From Rhynchobatus australiae (lineage: Eukaryota): a DNA stretch of 64,000 bases. Under the pieces are notes generated by a model. It worked only from the letters and a program-made list of their open reading frames with translations. It did not search any database and was not told the origin of the DNA. This document shows, piece by piece, positions 1 through 64,000 of the stretch. Within the stretch, counting starts at the first letter, position 1. Each line of letters opens with the position of its first letter. The stretch is taken from contig JAUZTB010000066.1 of NCBI GenBank assembly GCA_034780895.1, forward strand, positions 19,487,413 through 19,551,412, read 5' to 3'. The translations under genes and the position numbers were made by a program.

Positions 1-171
1 CACATCAGTTTTCCTGTCAATTACATATTTAATTCCCCATTTTCCTGATCAGGTGTCCCTTCACTACCTCATCCCAACAGTGCATTCCAGATCCTAACCA
101 GTTGCTGGATGTCACCTTTGGTTCTTTTGGCCATCTTCTTCCTTCTATTGGCAATTTCTCACTTCTATTGG

Positions 172-625
172 AGTGGAAAAGAAGGCCAGAAAGAGTGCAG
201 AGGAGATTTACGAGGATGTTGCCAGGTCTCAAAAGACTGAGTGAGTTATGCAGAGAGGTTGAGCAGACTGGGACCTTATTCATTGGAGCAAAGGAGAATG
301 AGGGGTGATCTTATAGAAGTGTATAAAATCAGATAGGGTGAATGCACTCAGTCTTTTCCCAAGGTTGGGGAATCAAGAACTAGGGGGTATGGGTTGAGGA
401 TGAGAGGCAAAAGAATGAACCCAGAGTATGCTCTGTATATATGATGAACAGCCAGAGGAAATGATTGAGGCAGGTATATTAACATTTTAAAAGACACTCT
501 GGTAGGTACAAGGAGAGGAAAGCTTTAGAAGGACCAAACACAGGCAAATAAGACTAGCTAAGATAGATGTCTTGATTGGCTATGGACCAGTTGGGCTGAC
601 AGGCCTGTTTCATTATGTATGAGTC
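172..625 (+). mobile_element. CR1-type LINE, 5'-truncated decayed 3' end
   Basis: ERVQRRFTRMLPGL, the CR1 ORF2 C-terminal motif, followed by a typical 3' tail (...gggctgacaggcctgtttc...). Confidence 0.85.
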
Positions 626-1589
626 TGATTATTGAGTCTTTTGCCGATAGGAATATTTTCTTTCCATTAATGATGTCTGGACTCCTCATAACTTTAAATA
701 CCTCTATCCCATTTCACCTCCTGACCTCCCCTGCCCCAAGGAAAACTGGCAGTTTCTGTAGTCCCTTGCCCTGCAAATTTCCCAGTAAATCTCTTCTGTA
801 CCCTCTCTGGGGTCTTTGCATCCTTTCCTACATTTGTGCCCAGAAATCAATATTTGTTGTGGTTAAACCACTGCCTTGTGTAATGATCTTTGCTTCAATA
901 AGGCATTTCATGTAATTAAAAAAAACCTCTTCTATCCATTTCCTATTCCCTTTGTGATCACTGCTTGTCATTGATCCTCCAGGTAAAAGAAAAATTTTTG
1001 AGATTCACTCCTTGTAGAAGCTTTATAATTTAAATAAAAACTTAATTGAAACTCCTTGCTGGTGCCCTACTCCAGTTGATCATGTCCTGGGAATAATAGC
1101 TTCCTATAATTAAGTTCCAAATCTGCAATTCTGTTGGCCTTTTTCTTTAAACTATTCAAATGTACCTTTTTGCTTGTACTTTCAAGGAATTGTGTATTTG
1201 AACCCCTATGTTTTACAATTCATCAAAGCCTTCTAATGCCCCTACCTTTAAAATTGAAGAGGGCTTCCATTCATGTAGTACCTTCTCACAATCTTGAGAT
1301 GCTGAAAAGTGCTTTATTGGTTAGAAGTAAACCAGAAATTGCTGGAAATAGTTCAAAGCTAAGGCAGCAATGGAGAGAAGTGAGAAAAATCTTAAGTCCA
1401 TGACTTGTGTTTCATTTAACTTTTCTCAGCTCTAATGACAAGTTTTTAAAGCACTGGAAAAGGTAGGAGAGGAGGTGAGAATAAGAGTGAAGGGTAGGTA
1501 AGTTGAAATGTCAGAAGGGATGATTGTGGAAAAAGTGCCAATGGATCAATAAGTAAGTGACTAGTCAACTGTGAGCTTAGCATAACTAA

Positions 1590-2500
1590 CTAAAAGTGCT
1601 AATTATCTGATATTGTCGCATTCAGTCTGAAAAGTCTGCAGCATGCCGAGTCAGAAGATGAGACACTGTTCCTTGCATTTATGTTGAGTTTTGTTGGAAG
1701 AGGCAAAGAACAGGATGCAGAAAGGAAGTGGGCCAGAGAATTCATTGAGAATTGTGCTTGGGGACTGAACAGGGATTTTTCTGCACAACACTCATCCCAT
1801 CTGCATTTCTTCTCCATGCAGAGGAGACCACATTATGAGTTCCAAAAATAGTGTGTATGTAGTTCAAAAAAAAAGTACAAATAAATCAGTTAGGAAATGT
1901 TGAGGACTTGGATGTGGAAAGAGAGGGGTTAGAAAGCAGGTGATACACTTCTGGTTGTACAGCTAGATGCCATTGGAAAATGGAGTTATTATTGGAGGTG
2001 AAAGGGTGAACCAAAACATCCTAATGGAAATAATTCCACAGGAATACTAAAAAGGGAGAAGGGAGGGTGCAACTGACAACAACATCATGCTGAAAGTGCC
2101 AGAGATGATGAGCAATGACCCGATGAGTGCGATGGCTGAAGTGATGGATGGTGAAGACCAGGGAAACTTAATCCTTGAGAGAGTGAGAAAGGGAGAGAGC
2201 ATTCATGTAGAAAAGTGAGTGTGTGTATTGTTGAGTACCCTGTCATTATAGTGGAAGGGAATAAACAGAAGTGCTCTAAAAAGCTCTGGCATGAAAGATG
2301 ACATTGTCAGAACCAATGCAGTAGTGGTGGAAAAATGGGAAGAATGAAAGTGCAGTCAAGATGGCGGTGGGAGTCACTGGCTTGTTGCTAAGTTATGTCC
2401 TGAAGTGGAGATGGAGAACTTTGAGGTGGGCCATGTGAAGGTGAGAGCAGGCTGGAAATTTTTTTACTTGAGGCCATGAGAAGGAAGCAGCAACAATGAA
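1590..2500 (-). mobile_element. Penelope-like retroelement remnant (RT/GIY-YIG), decayed
   Basis: Minus strand gives KEQCLIF*LGMLQT (cf. EEQHLIFRLGTLQP) near 1630-1675 and a frameshifted KP.DSHRHLDCT (cf. KPTDSHSYLDYT) near 2350-2385; ends approximate. Confidence 0.65.
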
Positions 2501-4499
2501 TATTCAATATACCAGAAAAGAAAGGAAGGGATGGAACATGAATAGGACTGAAACCAAGAATTTTCCACATTGTTCCTTGTCTCATTATGTTGTGTTTTTT
2601 AAATCCTTTTTTTGACACTTAACTTAATCAGTCTTGTACATGAGAGACCTTCACTTTTCTCCCCTTCTTCCTTTTTCTGCATCTTAAAATATATACAGTA
2701 GTAACCTTTCTCAGTGCTGGTGAAAGGTCATTGACTAGAAATTTTTGAATTTCTGGCTTAAATTTTTGAGGTTGCCAGAGTTCCAGAGGGAACCTTTGAT
2801 ATTAACCCATATACAAGTGCACAAAAGCTTCAGGACTCCTGGATGAGTGGGGAAATCCAGATCTTGCTGGATGAGCTCCACCAATGACTTGTCAGCTGTG
2901 CTCAGCTGCAAGACTCCACATTGAGTCTGAGGGTGAACTGGACCTTACTGGAATTCCCCAAAACATTGCACCAAGGAAAATGATTTGAATTGTGCATAAA
3001 GTTGGTCCTGGCATTTTTACACCCATTGTTTTGAATGGCAATTGAACAGCAGTGAGAAGAAACAAAATAAAGTAAAATAAAATGTTTAATTATTAATTTG
3101 CTTTAATTTTTTTATTTTTAATAGTGGTTAGATTTTAAGTTCATTTTAGATTTTTTTTTGTTTTGCATGCTTTGTACTTTAAAAAAAAAAGCCTTGATAG
3201 ACTGCAAAGCTGAGGCATAAATTTGACTTCAGTTAAAGGGGATTTGCAGACGGGGCTTGCTCTGGACTGTCAACGTCATTCATTAGAGTTGTTTAAGGAC
3301 CTGGGGCTTGATGCTCACTTCCAGGATGGTATTGGCCAACAAGATCTGCCGATCAGATCTGGTAAATTTTAGCAATTGGGAACAGCCTGGTGAGCTTTGA
3401 TAGCAGATTCCATTTCATAAAATTAGGGCTTCCTGATTTTTCTTGATCCACAGGTGCCATATAATGTCTGAAGCATTTACCATTTTTTACTTTTTGCATT
3501 GTAGTTTGAAGCTTAGTCAGTGTTTTGTGGTTTAAAAAATACAGGTCTCTTTTTTTAAAATATATATTTCATTTAAAATGCACTTGCCTACCAATTCTGC
3601 TAATGTGTCTGTCAGTAGTTTTTTTTTTAATTATCCTCTCCTCACACTCTGTCGTCAACATGTTTTGAGGTTGTGCTTTGTAATTCATCTATGTAAATTA
3701 AGAATAAAAATCTGGATCCACAGTTTGCACCTCTTTGACTTTTTTTATTCTGAGCAATATCTGTATACCTTTTTGTTTCTTGTATGCTAAGAATTTTTAC
3801 TTTTATCCATTTTCTTGTATACAATGCCCCTTGATTTTTCTAAGACATCTCTTGACACCTTATCAAATGACTTTTGTATATCCATCTACTTGGCCTACTG
3901 CAATTGCTTTTTTCCACTTGGTCTCTTCAAATGACAATATTGTACTTTGCATATGCACTTAATGCTGGGTAATTTTCTCAGGTTATCAATTTCAAGGTTT
4001 GCCCACAACTGCCATTGAACTAACTGGTCTTGCATGTCGTACCAATTTATCCCTTGAGTATGTTTTGCCATTCAGTTTGATCCTAGGTGATCTGAATCAC
4101 AACTCTAAATTATTTATCCATGTTCTTGGATATCCTTGTCTAATAAAATCCTTTTTGTCGTAGCCATGAAAAATTGGATTGACCTATCCTCTCAAAGAAA
4201 GATTAAGATTTCTGCCACACTCTTGAATTCAAAAGTGCTCTTGATTATGTTCTTAAATGATCTAGTTCTAATTTTAAGATTCTATTCCCTTGTTCTAGAA
4301 CTCCACCACCAGAGGAAATATTTTTTTCTGCATCCTATCAAATCTTTTTAGTTTCTTAAACATTGTACAACCATGGTTTGCATTTCTCAATGACCATTAN
4401 NNNNNNNNNNNNNNNNNNNNNNNNNNNNNNNNNNNNNNNNNNNNNNNNNNNNNNNNNNNNNNNNNNNNNNNNNNNNNNNNNNNNNNNNNNNNNNNNNNN

Positions 4500-4629
4500 T
4501 GTGGGCATGATATGTTGGCACCGGAAACATGGTAACACTTGCGGGCTGCCCCCAGAACACTCTATGCAAAAAGATGCATTTCACTGTGCTTTGATGTACA
4601 TGTGACCAATAAATATATCTTATCTTATC
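4500..4629 (+). mobile_element. 3' half of a SINE (same family as 33585-33834); 5' part lost in N gap
   Basis: Near-identical to the reverse complement of 33590-33687; ends aataaa-tatatc(ttatc)2. Confidence 0.8.
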
Positions 4630-5139
4630 ATAAGATAATAGTGGATAGATTAAGGTTGAAATTTTTTACTTTTTCTGAACTTACTAAGCAACAGTAAAAT
4701 TGTCACCATGGAATTTTGTTGGACTGGAGTGGGAAATTCTCCAAACACACTGGAACAAGGTTCAGTGCATGCAGTAATGAACATCTAACCGAAGTTTACA
4801 TTTTAGCTTTGTTAGTGACACAACCCCAAGGGGTCCAACAATTAAAAAAAGAGAATAGTTTCTTCGAACCAGCAATAACTCTCTGGCTCTGAATATTGGG
4901 TTGACATGTTAAGGATACACTAGTTTAGTGGATGAGCTGGCTGTCTTTCACTTTGAGGGTAATGGGGTTCCCCCAAACCCCTCCAACCACAAAGGACCAA
5001 TCATGGTGTTCAGGTTGAGGCCCATCCTTGTTGGTCAGCCTGTAACTTCTCCACACCATTCCTCAAAGGACACTTGAAAATACATCAATTATCGAAACTA
5101 TCAGATTGTCACTCCATGATCTTCCATGTTGTATATGAT

Positions 5140-5415
5140 GAAACACAAAGAGGTTTTTTTTTACACAGGGAGTGGTGGGTACCTGGACTGCACTGCCAGT
5201 GGTGGTGGTGGAGGCAGATATGATTGAGACGTTTAAGAGGCTCTGGGATATGCACATGGATATGAAGAGAATGGAGGGATATGGATCATGTGTAGGCAGA
5301 AGAGATTAGTTTAATTAGCTGTCATTAGCTTAATTAGTTCGGCACAACATTGTTGGCTGAAAGGCGTGTACTGTTCTTTGTTCTGTGTTCTATGTTCCAT
5401 GTTCTATGTTCCATG
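5140..5415 (+). mobile_element. CR1-type LINE 3' end with short tandem tail
   Basis: ttttacacagggagtggtgggtacctgg...tttaagaggctctgggat..., ending in (ttctatg/ttccatg)n. Confidence 0.85.
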
Positions 5416-6162
5416 ACAGACTTCACCCCCCAATGTATGTGGAATTCTTATGAATGATACTAAAGACATCTAAATGGCCATTTAAATGACCATTAAATCT
5501 TGGGCCATTACGAACCGTACTATGATTTTGATATCGGCAGTCTCAACAGGGTTTCCTGAATCTTTGTTGCCAATAGTGATATTCACTTATTGGATGATAC
5601 TTGTAGCCTTGGTTTTTCCAGGCACTTCTTTGAGTAAATCACTTGATTGGACCCTCAGCCACATGTCTCATGTCACAGACAGCAAAGCCAAAATCCTTCA
5701 TATGGTTTACTGCCCGAAACTGAACACTACATGATGAGATCTCCATGTTTCTGTGTCTTCCACCAAATAATTATCTAATTTATCCTTTTTTTACTTTCAA
5801 TTATTAACTCACTGTCACATGGCAAAATTTGGAATATTACAAAATTAAGGTGTGGCCAGATCATCTGATATCTATGGCTTTTAACAGCCCATGGTGCCTG
5901 TCATCAGGGTAGGATCATACATTTTGAGTTCTGTTAACTTTTTCAAAAACAAACCTACTTCTACAATTTGTTTTGAATTATTCCTTATCCTCCTAGTTCC
6001 AGATTTTCACTGCATCATATCTGTCATAATTCCCTTCCTAATCTCTGAATGGCCATCTCTAACTATACTTGTTAGATAATTATTAAGCAGTAACCATTTC
6101 CTCATGTTATCTACTTGCCTTTTTCTTTTTCTTTTGCTTTCTCTATTTTTCCTATTGTTATT

Positions 6163-6406
6163 TAAATTTTAAATTTTATTTACAGCGTGGTAACAGGCCC
6201 TTCTGGCCCAGCGAGTCTGTGGAACTCATTTTAAACCCCAAATTAACCTACCTAACGTCTTTAGAATGTGGAATGAAACCGGAGCACCCGGAAGAAACCC
6301 ACACAGACACAGGACAATGTACAAACTCCTTACAAACAGCGGGAATCGAACCCTGATCACTGGCGCTGTAATAGCGTTGTGCTAACTGCTACGCTACCGT
6401 GTTGCC
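6163..6406 (-). mobile_element. tRNA-derived V-domain SINE (HE1-like) with CR1-type tail
   Basis: Minus-strand head GGCAACACGGTAGCGTAGCAGTTAGC (A box) ... GGTTCGATTCC (B box); V-domain ccggagcacccggaagaaacccac; tail ggcccttctggccc plus (ttaaatt)n. Confidence 0.88.
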
Positions 6407-6495
6407 TTTATTACATGTCTACCATTTTAATTTTACTTCCAATGTCTCTACCAAAAATATTCTTATGTTACATATTCCTTAAGACTATAGATGTA

Positions 6496-6765
6496 GAGTA
6501 AAAGTCTGCTACCTAACTAGTTGGAAATCCCAGCAGTTTAGGATCTGGCCTAGAGGTGATGTTTCTTACGTCTCTTTGAAACTCACTGGGGGCTATGGTC
6601 CTGGGCTCCCTTGAAACTTAGCAAGTTCACTAGAAAAGTAATATCTTCTTAAAAAAGTGAATGTAAAGTATGTTGGTATATTAATAGTATAATGAATGGT
6701 TCAGAAAATCTGCCAGACCTACACCATCAAATTCCCAGGAGAGTCAGATTATTGGAGTTTTACTG
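6496..6765. mobile_element. Possible Tc1/mariner-Tigger-type MITE, old
   Basis: Imperfect terminal inverted repeats ta-gagtaaaagtc / gagttttactg-tg. Confidence 0.4.
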
Positions 6766-7109
6766 TGTATTTTTAAAATTTTTGCATCTCATATAAAGAT
6801 TTCTACTTTGAAAGTCAACTTGTTTACTAATATTTCCAGTTACTTTGGATCTTNNNNNNNNNNNNNNCATTTTATCTCATCCTGCACTCCTATTCTTGAT
6901 TCTTAGAGCAATGGATATATTTTAGTCATTCTTCTACCTTGAACGCCTGAAACTATAGGTTTATAAAACAGTGAGTGCAGAGGGAAGCCATTCATCTCTG
7001 TGAATCTGTACCGACACATTCCAAAGGGCATGACAATTAGTCCCACTCCCCTCTTCTTTTCCTTTTTATCCTTTCAAAGAGGTATTTGAAATATACCTCA
7101 ACACTAGTA

Positions 7110-7352
7110 CAGGCAACCTGTTACAGGGGGTTGTATTCCTAGACAACAGTCTGTATTGTGATTTTACATAATGTAAAGTTGCATTACCTGCACCTGCAAC
7201 AAGAAACATAAGTTGAAAAAGAATTTGTGATTTATTTACTTTATTCACATTCATGAGAGAAAATTTTTATTCCCTATCTTAAATTTTTGGGTATTGAATT
7301 GTGCGAGGGTGAATTTCCATTACGTGAACAACAGTAACGTGGGGATTGTCTG
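7110..7352. mobile_element. Possible Tigger-type MITE, old
   Basis: ta-caggcaacctgttac versus the reverse complement of the right end, cagacaatccccacgttac. Confidence 0.35.
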
Positions 7353-7959
7353 CAGTGTATCAATATAGTAACCAATACAGTATTTGTACTATCTACTATA
7401 ACCTTAAATCTTATTTTGCTTTTTGCCTGTCATCCTGAATCTGGTTCTCAGGTCATCAACCCATTGTCATTGGAAGCAATCTCCTTTTATTTACTTTGTC
7501 TAAATCCTTCCTTCATCAAATCTCCTCTTGGACAACTCTTAAGATTAAGATTTTTTTTTCATTTATTCCAGTATGTGTTTTGGATAGTTAAATTCACCCG
7601 ATATTACAGGTCTTTCTCTATTAATTATCTTAACTCAATTTTCTGGTTGCCTAGAACATTGCCTATTTCTTAACAATATGCATTCCTTCCTCTATTAATA
7701 ACCAAGGAAGGATATCACATTGCTCTAAATTTGGGTAGAACTGGAAAGTTGTATTCCCTGGTGTAATGATTTCAGGAGCTTGAGGGAAGTGTTCAAGAAT
7801 GATGGAATAAAATTTCTTCACATTTCTGAAGCGTGGAATGCCTCGCCATTAAAAACTGGTGGGGCGATTGATTGATTTGTTGTAAAGGTAAATGAACAAA
7901 GACTTAAAGAATTATGGGAATAAAGTGAAGCTGTGAAAATAGCCAGTGGGAATTAGAGG

Positions 7960-8290
7960 AGTAAATATATAGGAGGGGCACAAAAAAGGTAAATGGTCAG
8001 CCCTTTTCCCAGTTTAAAGGAGTCTAAAGGTAGATGGGAAAGATTTAAAAGGGATTTGAGGGCCAAGTTTTTCCACGTAGGGGTGGTGCATATAAGGTAC
8101 AAGCTGAGAGGAAATGGTAGAAGCAGGAAAAATTGCAACACTTAGACATTTGGGCAAATACATAGGAAAGCTTTAGGGGGATATGGTCCAAAAAACAAGC
8201 AAATGGGACTAGCTCAGGAGGGCACCTTGGTCTCCATGATGAGTTCAGCTGAAGGGCCTGCTTCCATGCTCTATAACTCTGATTCCATAA
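7960..8290 (+). mobile_element. CR1-type LINE 3' end
   Basis: gaaagatttaaaagggatttgaggg...ttttccac..gggtggtg...gaagggcctgcttccatgctctataactct. Confidence 0.82.
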
Positions 8291-8961
8291 AATCATCTGG
8301 GATTGATCTTGGATGTTCCAGAAATATCTCCCTTTTAAATTGTGATGCAATGTTTCTAGCTTTGTTTTATGCAGAGAGGGAGCTGTGTAATTCTAATTCT
8401 GTGAGTGAATATCGGCCATTTATATTTTTTTTCTTGGTCTAAGTATCTTTGGGATACCGAATGCTAGTAATATATCTCACTCATCTCCAGATGAAGAACC
8501 AAGAGGTGACTTGGAATGTGATATTTTGTATGACAGCACTCGACTTTTTTTTCTAAGACTATTATTTTTACCATTGTGACGTGACAAGAATTCCAATGTG
8601 CCTGCCGTTTTCTTAGTGCTGTAACAATTGAAATAACAGAATGACAAAAGCCTGTTTATTATAAAAGTATCACATTGTTACTAATACTAATCATAATTAT
8701 TTAATCAAAATTACATTATGAGACGATATGATGGTATCGTGAAAAAGGAAAAGGTAGCTTCCGTTGAATTTAACAGCTGGCAAAATAAGTGTCCATGGAG
8801 ATTGTTGTATTCTGCCCCGATCTGTTTTTACTGTCTGGATTCAAGGATGCCCAAGAAGATAAGGGATGGGGAGGAATAGTGGCATAATTTAGAAATCCCC
8901 ACTTCCATCAAAACACAAACATTTTATGAACTGCATTTTGATGTATATATTTTTGTTACAG

Positions 8962-9080
8962 ATATTTTTAACCTCTTTGCTAACGAATCTGGGAGCTATG
9001 TTGTTCGAGAGGAGATGGAAACAATGTTACGAGCTTGTGATGGAGAGGTTCAACTTGGAGTCAAAAAGTGCTTTATGGAG
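8962..9080 (+). CDS. USP32: USP32 exon 4 (119 nt, phase 1 to 0)
   Basis: ttacag|AT...GAG|gtatgc; (Y)IFNLFANESGSYVVREEMETMLRACDGEVQLGVKKCFME. Confidence 0.93.
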
Positions 9081-11479
9081 GTATGCATTTTATATTTTTG
9101 CATATGAATTGATCCAAGTATTCAAATTGGAACAAAATATTTCAGAGCTAGAAATCTGAAACAGCAACAGGAAACTTGAACAACACTCTATGTTTGGTAC
9201 AATGTATTTGGAGAGNNNNNNCAAATTAATAATTCAGTTGTGACCCTTTATCAGAGAAAGGATTAGTAGCCATTTATAAGACAAGGATGGAGGAAATGGG
9301 ATATGCACTGAAGGAGAAAGAATTGTAAGGTAATTATGTGGAGAACTTAACATGGATGAACTAATGGTGGTTATGTAAGACTAATGGAGGAATGAGGAGG
9401 ACAACTGGAGAAATGTGAAGCATGGAAAACACTGGGTGAGAAATTAAGTTGGTCTGTGTAAGCAAGAGATGGAAGCATCTTATCTGACAGTAGTTGTCAG
9501 TAGTCTGATTTTACTTGTGCTTTGACATGTTTGCTTTTGCACCTACTTTCTCTGGCCATCATTTTTACTTGCACAATGAACCTTAGAAATAATGACAGTA
9601 TTTACCCAAATCTTATTTTGACTTTTCCATCTGTTCTAGTAAAGCTCAAGGAACAATGTTTGTCTTTGTTCAAGGTATTCTGCAATCATGTAGCTTTAAT
9701 ATAGACCAATAAATTGTATCTTCACCACAGCTTCCATTTTCTTTCTTGCAGTAAGTGCTCATTTTCAGAACATCTGTGGGCAGGAGAGGGAGTAGTTGGT
9801 ACTTATTACAGAAGTCACTTAAGATCTTTCAAATCCACCCAAAGTGATAAGATTTCCTATTTGACACCCAATTGACCGCATTGTACAATTGGCATCATTC
9901 TCTCATTTTTAAAGATATGAGGAAGGGATTGTGTGATAATTGTAGACCAGGCTTTAAGGAATGCGATGAAACAGTTAGCCTGCACTGTGCTATAATTTGT
10001 ATAACTTTAATAGAGCAGTTTGTGAATGTTCAAATAATATGTTTGATATCCCCATTTGGGTACTAATTTTGTACTTGTATTCTTCATCCAAAAGATGCTT
10101 CCAAGTTGTGGAATTGAACTCCGTGTGTCAAAACTTGAAATAACTCCTGCATTCCAAAAAATGAGCTGCCAACTTAGTAGCTCTGTGACAGGGGAAGTTT
10201 CCAGTTTACGTGATTTGTGTTTTACAAAACTGGTATATTGAATCATGGTCAGAAAATGCCTGCCTCTCCCTTTCGCTGAAATTACAGTTCTTGCTGGATA
10301 ATAATCATGACTGCTTGTGCCACTTAATAAAATCCAAAGCCCATACATTATCACCCTGTCTAATGTTTGTGTTTTCATGTATTTACAAAGGATAAAAGTA
10401 GAATNNNNNNNNNNNNNNNNNNNNNNNNNNNNNNNNNNNNNNNNNNNNNNNNNNNNNNNNNNNNNNNNNNNNNNNNNNNNNNNNNNNNNNNNNNNNNNNN
10501 NNNNNNNNNNNNNNNNNNNNNNNNNNNNNNNNNNNNNNNNNNNNNNNNNNNNNNNNNNNNNNNNNNNNNNNNNNNNNNNNNNNNNNNNNNNNNNNNNNNN
10601 NNNNNNNNNNNNNNNNNNNNNNNNNNNNNNNNNNNNNNNNNNNNNNNNNNNNNNNNNNNNNNNNNNNNNNNNNNNNNNNNNNNNNNNNNNNNNNNNNNNN
10701 NNNNNNNNNNNNNNNNNNNNNNNNNNNNNNNNNNNNNNNNNNNNNNNNNNNNNNNNNNNNNNNNNNNNNNNNNNNNNNNNNNNNNNNNNNNNNNNNNNNN
10801 NNNNNNNNNNNNNNNNNNNNNNNNNNNNNNNNNNNNNNNNNNNNNNNNNNNNNNNNNNNNNNNNNNNNNNNNNNNNNNNNNNNNNNNNNNNNNNNNNNNN
10901 NNNNNNNNNNNNNNNNNNNNNNNNNNNNNNNNNNTGAGGGAGATGGATGAGGATGTTGGAGGATAGTATGTGGTAAGTGTAAATGGGTGCTTGCTGGTCA
11001 GCACAGATGTTCTGGGCCAAAGGTCTTGTTTCCAGGCTATATGAAAGCATGAAACATAACACTGTAAACATTCTGCAGATGTAGATTACCATTAAATTGC
11101 ACAAAGATGGGGGTTTCTTTGTAAGTGCTGGATAAATTATCACAGAATGGTTATAGCAATGAATGCTGCCATTCAGCCTGTCGGATCCATTCTGGCTTTA
11201 NNNNNNNNNNAAGAGCAATCCAACTCATCCAATTTGCCCTCTCCCCGTAGACCTACAGATTCTTTATATCCATGTAGTTACCCGACTTCCTCTCTTGAAT
11301 TCCACAATGAATCTTCCTCCACAATGACCCATTCAAGACCCTAACCACTGTGCTTTGTTTTGGTAAAGAAATATTCTTCCTCATCACTTTTACTGCCTAT
11401 CACCTTCATTGAATGCACCCCTAGTTCTTGATCACACACCCCTGCTAATGGGAACACTTTATCGATTACTTATACAATA

Positions 11480-12010
11480 ATATGAATCAGGAACATGAGA
11501 TGACCACTCGGCCTCTCAAGTTTGCCTCCCCAATTAATGAGATCATGGCTGATCTGATTGTTACTCATCTCTGCATTCCCATGTACCAAGCAATAACCTT
11601 TTAACCCCTTCCTTATCACAAATTTATCTGCCTCTGCCTTGAAAATATTCGGACTCTGCTTGCACTTTCCTGAGGGGTCAACTTGGCGTGCTTCCTCTGA
11701 ATTCTCTCCAATACATGTATAATCCATTCTCAAATGAGGAAACCACTCGTGTAATATTCCAGGTGTGGTCCTACTAATAGCATGTACAGTTGTTGCAAGA
11801 CTTCTTGCACTTCTGTAGGCAATCCGTTTTATTGTAAAGGCCAAAATTTGGCTTTCAAATGTGCCTGTATGCTAATTTCTTGTGTTTAATCTAGGGGGAT
11901 ACCCAGATCTTTCTGTATGGCAGTATTGCCTCTCTCCATTTAAACAATATTTTGTTTTCCTGTTCTCCCTTCTAAGTGGATAACCTCTCATTTCCTCACA
12001 TTTGGCCAAT
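11480..12010 (-). mobile_element. CR1-type LINE 3' portion, decayed
   Basis: Minus strand carries FKAEADKFVIRKGLKGY and 3' UTR ...atcagccatgatctcattaattgg; explains ORF 11470..11844. Confidence 0.8.
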
Positions 12011-14019
12011 TTTTGCTCAGTTTTTTTCCTGTTTTGTGACTCTTGCATGAAAGCTTGTATCTAGTTATTGACAAAGGCAAAGATTTTGTGTTGCTCTGAC
12101 CAGCTGCAGGCTTTCTCTACCATTTCCACTGCAGATTTTATTGCAACAGTCTTCAGGCTCATCTACAAACTTTCATGATGTATTTCTTAAAGTGTAGCTG
12201 CTTTGTTTACAGTGCAGAATTTGATAAAATGTCCTTGTCAGCATTGCACATGTGGAAAGATTTTGCTTTTTACTGAGAATTGGGTGGGATTGTGGTGCAG
12301 AGTTTAGTGCTCTACGATTCTCGGTGGGATGGTTATTACAAGTAAAGCCAAGTAGTGAGCAGTATGTTTTAGTTTAAAATCAATTCCATACCCTTGTTCT
12401 TTTCAAAACAAAAAAACTAAACTGGATCTTTGATCTTTTTTAAGATAAGAATAAAATGGGGTCTAATTCTGGAGTCATTTAGGAATGATCAATTTTGAAT
12501 ATAGAGCAAGTGAAGAAATAATTCACTTTTTGTAGTCTCCTCCCTACAGTTCTAAAAGGCTGATCCAAATTCATTTTGTTTTTAGCAACTGTGCTCTCAA
12601 CTGCCTGACTCTCCTGAAATGTTATCACCTCCCTGACTTTTTTCCTCCAAAAAAAAATCCTTTTTCTTTAATCAAGCTTTTGGTCATCTGCCCCAATATA
12701 TAATGTGCACCAATGTCATATTTTGATTAATAATTCTTATGTAAACCTGCCTTATGGTATTTTGCTACATTTAGGGGTGCTTTATAAAATAGTACTTTTA
12801 GTGTTTTGCTCCTTCAGCATTTTTTAATTTGCTTTAAACTGAAATGTGCTTTGTTAGAAGTTAAGTTGTAGCACATTTCAAAGTAATGAGTACTTGTATA
12901 AACTAATATTTGCCAGGGCATGCGATGGTGGTGTCTCTCAGATTGAATAAAGAAAAACTTCCCCTCAATAGCTTTGGCTATTTTTTTTGTCTTTTAGGTT
13001 AAGATCACATTTGGGGAGGAGCAAAGATAGATAAAATAACTGATTACGTAATAGGAATTTTGAGCAATGCCAGCTGTAATGACATTCATTGGATGCTTTA
13101 GGTTCCTCTTTCGTAGTTATTTGTGTGGTTCCTATTGGGGTTTCCCCTAACAAAATGTGAGCGCATGTGTATTTAATCACTGCAGACAGATTTAGGGAGG
13201 GCAGTTCCTTGAGAGTGGACATAATAAAGAAAGCAATTCATAATTGGCTATGCCTCAGATGTGTAGGGTACTTTTGTAATGTGTCTGTGGCCTATTGGAT
13301 AATAAGAGCGTGTGCTTGATGTTAAAAAAGTCTCTTGAATAAGAACAAAAACATAAGGATTATTTGAAGAATGGTGGCACATGTGGTAAGTAGTAGTTTT
13401 ACTACTTTAACTTGTGTGAGTATTTTCACTGTGACTAACTTGTATTGTGGCTTGAANNNNNNNNNNNNNNNNNNNNNNNNNNNNNNNNNNNNNNNNNATT
13501 CTGTTGGTGTCAGGCCTCCTGATGCACTATGGCTACATTGAAATCGTAGTGTAAGTGCATGCTTTTGAAATGATGCTATTGTGATATTTTTAACTGGATT
13601 GTTCAGTGATGCACGTGCATAGGTAATTACAATATCATTTAATAGACTTCTATCATAAGGAATTCTTAGCCACTTCCTCAATTTGAGTTTTTTATTTTAA
13701 ACAACTGGGCTTTATTTCAGTATTTTTGCCAAATAATCTTCAATTTTTGTGGGTACTTCTGCACTTTCTATCAAGCCAGACAGAGCATTGTGTGTGAAGT
13801 ATCTCAGATAATGCATTACAGATTGATTTTTCTGTCCTACTAGAATGTATATTTGATCCTCTCACATATCACTGAACGAAACCAGCAAATAGACGTCACA
13901 TTGAGTAATGTGGTTTAGTTAAGTTAATATGGAACTATTTAAGATTATAAAGCAAAATTGGTTAGATACTGTGTAATACCATTTAATTTTGATAAACTTT
14001 ATGTACTTAATATGACATG

Positions 14020-14245
14020 AAGGCCATCTTGCCCATGGAGTTCATGCCAACTTGCAGCAGTTCAGTTCCATCATTCCCATTCCTCCTCCTCTTATTTCCC
14101 CTGTAGCCATGCAACTTCTCTTCCACATGTACACCAATTTTTCCTTTTGATTCTTTTGCCATTCACCTATACCAAGGGGCAATTTACACTCACCAGCTAA
14201 CCTGCCAGCACGTCTTTTGATGTCGAAGCGAACCAAAGCACCTAG
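14020..14245 (-). mobile_element. V-SINE-like fragment with CR1-type tail
   Basis: gaaggccatcttgcccatggag tail and ggggcaatttaca...taacctgccagcacgtctttt...aaccaaagcacc V-domain edge. Confidence 0.6.
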
Positions 14246-17200
14246 AAGGTTTATCAGAGTTGGTCATACTTTTAATATGACTAGAATATACTTGTGAAAT
14301 ATGCCATTTATTATTGAAGAATTCCAAAAAAAATTGGGGCCAAGCTAGTTTCGTAGCTATTGAGGCTGCTGATCAATACCAGCATAATTACCAAATGAAC
14401 TGAATACCAATCTTTTGATGGTAAAACTATAGTTTAAACAGAATAGTGAGCTGGTACCTGGTCTGCATGTTGTAGGCAGTTCACTATGCAGATCATTTGT
14501 AGATGATTAAGGCTAGAGTTCAATAGTACACAATGACTACAGTAAGAATTATTTTTGTTTTCAAAGATTTAAAGGTTGTGCTAAAGTACTCCAAAGAACT
14601 AAGAAACTCCAATCCATCGGATTATAAAGCAAAGGGGAAATTTTAGAACATCATAATTTATTACCTCATACATATTTGTCCAAGTGAAATTGGAAAAGAG
14701 GAAAATGAAAGTGAAGAACTGCTTTTGCTTTTTTTTTTGTAAACTGCTTTGTTTTCTGTGATTATATTGGGATTTCCCTGAGGAGGAGGAGGAAACAAAT
14801 CTCCTGTGTTGTCAGAGAAGAAGAAATAATAGAAAACAATCTGATATCTGAATGAAAACTTGGTTGTTATCAATATGAATGTAAAGAAATTAAATCCCAG
14901 GATTGATGTGGGCCATCAATGCTTTATGATTTATTTTGCTCTGAAGATTAGTAGCCCTTCCCCTTGCACCCACTGAGCAAAAATGATCATCTCCACTTCA
15001 CTAGGTAAAGCAGTATTTGTGACAACTTGCATTAACTATGGAAGGTTTTGACAATCCATTCATAGTTAGTGGAGTTCATTGAAATCCACCCATTTGAAGA
15101 TGAAAGACATTAGTTGGGTGCAGCGTGAATCAGATAATTTAATAACATCAAAATATCCTTCCTTGAATTCCTACCACCTCTAGATATACTTAACCTGAAT
15201 AAATACTAAGTTTTTCCATTCATGAAACCAGAGGGAAAGCCTGCATTCTTGTACTGCTCCAGGTTCAAATTCTTCAATATTTATGACATTATGGATGAAT
15301 CAGTTAACAATGTAGCATTCATAGGAATATAGGCTATAGGTAGGCAGAGAATGAAAATTTTTGGTATACTTTTGACCTAGATCAAAATTTAATCTTGAAC
15401 CTAGCATTCACCAGGATTGATTACACCACTTCAGCAACACAGTGTCTTTTATCAGTGAAACACATATACCTAACTGCTCTGGAGATTTGAGCCTTTTCAT
15501 CTCCCATCCTACACAAATTACATCTTGTACAAGGGTTCTCCAATGCATTTTTCTTCCACTTTCTGACCACATTAGTCTTTGCTGACTTATTAGCTCATTG
15601 TTGTCAATATTTGTGCACTTCTTAAAAAAAATGGTAGTACTGACATGATCAGCTTAAAATTTTAATCTTGATAATATACTTTTTGAAGAAAAACAAAGCT
15701 CATTAGTAATGTGATATTAAGCATTAATAAACTCCCAACAAAAAAGATCTAATCATCAAATATTGAGTGGAAAATTGTGCAAAATTTAATAAAAAATTAT
15801 TTATCAAAGTAGTTTACTTTGTAGCCAGGATGCTGTTGATGCTGTTTCAAGTATTCTTTTAATTTACATAAAATTGTTTTGGAAAACTGGTAAACTTTAT
15901 TACCATATTGAAAGGGGTATCCCAGTACATTTGTCAGCAGAACAGAAGTTGAAAGCCTGCTTATTTTGATGTTCAAAAATAGTAATTTTATAGTTGCAAA
16001 GTTCACAATGCAAGTTTAGGCAGGTATTTTTCAAATTCATTGTATATGGTAAGCATATATCTGCTAAAATTCCAAAAGGTTAAAGTAATGAGTGCTAGTT
16101 AATTGATGCATGTACAATGTCGACTTGTTCTTTTGTTTCTAAACTTCACTTTGAAACATAAGGATGAATTATGAATATTTCAAGATGTCATAGGCAGGAA
16201 CTTGCTGGGAAATAGTAGCAGTTCTTTGTCTAAACACTAACAATATACTCTCAAGTCTGAGGATGTGCAGGATTGCCAAAATTGCTGATTGAGTTTTGCC
16301 AACACTTTCCTGGATGTGCACTGACAATTTTTAACACCCTTAAAAACTGGGGACTAAATGATTTTGTTAATAAAACTATGCACAATAAATACATTAATGA
16401 TTTGTTCATTCTTGTAATCAAAGCTATATGTATCATTTCCATGAGATTTGAGATTTTGAACTACAGCTGTAAATTAATTGCAGTTAATGGGTACATCTGA
16501 TGTAAAGGGAAATTAATATTTATTTAACATATTTATTGCACCTATAGGTAAAAGAATTGCATTTTACATAATCATTCTACTTATTTCACCCTGCATGCTG
16601 CAGGGAGCCATGTGCTATTTGTCTTCAAGAGGCGGCTCCTTCTGGGTTTTAAAAGAACTCTTGTTATTAAAATGGGCCCTGTAAAGAAATGAGAACACAA
16701 CCAACACCATGATTTTTCAGTGGCTCAGTCCTATTTTTTGGTTGTGATAAAGGCAATGCTTATTGTACATGTTATCATCCTGAAATTAACAACAATTTTT
16801 CAGTTACATGTGGGTAATTTAACATAACATCGTAAAGCTGCTGGCAGTCCTTAAATTTGCCTAAAATATAACTGTCTCTATTGGAATCAGACATTAATTG
16901 AATTGTTCTGAGCTTAGGCTATTCGTGAATTGTTCTCACTTCAAATTACCCTGTGATTAGAGATCTAAAACATTCTCTGAGATTTAAATAATTTTTATGT
17001 ATGTGGATTGTAGTTTTCCTAAATATTTCAAAATGTAATGAGTTCTTCATCAAACTACTGATATCAACCCCCCATATGTAAAAAAATTCCCAAACTTGCT
17101 GATTTGAGCTTTGTCAACAATTTTCTGCCTACACTTCAACGTTGGACTTCTTGTGGACTCCGTTAATGGAGCACAAGTGTGCTGAAGCTGTGTCAGGTTG

Positions 17201-17412
17201 GATCTCAACAAGTCCCACAACAAATCTACTTTTCTCATTAGGGGAAAAGAATCCATGCATTTGGCCTCTTAGAATGAGTTCATTAATTGCTTTCAACAGA
17301 TTAGGAAAATAAAGCTATTAATTTCCAAGTTATTTTGCTTTCAAGTTTTATTTCCATACTTTTTAAATTATAAAAAACTTAAAAACATTAAATAATTTTT
17401 TAAAACAAAATC

Positions 17413-17636
17413 TTTATTTACACCACGGTAACAGGCCTTTCCAGCCCAACAAGTCTGCACCACCTGTGTTAACCTACCCATATGTCTTCGGAATGTGGGA
17501 GGAAACTGGAAAACCTGGAGGAAACCTATGCAGACATGAGGAGAATGTACAAACTCCTTACAGACAGTAGGAATTGAACCCCCCATCGCTGGCATTGTAA
17601 TAGTGTCATGCTAACCACTATGCTACTGTGCCACCC
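17413..17636 (-). mobile_element. tRNA-derived V-domain SINE, same family as 6163-6406
   Basis: Colinear with 6175-6406 (ggtaacaggcc...gaatgtgg...tgtacaaactccttaca...gctaac.cta.gctac). Confidence 0.87.
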
Positions 17637-18206
17637 TGTTACTGTTGATTATTGTTAATGTTGCTCTTCTAAAAGAGTCTTTGTGATGATGAACACTTTT
17701 TTTTGGATTACCTAAATGCTTTCCAAATAATGACTGCTTTAGTAGGACTGTACTATTGGTTATCACATGTCAGAATTCACCTCGTATCTTTTTTTAGATA
17801 TTTCAGTTTTACTTTTTTCTCACCATGCTGCTAAAAGTGGTTTTTGAAGTATGGAGATTATAAACTATGTCAAATACTTTAACATTTTAAAACATTTTTA
17901 AAACATGCTTCAAACAATTGGTATTTACCTAATGTTGAAACATGTATATTTCATAATAATCTCATCTGAAAGTGAAATACAGATGAAAATATTTCTCACC
18001 TTGATTCACAGTTGTGCTATTGAACTGATGCTATCTGTGTTCACAAGCTCAATCCATACCCATTAAAACCTGTGATAGCTCTGGTTACTTGTGTTGATTT
18101 TAATTCTGTTTAAGTTCTGAATTTCAGTTCTATGTATGAATATATTGGTCATGGTGTGCCGATCTTGTGCAAACAATTTCAATTTGACATTTTGGTTTTA
18201 TTTTAG

Positions 18207-18366
18207 GGAGAAAAGGTAAATTATGAGAAGTTCAAGAATTGGCTCCTTCAGAATAAGGATGCATTCACATTTGCTCGATGGCTGCTGTCAGGGGGAGTAT
18301 GTATCACTCTGACTGATGATAGTGATACACCTACCTTTTATCAAACTCTTGCTGGAGTCACTCATT
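18207..18366 (+). CDS. USP32: USP32 exon 5 (160 nt, phase 0 to 1)
   Basis: ttttag|GGA...CAT T|gtaagt; GEKVNYEKFKNWLLQNKDAFTFARWLLSGGVCITLTDDSDTPTFYQTLAGVTH. Confidence 0.97.
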
Positions 18367-19912
18367 GTAAGTATTTTTTTCTAAAATGGAGTTGGAATCA
18401 ATGATCATGAAATTTGCTGACATCCTAGCATTTAAGATTTTGCAGTGTTGAACCGTATTAAATTCAGCATGCAGACCTTTGTTTTGTGAAGAGTCCATTT
18501 ATCTGCGCTTGCCATTGCTATATTTTAAGTTGCTTTCTATTTTCTGCTTTTTACCTCAGCAAGCAGAGTGACTGAAAAAGACGTCATTATCTGCTGACGA
18601 CACAAGAGTAGGTGTGTCTAAACTTGAGTTAACTTAAGGGAAAAAAAGTGTACAATTTGCCCTGCAATTACATCAGAAATTGATGCACTGCCCACTACTT
18701 CTCCTGAATACTTTCACTTCCCATTTGTAATACCATTGAAGCAGGAATCTTGGACTNNNNNNNNNNTGTTCCAGTGTTTGAGTGTAAAGGCAAGCATCTA
18801 ACAACTTATTTTTTGGAAGTTTTAGTTCTCAACCAATATTTTTGTACAATTGGGTAATTAATGAATATAACTCTGTTAGCTCAAAGATAGAGGAAAAGAC
18901 TTATTTTTACAAAATGACTCTTATCTGTTTAGAATAATGGAAACCCTTGTGGATCACCTAATATCATATAGGATTCTAGTTTAATCTTGAGACAAAAATC
19001 TTTCTAATTTGAAATCTTACTTGAGAGATGACAAATTTTGGGGATACAATAATGATTCTGAATGCATTTTAATCTTTTTAAAATCAAATTGAAATGTTTC
19101 AAAAATATACTAAAACCTTGAGGTATAAAATGTTGAAATGCATGGCATGCATGAAATTTCAAATATGCATCTACAAATTCTATTTTAAAAATTTCCAACT
19201 GAGTTGAAAGAGATTAAAATGGTTAAACTATAGGGAAGTTAACTCATCTGATATTCAAAAGGCTGTTTCAAATTAGTCGGCACAACAACGTGGGCCGAAT
19301 GGCTTGTTCCTGTGCTGTACTGTTCCAAGTCTTTGAAGCTTACATGTGACGTTTATTATGAAACACTTGTGGTTTGTTGGTACATTATACAGTGAACAAC
19401 CTCCAAGTTCAAGATTCAGGAGAATGTCACAAATATGAGATTACAAGTGTATTGAACAGTGAGGGAAGCAGCAATTGATTTAATATTTGGAAGTGCATTC
19501 AACAAGGAGGAAGATGGAAATTGACCTCCAGGCCACAGGCAAACTGGTAATATGTAGCAAATGAAATTCAGCACAGAAACAACATGAGGAAATCTATTTT
19601 TGTAGGAAGAATGAGGACAGGCTATACATGCAACATAATGCAAACTTAAAAAGAGTGGAAGAACAAAGAAGCCCCAAGGTGTATGTTTTGAGATTTTTGA
19701 AGTTAGTGAAGCAGATTCACAAAGGTTAGGATTTTAAATGCATTGCCTTATAGGTGAGAATAGATTCAATAGAAACTACCAGGAATTGGAAATATTTGAA
19801 GAATGACATTTATCAAGAAACACTGGAACTTGGTGCATATTTAGAAAGAGTCAGACAGATTACTGGGTATGTATCATTGGACAGATTATCCTGTATGTAC
19901 TGTTCATGGAAC

Positions 19913-21218
19913 TTCTCTTGAAGTATTATGTCTGTGTTTATTGGTTGTATATCATCAACAAATGATTAATTAAGCACACCACATCAAGTGACATAACTAC
20001 AACTACAGGTATGCTAAACACCAGCTTATCCTTTGAAGATAATCCCATCATCTCTTGGTGTTGTGGGCCAATATAAGAGAAGAGTTTTTTTAAATGAAAG
20101 GCAGACTTTTTAATATAAATATTTTCTGTGAGGAAATCCTGAACTTTGCACTGCAACATTCTGCATGCATCATTAAAAAGCAGAAGAATAAATGCAAATC
20201 CCTGTGAAAGTTGGAAATCTGAAATAAGAATAGCAAAATTTTATAAATTTAAAGTATGATGATTTATCAAGACAGTATCCATTTATTCCTGATCTTTTAT
20301 AATTTTTTTTAAAAGTCCTTCAATGTATTTGCATTTTTATGTTGTTGCCCTCATTTTGTTTTTGAAGAATTGTACAGAGCAACAACCACAATTTTCAGGT
20401 ATACCTTTTTCAGTGACAAAACATTCTCTGTTCCAACAATATTTGGTGTTTTAAAAAGTAATGTCCTCTTATTTGTCATGGAGCAATTAGATTTTATAAC
20501 AAAGGAATTATTTTCCATATTCACTATTAAAGCAGTCCACTGTTGGAATGAAAATAATTCTAGTATCCCACTTTGAGATACAATGGCTTTCTAACTCTGT
20601 CCTGATGAATCTAATTTGTACGCTTCCTTTTCCTTTTAATTTGGCTAATAAATCTACACATTGTATTCTAATGGTGGCCTAACTAATGATTTTACGAACT
20701 TCTTACTGCTCTTGCATTCAGTGCTCTTATTTATGAAACTTGAAATACTACTTTTTTAAAACCTGTTTCTGTACTAACATTTCATTAATTTTTATCCATT
20801 CTTTGTCCATGCAGTTGAACTATCTGAATTGCATTCTGTTGGCTATGAATTGATATTGTATCTCTTGGCTTACACTTGTGGGATTGGAATTCCATTGAAT
20901 AATTTGCCTTTCCAAGTTTCTGCATGGCTTGTTCATTGTCACTGTTCAGCTGCAAGCACATACCAAGATGGAGCGTGGACACTAAATGATAGGATGGACA
21001 TAATACATAGTACATATGCTTCCAAAACTAACAGTACAATTGCACTTCACTTTGCCCCAATCGTGTTTTGTATTTAATCCTCCAGAGAAGTGGGTTTATT
21101 TTCAAAGGATAGCTGGTGTTTACCCTACCATAACTGTAGTTGCGTCACTTGATGTGGTGTGCTTAATCAATCTTTTTTTAATGACGCAACCAATAAATGC
21201 AAACAGAACACCAAGAGC
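19913..21218. repeat. Inverted repeat pair (arms ~19913-20058 and ~21081-21218, spacer ~1 kb)
   Basis: Arms are reverse complements, sharing a perfect 24-mer attaagcacaccacatcaagtgac and the block taaacaccagct(t)atcctttgaa. Confidence 0.85.
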
Positions 21219-21939
21219 TAAAGAGTAGAGTTAGTTACTCTGCAGAGAAATCTACTCTACCCAGCAACTGGCATCCTGTTGCCGTAACACCGTTTCAGTT
21301 GTAACCCATAACTGAGTCAACAACCTTAAATTCATAAATCTAGGACATTTAACTGGAGACAAGACTTCAACAATAATCTTAAAAGGTGCATCAAAATGTC
21401 TACATCTGACTTTTCAATGTAAAGCAAGCCCTTCTCAGTCATCCAGGCTCTTAGGACCTCCTGTTTTGAACAGGTTTTGGTTCAGCACTCCTCTCTTTGG
21501 GCATTTCACGAGGATATCTGTGAATTTGGTAGCTTTGATCAGAAATCTTTATCACTCTGCATGTTGGATCAGTGTGTAGCTAACGTGTGTCCTCATCCCA
21601 TTCCTGGTGGAATGGATGTATGAGTAATATTTTTCATAACCTTGTAACTAGGCAATCATAAGCAAGTTATCTAGCCATTTGATCTATGTACTGCAGCTTG
21701 GCACAGCCAGCGTGGAATTTGACTATCTGTGACTGAAGACAAACAAGCTACTAGTAATATGACACCATGGAGCTTCCCCAAGCAACTGGGGAGACTGACA
21801 AACTTTATAGCATGACAATTCTCAGACCTGAGATTTTTGACTTGATAAGATTTGTTATTTATTCTAAGGATCTGGGAGTTTGCCACAAAGTTGACATTCA
21901 CTGCTTGTCCCTAATTGTTCCTTTATAGTGGAATTGAAT

Positions 21940-22048
21940 GATGTCACGAACTGGGCTCAGAATATCATGAGGGGAGAGGGTGATCAGCCAGAAGTCGTGG
22001 TACATGTGGGTACCAACGACATAGATAGAAAAATAGAAGAGGTCCTTA
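21940..22048 (+). mobile_element. CR1 ORF1 fragment (SGNH esterase domain)
   Basis: NIMRGEGDQPEVVVHVGTNDIDRKIEEVL at 21961-22047 (GxND block). Confidence 0.8.
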
Positions 22049-22059
22049 NNNNNNNNNNN

Positions 22060-22505
22060 CTCACTTGTGGTTGATGAAGATGTGGGGAAAAAACTGTCAG
22101 TGCCCCAGGTATCCCCTCCCTTGCTTTCCTTAGCAATTTGGGATAGATCTCATAACGTCCTGGAGATTTATCAACCCTTCTGTGTCCCATGACATCTAAC
22201 ACCTTTTTTTAATATTGACTTGCTCCAGATTATCCACGCATCCTCCTTTTGTACTCATTATTTTCCATGTCCCCTTGTGGATACAGGTGGGAAATATTCA
22301 TTTTTGACATCACCTGGCTTCACATAAAAGTTGCCCCTTTTCCCTGACTATCCTCTTGCTCCTGATATAGAATGTCTTGGGATTCCCTTTAATCTTACTT
22401 GCCAAAGATATTTGATAGCCCCTTTTTGCTCTCCTTTTTCTTAAATTCTTTCCTCCATCCTCAATTCCTCAAGAGACTCCCTAAATCCTAGTTGCCTGTA
22501 CATGC
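22060..22505 (-). mobile_element. CR1 ORF2 fragment
   Basis: VDKSPGRYEIYPKLLRKAREGIPGAL (cf. KSPGPDGIYPRLLRE). Confidence 0.8.
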
Positions 22506-25500
22506 CACACTTTAGCAGATAATACTAATATATTCTACAGACTTACAAATGGGTACACTGCCCTGTGAAGTTAAAATTATCTGTAAAAGTGAGCCATTTC
22601 AGGGAGCCTTTTCTATGGGTGAGCAGGCACCAGTAATTGTGCGTTTCGAGATAATTTGTAAAAATGCTCAGTTGAAGATGTGAAACAGCAACATTTTCAA
22701 ATAGCCAGAGTAACTTGTCAAAATGTACATGAAAATACTCAGTGCCAGAAACCTGGGAAAAAAAAGGAAATGTTAAAATTACACTGGAGAACCCTTCCAC
22801 AGTATGGTCGGTCATCCTTCGTGTCTCTTCGTCCCCACATCACTTCTCTAATCTCTGCACTTGAGATTTATTGTTCCTGACATGTTTGACTTTTGATCAA
22901 AGGGTAATTAACTTTAAACATTATTTTCATAGTTATTACTTCTTCTACCAAGTATTTACAGAATTTTCTGTTATGTAAGATTGATTGCTGGCCTTTTTGT
23001 TCCTTAAAGTTGATGGAGGGGATTTTGATATTGTATGCCAATTAGAGAAATTGCTGGTGCAATGTAATCATCAGCTTGTCTTATTATCCTCTTAATTCTT
23101 AGCTGTACTCTGAGCAGGTGGATTTACTCCACATAACCTCTGAGTCTCATGATGGAATACTTCATTGCTGTAGAAATGATGATGGTTTAATGTATATAAT
23201 TTGAATACACTATTTATTGTCCTCTGCATTGGCTGACCTGTTGAGCTTGCTTTTGAAATCCTCTATCGTTTGAGTATGGGCATAAATCTTGACCGAGGGT
23301 TGTCAGTGTGGGTTGGATTATGGTCTGCCTGCTCTGCTGCCTGCCTGAAAGAATAGCACCTGCAGGTGGGTGAATAATTACTGGGACAGGGCAAGTAGTA
23401 GTACTTCTGAAATGTTCCTATGAAACTCACTTTGTTGTAATATAAGCTGATACTTGGTTCTTTTAAAATTTCACATACATTAATATATATTTTAACTCAA
23501 TGTTGTATGGAAAGGCAACCGTTTTTAAACAAGGTATATGAATTGTAATGCTGAACAATTTTAACTGGTAATTTTATTTTTTACTTTAGAAACTTGTATT
23601 TTCATCAGTCTTAGACTGGCTCTTGCTATTAATATCTCTCATTTCTTTGAATGTGGAGTTGAAGCAGATACAAATCTATGCATAGATGACGTTAATGCTT
23701 GCAGCAACGTACACACATTTCTGAATTGCACATAATGATTTCTCAGTCCATTATGTAGTTCTGAATAACTCGTGAAAGAAGGAAGGGATGGAAGCACAGT
23801 TGAAAATACGGGCAAATGGGATTAATGTAGATAGGCATTCCTGTCGGCATGGATGAGGTAAGCCATAAGGGCCCATTTCTGACTTGTGCATTTTGATGGC
23901 TCTCTGAAAAATTTGAGAGTTCATCAAAAATTTAGAGGGAAGTTCCAATTTTTGAGATGCTGAAGAATTTCCTGTAGATGGATTCTTGGGAGGAGTTGTT
24001 GCTGCTTTTAAATAGTAAATGAAGATGCCATCTGAGCAATGGAAAGGTCATCTATGCTTCCATAGTAGGCACAGTAGGAAATCAGCAGAGGACTTGAAAG
24101 CGAGAGTCTGTGGAACTTAGCAAGGCCAAAAAAATAAAAGCATATCTCCTTGCAAAAAAGGCATGTAATCATTGGTGAAGTAATAAATCTGAGTGGCAGT
24201 TTAATTGCTAACATTAACCACAAGAAGGAAACTTTAGATCCGAGCACTAGATATTCCATGATGACTGAGTGGGCTTGGTAGGAGAAATGGTGGAGGTAAT
24301 GTAATGTCAATATTGTGAATGTTAGGGATGGAGCCATGAGAGATTAGAACATGTATGGCTCTACCAAAGAAAACTAAGCACAAAGGAAATTAGATTAAAA
24401 TAACTTAATTTCTAAATTTGTTCTTTTGTTTCAAATATAGAAATGTGGGTAGGACTCTTGGATCTAAAAACAGGCCAACCTCGTTCTTGTGTGGTCCTGA
24501 CAGCCTTCTTAGAAAAGATGCTATATTAATAAAAGATGGTACTGATGATGTCACCACACCCACATCGAGAACATCAACTTATTTCCCTTCCTTAAGTTAT
24601 TGTCAGGCCATGGCTGTTCACATTTTATTGTAGTGGATATAATTGAAATTTATATTATTTTTAATTCTAGTCTAATTGGATTTAATTTTGTGGTTTTTTT
24701 TGACGAATAGACAATAGAATGCAAAGCTAAGCAATGAATTCTTCACAACTGCTCTCTGACTCCAAATTTTGCAATCAGTTGAATAGAACATTTGTATTGC
24801 CCTCTGAAATTAAGTGTTAAGTAGTTTGGTTCCCTATGCCACAAAATTTGATGCTGTGTATTTGATATTCCACATTTAACCTTGCTTTTAGCAAAACTCT
24901 TATTCAGGTTGGTTTTGGTTTGTTTTAGTCTGTGTTTAAGAAATATGTCTTGCACACACATTTTAACTTGATTTTGTGCACTGATATGGATCAATACTTA
25001 TGCTTGCTTTTTGTGTATTTTCTCTTAATTAATGTTTGTTTGCAAAGTTTTAACACCTTTTAATGTTTCTTTGAGTTTCTCACAGCAAGTCCTTTGGTAC
25101 CAGCTATTGGCTATCTTCTCACTGCACACAATGGTTTGGTTCAAATTTTCTTGATAGGATATGCTGCTTTGAGTTTTCTCTGGAAGAGGTAGGGGAATTT
25201 AGCCAGGGAATGACCATGTAGGAACAGTTCTGTGGTGAGAACATGAGTAAAGATGCTAATTGTTATGTGATTGTCAAAGTCCACATGAGGTTGGTAAAAA
25301 AAGACTATGTTTAAGTTTGTATATTTGATAACTATATAGTTTGAAAATGATTGTGGTATGGAATCAGTCTTATTTATTTTCAATCGTATTTGGGGGGAAA
25401 TGCACTTGACTACATTTGTTGTTTTATTCATATGCAACTATATATTTATCTATTATTAAAACAAAATGAGTCAGGTGGAGCTGCATCTTAAGTAACTTCA

Positions 25501-25583
25501 CTTTTAGAAACTTCACTTTTGCAGGAAGCAACAGTTAGAAAATGAGGAAAAAGTGATTATAATTGATGATCAATTCTTGAGCT

Positions 25584-25673
25584 GATAGAGCAGTAATGCT
25601 GGGAGATTCAATAGTGTGGGGGGGGGATAGGATAGAGCAGTAGTGCTGGGAGATTCAATAGTTGGGGGGATAG
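25584..25673 (+). repeat. Tandem duplication (47 nt and 43 nt units)
   Basis: gatagagcagtartgctgggagattcaatagt-(G run)-atag occurs twice, at 25584 and 25631. Confidence 0.9.
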
Positions 25674-25995
25674 GCAGGGGTTTCTTGTGATGCAGATATA
25701 ACTTCAGGACAGTGGTGTCTCTTCCCCACCCCCCCGCCCTTCCCACCAGCTGCCAAGTTCAAGGATGTTCCTGAAGGGTGAAGATGAAGAACCATCAGTT
25801 GTGGTCTACATGCCAGAATTCTCCATGCTGGAGTACTGTCTGATTGCAATCAAAATGGAATTGATACATTTCTGGATACTTAAGGAATCAGGGGATATGG
25901 CATAGTGCAGAATGTGTGTTGGGAAAGAAGAACTGCAATGATCATGTTGAATGGCAAAGCAGGTTTGAGGGGCCAAATGGCCTACATCAGCTTCA
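25584..25995 (+). mobile_element. Internally deleted CR1: ORF1 esterase fragment joined to 3' UTR
   Basis: RAVVLGDSIVGG (GDS block) and EGEDEEPSVVV, then ttgatacatttctggatact...ggccaaatggcctac tail. Confidence 0.7.
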
Positions 25996-28900
25996 ATCTC
26001 TTGTTGTCTTGTGTCTACCCTTATCCAGTCTTGACTTTACTATCCCTAAATTTAATCTCTTCACAATTGACAATTATTTCTTCTGGATCTAAGGCGCTAA
26101 GCTCTGAAATTAATTCTAGTTCACTTGCACCCTTCAAGATGTTCTTTGGGAGCTATCCCTATGCTCAAGCCTTTGGTTGGCTACTCTAGTATCCACTTAA
26201 GGTAATCTTAGGTCGATAACATTCCTCTGAGATATTTATGTTGTATTAAAGATACCATGTAAATATAAGCTGTTGACGACTAAAATAATTGTAGTATCAT
26301 TTCTATATTGCAATGATTACAACTGATAAGTTGGTCTGGTCATAATTAAATATTTTCCTGCAGGAAAAATGGGAGCATGGATGACTGCATATTGGCCAGT
26401 GGCTTATTTCAAACTAAATGCATTCCTTTGTTTCAGATTAAAAACCAGATCAAAATTATAAATGAAAACTCACTTTAGCTCTTGAAATGCTTGCCATTCT
26501 GGCTAAGTTTATTGTTTTGGCAGAATAAAGTGCATTATTATTTGACGACTGGACCATATTTAGTTTAATGGGACTCTGTAATCTGAATGTCCTTCAGATC
26601 AACATTCTTGTTTGCTTTGCTGTAGTGTGATATGCTATGTTATTAGCTTAAGGGTGAAATAATTTGAATTCCTGTTTTGAAATTCCCTATTTAAAAAGAG
26701 TTACTGCAAAATTATGTATCATTTGGCTTGCTGGTCTGCACTAAATTTAAATGTCACTTGACATTTTTTTTACTGAAAATGAAAGTGGAAAACCACGGTA
26801 CTTTTGTACAAAATCACTGAGGTTTTAGTTTGGGAATTTTGGAAATTCACTTCCATGCTGATATTTTTGTTCTTTTTTCATTTGTTGGTGATGGCATTAT
26901 GTGCATCTTATGCTTATGAATAAGCCAGATATGCAGTCATGTGGCTGTTTACTGAGAGACATTTTTGGTATTTATGTATGGCCCTTTAAATTTAAGTCAT
27001 CCAATTTCTCTGCCACCTTTCTTTGCCTCTATACTTGTAGATTTCGGATTGTAGATCTTAATTTCTTCTTGTTTGGATGGAAGATCAGACCACAGAAGCT
27101 ATCCTACATGCTGGGAATTTCCAGCATTTTCTGGTCTAACTCAAAATGGATTGAAGTGTTTGACAAAAATGGTGTAAAAACTCAAGGGACTGCAGTAGGT
27201 TATTGCTAGAAAGGAACAACCAATTACAAAGTTTGTATCAACAGGCATATTCCTTTTAAGTTCTCCATCCAGTAAACTAGGTTGGTGAAATGGAAAATGA
27301 AAGATCATTATTATTCTTGTGCATTTCCAAAATGGAAAGAAGTATTTGTGTTTGCAGATGAATGAAGATTAGGCTAAGGTGTCAAAAGGCATAGTCCCTT
27401 GGAATACTGAAAGGACTAGAGACAAGGTGACATGTTAAGGGAGGGCATGAACCTGCAGGTGGCAAAAATGGTAGAGGATTATCCACAGAATGCAGAACTA
27501 TGGTTGCTGTTTAGAATGTTGTATAACAATCACATACAGTTAATTTAAAGACCTTGCATGTGTAACTTAGTGTTTGTCTGGGAATTTAAAAAAAATATAA
27601 TAGCTAGAAATGCCAGCATGAAGCTTAGTTCATAAGTTATCCATTTTGTACAATTTTTGTGTCTGTGTGGCGAGAGAAGAGAAGCTTTGATATGAGCCAT
27701 ACAGTTCTTCACTTTGGACTTTGGATGCTGGGAGCACAGCCACAAATTGGATAGAGTGAAGCTATACAGTAGAATGTGGCATCCCTTCTGTGACAAGTAA
27801 CAAACACATTTTTAGTGCTTTTAACTTGGTATATAACATGCTTATGCTCAGAAGATATTTCTAGCTATTAAATTTATTGTGAAATTAAATATTGAGCTGG
27901 AGGTGTTTCGTAGATGGAATTTAAATATCCATGGTTAATACAGCCTGAGATTATGAATTGTAATTCCATAATTTTTTGAATTATTTGATAGAATATATAA
28001 TTTGATGCAAATCTTTTTCTGGACTTCATGTCAAAAATGTGGAAAATTATTTAAAACTTCATCACTGATGCAGAAATTATTGCAACTCTGTTTTTAAAAA
28101 GGTTGATGTTGTGGTAAATGTTTTCTGAATCCATGAGTTTGATAAACTTAAACTAGTTTCTTTGAGGTTCAGTAACTTATCTAATGGAATCCTGTTTTTT
28201 ATATTGAGATGGATTAACTGTGCCTTAAAGTCAGCTGGGTAATGAGATAATATACAGCTGCCATGAATATGGCAACAGGATTCAGTTTCTCTACAATCCA
28301 GTTCTTAATCTAAAAATGTACAAATGTAGGGTAAACTCAAAATTATTAACAAAGTGGATCTTGGAGAGAGATGATTTAATCCATCACCCTCGAATACNNN
28401 NNNNNNNNNNNNNNNNNNNNNNNNNNNNNNNNNNNNNNNNNNNNNNNNNNNNNNCATGTTTTATTTTCCTTCGGGAACCACCAGATGCCCTATAGTTTAC
28501 ATCAGCAAAGTTGGCAGGATTTATCAGTGACAACTACGTTGATCTGAACAGGCAAAAATGACTGTTTTAATTAAATTTATCTGGGTGTTGGCTCGTAGCT
28601 TGGAATCATAGAAAAGATGGACAAAAAGGAGGCCATTGAGCCCATTGTGTATGTGCCAGGACTTGCATTTTAATAGAGATTAATTTTTTGGAAGAGATGC
28701 ATATAATGAAGCTTCTCAATGTGCACCATAACCAGCTATAAAAATGGCTGGAGTTATTTCAGCCCAAATTGCCTTCTCCCCCACCCACACATTGGCTTAA
28801 GATCTTTGCCTGGGGAATTTCCAAGATGGCAGAGATGACAAGTTCTGTGACATGCTCTGTCAGAATTTAGTGGTACAGAAAGAACATTATAGAGACCAGA

Positions 28901-29336
28901 CTTGCTCATTAGATAAGAATAGAATTTATTACATATTTTAATGTAATAATAAAAATCTGTCATGCCATCAACTGTCTGACTCATGGCAGGGAACTTTTAT
29001 TTTGTTTCAGAATAACTTTTTGCATAATGCAAAACTGTTCAGTGAATTGGAACACGCAAAGTCACGGTGATTTCCCTTCCCCCAAAATTGTATTTATTTA
29101 CCACGTTTGAATGAACCAAGGTGCTTAACAGGAACATTGTCAAACAAAATTTGACATTGTCCCATGAGATATTAGGGTAGGTTACTTGGTTAAAGAGTGA
29201 AGTTTTAGTAAGGAAAGAGTGGTAAAGGCAAGAGCTTCATGGAGGCAATTCAAGATTAGTCAATTTCTTTGTCTTAGTCAAGTTAATAAAAACAGTGTCT
29301 TGCAGGAAATGAGAATCATACTGAGGTTATCTTCAA

Positions 29337-29495
29337 CAACAAACAATCCGCTGGAGGAACAAAGCAGGTTGAGCAGCATCTGTGAGAGGAAAGGAATTTT
29401 TGATGTTTCGGGTTGAAACTCTACATCAGGACCTGCACCACCTCCAGCAGATTGTTTGTTGCTCCAGATTCCAGCATCTGCATTTTCATGTCTCT
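29337..29495. mobile_element. Penelope pLTR-derived short element with inverted arms
   Basis: caacaaacaatccgctggagg (29337-29357) versus cctccagcagattgtttgttg (29441-29461), 20/21 complementary; tail gctccagattccagcatc shared with ~47500. Confidence 0.65.
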
Positions 29496-31339
29496 GAAGT
29501 CATCTTCAGACCACTTTCAAGAAATATGGAAAATCCAGCAGCAGGTTGTCACATTTTACTCCTTTACAGTATATCTTGTCCCCTTCTAAAGGCAATATAT
29601 TGAGGAAAAAAGGCTGGGATTCCAAAATCTACCTGACTGATACGTTTCCATTCTATGAACCAAAATTATAAAGCCATTATATTTCTGTTGTAATTCATAT
29701 TAATTGTAACAGAAACATAAAAATGCTAGAAATACTCTGCAATTCAGGTAACGTATTTGAAGAGAGAAATGGAGTTAACATTTCATATCATATGAACTAG
29801 GAGAAAATAATAGCCATCTTTATAAATTGTAGAGAAGAGGGAGGGCTGGAGAGCACAAATGGAATGTCTGTGATAGCGAGAAGACCAAGAGGATCCAAAT
29901 AACACAGTTGGTGTTGATTTAAAACAAAAATTAACTCAATTTATTCTGTCTTCTCAATTGTCACCTGGCCTGCTGAGTACTTCCTGTATTGTCTTTTACT
30001 TCAGATTTGCAGCAGGTAGTGAACACTTCCAGCATTTTCTTTCTTTTCTTTCCTCTTCTCATCTCCCTCTTTTACACTTGTCCCAGGCAGATCAGTCACC
30101 CTCTTTCAGCTGGCAGCAACATTACATGTGATTGCATTAAGCTATAAATAAAATACACCCAACCTTAATTCATATTGACACATCATACTTCAAGTACTTC
30201 AAATATGTTTCAACATGTATCCTATCAGTTGGTAGGCAAAACTGTCTGTTTTCTCTTTGCTTGCATGATGTGAATAAAAATATATATATTCTAAATGAAT
30301 GTGGACCCCAGAGAGGTTTAAAAGTATGGTAAAGGAGAAGTTTATTGTTTTCCTCTCATTGATTCCTCAGCCATACAGTGACTACCTGTTTTCATCCTGT
30401 TTGTCAGCTTTAATAAACCATTCTGAGGCCATGTAAAGGAAGGTCTTCTTGAGTGTGCAGATCTGACTGCAGTGAAGTCTGACTGCCGCACTGACCAGTG
30501 ACCTCACACACAGATTGAGGCACTATTGAATCTGAATTAAGTTGCCTTTCACAAGATGTAATCTAAGCATTTTAAGATTTGTTTTACCCTATGAGCATAG
30601 TTAATTTTTAATTAATATTTTGTAGCATAATGCATAAATCAAAAATCCATCAAATAGCATAATTGGTTACTAAGGTTTTATTATACTAACATGGGAATTA
30701 ATTACTCCATTATTTATAGTACAGGTGTAGAGTATAATAATCTTAAAGTNNNNNNNNNNNNNNNNNNNNNNNNNNNNNNNNNNNNNNNNNNNNNNNNNNN
30801 NNNNNNNNNATTGTAGTGTTGAAGTCAACAAAGCCAAAATTTTTTGAAATCAGTCAATCTCCATGATCACTCAAGTCCAAAAGAAATTGACATTAAATGT
30901 TCTTTCTAAGTGTTCAAATGACTTAATTTGGTCCTAAGACCATGCTGATTGCTGGGGTATCTTTTAAACATCGACTTCCATTTATTTCAGTTTACTGTCA
31001 CCCTGTTACAACCTATCTTTTTCAAACCATTCTTTGATGGCAATGATCCAGCTGTGTTGGGTTTTTCTCTTTGTCAGACCACAGCACCCAGCAGGATGGT
31101 GGTGGTAGTAAGGGTGTTGGACTTCTTGTTATAGCTTCAAACTGTTACATGTTTGATTTCTTATTGTGATTTCAAGCTTTCATTCAGCTTTCCTGGCAAT
31201 CATTATGCCATTTGCAGTGATTACAAATTTCTTGCTTTTTGCACCACAAATGCTATGTTTTGAGTCCTGGGATTTTGGTGGCTGGAAGCAGAGTAAAATT
31301 TGATAATGTTACCTATTCAAATCCATGCCTGACATTTCT

Positions 31340-32300
31340 GTACAAATCTTTCCAATTGTGCTTTTGGTACTGCAACAGCACCAAAATGGCTCTAACCAAA
31401 ATAATTTTGACTATTATCTTTGACTATTGTGCATTATTTTGTATTATTAGCCTGTCTTCAGATTGTATGTCTGTGAACATGGCAAACCATCCATCCTCCT
31501 GCAAATTCTCTCTTCTTTTATCCATTTCTATGCAATTGTCTTCATGAGTCCTGCCTATTTCATTTCATCTTCAGATCTCTCTCTGTCTGACAGTTCCTCA
31601 ACATTCAATCCATGGTTCCCTCCCCTGCCTCCTTTTGTTTCCGCACACATCAAATCCATTTCCAAGTATGCATTATCCACTTTTCCATCATTAGCCTCGC
31701 ACAACTAATATAAAATCTGATCAAGGATAAGTTGCTACTCTTTCAGCTAAACATTTGGGAAGGCTAAAGGAGCTGTTTTCAAACTCATTCGTGAGCCACT
31801 GCCAAATATTATTTCTTTCCTCAGTCACATTTATGGATAAACCACACTATAAACGAGGTTGAAATTTTAAACTCCCAAGCTGATTCTGTAACTTTAGATC
31901 ACATCTGCTATGAAGATGACTTCCATTCCTGTAATATCATCCACCTCTGCCATATCTACACTGTCTAAACTCTCATACATATCTTTACCCTTCCACATGT
32001 GTCTGATTCCAATGCAATTCCAGGCAGCCTTCTCTTTTCTATGCTCCATAAAATTATTCAAATCCAAAAATCTGCTGTGGTATCCTGTCATGCTGTATGA
32101 GCATTTTTGCACATCACTACATACTTTTTGATGTGTATTGCATTCCACTTACCCAGTTTTGCAAACTCTTCTACTTGTGTATTAATGTGTAAGAGTGTCA
32201 TGGAGTTCCGTATCTCTGTAATTTGCTCCTGCGTACAACACCTATGCTCCATCTCCCCTATAATTGTCTCCAGCTTCTAAAGGTCAGCTAAAACAGTCTT
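31340..32300 (+). mobile_element. L2-like LINE RT remnant, heavily decayed
   Basis: NSTKMALTKI (cf. HSTETALLKV) and downstream degenerate RT/3' segments; ends approximate. Confidence 0.5.
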
Positions 32301-32743
32301 GCCTTTTCTGTCTGCGTGATTAATATTTCCATTGGTCTGATAGCCAATGTTTCTCTTTCTGAATCATCTAGGTACATTTTTTTCACATTAAAGTCACAGT
32401 ACAGATTCATTTCTCATGAGTTTGAAGCCAAATTGTACAAAAATACTTAATGTGTTCTTTTAGCCATTGGTAACCATATGATTTTAAGAAATGTCATTTG
32501 AATTGAATAAATCTGCATAAACTATGGTGCAGTTCATTGATTGTAATTTGCTGCTGATATTTTAAGCATGTATTTGACAGTTTTATAACCTACAATTTTG
32601 TATCAATCAGTTTGGAAAAAAATTGTAAAAGAAAAACAAACACTGCACAAGAGGGAAATCAAAATTGATATTTCGTGTCAATGATCTTTGATCTGAATAT
32701 TGCTTTTTCTATTATCTGCTAATGTATTTGTTTCTATTCACAG

Positions 32744-32875
32744 TGGAAGAATCTGATATAATTGATCTTGAGAAACGGTACTGGCTGCTTAAGGCTCAGT
32801 CGAGAACGGGACGTTTTGATTTGGAAACATTTGTTCCTTTAGTTTCTCCACCCATCCATCCATCTTTAAGTGAAG
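32744..32875 (+). CDS. USP32: USP32 exon 6 (132 nt, phase 1 to 1)
   Basis: tcacag|TG...GAA G|gtaatg; (L)EESDIIDLEKRYWLLKAQSRTGRFDLETFVPLVSPPIHPSLSE. Confidence 0.97.
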
Positions 32876-33584
32876 GTAATGGAAGCTGAGAGAAAATCTA
32901 AACTAGACATGAACGACAGTTGAAATCTCCAACCTGAATTGGTGCATCCAGTTTAATTGTCAGTTTGGATACTGTGATGTTTAGATAAGCATGCATTTGC
33001 ATTTACAGTTGTAATTGATGATTCATTCATTATTCAGATAAGTGAATTATTAATGGCTGGTTATCAGTCATTATCACTTGATGAAGCATGATGGGAGAGA
33101 TGGGGCAAGAGGGTGAAATAAAGAATAGCTGGAGGTAAGAGTGTAGGAAATTGAGCAGCAAAGGGGAATGAAGAAATCCATGTTGCTGGGCAAAAGCCTA
33201 ATTCTTCAGTGCGATGGAAGAAAGGTGATTGGGAGGGATGAAAGTAGCAAATGAGTTGGAAGGGTAGGTTTTCTCTTATGGATCACAGAATGGTGATTTA
33301 GGACAAAAAAATGAGTGCTGAGAGTCATATCTCAGAGTCTGGGAGAGTGCAATTTGATCCCCACTGGAAAGGATCGAGTTATTCTTTGGACTGCAGCAAT
33401 ACTGAATTCTAAGAAATTATGCAAGAATAGGACAAATTCCAGTCCATCAGGATACAAATTTGTACTCTGAGGTGGAAAATTAAAATGAACTTATGTTTGT
33501 AGTAGTGGGTTGTAGGAAGGGTCATGTTAGACGTTGTATTAGCTACAAGATTTTCACATCGTATACTAATTTTGTTTCAGTGGG

Positions 33585-33834
33585 TTAGTTACATCAAAAT
33601 ACAGTGAAATGCATTTTTTGCGCAGTGTGTTCTGGGGGCAGCCCGCAAGTGTTGCCAGACATCCGGTGCCAACATAGCATGCCCACAATTTCCTAACCCA
33701 TACATATTTGGAATGTGGGAGAAAACCAGAGCATGTAGACACAGGGAGAACGTGCAAACTCCTTACAGACAGTGGCCGGAATTGAACCTGGGTCGCTGGC
33801 GCTATAGTAGCATTATGCTAACCGCTACACTATG
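33585..33834 (-). mobile_element. tRNA-derived V-domain SINE with a different (non-CR1-type) tail
   Basis: Head as in 6163-6406 (gtagcggttagcataatgcta...ggttcaattcc); 3' half matches 4500-4629 and 41040-41120. Confidence 0.88.
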
Positions 33835-34550
33835 TTCATCACCTAAATAGAATTGCTCCTCCTTTTGTAATTAGTCATCAAATAGTTTGGTCACAACACT
33901 CCCTACAGACACAGCTGCTCAGGCATGCTGCAATTGTTCACTTCATAACAAATATTATTCTACAAGGTCTAAAGTGGATCAGCTTAAACTCTGGAACCAA
34001 TGCAAGACCATAAAGAGAAATATTTTGTTTTACTTGATAAAGGGCTCCCTGTGTTAAGGATGACCTGAAAATCTGGTGGATTTGTGGAAATCTGACCTTG
34101 CACACATTCTTCCATGCATTGTTATCATTATTATCTTGAAAAATGCTTAAACAATGTTTTGTGGCATTGATTAATGACTAGATACAGTATACATCCCATC
34201 AGTTTAATTATTGGTAGTGTTAAGGTGAATATTCAATAAAATGAAAGAATCGTAGCAAGTGTCCATAGAGAGAAACGATAGGGTCGCTATAGAAACAGAA
34301 TGTTTCTGACTTGCGGAGCAATCTGCTTACAGACAGTTCTTGGGAACGTAACATTTGTGTTACATGGGGACTGCTTGTACTAGATATGGAAGTATCAATA
34401 ATGAGTCGCATGTGTGAAGTACCATGGATGGTTAGATGATGCATGTTGATTGTAGCTTGCCTATATAAGAAAAATATGAGAGACTCTGATCTATGCAAGA
34501 TAGATCACAAAATTATATTTGTTGCAATATATTGCCCATTTGCATTGCAG

Positions 34551-34658
34551 GTTTATTCAGTGCTTTTGATGAAAATCGTGACAATCACATAGACTTCAAA
34601 GAAATATCTTGTGGGCTTTCTGCTTGCTGTAGAGGACCTCTTGCTGAACGGCAGAAAT
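34551..34658 (+). CDS. USP32: USP32 exon 7 (108 nt), EF-hand
   Basis: ttgcag|GT...AAA T|gtaagt; (G)LFSAFDENRDNHIDFKEISCGLSACCRGPLAERQK; 12-residue EF-hand loop DENRDNHIDFKE. Confidence 0.97.
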
Positions 34659-35496
34659 GTAAGTTTTACTATATTAGACTGTTGTATATTGGCTTGAAGA
34701 AAATTCATCTGTGTTAAGTGCCCTGTCTTTTTGGAATGATGCAAAGCAGTTTTATTCAGTATTAAGCAGAATTGTAAGTTTTATCAAAACATACTATATT
34801 TTCACTTTATAAAAGATCATATATGTGACCATTGCTTGATTTCAATAAGAAAAAATGTACGGTCAATCACTTCAGAATTAACCCATCTATTGTTATATAT
34901 TGTAGACAATACAAATTTCCATCAGAGGATTGTAGATAATGGACAAAACTGTGTTGGATTTTAACCAGGTTCCAAAGTAGAATCCCAATCTATCCCATTA
35001 TTCTAGCTTGGAACTGCTTTGAATAAGGAGACTATTACAAAGTAAAGTAACTGTAGAGAGATGTCATGCTTTTGGAAGAGAATGTGTGATGTATCACATA
35101 ATATTGAAGAAGATATCGTTTAGCATCTTTTTAGCCCATTGTATGTTGCAGTACAAGTACAAAATCCAAACAAGGATTTATAGGCTGACATGTTTTGATT
35201 TGAACTCTATGAAGAAAATGTAGTAATTTTTCTGTAAAATAAAATCTGTAAATGATAACATTCACAGAACAATAATGTCTGCAAAGACAAAGGACATTGG
35301 ATGAACTCGGTAAAAGTACAATCCTGAAACCTCGTAACCAGTATTTCCTTTTTGCACCAGTTAGTCTTGCAGTGTTATTTCATTCATCTATGTTTTATTT
35401 AAAATACTGAAGTTTTTTTAACGTGCTAAAACAAAAGAAAAACTGGAGATGCATATAATTTATTAAAATAAGCTGAATAGCACTTTGCTTTATTAG

Positions 35497-35612
35497 TTTG
35501 TTTCAAGGTATTTGACACTGACCGAGATGGAGTTTTGTCTCGCACTGAATTAGAAGCAATGATAGTTGCACTTTTGGAAGTCTGGAAAGATAACCGCACT
35601 GACAGTATTCCT
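35497..35612 (+). CDS. USP32: USP32 exon 8 (116 nt), EF-hand
   Basis: tattag|TT...CCT|gtaagt; (F)CFKVFDTDRDGVLSRTELEAMIVALLEVWKDNRTDSIP; EF-hand loop DTDRDGVLSRTE. Confidence 0.97.
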
Positions 35613-35724
35613 GTAAGTAATGGTATTGATTTGCACTGTTTCTTTAAATATACCCCTCTGCACGATTAAAAAAAGACATGAACTTGGGTTGTTGCTGCTG
35701 TATTGGGAACCTGGTTTGAATCCA

Positions 35725-35990
35725 TCAGTGGTGTGGCTGCCCCAGAGACCTGGATTCAGTGCTGACCTTGGATGCTGTCTTTGTGCAGTTTTCACATTCT
35801 CCATGACCATGTGTATCTCATGATTCTCATCATATCCGCAAGATATGCTAGTAGGTTAATTGGCTTATCTGAATAAGAGAATATTGGCTGAATTAAATAG
35901 GAGGGAAATAAGTAGAGGGAGAATGGAACTTGTGGGATCACTCTGAGAGGTGGTGTGGGCCTATTGGACCAAATGGCTGCTTTCTGGGTT
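35725..35990 (+). mobile_element. Older V-SINE-like element
   Basis: ccagagacctggattcagtgctgaccttggatgctgtct...cacattctccatgacc...taggttaattggc...ggaccaaatggc tail. Confidence 0.65.
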
Positions 35991-36964
35991 ACAAGATGAG
36001 AATGGCCCACAGCTTGTGTAGGAGAGATTGTCTTGAGGGTTGGTATTGGGCAGACTGGAGTGAGCTGTTTTGCTGCTCATTACTGAGATGTGTAGCTAAA
36101 AGCTGTACCCTGGTTGGCACAGTGAGCCTGAGCATTGCTGGGAACTGTCACTACCTGTAATGATATTTGTCCCAGATCCTACCATCTCTCATTGTAATTG
36201 TTGACTCCCCTTCTCAACTGAGCTTGTTACAGGAGCAATCTGATCCAGAAGGGCAAAATTTGCTAAAAAGCAAAGGTATAATCTTTTCTATATTACAATC
36301 GAGGCTACTTTTCAAAACTCTTCGTAGATCAATTTTTTTGGCTGAGAGGGCATGAAAAGCATCATGCGAAAACAATGTTTTTCTTGTGTCAAGATTTTTA
36401 AATTGTCTTTTAAAACTTGAACCTGATTTCATGAAAGATAATGAAAATAGAATGATTTTAGTCAACTATTTCTCTTATTCAAAAGCAACAAAGTTGGGGA
36501 TCTTTCTCAAAAGGAAAATCCCTATAATTATGTGAACTCTGCTTATGACTTCCACTGTGAATTAAGGGGCATTTCTTCCCATAATTTTGAGCAGCATGTA
36601 GGTTCCACTCCTTGAGTTCCAATAATAACAAGAGAAGCAAGTGTACAAATTGATACCGTGATTATACACAAAGTATTCCTGTTGCCTTAATTCCACTTTT
36701 GAGGCAGACATGCTGGTAATGGTATGAGTCTCCAGTTTTGCTCGTGGTCTTGTTTGTTAAATGAAACAAGCACTATATAAACTGTAGGGTCATAAAATAC
36801 AAAGGGACAATTGAGCTCCATAAGTTAAAACCAAAATGAGGTAATTATTTAAAATTCTTCATCTTTCCCCATGGAAAAGAACTGGGTCTTTACCAGATGA
36901 TTTTCATATTATTTTGCCTTTTAATAGCAGCAAACCACCTCTTTGCAATATTAATCGACATGAA

Positions 36965-37410
36965 GCGGGCACAAACATACGGATTGTGAGGAGGGTAGAC
37001 CATTCAGCCCCTCAAGCCTACTTTACTGTTCAATAAGATCCTGGCTGATCTTGCTGTAACCTCAATGTTGCATTTCTGTCCACTTGGGGTAACCTTTCAT
37101 GCCCTTGCTTAACAATTGTCTGTCTGCCTTAAAAATATTCAATAAAAACTCTGCCCTCTTGAGGAAGAGAGTTCCAAACACTTACAACCCTTTGAGATAA
37201 AATATTTTAGCTCACCAGTACCTTTGGTGGGTTACTCATTATTTTTAAACAGTGACCTTGGTTCTCTTTTCACGCACTAGACCGCTTCCAACTCATTAAC
37301 GTCCTTCCTTTTAAGGAGATCAACAAGGGCACAATACCCTAGGTGTAGTTTCACCCATGCACTGTTTAACTGTAGCATAACTTCCCAATTTTTGTATTCC
37401 CACCTTCGGC
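36965..37410 (-). mobile_element. CR1-type LINE 3' portion, decayed
   Basis: Colinear with 11480-11820 (cattcagcccctcaagcct...aagatcctggctgatct...gccttaaaaatattc). Confidence 0.75.
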
Positions 37411-37475
37411 ACACTTATTAAAGCTTCTTATTTTTAACTCGGTGTTACCTAATTTTTTTGTTACACTTTCTTCAG

Positions 37476-37538
37476 GAACTTCATATGGGAACAGCTGACA
37501 TTGTAAATCACATCTTAAAGAAACATGATACCACCAAG
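37476..37538 (+). CDS. USP32: USP32 exon 9 (63 nt)
   Basis: cttcag|GAA...AAG|gtaggt; ELHMGTADIVNHILKKHDTTK. Confidence 0.93.
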
Positions 37539-40500
37539 GTAGGTCTTTTTAGAACACAGATTTTTGTATTGAATTGATAATATTGCATATTATTTTCTCA
37601 ATTGAGTTAAGATGTAAACAATTGTGATCTTTTAGATCATATTCCAGTTNNNNNNNNNNNNNNNNNNNNNNNNNNNNNNNNNNNNNNNNNNNNNNNNNNN
37701 NNNNNNNNNNNNNNCCTTACTACGGTAGGATTTTCTTTGTAATGGCATTCCAATTAAAGTATGTATGTATATTAGCGTCAGCAAGCCATTAATGAAAAAG
37801 ATAACATTTCTGCAAAATATCATTTGATACATACACTTAGGTGTAACAAGCACAAGTGAAATTTGTTTAGTTAAAAATTATTGCCGAAATTCAAGGTTCA
37901 TATGAAATAATTTAGTTCAAGTCTCCTCACTTTGCTGTCATTTGTAGCAAAGATTGTTTATTTAATTTTATCCATTACTTAACAGATTTTATTTGCTACA
38001 CTGAAGGATAGGAAACACATTTGAACACTGCTTTTCAATCACAGGTCCATGAAAACCCAGTAACACTTACGGCTTTTTAATTGTTTAATGGGATGGAGTC
38101 CTTAAAATAAACTATTTAAAGTGGGTGAGGGGCGGATCTTTCTTGAGCACCTGCGTACTTCTATTTGCTTTTGATTTACTGCATCACAAATGAGGAGGCA
38201 TTTTTTACTGTCCATGGCAAAGTCTCATAGAAAGTTCTTATGAAAATCAAAAAAGCTGCACATGCTGGAAATCTTTGGGAAGAGAAACAGAGTTAATGTT
38301 TCAGATTGAAGACTCTTTGTTAGAAACCTCCATGGAAGTTGAAGGTTGTATAATAATTTTCACAAAATTTACTTTGGAACCTAACTCTTTTGTTAACCAC
38401 TGTACTCTGAATACCCTTCAAGAGTTGTGCCAGGCTAATCAATCAAGAGGGGATTCAAAAGGGTAGAGGAGGGATGGTAATTAATTTTCTGTGGATTAGT
38501 CATCTTTGCCACCCAAACTCTATTGTTCTCATTGAGGAAGGTTAGGTAATAATGAACTTTTGAGTAATAGTATCTAGTATTTTAACATCTACTTCAGCTA
38601 CAAAATATACCCTTGGATTTAGCACCTCAAATATTAAGCAATGTGTTGAATGAACTGATGGCAGGTGGAGGAATTTGGAACAAATTGAGTTATTTGTATG
38701 ATCAGTGGCACTGTACTACTTAAATCAACAAAAGCTTGGATCTACATTTTAAAAAAAATAATAGTGGGTCTTAATATGGTCACATGGCAAATGTGAAAGG
38801 CTCAGCTGCTGCATCTGATGGTTACGGTCATGTTATAATGTGATTTTTAGTTTCACAGTCATTATACAATTCAGTGAGAGACTCAATAAGCCAGTTATAT
38901 TAAAGCTGCTCAGTGAAATTATTTGTTTTCATAAATAATGCATTTTTGCTATGAATAAATAAGCCATATAAGACTTGTTAAAAGCCAGACTTGTAGGTGC
39001 AAAGCATTCAGTTGAAATAGTATTGGGTTTTGTGTTCAAATTTCCCTTTTTCAGCATCAATTATCTGTGAACATTTTCATGCAGAAATTGTATTATGTTT
39101 GTTTTGTGAAATGTTTCAATGCTCAGCAAGGCAAATGGTCTATTATATGTCTATGAATAGAACAGAGAGAGTTTCTTTTTCAAAAAAAAATACACAAAGA
39201 CAACAGTTTGTGGAACGGATTTTATTTTCAGAAAACTTTGCTTTTAAATTTTATTGTACTCTTTCTTAAATGTATAGGTAGTAAAATCTTGGGTCATTGA
39301 GAGATGACAGCATTGTCATTGTATCAAAAGTCCTTATTTCTGCACCTGGGGTTCTACCATATTTGCTAATTTGTCCAAAATGATTTTTTAATTAGCTGCA
39401 CGTACAGTCACTCCATTAATTATCAAAATAAAGTGGCAAGATTCATCAATAAGCCTTGAGCTTGAGTGTCATTCACTATAGGTTTATTTTCAATATACAA
39501 TCATTAAGGACAGTACAGGTCTCCAAACAGCAGATAAACAATCATTGTAGTCATTACATCAGACCCATTCCCTTTGATCATCACATCAAAGCCTGCATTG
39601 GCACTTGGGTGATGCTAATGACCATAGCTGTTTTTGAAATATTCCCAATGTAGATGTCTTAAAATTTTAGAAGAGCCACAGATATCATGAACTTAACAGG
39701 GTTTTGGTTAGTTCTTTATCGACTGAGTTTGTAGATGGTGCAAAATGAAGGATAAATATTAATGGCCTAAGTAAGTTTATTTGCACCCACATGCCATGAA
39801 TTCCATTCTCTTTCAGGAATGAAATTTTAATTGGATTTGTTTTTAAGCATTCAGCACTGTTGTGACAGCTAATGAAGCATGTGGTCCCTTAATGGTAAAG
39901 GATGTCATACAAGGAGTAACATTTGATAAGGTTTTAAATCTGGCCCCTTAAATCTTCTGTGTTATTTAATTTGTAGTTGATTTTAAAAGCTGAGAGGGTA
40001 AAGACAGCAATTTTTTCTGCTCTCTTAATATTTAAGTGGGGCAATAGATGCTGTGCTCTATAAGTACTACGCACAGAGCTTCCTTGGCAGGAGAATTCTA
40101 TTTGTATAAAAGTTATGGGAAGATTCAGCAACTCGGGCAGTGTCTATGGAAGTGACATTCTGTCAGATGCAACAACAGGAACTGATTATTAACTTGATAA
40201 CAAAATCCAAAGGCACTTCACAGAAGCATATTCAAACAAAATATTAATCCCAAGCCATATATGGAGATACAAAGACAGATAATGAACAGTTTGATTATTG
40301 AGGTAGACGTTAAGTAACATTTTAGAGGAAAGGGAGAGAATTTCCCTTCCCTCAAGCTTTCTTTCATAGTTTTAGGGAGAGAATTCCAAAATGTAGTTTT
40401 GACAACTGAATAAAAATCTACCATTGGTAGAGCAATTACATTCAGGAATTTTTAAGGCCAGAATTGAAGGAATGCAGGCATTTTGAAGAATGATAGGGAT

Positions 40501-41039
40501 GGAGAATATTGCAGGGAAACAGAAGACTAAATTATGAAAGAACTTGCAAACATATGAGCATTTCAAAATCAAGGCTTAAGCTAACAGGAAATCTATTTAG
40601 GTTACCAAGCATGGAGTGACATGTGACCAGGACTTGGTACATAGCAGAATTTTAGAATGACCTCAACTTTGAAGAGCAAGGTGGGAGAGTCAGGAGTGCA
40701 TTGGAAAAGCTATATCTAGAGTAACAATGGCATTGGTTGAAATTGGGTCATGCTCTTTAAGAGGGATGCGCAGAAAAATTATAGCAAAATGTAATTAAAA
40801 AAAAATGACCTCACTGTGGCATTGTAACAAAATTTTTCCTAATTTTCATTTCTTAATATTTTCCCCTTTAGTAAAATAAAAGAATTGAAACTTTATTATA
40901 ATTAACTGTTAATTATAATTAAAACTTTATTATAATTAAAAATCCAAAGTTGTCAAAATAAGTTCCTTTAAAAGAATGAAGTGTGCTTATTGCAAAAGTC
41001 GAGGCTTATTATCATCCACTTTTATCCATTTGTTTGCAT

Positions 41040-41120
41040 CTGCCCCAGCACATTCTCAGTACGGCAAAAAGACGCATTTCACCATGTATTCCAATGTACA
41101 TGTGACTAATAAATATCTAA
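41040..41120 (+). mobile_element. SINE 3' tail fragment (family of 4500-4629)
   Basis: ctgccccagcaca...caaaaagacgcatttcac...atgtacatgtgactaataaatatct. Confidence 0.7.
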
Positions 41121-41221
41121 TATGATTTTAAAAAGCTAAGAATCAAGACCTGGGAATTTACATTTTTTTAAACCTAATATATTCTATGATTATCTTAATT
41201 TTTTTTAAAATTCGTTGACAG

Positions 41222-41305
41222 ATGGGACACTTAACACTAGAAGATTATCAGATATGGGGTGTAAAAAGTGCTCTGGCCAGTGAATTTCTTAATCTCCTGT
41301 TTCAG
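41222..41305 (+). CDS. USP32: USP32 exon 10 (84 nt)
   Basis: tgacag|ATG...CAG|gttagt; MGHLTLEDYQIWGVKSALASEFLNLLFQ. Confidence 0.96.
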
Positions 41306-43494
41306 GTTAGTGTTAATGTTATCCAGTATGCAATAATCAATGCCTTGTTTATCTTTCAGGTGTGCTTGAATAGCTTTTTCCTCTTGTTCTACTTGTATTA
41401 GGTGGTCAATGTATTGTCCATTGTTGTACTGAATCAAACAATTATGTTTAGGACTGAGCTTGTATAAACTCTTTCTCTACAGAAAATAATTAAACAGGTG
41501 TGTATTTAAGTTTTCTTTTTGTTTCAGAGCATTAAAACTACAGATTTGATCCCTGGTCTATACTGAGATTGTTGCTCTGTTCCTAGCTAATATTGAGAGT
41601 GAAAAAAGTTGTCCTTTAATTGGAGTAAAGTGTATTTTGAGTTTCTGTACCTGATTGCTAAGCACTGAGATTTTGTGGAAGATGTGAAAGTAGAATTGAG
41701 GAATATCAGATCACCCGTTATCCTACTGAATGGCAGAGCAGGCTTGAGAGGCTGAATGGCTGACTTCCTGCTATTTATGATGACATGGACATGTAGACCA
41801 CACAGATAATGAATGACCTAATGGATGAAGTAGTAAAGAATACTCTACACCTGATTTGCCTTAAGTACTCCACTTCCCACCCACCTATCTTCTGATGAAC
41901 AACATCTTCCAGAGATGAAGAATGAAATGTGATTTATTTCCTTTTAAATCCATAGAATATTTAGTTCAGTATTGTCCAATAAGTTAACCACTGACCACAT
42001 GTGGCTTGTTGGAAAACCACTTACAGCTAATTATTATAATTTTTGATCAAATTAAAAAAAAATTAAATTGGGGCCCAGTTGTTCAGTGCATGATTTCAAT
42101 TAACTCTTCTAATGTTTTCTGAAAGCTGTATTAAAATAACTAACATAACTTCTTGTTAGAATTTCAAACTTCGTGATAGAGACAGCTGCAGTTTCCCATT
42201 AAATACTGGTAGATGTTTGTCCTGTAAATAAGCCCAGGAAGTGCATTGTGTGAAAGGATTTTTTGTCTTAAGTTATTGACGTTATGCTATCAGCATTGTC
42301 ACAATGGTGCCAATGGCTAACCAGCATTTTTTTCCCTTCTCTTAAGAAAAACTGCACAATATTCATAATAATCAATGGTTACCTCTTAAATTCTGTGATT
42401 GATTAAACCACTTAACAATGTCTTAGATGTGTGGGGGGAAAATATGTGGATTTTTGAGAGCTAATATCCTTGTACTGATTGGTCAAACTCCAGAAACTAC
42501 AAGGTCTGCACATCTGACATTCGATGTCTAGTGCATGTGTAATGTTTCATACTTTTTCAATTTATTTAAACATAAGCATTAAAAGCTAACCAAAAAAGAC
42601 TGACAAATAAATATAAAATTTTGCTTGTTCAGATTCAATGCTTGAAGTAGTATTCTGACAAGATTATCAATTTGGTGTATATATGGATGGTGCAAGTTAG
42701 AGTCAAGATGGTAATTTCCCCATAAAACTTATGGTAGTAAGGAATTGTTTGGAGTTTTTTTTCCCAAAAACAATTGAAACAACAAATGTGTTCTAAAACA
42801 ATTAGGTTGCTAAGAAAAAATTTCAATTAATCTGTACTGATGTTAATTAATGTAAAATTCTGCAGCCTCTGCTACACCTTTGTAAATCTGTTTTAGAATC
42901 TGTTTAGGACAATCTCTTGTCCTATTGCATTCCTCATATAATATGACATAAACTGTGTACAGTACTCCAGCTGTGGCTTAATGCAATAAATAATTCCAGC
43001 ATGGCCTCCTTGCACCCATTTTCTTTGCTTTGGCCAAGTAAAATTGAGTATCTCATAAGCCACCTGAGTGATGTTTACTTGTTCTGCTGTCATCAAGGAT
43101 TGTGGAAAAGCACTCCAAAACCCTGTTGTTCCCTATTCGGGTCCTATTCAGTAATGAATGCCTGACTGTGTGTACAGCCCATACAGACAAATAAGGGTTC
43201 GAGAGACCAGTTATCAATAGTTCACAGGAACAGAACCCTGCCTTAAATTGGATGTCCTTATTGCTTGTTCTGTGGAGTAGTCTGANNNNNNNNNNNNNNN
43301 NNNNNNNNNNNNNNNNNNNNNNNNNNNNNNNNNNNNNNNNNNNNNNNNNNNNNNNNNNNNNNNNNNNNNNNNNNNNNNNNNNNNNTGCTTGTTCTGTGGA
43401 GTAGTCTGAGCTGCAGAGAATTCAATTATCTCCCAAAGAAAGCATGCTGTTTCTCATGATAATTGTGTTTTTTTTTCTTTATTTCCATCTGCAG

Positions 43495-43556
43495 ATATGT
43501 CACATAGTTCTTGGTCTAAGACCAGCAACACCAGAAGAAGAAGGACAAATTATCAG
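43495..43556 (+). CDS. USP32: USP32 exon 11 (62 nt), start of DUSP domain
   Basis: ctgcag|ATA...ATC AG|gtgcat; ICHIVLGLRPATPEEEGQII. Confidence 0.96.
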
Positions 43557-45183
43557 GTGCATAAATTTTGCAGTAGCAACTGCTTGTTCTTTAAACTTAA
43601 TAAAAATGCCAAATTACTGCCATATTCAAGGAGGTTATTGACTGAAAATAAGTTGGTTTCTATAGAGCATTTAAACAGTTGCATGGAGCATCTTAACTAA
43701 ATGAATCCCATTCACTCTTAAAACCGTCTAAGCTTAAGGATCGGGCAAAAAATACAGAGCTAAAAAGATGGAAAAAAAATATTTTGTCAAGTTCCTCCCT
43801 GACACTTGTTCATTGAGTGAAGTGTGCATTATCTATACAGTCACATGCCTTCTATATGGCGTGATCTCTGCTCCAGTTAAGAACTGGTCTGACTCTTTTT
43901 GAAGATATTCAGATAGTCAGCATCTGGCAATACATTCCAGTGTATAATTAGTCTATATGAGAAGAACAACCATGTAATATTCAGTTCCCACTCTGGGATT
44001 TCATATAAAAATTTAAATTCATGTCTATTGTACATCTCAAAACTGTTAAATTGCAGTAATATATCAATAAGTACAATCCTTTCATTATTTTATAGACCTC
44101 CACCAGTTCACTTGTATGCAAGTCTTTATTGCTCCAAAGTAAATAGATTCAAATCCTAAACTTATTTGATAGTTTTATTCTTTTAGCAAATGTTCTCAGT
44201 AGTTCTCATCTGGATGAATTTCAAAGTAACTCATTATATTGCACACCAAGTGAGTGAACCAAAATTCCAGACTTCTCTCNNNNNNNNNNNNNNNNNNNNN
44301 NNNNNNNNNNNNNNNNNNNNNNNNNNNNNNNNNNNNNNNNNNNNNNNNNNNNNNNNNNNNNNNNNNNNNNNNNNNNNNNNNNNNNNNNNNNNNNNNNNNN
44401 NNNNNNNNNNNNNNNNNNNNNNNNNNNNNNNNNNNNNNNNNNNNNNNNNNNNNNNNNNNNNNNNNNNNNNNNNNNNNNNNNNNNNNNNNNNNNNNNNNNN
44501 NNNNNNNNNNNNNNNNNNNNNNNNNNNNNNNNNNNNNNNNNNNNNNNNNNNNNNNNNNNNNNNNNNNNNNNNNNNNNNNNNNNNNNNNNNNNNNNNNNNN
44601 NNNNNNNNNNNNNNNNNNNNNNNNNNNNNNNNNNNNNNNNNNNNNNNNNNNNNNNNNNNNNNNNNNNNNGTATTCTCTGTTCACCTATTGCCAGTGCTTG
44701 ATGTTACAATAAAACAGAAAACCTCAGGTGCCCAGCGATGAGTGTTATCAGTATTTTCTGTTTAATTTCAGAGCTTCAGTCAATTCATTGCTTTTGGATG
44801 CATTTTACCTAATTCAAATGTTAATGATAATTTGTGTCTAATTCACCCAGTGTATCTCAATCTCTTTTGGATTTAATTAGTCTCTTCCATTGGCCAGGTC
44901 ATTAACGAAGACTGAACATTTGTTAATTACCAACTGATCCCTGAGTAGATGGTTCTCTTCAGGCCAATCCAGATTCATTTATTACAACTCTTTGAGATTA
45001 ATGTATCAATTAGTAATCATATCCTTGAAATTATATTGTGCATTATTACTTACCGGAGTCTTTATCGGGCCATTAATGGTATTATTAAAATAGTATCCAC
45101 AGTCATTTTCTCCAAACTAGTTTTGGGAATCCTTGCTGATATTTGTGTCCCTTTACTAATTTATCTGAATTTCTTTTCTTTAG

Positions 45184-45286
45184 TGGATGGCTGGAAAGAG
45201 AAAACAGACATGGCCTACAACCTGGACATAATTGGTTTTTGATTTCAGTGCAATGGTGGCAGCAGTGGAAGGAATATGTGAAATAT
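45184..45286 (+). CDS. USP32: USP32 exon 12 (103 nt), DUSP domain
   Basis: ctttag|T GGA...TAT|gtgagt; (S)GWLERENRHGLQPGHNWFLISVQWWQQWKEYVKY. Confidence 0.96.
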
Positions 45287-46949
45287 GTGAGTAATTAGCA
45301 AACTCTAATGTTTTCTGGTAATTCAAAGTTGTGAACACAGCAGATGCAATGCTTTGTTGACTGCAAAGCAGTATATTTTTAAAGGCAGGCAAGCTTGCCA
45401 ATTATTTTATATGGAGTTTTAAACTTAAAAACAACTATTGATCCCTCATGAATCCAAGGAATTTATTTGCAGTGCTGTTTATGTGCTTCTGATGGAAAGC
45501 AAATGAGCAGTCACCTTCAGCTGGATTTGTAACTGAAGATCACAAATGCAGTCCACACGATGAGCTACTTCTGTGTGATACCATCATTGATGGACATTTT
45601 CAAATACTTGTTGGTCAGCAGCCTTAACTAAGCAGCAGTAATTGTGGACTTTTAGGATCTTTAGGCTTTTTGGTGAACTTCATCACAGCAGCTAAACATA
45701 GTATTAGACACAATTATGTAACAATCCTGTCCCNNNNNNNNNNNNNNNNNNNNNNNNNNNNNNNNNNNNNNNNNNNNNNNNNNNNNNNNNNNNNNNNNNN
45801 NNNNNNNNNNNNNNNNNNNNNNNNNNNNNNNNNCCATTGTTTGATTTGCTGTGAAGAGAACAAGCAAAAACATGAAGAAATTTGGGTGCTTTCATTCTTA
45901 CTAGGAAGATAACTGGTGCACCATCTAACCCTGCTTTTAAATTCTACTGTATTGCACAACCTTAGAAATATTTTTTTTCTTTTGTGTTGAACAACTTTTA
46001 ATTAAATGAAAGCCTTCTCCAATTTTCATTTTGTTAATATCTTCAAGAATGTTAAATTTCTACCAAAATATAAAAAGAAAAATGAACACTTGTGTTTGAA
46101 GTGCGGTAGAAAATTCATCCACATGAAGTTTATTGTTAATTTTAAATCTTAAACCAACAGATTTTTGTTAACCAAAAAGATATTTAAAAATAGAGGCTGG
46201 TGAATTGTTTAGAGTCTCGCATAGATCAGCTATGCTGTCAGAAAATGTTGGAAAAGGCTTGAGGTGTTGAATGTGACTTTAACTGAGGAACATGGAAATG
46301 GGATACAGTTGCAGTTTGTATAAAGAAGCATTTTCCCTTTATAAACACATCGCAAGTTCAAGCTTGTAACCTTTGGTGTCAGTTGTGGTCTTCTCTCTAC
46401 TTCAAAATAAATATCATACTGTTAATTATTTTGTTCAAACTATTTAGAAAAACATGTCACATTGAGATGATTACTCAGAAAAGAAGCATAACCAGGGAAC
46501 ATCTGGTGCAATATATCTGTTCTACAAAAGACAGCCTGTTCCAAAAGTAAAGCTGCTAGTTTTTTTTAAGCCTTTATTTAAATCTTTTCACTGAGCGTCT
46601 GNNNNNNNNNNNNAAACTTTATGGAGCTACCTTTTGTAATTTCAGTATGGAAATAACTAATCAAAGTGGGGAAGTCTTTTTAGGGAATCAATAAGCTCTT
46701 ATTAATTTCTGGGACTTCTAAAATTCTTATTCCATTAGCAAAATAACATCAAGGATCAGCAAGTATCCTGAAGATAAATTTAACGGATTTGTCATTGCCA
46801 TTGGGACCACAGATTATTTTTCTTGTTGCTTCACCTATTGGAGATGAAGAATTTTACAAGCTAAAGCAATGAGCATTTTTTTAATGTTTTATTTTTTGCT
46901 ATTTTGAAAATATTCAGTTACATTGTAGAGAGCTACTTTCATGTTCATC

Positions 46950-47545
46950 CTGAGCTTCTAGTCTCATGCCATTTCAACTCCCCATTCCCACACCAACCTC
47001 TGTCCTTTCCCTTCTCCACAACCAAATGCAAACTTAATGAATAACACCTTGTATTCCATTTGGTTAGCCTAGAACCCAATGGTATGAACATCTTAAATTT
47101 TTCAATTTCAGGTAACCCACAACCTCAGTGTTACTTTCCAACTCCTACTGATCCACTTAGGTTCACATTTTTGACTCCCCTCCTTTTTCCCCCTCCCCTC
47201 CCCCTTCCCAATACCTAGATTAGTTACCCTCCCTCATCTGGTTCCATCAATCACACACCTTTCCACCTAGGCTGCTTCTCCCTTGGCCTACCATTCCTAT
47301 CCCCACCTGGTTCTACTTGTCCATCATCCCTCCCTTATTTGGTTCCACTTATCACCACCAAGCCTCTGTCTCAACCCTCCCTCTTTCTTCTACATACTGG
47401 CTATTTTCCCTCTACACACTCAATCCTGATGCAGGTTCCTGACCTGCCTCCAGAGATTCTGCTTGACCCATTGACTTCTTCCAGTAATTTGTTTCTTTTG
47501 CTCCAGATTCCAGCATCCGCGGTCTCTTGTCTTCATGTTCTATGA
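46950..47545 (+). mobile_element. Penelope-like element 3' region (GIY-YIG end, pyrimidine-rich tract, pLTR)
   Basis: HLVFHLVSLEPNGMNI near 47045-47095; cctgatgcagg...gctccagattccagcatc end. Confidence 0.7.
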
Positions 47546-48929
47546 TGTAGTGTAGAAGTAACTAATGTCCAAATAATTGAAATGGTCAAAGTGATCCATT
47601 TCAGTCACAATTTATCAGGTTAGTACTAAGTTCATATTATTTAAAGGGCCACAAAAAAGATAATTACACCAAGATATCCCTTTTTGAGATGCGATGCAAT
47701 GTGGTTGTGATGTGTTTTGGTTTGGTGTTTTCCCCTACGCTGTTCAGCCAGAACGATGGATTGAGAAAATGTTTCAAGTACCTTTTTATGATTTTATCCA
47801 ATGAGNNNNNNNNNNNNNNNNNNNNNNNNNNNNNNNNNNNNNNNNNNNNNNNNNNNNNNNNNNNNNNNNNNNNNNNNNNNNNNNNNNNNNNNNNNNNNNN
47901 NNNNNNNNNNNNNNNNNNNNNNNNNNNNNNNNNNNNNNNNNNNNNNNNNNNNNNNNNNNNNNNNNNNNNNNNNNNNNNNNNNNNNNNNNNNNNNNNNNNN
48001 NNNNNNNNNNNNNNNNNNNNNNNNNNNNNNNNNNNNNNNNNNNNNNNNNNNNNNNNNNNNNNNNNNNNNNNNNNNNNNNNNNNNNNNNNNNNNNNNNNNN
48101 NNNNNNNNNNNNNNNNNNNNNNNNNNNNNNNNNNNNNNNNNNNNNNNNNNNNNNNNNNNNNNNNNNNNNNNNNNCTATAATTGGCACTCAATGCAGCCTT
48201 CAAAAATACATGCCATTCTATTTTTATGTCTTTATGTTTCTACTTTGTTAATCAAATTAATTGATATTTAATAAGCAATCAAAACTGCCAATTTATGGAA
48301 TCTTGTCAGTTTTGAGTAATTGCTGGTACATGAGAAGAATAAAAGAAAATAATTCTAGTTTCATTACAGCTTACCTGGCACAATGGCAATCTGTTTGTGC
48401 TGCAAGTTGAGAACAAAATCTAGGTTGGTGCCCAGATATTCTGAACCCTGAAACTCCTGTATAATTTATTTTTAGGTTTCCAGCATCTGCCCTTTTTTGA
48501 TTTTCAAAAAACAAATGCTGGAAATCTTTTTCAAAAAAAAACAAATGTGTTGGAAGTACTCAGTAGGTCAGGTTTCAACTGTGGGAAGAGAAACAGTTAA
48601 CGTTCCACATCAAAAACCCTTTGTCAGAATCCAGCATTTTCTGTTTTTATTCGTAGAAACTGATTAGCAAGGTACAGAAAAATCTTAGGTTAATCACCTT
48701 AATCCATCCTTGAGGTAGTCTACTCAAAAAGTGGGCTTGTAATGGCAAATCCTTTGGCATCCTTATAGGTGACTAACTTCAGGTTCCAAAATCTGCGTGT
48801 GGGCCAAAAAGAATATGGAGTTCATGGTGATTTGTGCAAAAGTTGGTACTGACTGAAAATGCATTGATTAGCTTTGAGATTTTGATAAATGTGATGTCAC
48901 CTTTTCAGTTTTTTATGCTTTTATTATAG

Positions 48930-49113
48930 GAAACAAAACCTGTCATAATAGAACCCTCTTCAATAATGAATTTAGTAAAAAGCCAAAACCAATTGCATGT
49001 TGTGGATCAGAGTGAAGACAAACCTGGAATGCAGAATTCATTTACTTCTACAGATGAAAAATATTTTGACAACATTTCAATTGCATCTGAAGCATCTGAG
49101 AGCACTGGCACTG
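48930..49113 (+). CDS. USP32: USP32 exon 13 (184 nt), variable insert within DUSP
   Basis: ttatag|GAA...ACT G|gtaact; ETKPVIIEPSSIMNLVKSQNQLHVVDQSEDKPGMQNSFTSTDEKYFDNISIASEASESTGT. Confidence 0.92.
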
Positions 49114-50169
49114 GTAACTTTGGTTTTAAGTTTGTGCAAAATGTTAATTGAAAGATCAACATTTAACTTGTTTAAGGCACACATCATTACTGAAGTCAGA
49201 AATTGCCTTTCAGTACAAAACCTTTATAATAAATTCCCTAAATTGAACATGGGGTTACATAGGCCTTGCTGACCATGGTAGAGGATTTGAAAGACTGCTG
49301 GGAAATAAGGTACCAATGGCACTGTTGTGGCAGAAAGTGAAAGATCTTGAGAGAACAATACTTTGAGGATTTATGGATAAATGAGAACTGGAAATTAAGT
49401 ATCCTCAAAAAAGGGAAGGTAGTTATTTGTGAATTCAGATAGATATCTAAGAAATGTAAGGATTTGAAATTAGCTCTCTATTCATTTGATATCAAGTCAG
49501 CCTGTCTATATTTGGGAAAAGCAGAAGTGCCAAGAAAAACTGCATCTAGTGCTTCCAAGGCTTAAGACATCCTGTATGACAAGCAACAGGACTGGAGTGT
49601 GGATAATAGTATTTACGAACCAGTTGTATTCACTATCTCTTGAAGAGCCAGGATTGCGGGATAATCCTGGTTAAAAGAAAATGACATTTATCTTGTCATT
49701 CACATTTAAAATAAGGTTATATCCAGAGCAGCATTTTACTCTTTGCTCACATGCATTGATTGGGTAAATGAGTAAACCTGAAGCAAAACTGCTCTTACCC
49801 TTTACTGTTTTAACTTTAATAAGCATGGAATTTAAAGCTTCTCATGTCAGCATACAAATATGTAGAACAAGAGAAAACACTAGGCACAGAACCAATAAAA
49901 TCAAATCTGCATGCTACATTGGACACCTTCGCCTTTTGTCGAAAGAAACGAAAACTTGTAGGCCTCTGGCAAGTAACGTATATTGTGAACTGTTGTTCCA
50001 TCATGGAGTTCATTTGTCAGCCATCCAATTTAATTAGGTTGTTGTTACTACATTTGAGGATTTTACTAGAGATCAAGAAAGCCAAATGATTACTTTTTGT
50101 ATGGGTGTATGTTCAAAAACAGATTAAAATCTGAAAATAATTTAAGAATATTTTCTTTTATTTTTTCAG

Positions 50170-50345
50170 GCTTGTATCAGTCTAGTCCAGCTGGTACTGA
50201 TGTTTGCTTTCCTAGACAGTACAACAGTTTGGACAACAATGGTCAATGCTTCTTGGGTGCCAACGGGAACATTTTAGGACAACTTGGTCTACAGAAACCA
50301 GGAGCTATTGATAATTTATCACTTGTAATGCAAGGGTCTGTAAAG
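50170..50345 (+). CDS. USP32: USP32 exon 14 (176 nt)
   Basis: tttcag|GC...AAG|gtatgg; (G)LYQSSPAGTDVCFPRQYNSLDNNGQCFLGANGNILGQLGLQKPGAIDNLSLVMQGSVK; contains the DUSP PGxIDN motif. Confidence 0.95.
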
Positions 50346-51877
50346 GTATGGATATAAAGCTTTCAGCGATTGAAAGTAATTAAGTCTACCATGATGAACT
50401 CTAGCATGACTCAAACCTAGCATTCTGAAAAATGTAACATTGAAATATTCAAAGAATAAACGCTAATATTATTGTTGATTAGTTTTCGACTCTGGCTGTG
50501 GTGCAAAATGTCATGAAATCTGGACAGCATATTCATTTAAACATTAAAGTAGCTAATTTATCCTATTCATTGGATATTTAAGCTACTCAACATGTCCATT
50601 TGTCAATCATGTTGGATTTTACTTTTATAGTAAGCAATATTTAGATATATATGCAGTATATTACTCTTTGCAGTAGAAGTAAAATCCATTGATCTTGTTG
50701 TTACCCTTGAATGGTCGGTGACCATCCTAATTTTGAAACTGAAATCTGATTTGATTGAAAGTGAGCTTTTTGAAAATAATGAAAATGTGCTTAAAATAAG
50801 TGATCCATTAAAATCAAATGTGTTTCTTGAAGTTTAAAATACGTTTAAGCCAGATTTTAATCAGGCTTCATGAATATGCTAATCACATCCTACTCTACAG
50901 TTTATGACCACATCCAATGCTATATACCTAAGTTGAACTGCTCTTTTGGTTCCATTCCCATCCATATGATGGTAGCAAATCATCTGTGATGGCTCCAGCA
51001 CTTGTACCTAGTAGTACATTCCCGAAGGATCTAAACAGCTTTCCCACTCTTACTCATCTATATGCTGTGGTTACTTGATCTGAAACTAGTGTCAGGTTCA
51101 GAATACGTGCTGGCGTAGCATGAGGTGACTCAGCATCGCATCACTAAATATATTCCTGCACTGCCCACTGCAGCCCTTGCATTACTTTTGATTACTCATG
51201 CTTTGTCAATCCTTCAGTATTAGGTGAGGAGAAATTACCTCCAAATAAATAATTGCAATTCTGAACACAATTTCTTTTCTTTTGCACCATAAACTTTCCT
51301 CTTACTAAGCCAAGCTTCCACAAGACCTTGAACAAGTGTATAGTTCAACTTCAGCCTCTGACTCCATATGCTCTTCACCACTGAGATTGACTGCTTCCAG
51401 CAGTCGCCTTCAATGTTATTCAAACATTCCAATTGCATTACTCAATGGAAAGTCAAAGAGAAAACTGGGGTGTACTGCAATCCACATTCTGCTAAGCCAC
51501 AGGGTAGCCCCATTTTTGATTTCAGTATCTACCTAACCCCTTTATGTGCCAGTGTTACTTGCAGACTTCCAAGATCTATTTTTACAATATATCATATTGC
51601 CTAATCTGGTTTGTACATTATTCCTGCAATTCCTTTGTCAAGATGCACAAACACCTGAAAANNNNNNNNNNNNNNNNNNNNNNNNNNNNNNNNNNNNNNN
51701 NNNNNNNNNNNNNNNNNNNNNNNNNNNNNNNNNNNNNNNNNNNNNNNNNNNNNNNNNNNNNCTGAAAATTAACCTAAGAAAAGTGAGGCGAGGGCTATCA
51801 GGAGCATTTTTCCACGTGGTTAATGTTTCTGTTTTTGTAACGTACAATGAAAGTAACTATTTTATTTGTTCATCAAG

Positions 51878-52018
51878 GCTCCTACATTAACATTAGAGGG
51901 TGGACGCCTGAAACGGAATCCAGCTTTGGTTCAAGGCAAAGACTATGAGGTTGTCCCAGAACCAGTGTGGAGGGCATTGTATCATTGGTATGGGGCAAAC
52001 CTATCGCTACCTAGGCCT
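51878..52018 (+). CDS. USP32: USP32 exon 15 (141 nt), DUSP C-terminal part
   Basis: atcaag|GCT...CCT|gtaagt; APTLTLEGGRLKRNPALVQGKDYEVVPEPVWRALYHWYGANLSLPRP. Confidence 0.96.
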
Positions 52019-52164
52019 GTAAGTTATCTTTACCTTGTTTACAATGCTTTTAAATTGAACCTTTTCAAAAGATTAACCGTAAAATAAAATCAAAATACTG
52101 GAATGTTCAGCAGGTCAGGTGGTATGTACAAATAAGAATAGTTAATGTTGCTTGGATTGTTTAG

Positions 52165-52415
52165 TTACATCCTGATGAATATCCTCTGTACTCTGGCTCA
52201 ATCATGTCACTTCTATAGTGTGGTGATCCAGAACTGCACTTAATACTCCCAAGTGCAGTCTAACCAGTATTTTGTAAAATTGCAACATAACGTCCAGAGT
52301 TTTGTATTCTCTGCCCCACCCTATGAAAGCAAACATACCATGTGATTTCTTTACCACCCTATGTACCTGTGTTACCACTTTCAGGGAACTATAGACTTGA
52401 TCCCCAAAGGGCAGG
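52165..52415 (-). mobile_element. CR1 ORF2 fragment
   Basis: cagaactgcacttaatactcc...tgcagtctaacca (minus strand, approximately VRLHLGVLxAVL; cf. VRPHLEYCVQFW). Confidence 0.7.
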
Positions 52416-53288
52416 ATCTTAATTGCTCTGGCATTGAAAGTTCACCACTCTTGTGGGACCTTACACTTGAGAACACCAGACCAAGTAGGGCCAACATGTA
52501 CCTTCTATGAAGTGCATTACTAAAATGATGGCTTTTTTTGTTTTTCCTCCTTCAAATTTTCAGTTTAGACCACAGTTTACCATTTGAGATGTTGAAACCT
52601 GATCAAGTTCTTAGTTCAGGATCATAACCAAACATTATTGTCTATGCATAAAAATGTGATTCAGAACATATGGCATTTTCTACAAGTGGTGCTTTAACCC
52701 TGAGGTGGATGACTAAAGAGGTCTAAAGAGAGCAAGTTATAGTGCCATGTCTTTTCTAAATCTGTATCACAAATAAAATGGTGAAGCCAATCAAGAAATA
52801 ATTTTTAACTTTAAAGCCTATACTCTCATTTCCCCTTGAGAGAAGACAAGAGAAGTAGTATATTAGTTATTTGATTACAAAAGATGACCAAATTGGGATG
52901 TTGCACAAACTATTATGTTCAGGTCATATTGGTTCAGTTTGTGAAACTAAATGTTTAAAAATAAAACAGACCACTTGAAACATAGCATACATTAGATTAG
53001 GATCTATATAATCCAAATTTGCTTCAATTATCAAGCAAAATTAAGTAACTAGATCTCATTAGTTTCAAGACCTTTTCCAGTACCAGTGATGAGAAATGAA
53101 AGGCATTTTGCAATTAAGTGGTTCCACTTATTTACATTTTGTCCATGCCTAATCAAAATGTATTTGTATCCTTACCCATACTAACAGATCAGTGATTTTA
53201 AAAATAGAACCAGATGTCTATGTTATCACATCTGTAATCACAGATGCATACCATGCTTTATTTTTTGCTCCAGATGCAAGATTACTTA

Positions 53289-53516
<228 letters not shown>

Positions 53517-55011
53517 TTATCTGTATATTGAGGGAAAATTGCAGAACTTATACCTCCGTCATCGAAAAGCCACCAGACGTCAATAGTCCCTTTGCCCTGT
53601 TTCTTCTGAAACAGAGAGCTTGCCTGAAGCAACTTCTGGTCAGTCATGTTTAAAGGCACGGATGGACCTTTAACCTCTAAAAAGTTTCACAGAAAATTAG
53701 GCACATGTCCAAAAAGTTATTGTAATCAATAGAGTTCAGCATGTTATTTCAAACAGGAAGGAGAAAACCAGTTGTACAATCATTGATGTTTTACTGGAAG
53801 CCAATGATACATCTTAATTTTTTTTTTGACAGCCTTTTTCCCCAGGATTAAACAATCCAGGACACTACAGCATAGATATTTGCCATTTTTAAGCAGATTA
53901 GGCAAATTCTCCAGGAGATCCTGCCCCCCTACCCCCACACACTAAATTTGTTTCATAACATTTTGCCCTTCAAAAATTCAAATGTTATCAAACTACCCAA
54001 AATATCACAACATGCAAAAGGGTATATTCTATATTTTGAAGAATAGGCAGATCATACATTTAGTGACTTTGGTTAATGGAAGAAAATTTGGAGTCTTTCA
54101 AAGGCTATCATAACATGGCAAGTTTATATTCCAAGTATTTAACTTCTGCTTGTTAATTTTGAAGGGGCAATCTCTGGAAGATCCTTGCTGATCCAGAGTA
54201 AGTTTATTGGTAAACTAACAATTCTATCTTAGAAACAAAACACTTTATTATAATAGCTTGAAATACAAATACTTAAATGATTGGGAAAACAACAAACAGC
54301 ATCTTCAGCTTGTACAATTTAAATTGTAAATTTTGCAAAAGTACATTTGGCTCATCTCTGAAAGAGAAATCAAGTATCTAGTTTAGTGTACTTTTGTCAT
54401 TTTCTGATAGATACTTAGAAAAAAAAACAATTGCTTTCAGTTGCTGATTTCTTTATCAATTGTCTTTTTAAACATTATAGTCCAATCTCCCTTAATAAAC
54501 TTTAAAATAAAATTGACTTTCTGAAACTAATCACTTGAGCTGCTAGGCATCATTATTGAAAGGCATTTAGAATTGTGTAGATAAAGCATTCAAACAGGAT
54601 TTGCACCAATGTTAAAAAATTAAGTTAAGCCAAAAGGGAGAGGTGAGAAGGGCAAATAAACATATTCATCAGGTATTACAGCAAAATAATAAACTAGCAT
54701 CCACAGTGGTACAAACAAAAAAAGAGCAANNNNNNNNNNNNNNNNNNNNNNNNNNNNNNNNNNNNNNNNNNNNNNNNNNNNNNNNNNNNNNNNNNNNNNN
54801 NNNNNNNNNNNNNNNNNNNNNNNNNNNNNAACAAGTAATGTCATTTCTCCAATTCATTACCTCAGACGCTTATTATTTTCAAATCTTGTAAAATGACAGC
54901 AAATCATATTGCATGTGCTTTGTATATGGTCTGTGATTTCGTATGACATCAAGTGCTGTAACCATCTGATCAGAACAGAAGCTATGAATTTTTGTTTCTT
55001 TAATATTGTAG

Positions 55012-55129
55012 GTTATTAAAAATACAACAACAAATCAAGCAGAGCTCGAGTTGTTTCCTCGTTACCTTCTTTTCTTGCGACAACAACCAGCCGCACGTAC
55101 TCAACAGTCTAACATCTGGGTGAATATGG
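55012..55129 (+). CDS. USP32: USP32 exon 16 (118 nt; possible long form to 55165)
   Basis: ttgtag|GTT...ATG G|gtatga; VIKNTTTNQAELELFPRYLLFLRQQPAARTQQSNIWVNM. Confidence 0.95.
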
Positions 55130-57059
55130 GTATGATGAGCCTGAGAACATTTCCTCACCATGGAGGTATTGTAAGACTGCAGCAAGAATGGGAGTTGTTA
55201 GCTTTCTAGTTGCTTCATGCCAAATCCACCTGTTTCATTTTCAAATCAAGATTGTAGTTATCACTGAAAGTTATCATTGAGATTTTCTCAAAGCCACATG
55301 GCCAATTGGGGTCTGCTGGTTCAGGAAAAATAGTAGAAATGAAAAACTTTTGGAGTGTTTCTGACATCCTTTGAATTTCCTTCTCTAATTGAAGACCATG
55401 AAATTGATTATATGACAATATTTATGGCACTTAAGCATTTTGGCTATGGTAATCCACAAAATACAATATGTGCAATCTAATTGAATGATTTAAGTGCCAA
55501 GTAAAATTTGATTAGCTATCAATTATCGAAATTTGATTATATAGACAGATATAATGTACAGAACCCTGGATTCATTTATATTTCCAGTTCCTCTCAAATG
55601 GGGCCCAGTGCTTTCTATGCTAATTTCTTTCCCTGAGCAGCATTTGGAGAAAACTCAAATGATAACTTTCTGAATCTTATCCTGCAATGTTTTTAGAGAA
55701 TTGTTCTTAAATTTACTGATCCATTTTCTTGCTGTAATCTTACATCTGTACCTTTTTTAATTTATGATTTAACTGATTTTTTTTCTTACGCAATAGCTTT
55801 AACTTGCGTTATCCCCTGCAATATACTTTTTGTAGTTTACATGCTCATAAATTTCCCAAAGAAATAATTTAACTATCAATTTCTTTGCAAATTAAATGTT
55901 TATCTTTACTATGTGCTTTTTCAAGGAATTAATTCACAAACTTTTTTTAATTTTTGAAAGTTTAGTTACTTGATGAAGAAGGATAATCATGCACATTTTA
56001 TAAGCTTCTCTTTTTTTTAACTGTCCAATTTCATCATGTGCCTTTGCCATCAGATTCGGTAATTATCTTGTCAGAGGGATGTGCAGTTTTGTTTGTGCCA
56101 GTTTTTAGGAAGAGCTTTCTCATAGTGCTATACTATGATCTAATTGAGATTTTGACATTTCCACATAAAGAATATGTATTGTAAACCCACATGATCTTTC
56201 TATATGTTAGAACACATTAATTTACTGGTCCATTTTGCTACTGAGTCACTTTTGACCTTAAATTCATCAAGAATACTGAAGAGGAGCAAAAGGGTTTAAA
56301 GGGAACCAATTTAGCTTTGTTTTCAAATAGAAAATTTGAATCATTGTAGATCTATGGAAATATCTTCAAATATCACATTTTAAAGTACAATAATAAAATG
56401 TTATGCTTAATTTGTTTTTTCAATAAAATCTACCTTGTAGAGCAAATAATTCCATGTAATATTCTGTTTTATTAGCTATTTTGCAAAAATGTTGATTTAC
56501 AAGCCAATTGGAATTCAAGTGCAACAGAATCAATTGCTTTCTAATTGAATTGAAATTGTTATATTAAATCTTTCCTCTACTCAGCCTTTATGTGGAAAGG
56601 AATCAATATAATGGACACTTAATTATCAACATATAGGTAGTTTTATTATTTTGATTGCCTGGAAATGAATCATAACTATTAATGGACTGCAACAAATAGA
56701 TGGAGGTTGATAACTTTTTTTTGCTTGATAACTGAATGCTTTGCAAGAATGAAAACAAAATAAGTATAGGTAATAAATAGCCTTGCAGTTCTTCACTTCC
56801 TAATCACACTTTGTTGTCTGAAGTCAAATGGGCTTTTATTCATTTCAAACCTGAGGAAGAAAGAAGGCTTATAATTGCAGTATGTGTGCAGGAAAAATGG
56901 TTTTGTCCACCACATCTTGCCACCAGTATAACTTGCAATAGTACCGAGCAAAATGTCACTTTGAATGCCCTGGCACTATCTGGTGTGGTATTAACATGTT
57001 AAGTTATCTTGTATCATGCCTTGTATGTTTTCATGTTAAAATAGTTGTTCTGAATTTAG

Positions 57060-57214
57060 GAAACGTACCTTCGCCTTCCTCGCCAATGAAACGAGTGCTA
57101 GCTTACACGGGCTGCTTTAGCCGAATGCAAACAATAAAAGATATACATGAATACTTATCTCGCCGGCTTCGAATAAAGGAGGAAGACATGCGACTGTGGC
57201 TGTACAACAGTGAG
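57060..57214 (+). CDS. USP32: USP32 exon 17 (155 nt), UBL region
   Basis: atttag|GA...GAG|gtaaag; (G)NVPSPSSPMKRVLAYTGCFSRMQTIKDIHEYLSRRLRIKEEDMRLWLYNSE. Confidence 0.96.
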
Positions 57215-57296
57215 GTAAAGAAATATTTGTGATATTAGGTCCTTAGGATTGCAATGTTTTGGGATGATCATGTTACATAACAATTTTATTTTGTAG

Positions 57297-57378
57297 AACT
57301 ACCTTGCACTACTGGATGATGAGGATCACACTTTAGAAGACTTAAAAATTCTAGATGAGCAACACTTGGTGATTGAAG
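57297..57378 (+). CDS. USP32: USP32 exon 18 (82 nt)
   Basis: ttgtag|AAC...GAA G|gtaaaa; NYLALLDDEDHTLEDLKILDEQHLVIE. Confidence 0.96.
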
Positions 57379-59889
57379 GTAAAAGCGATGTTTTTCAAGA
57401 TCAACACAAAAGATTTTTGAAATTAATCTTATGATTGGTAATTCAGGGTCCAAATATTTTTAATTGGATAGAGTTAAATCATAATTCACAATCTGATCTC
57501 CAGTCTTATTTGTTTTCCAATTAATGTGATTTTTAAAATATGTGCTCAGTCTTGGACAGAATCATTTTCAGCCTTTTTAGCATTTCTGTAAAATACCATT
57601 TAGTTATTGATATTCAAAGTAGAGCAACTGTTCTATGTTTTGTTTGCTTAAGCACATCAAAGTTATTGCGAAGTTACTCCATCATTGAAACCTGAAGTTT
57701 TGTATCATATCCGCCATGATTGAGTTTGGTGAATACATATATAAAAGACTTGCTAAAATGCAGCTAAAATTCTAAGCTGAATAACTTTTTGAGTATTTGT
57801 GTTTTAATGATCCAGCTGAATAAAATGAATAGAATAATGTATATGAGCATGTTATTGCAACCAGGGTCAGAAATAAGTTGACACTTGACTGTTTTGTGTG
57901 AGATACATGTCCACAAACAGTCTTTCAGGGTGATTGTAGACACTACATTCATAATACACTTGCTGATCGAGACTATTGCCTTGGGGTTGGGGAGGAAGAT
58001 CAAACCCTTATGCTTAAGTGGTAAGCCAAGCATAGGTCATTATTTTAATATGTATAGTAATGATTCCCCCAAGTGATTTTTTAAAAAAAAACTAGAGGCA
58101 CTGTGGTAGGATTCTTTGCACAAGGCTATATAGGTTGTCTGCAGTGTTCTTTGTTTCATTTTCAAATGTGATATGGTATAACATAGACCTCCAAAGTGTA
58201 AAAAAAATTAAACTTGTTATCATTATTGAGTAAATCATGCAGTAGAGCAACATTTGGGTTCAAATGTTATGTTTAATTCACTAGTCTATGGTCTCCTTTT
58301 ATCTATTATTTAAACATTGCTATGAAACAAAATACCTGCATAAATGGTTAATATATTGGCTGAAACAAGTTTTGAGAGTTGTTATTTGAATGCTTTTGTG
58401 TTTCTGCCACTTCGTGTGTTGTTCACAAAATTTTTAATTATCCCATGTTTTCTTAGTTGGGCATACATTTTCAATCACGGTCACATAATCATATCTTTCA
58501 TGTTTATTTAAGTTACTGTGCTGTTGAAGCTGTCAAAATAACTTTGCAGTTCACAGTAAAATTCAAATAACTAGGAGCCAAGTCTCAAAACCCATCTAAT
58601 TAGTAACTTGGGAAGTACCAGGTATAAAAACACAAAGGCACATCTAATCTGTGATGTGTCTTTCTACAGTCATGTATGTATATTAATGGAGTTATTAACC
58701 AATTCTAGCAAACCATCTTTGTCAATTAGTTTACAAAAGACTTGACTCAAGCTAAACATCCCAGTGGTGGAAAGTTTTGCAAAGCCATCATGAGATAGTA
58801 ATTGTGTATATCTCAGTAATTTAGTGCCAACCATTTGCACTTAAAACAAAAAGCTAAGTATGTTCTCCAAACTTTAACCACCTTGTACTTCCAACCTTGC
58901 AGTCTATAATTTGATTCATCTTCATTGCCCTTCCACAGCTGTACATGTTAATATTGGAAAAGGCTGGCCTTCCATTTAATTGGTCGCTTGGGATTATTTC
59001 TTTCACAGTCAAAAATACTCTATTACCTAAATAGCTGAGGGCTATAATAAATCACTTCCTCTAATTTATTGTTTTTTTTCAAAAGAATAAATAATCAAAT
59101 TACTGTAAATGTACTTGAGTTTGTTCTCGGGGTATGGGTGAAACAGATGAAGCAGAATTTGTCAATAGCTTATTGCAGTAGAGTACATCATCTATTTCCA
59201 ACTTGCTCAGAACATGGTCACATCTGTATATTTTGGATAGCATTAACAAATTAAAACTACTAATATTTTTATGTTGGGGATAGTGTGACAGAGTTCAGAA
59301 TTTTAAAAAAGCTCGTGTGTTAGAATGTTTGAGACTTTTTAAATTAATTTTAAAATTAAAATGTTTTTTCCAAATCAAATCACCATTTTAGCAAAGAAAA
59401 TTAAAAACTTTTTACAAGCATATTACATGATAGATAAAGAGCTTGTGCACCTCACGCTTTGAAAATGTCTGCTTTGTTGCATATTTAAATTTCACTGTAC
59501 TAAGTTATGGTAGGTAAGCAGGCATCTGTTCAAGCCTGTATTTCCCAGAACAATGCGTTCCTAATTTCAGGTTTGTTACTGTGCAGAGGCATTAAGTGAT
59601 GGCCAGGTACTTCCCCACATGAAGTATGAAAGAATTTAGAGGATCAGTTATTCTAGGATTTTTAATTCTCCTTCCTTCTCCCCAGTAGTCAGTTAAACAT
59701 CAAAAAGGAAGGAACATGAATTGAGTTAATCTCCTCTTTTTATATGCATGGTTACACTTTAGAAGGGAGATTAAAAATGAATTGCAAAACATAAATTCAA
59801 AATACTTTGTCAAAAGAGACTTTCCAATTACCTAAGTACAAACATTTTTACAGTACTATCAGCCTGATATCCTGCATTTCTTATAATAG

Positions 59890-59964
59890 TTCGCAACAAA
59901 GATATGAGTTGGCCGGAGGAGATGTCATTCATTGCAAACAGTAGCAAAATGGACAGACACAAGG
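59890..59964 (+). CDS. USP32: USP32 exon 19 (75 nt)
   Basis: taatag|TT...AAG G|gtaggt; (V)RNKDMSWPEEMSFIANSSKMDRHK. Confidence 0.96.
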
Positions 59965-60929
59965 GTAGGTACAAACATAGAATTTTAGCTTTTAAGTATA
60001 GGTGAATGATTTATTCCACATTGTGGGGTCATTGTGCAATTTGGAGTTGATTTTAACAGTTCCACATATCTATTGAAATTGCTGGNNNNNNNNNNNNNNN
60101 NNNNNNNNNNNNNNNNNNNNNNNNNNNNNNNNNNNNNNNNNNNNNNNNNNNNNNNNNNNNNNNNNNNNNNNNNNNNNNNNNNNNNNNNNNNNNNNNNNNN
60201 NNNNNNNNNNNNNNNNNNNNNNNNNNNNNNNNNNNNNNNNNNNNNNNNNNNNNNNNNNNNNNNNNNNNNNNNNNNNNNNNNNNNNNNNNNNNNNNNNNNN
60301 NNNNNNNNNNNNNNNNNNNNNNNNNNNTGTAGATTTCCATAAAACTCGCTATTGCTGTTGGCCCCACAATTATATATTTTTTCCTTCACTAATATTATTT
60401 CTAACATGTAGAAGGGTGCAGCTAGTGAGGATGGGTTCATATAGATGAGAAAATGTCCTGTTTAGTTGGATTGTGGAATATGTACAACACATGTACATCA
60501 TGTGTGATGCTTATACCCTAACATCTAATTGACAAAAAATGTATAATTTTTTCTTAATACGTATGAAAGAACCATAATTCTCAGATATGTCAAGGAAAAG
60601 AATTCAGAAGGATTCCTTTGGTTACTATCAAACTTGTAATATTTTGGGTTCCTTAACTTTCATTGGGTATCTTGTTCAGTGTGCAATTAAGCAGTACACC
60701 CATGAATTGAATTGTATTTTTTTCTGTTTACATTTTGCATTTCTTCATCTTATCACTTGTGCATCTTTTCACAAACAAGCTAACAAATTGACCTCACCTC
60801 CCCACCCACAAACCTACCAAATATTCAGTGTTTCTGTGAGAAAGGTCCCTGTGGGAATGTTGATAGAGGGCAGTTGCAGTGAAGTAGGATAATGTTATGG
60901 AAACTTATTCTTAAGATTGGCAAGGTTAG

Positions 60930-62860
60930 CATTTAATGCCATCCTTAAGTGTCACTGAAGGGAGTAATCTTGAATTACCACACTGCTGTGGTGAGTGTAC
61001 TGCCACAGTGCAGTTGTGCAAGATGTTTTATTATTGGTTGTTCAAAATGTTAAACAATTGGGATTTACTTCCATGTAAAAATGGCGTATGTTTTGGAGAA
61101 CTTGCAGGCAGTGACATTTCCATATCTCCACTGCCCTTTTCCTTCAAGGTGATGGAAGTAGTGAGGTTTGGGGGATTAGGACCAAACAAGGCATGGCATG
61201 GTACTGTTGTGTCTTCAATAGAATAAGTATGCTGCATCCAAGCTGTGCTGCTGTTGACGAAAGTGAATGTTCAGAATGGTAGTTGAAGTGCCGGTCTAAC
61301 TGATCTCCTTGACAATGCTGGGGTCAAGCTGTTTGACTGTCATTAGAGCTGCACTCAGCCAGGCAAGTAGCAAATCTGTTACATTCCTGAGATGTTGTAG
61401 ATGGTTAAAAGTTGTCCTTCACAAAATCCTGAGAGGTACAGCATTCATATGGTTGGTTCAATGATCACTGGTGCCCTGCACCTGAATCTTTCTCCCCCCA
61501 AACCACACCCCCCCNNNNNNNNNNNNNNNAAACAACTGAAAATGTGTTAAGAAGGGTACTTCGGTGATGATAATCCCATGTGAAAGTACTTCAACTCTAT
61601 TTTGTTGTTGGTGGTTACCTGTGGCATTTTTGTGTGGTAATGTTGCTTGCCACGTAATTAGCCCATGCCTGAATGTTGACGAAGTTTAGCTGCATATGGA
61701 TATGGGTTTATTCATTACTTTTGGATGGAACTGAATACCGTGGACATAACCAAATATTTCTACTTGGAGTTTACTAATGGACTAATGATAATGAATGAAC
61801 TGAAGGTGGTTAGGCCGGGGACACTGTCCTAAGGAGTTCACAAAGCAAATTCCTGGAGTTTGTTTAATTAGCGATCAACAGTTACCACCATCTTCAGCAC
61901 ATCTTTTTCCCCTTGATTCCTTATCCCAGGCCTTCTGAATGCCACAGTCTGTCAAATGCTGCCTTGATGTCAAGAACTCACTCACTTTGTCTGTTTGCAT
62001 CAAAGCTGTAATTAGACGAGGAGCTGAGTGGTTTTGGTGAAAGCCAAATTGAGCAGTGGCAAGCAGGTTAGTGGTGGATGAGTGGAGGTTGATGGTATTG
62101 TCAAAGACGTCCATCACTTCACTAATGATTGAGAGTAGGGGCTGTAATTGGCTGGATTGGATTTATCACAATTTTGTGGATGGGACATACCTGGGCATTT
62201 CTCCACATTGTCAAGTAGGTGCCAGTGCTGGGATCTGCCTTCACTGAGGATGGGGTTGTTCATAGAACTGCCTTCTCCAGTTAGCTGTTTAATTGTTCAC
62301 CGCATTTATAATTGGATGTGGTTCGACTGCAAAGCTTTGAATTGTTCGTGATGAAACTGCCCTGCTTCTTAATGCCCAATCACTTTATGACTCCAGTTCT
62401 GAGCAGTAGGTCTGTTCTGAATACATCTCACATAAAAGATCTCATATAAAAGGTGTGCTTGGCATAAAAGCAGTGCTGCTTGTCCTTGTGTACCATGCAC
62501 TGATTGCTACCACCTTTATGGACTAATAAGTAGATTGACAAGGTCCATTTAAGTAAGTTTTCCCCTCACACAAGTTCTCACACCCAACAGCTGCAGTTGA
62601 ATATTGATAGTATGTCATTCAGATGTTAACTGGCTCAGTCAGTATTGAGCCCTTCTTGGTGATTTGAGGTTGAAGTCTCTGACCCATTGTACATTCTGTT
62701 GCCTTTTCTGCAGTCGACTGCTTCATCCATTGTTATTCAACATGGATGGGTCCTTTGTGCTGCCACTACTGTTGAACCTGTCAGAGGAACTGGGAAGTAC
62801 CCAGACTTGGTGATGGAGGAGTCAGGGGCATGTATTTGCATTTCAATTAATAGGCTGTAC
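60930..62860 (-). mobile_element. Decayed non-LTR retrotransposon RT (RTE-X/CR1-clade-like)
   Basis: NLLATAQFGFHQNHSAPRLITALMQT, then frameshifted DIKAAFDRLWH near 61940-61975; ends approximate. Confidence 0.7.
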
Positions 62861-62865
62861 ATTGA

Positions 62866-63115
<250 letters not shown>

Positions 63116-64000
63116 NNNNNNNNNNNNNNNNNNNNNNNNNNNNNNNNNNNNNNNNNNNNNNNNNNNNNNNNNNNNNNNNNNNNNNNNNNNNNNNNNNNNN
63201 NNNNNNNNNNNNNNNNNNNNNNNNNNNNNNNNNNNNNNNNNNAATGCAGCAAAACACAAACTGTTTCTGTATCACATTAGTTTAAAAATGAAATTAGTAT
63301 TTTTAATCCAAAATTGTTCTTAAATAGTGGAAGATTTGGACCCAAGCCAGATTTGCTTCATCTCTTGTACACTTTGTTACAAAGCTAAGCTGTTCTGGGA
63401 TGTTGTATTTTACTGAATTTATATTGGGAAGAATTAATCTAAGAATTGCAAATTATTCCCATTAAAAATAATTTTTAAACACATTTGTTCATTTTAATTT
63501 TCATTGAAAAGAATGGCATTAAGTAATAGCAATTGATGTATAATGTAGGTAAATATGAGGTTTCCTATTGAATCTGCAGCAATGACAAATGTGACTTCTA
63601 TTTGGTATTATTTAGTGTGGCTTAAATGATTATCATGATTTGGTCATGTGGTGGGGTATCATGTGTGCTGAATCACTTCATTCTACACTGCAGTTTGGCT
63701 GTTTTTTTTTCCCCTCTCAATTTATTTCTGAATCTGCCAGAGCTGTGATCGGTTGCATGAACATTTTTACTCTGTAACTACTGTCTATCAACAATTATTG
63801 TGCCCTTTTTATTGCATGGTTGTTTTGGTTTGAGCTTGGTTAAATATAAATATTGTCACCAGTATTTTGAGGCACTAGTGATCTTTCTAACTCTTTGGTG
63901 GAGGGCTGTCAATCATATTTGTTGAGAGCTGATAAGTTGCTAGAAGTAATAAAGGATTTCATTTAAAAGTAATTTGTATTTGGTTTTGTTCCATTAATTC

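Follow-up and report, generated by a model that had tools for sequence, protein, structure and literature searches.

In the KChIPs, variable N-terminal exons equip an NCS-type EF-hand core with leaders that may be myristoylated, S-palmitoylated or of another kind, and the leader determines where the protein is located, as described in excerpts of PMC3973911. Some presumed S-palmitoylated KChIPs are diffuse in neurons according to the same excerpts, and a cysteine motif therefore does not guarantee membrane targeting. A second described leader belongs to an enzyme. LIMK1 carries a vertebrate-conserved Cys7/Cys8 pair in a 15-residue N-terminal leader that suffices for targeting and for which a myristate plus a single cysteine is no substitute (sections of PMC4429338). 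Among deubiquitinases, splice forms of USP19 and USP33 direct one catalytic domain to different compartments; USP19 has a C-terminal transmembrane tail, and neither enzyme is described as a case of N-terminal lipid exchange in the excerpts of PMC4755399 and PMC5484354 consulted here.

USP32 governs late-endosome traffic via Rab7, acts on Vangl, and has been located at the Golgi, the endoplasmic reticulum (ER) and vesicles (PMC6440979, PMC13526532); the sections of these two papers that were consulted mention no isoform or lipid anchor, and their main texts contain neither "isoform" nor "prenyl". The enzyme is also being pursued as a drug target. The listed titles and abstract beginnings of the USP32 literature yielded no description of a short, cysteine-tipped isoform, which, like its acylation, subscription papers or supplements may mention, and a term search of 10.64898/2026.01.01.696821 gave no matches. 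The closest counterparts of the locus described below are predicted short USP32 isoforms of bony vertebrates, which share with the ray the peptide family, its length, the cysteine pair and the junction with exon 6. They differ in being automatic models from bony vertebrates, for which we found no functional description, whereas the ray is a cartilaginous fish.

A probable coding start exon in intron 5 of USP32

The window analysed here is a 64,000-nucleotide stretch of contig JAUZTB010000066.1 from the ray Rhynchobatus australiae. To place the USP32 exons, 15 USP32 proteins from sharks and rays were aligned to the window by tblastn. The highest identities to the window came from skate, sawfish and stingray proteins (0.92-0.93), compared with 0.86-0.89 for sharks; three further ray proteins gave lower values (0.84-0.90) over longer alignments. 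Intron 5 spans 14,377 nt (18367-32743), and the alternative start exon lies inside it on the same strand as USP32 (Table 1). Many short gaps, adding up to 2,459 N bases, interrupt the window; intron 5 accounts for 138 of these bases, and a non-coding leader exon could therefore lie concealed. Elsewhere in the gene, one exon at 55012-55173 apparently can end at either of two donors, one near 55131 and the other some 36-42 nt downstream; the spacing matches the 12-14 residues by which the X1 and X2 isoforms annotated in sharks and rays differ.

Table 1. Features of USP32 and of the patch around the alternative start exon, in window coordinates
Feature	Position	Strand	Basis
USP32 exon 4	8964-9080		tblastn
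USP32 exon 5 (start approximate), last exon missing from the short form	18207..18366	+	tblastn
CCAAT match, within chance	23228..23232	-	motif count
Putative uORF, out-of-frame, overlapping, 26 codons	23276..23356	+	sequence reading
In-frame TGA 5' of the ATG	23290..23292	+	sequence reading
12 nt directly before the ATG, in-frame V-G-W-I	23308..23319	+	comparison with homologue records
Alternative start exon, coding part, MVCLLCCLPERIAPA + one G (phase 1)	23320..23365	+	sequence reading and homology
12-bp palindrome over the donor	23357..23368	.	sequence reading
Splice donor GTGGGT	23366..23371	+	5.5 vs 3.1-3.9 for three annotated donors tested (approximate matrix)
USP32 exon 6, acceptor common to both forms, opens second NCS-like repeat	32744..32875	+	tblastn

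The initial annotation had proposed that an internal first exon gives USP32 a cysteine-cluster N-terminus, and the elements it listed are present in the sequence. The ATG has the claimed strong context (A at -3, G at +4) and opens a peptide of 15 residues, encoded by 23320-23364. The 46 coding nucleotides end in phase 1, and joining 23365 to the acceptor at 32744 leaves the exon-6 frame open. The donor reads CAG/GTGGGT at 23365/23366, as claimed, and the in-frame stop upstream is the TGA of Table 1, which rules out the exon as an in-frame coding cassette continuing from farther upstream. Directly before the start Met, where the window reads V-G-W-I, darter record P0122 reads V-P-W-I, and these 12 nt are possibly a conserved 5' leader sequence. 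Together with a second Met in three records, the darter residues suggest that the A at -3 is kept, on few data points.

The surrounding patch was also said to be GC-richer and unlike any repeat recognised there. Its GC content is 50%, a value reached by only 0.7% of 152-nt windows; the 64-kb window contains no second copy, and a local-repeat scan was empty over the exon. Read depth indicates single copy in two DNA runs. Run X1, possibly from the source sample, shows no difference from the window across 22589-23974. Run X2 comes from a relative and also covers the patch; over ~2 kb it differs by 56 letters and 38 gap positions. On either side of the patch, at 21900-22570 and 23780-23910, lie fragments of high-copy repeats, with depths of hundreds to thousands versus about 6-7. 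Rfam gave no matches in intron 5.

Several accompanying motifs carry less meaning. The reverse CCAAT (ATTGG) and the palindrome of two E-boxes over the donor both exist as claimed; intron 5, however, contains 27 copies of CCAAT/ATTGG and 85 of CANNTG, so such matches mean nothing here, and the CCAAT box, the E-boxes and the palindrome were dropped as evidence. The out-of-frame uORF overlapping the start is likewise real as a reading frame. A CCAAT box usually lies about 60-100 nt from the start site, and if this one kept that distance the uORF ATG would fall outside the transcript.

Homologous N-termini in bony vertebrates

A search with exon 6 alone, of which 120 of 569 matches were listed, gave three teleost isoforms that start with a short cysteine peptide immediately followed by exon 6. 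A second search (120 of 506 matches listed) and cluster listings brought the total to 15 records. These are predicted USP32 isoforms from 15 species: 12 teleosts, a reedfish, a frog and a colobus monkey. The conservation check proposed in the initial annotation found the peptide on exon 6 as far away as frog and primate, and the core claim of that annotation is borne out at this level. Representative leaders are MVWYLCCHSERVAPLV (teleost), MVCCCCHPDRIVPIV (reedfish, XP_051786764.1), MVYFYCCEPARIAPVV (frog, XP_068124826.1) and MVYCCCDPEKIIPIV (colobus, XP_023060458.2); the teleost records comprise sockeye salmon (XP_064880259.1) and 11 more species. All 15 are automatic gene models, a class that usually rests on RNA-seq introns.

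In every homologue the leader, 15-16 residues long, meets exon 6 at an identical residue and retains the cysteine pair. Met, Val, the cysteine pair, one basic residue and Pro are present in 15/15, a pattern that was also used for selection. The nine homologues compared with the window peptide share 8-10 of its 15 residues, and the frog protein matches it pairwise at 9/14 positions (E 5e-05). At the junction, all 15 carry Val where the long form has Leu, implying that they use the same G/gt phase-1 donor. Exon 6 is present in 335 of the retrieved proteins of at least 300 aa; in 24 of them no more than 35 residues precede it, and the cysteine-leader family makes up 15 of the 24. The other nine were rejected as a family, being three partial records and six that are unrelated, truncated or intron read-through. 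One of these nine, a vole record (P0162, XP_048302697.1), has a different, non-cysteine short N-terminus on exon 6, seen once.

A profile of the homologues, built without the window and giving each of the four lineages equal weight, was scored against stop-free 15-mers in six frames. It ranks the peptide at 23320 first of 48,813 window 15-mers (45.6, next 22.2). Each lineage alone also ranks this peptide first of 5,648 intron-5 15-mers (44-47 versus 17-24).

The distribution of records is uneven. The leader was found in none of 32 listed shark and ray proteins (of 59 cluster members), and it is missing from two lungfish proteins and from the fetched bird, reptile, mouse and catfish records, a set that holds no human record. 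It was likewise found in 0/81 short, mostly contig-derived proteins retrieved in a search for short spliced fragments, and in 0/39 hand-picked upstream sequences, which are mostly from distant USP32 relatives (among 150 listed 50% representatives) and say little about range. The members listed, which are part of each cluster and set no firm limit on range, include no shark, ray, bird or mouse case, and the best ESM Atlas score (0.88) lies below its threshold. Tetrapod support consists of one record per class.

Rays and bony vertebrates have been separate for roughly 450 million years. With its copy in the ray, the start exon goes back to the ancestor that all jawed vertebrates share. A short form that has persisted from rays to a primate very probably has a function.

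The leader would join a complete NCS-like module

The first 360 residues of USP32 consist of two tandem NCS/calcineurin-B-like repeats, with residues 21-163 aligning to 192-356 (probability 98.2, E 2.9e-14). A model of the long form has two helical domains with a low-confidence linker (168-176) between them. By sequence, repeat 2 matches NCS-1 (E 1.4e-15), neurocalcin, hippocalcin, the KChIPs and calcineurin B, and a 400-residue model matches the NCS-1 fold (Foldseek E 2.7e-8, target TM 0.77). Pfam labels the first NCS-like domain only as USP32_N (window 8964-63114). Although akin to these small proteins, repeat 2 is a domain of a deubiquitinase of 1,400-1,600 aa rather than a stand-alone calcium sensor.

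The short form lies in register with whole NCS proteins. In the teleost short form P0309, residues 15-165 align to 15-169 of neurocalcin, 16-165 to 16-169 of hippocalcin, and 20-141 to 21-136 of calcineurin B. Its model has pLDDT below 50 at residues 1-16, where alignment rows are few, followed by a confident helical domain. Pfam finds that the short form loses USP32_N only, keeping the EF-hand, DUSP, Ubl and catalytic domains. The earlier statement that it keeps two EF-hands, DUSP and the catalytic domain is therefore correct about retention; the EF-hands, however, constitute a whole NCS-like domain and not two loose hands.

The arrangement of exons appears to repeat as well. Of 221 records, 37 lack the usual exon 1, and in these only V, I, L, F or M stand at residue 20, as expected if exon 2 starts in phase 1 inside codon 20. 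That position corresponds to the exon-6 acceptor. The internal exon therefore serves repeat 2 as exon 1 serves repeat 1; it attaches at the equivalent point, so that a short form made from it would have neither the Gly2 leader nor repeat 1. The exon-1 and internal-exon leaders have no evident sequence in common. Open contig-derived frames of distant relatives suggest that the intron before exon 6 is old.

Predicted lipid anchors of the two forms

Myristoylation by the usual rule needs Gly2. The initial annotation gave this modification as predicted for the long form, and a myristate probe lends the prediction proteomic support: long human USP32 is enriched 4.3-fold, the signal falling to about 0.09 with an NMT inhibitor, in supplementary rows of PMC4200515, where it is represented by 1-2 peptides in one replicate. 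In this single data set, with its thin peptide counts, human USP32 has the profile of an NMT substrate.

The short form has Val2 and by the usual rule cannot be myristoylated. What it has within its first ten residues, without Gly2, is an adjacent conserved cysteine pair at positions 6-7. The GAP-43 leader is basic; here the leader has one Arg or Lys only, followed by acidic residues, and the basic cluster beside the cysteine pair is missing. At the other end of the protein, CVLQ or CILQ terminates 233 relatives longer than 1,380 aa, including all four short forms inspected. This CaaX motif, which lies outside the window, is predicted to be prenylated.

The two published palmitoyl-proteomes consulted say little about either form. 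USP32 is missing from two supplementary files of PMC5498535, a statement that covers these files and not the main tables. In the 12 of 34 files of PMC9365392 that were covered, Usp32 stands in the "not UniProt reviewed" column, outside the SwissPalm cross-check.

Weighing the alternatives

The caveat raised at the outset, a chance coincidence of ATG, donor and phase, holds for the anatomy: at a loose donor threshold intron 5 contains five such candidates with about 3 expected, and at the exon's own donor score one candidate with 0.45 expected, or 0.19 with a strong ATG context, all counted with an approximate donor matrix. Homology is beyond such chance, since a profile independent of the window places the peptide top at twice the next score, and each of four lineages does so separately; unless the 15 records share the same error, coincidence is refuted, and we give it next to no credence. 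If the exon is homologous but no longer used in this ray, or on its way to loss, or serves only as a cassette that brings a stop between exons 5 and 6, this would account for the 32 listed shark and ray proteins without the leader and for the in-frame stops upstream within the patch. Neutral decay, however, would not have left ATG context, frame, cysteine pair, length and donor all intact after ~450 million years, which makes this alternative very improbable. It is somewhat less improbable, and still unlikely, that the same protein is made from a non-coding leader exon, transcribed from a promoter elsewhere and spliced into the start exon. Two pyrimidine-rich AG sites upstream (23101 and 23172) would permit this, and the patch has only two CpG dinucleotides and no promoter motif beyond chance; against it, no leader exon was identified, and AG sites are common in AT-rich introns.

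The fate of the cysteines is a separate matter. The exon could be translated and its cysteines bind a metal or a partner, so that the isoform drops repeat 1 and the myristate and keeps the C-terminal prenyl group as its sole anchor. Several species have three to four clustered cysteines followed by His, Asp or Glu, and Vangl2 binds the EF-hand region, so that the set of substrates could shift on loss of a repeat with no lipid involved. The invariant element, on the other hand, is an adjacent cysteine pair in a hydrophobic context at positions 5-7, like Cys7/Cys8 of LIMK1, and the residue that follows the pair may be H, L, Q, E or D, which is not what a fixed set of ligands would show. We regard a non-acylated leader as unlikely, while giving it more room than any of the alternatives above.

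A proposed role for the short form

Overall, we conclude with high confidence that the alternative exon is a functional coding start of USP32. The fuller reading, in which a conserved start exon supplies a predicted S-acylated cysteine leader that replaces the Gly2 leader and repeat 1 and retargets the enzyme, is in our judgment probably correct. An internal promoter in intron 5 would drive the short form, with the start exon spliced onto exon 6 in this ray. A zDHHC enzyme would then acylate the cysteine pair of the presumably unstructured leader, and a permanent myristate plus prenyl would give way to a reversible palmitate plus prenyl, the C-terminal CaaX motif being common to both forms. 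Short USP32 may thereby move away from the Golgi/ER pool, and a different membrane may bring a different substrate pool among the membrane substrates of USP32 (Rab7, Vangl).

This scheme resembles the described systems in part. As KChIPs already exchange lipid anchors by alternative N-terminal exons, USP32 would be a new case and not a new principle. KChIPs, as described in the excerpts of PMC3973911, are stand-alone channel subunits, whereas the core in USP32 belongs to a tandem pair carried by a deubiquitinase, and changing the leader would remove the other member of the pair as well. The LIMK1 leader is constitutive and involves no alternative exon in the sections of PMC4429338 consulted, and the likeness implies no homology. 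The exon itself is already in databases as unnamed predictions; new here are the cartilaginous fish copy and the structural rationale.

Finally, we tentatively suggest, as a possibility we hold at less than even, that USP32 is a deubiquitinase headed by a calcium sensor, with two NCS-like modules that each have their own lipid-leader exon, and that all jawed vertebrates including humans keep the overlooked second start, which would exchange myristate for a reversible palmitate pair and place the enzyme on another membrane in particular cell types. The short form offers a cheap and direct test of USP32 anchoring and of a second pool with other substrates. If the two-leader arrangement is true in all jawed vertebrates, work with the long cDNA only would miss half of USP32 biology.
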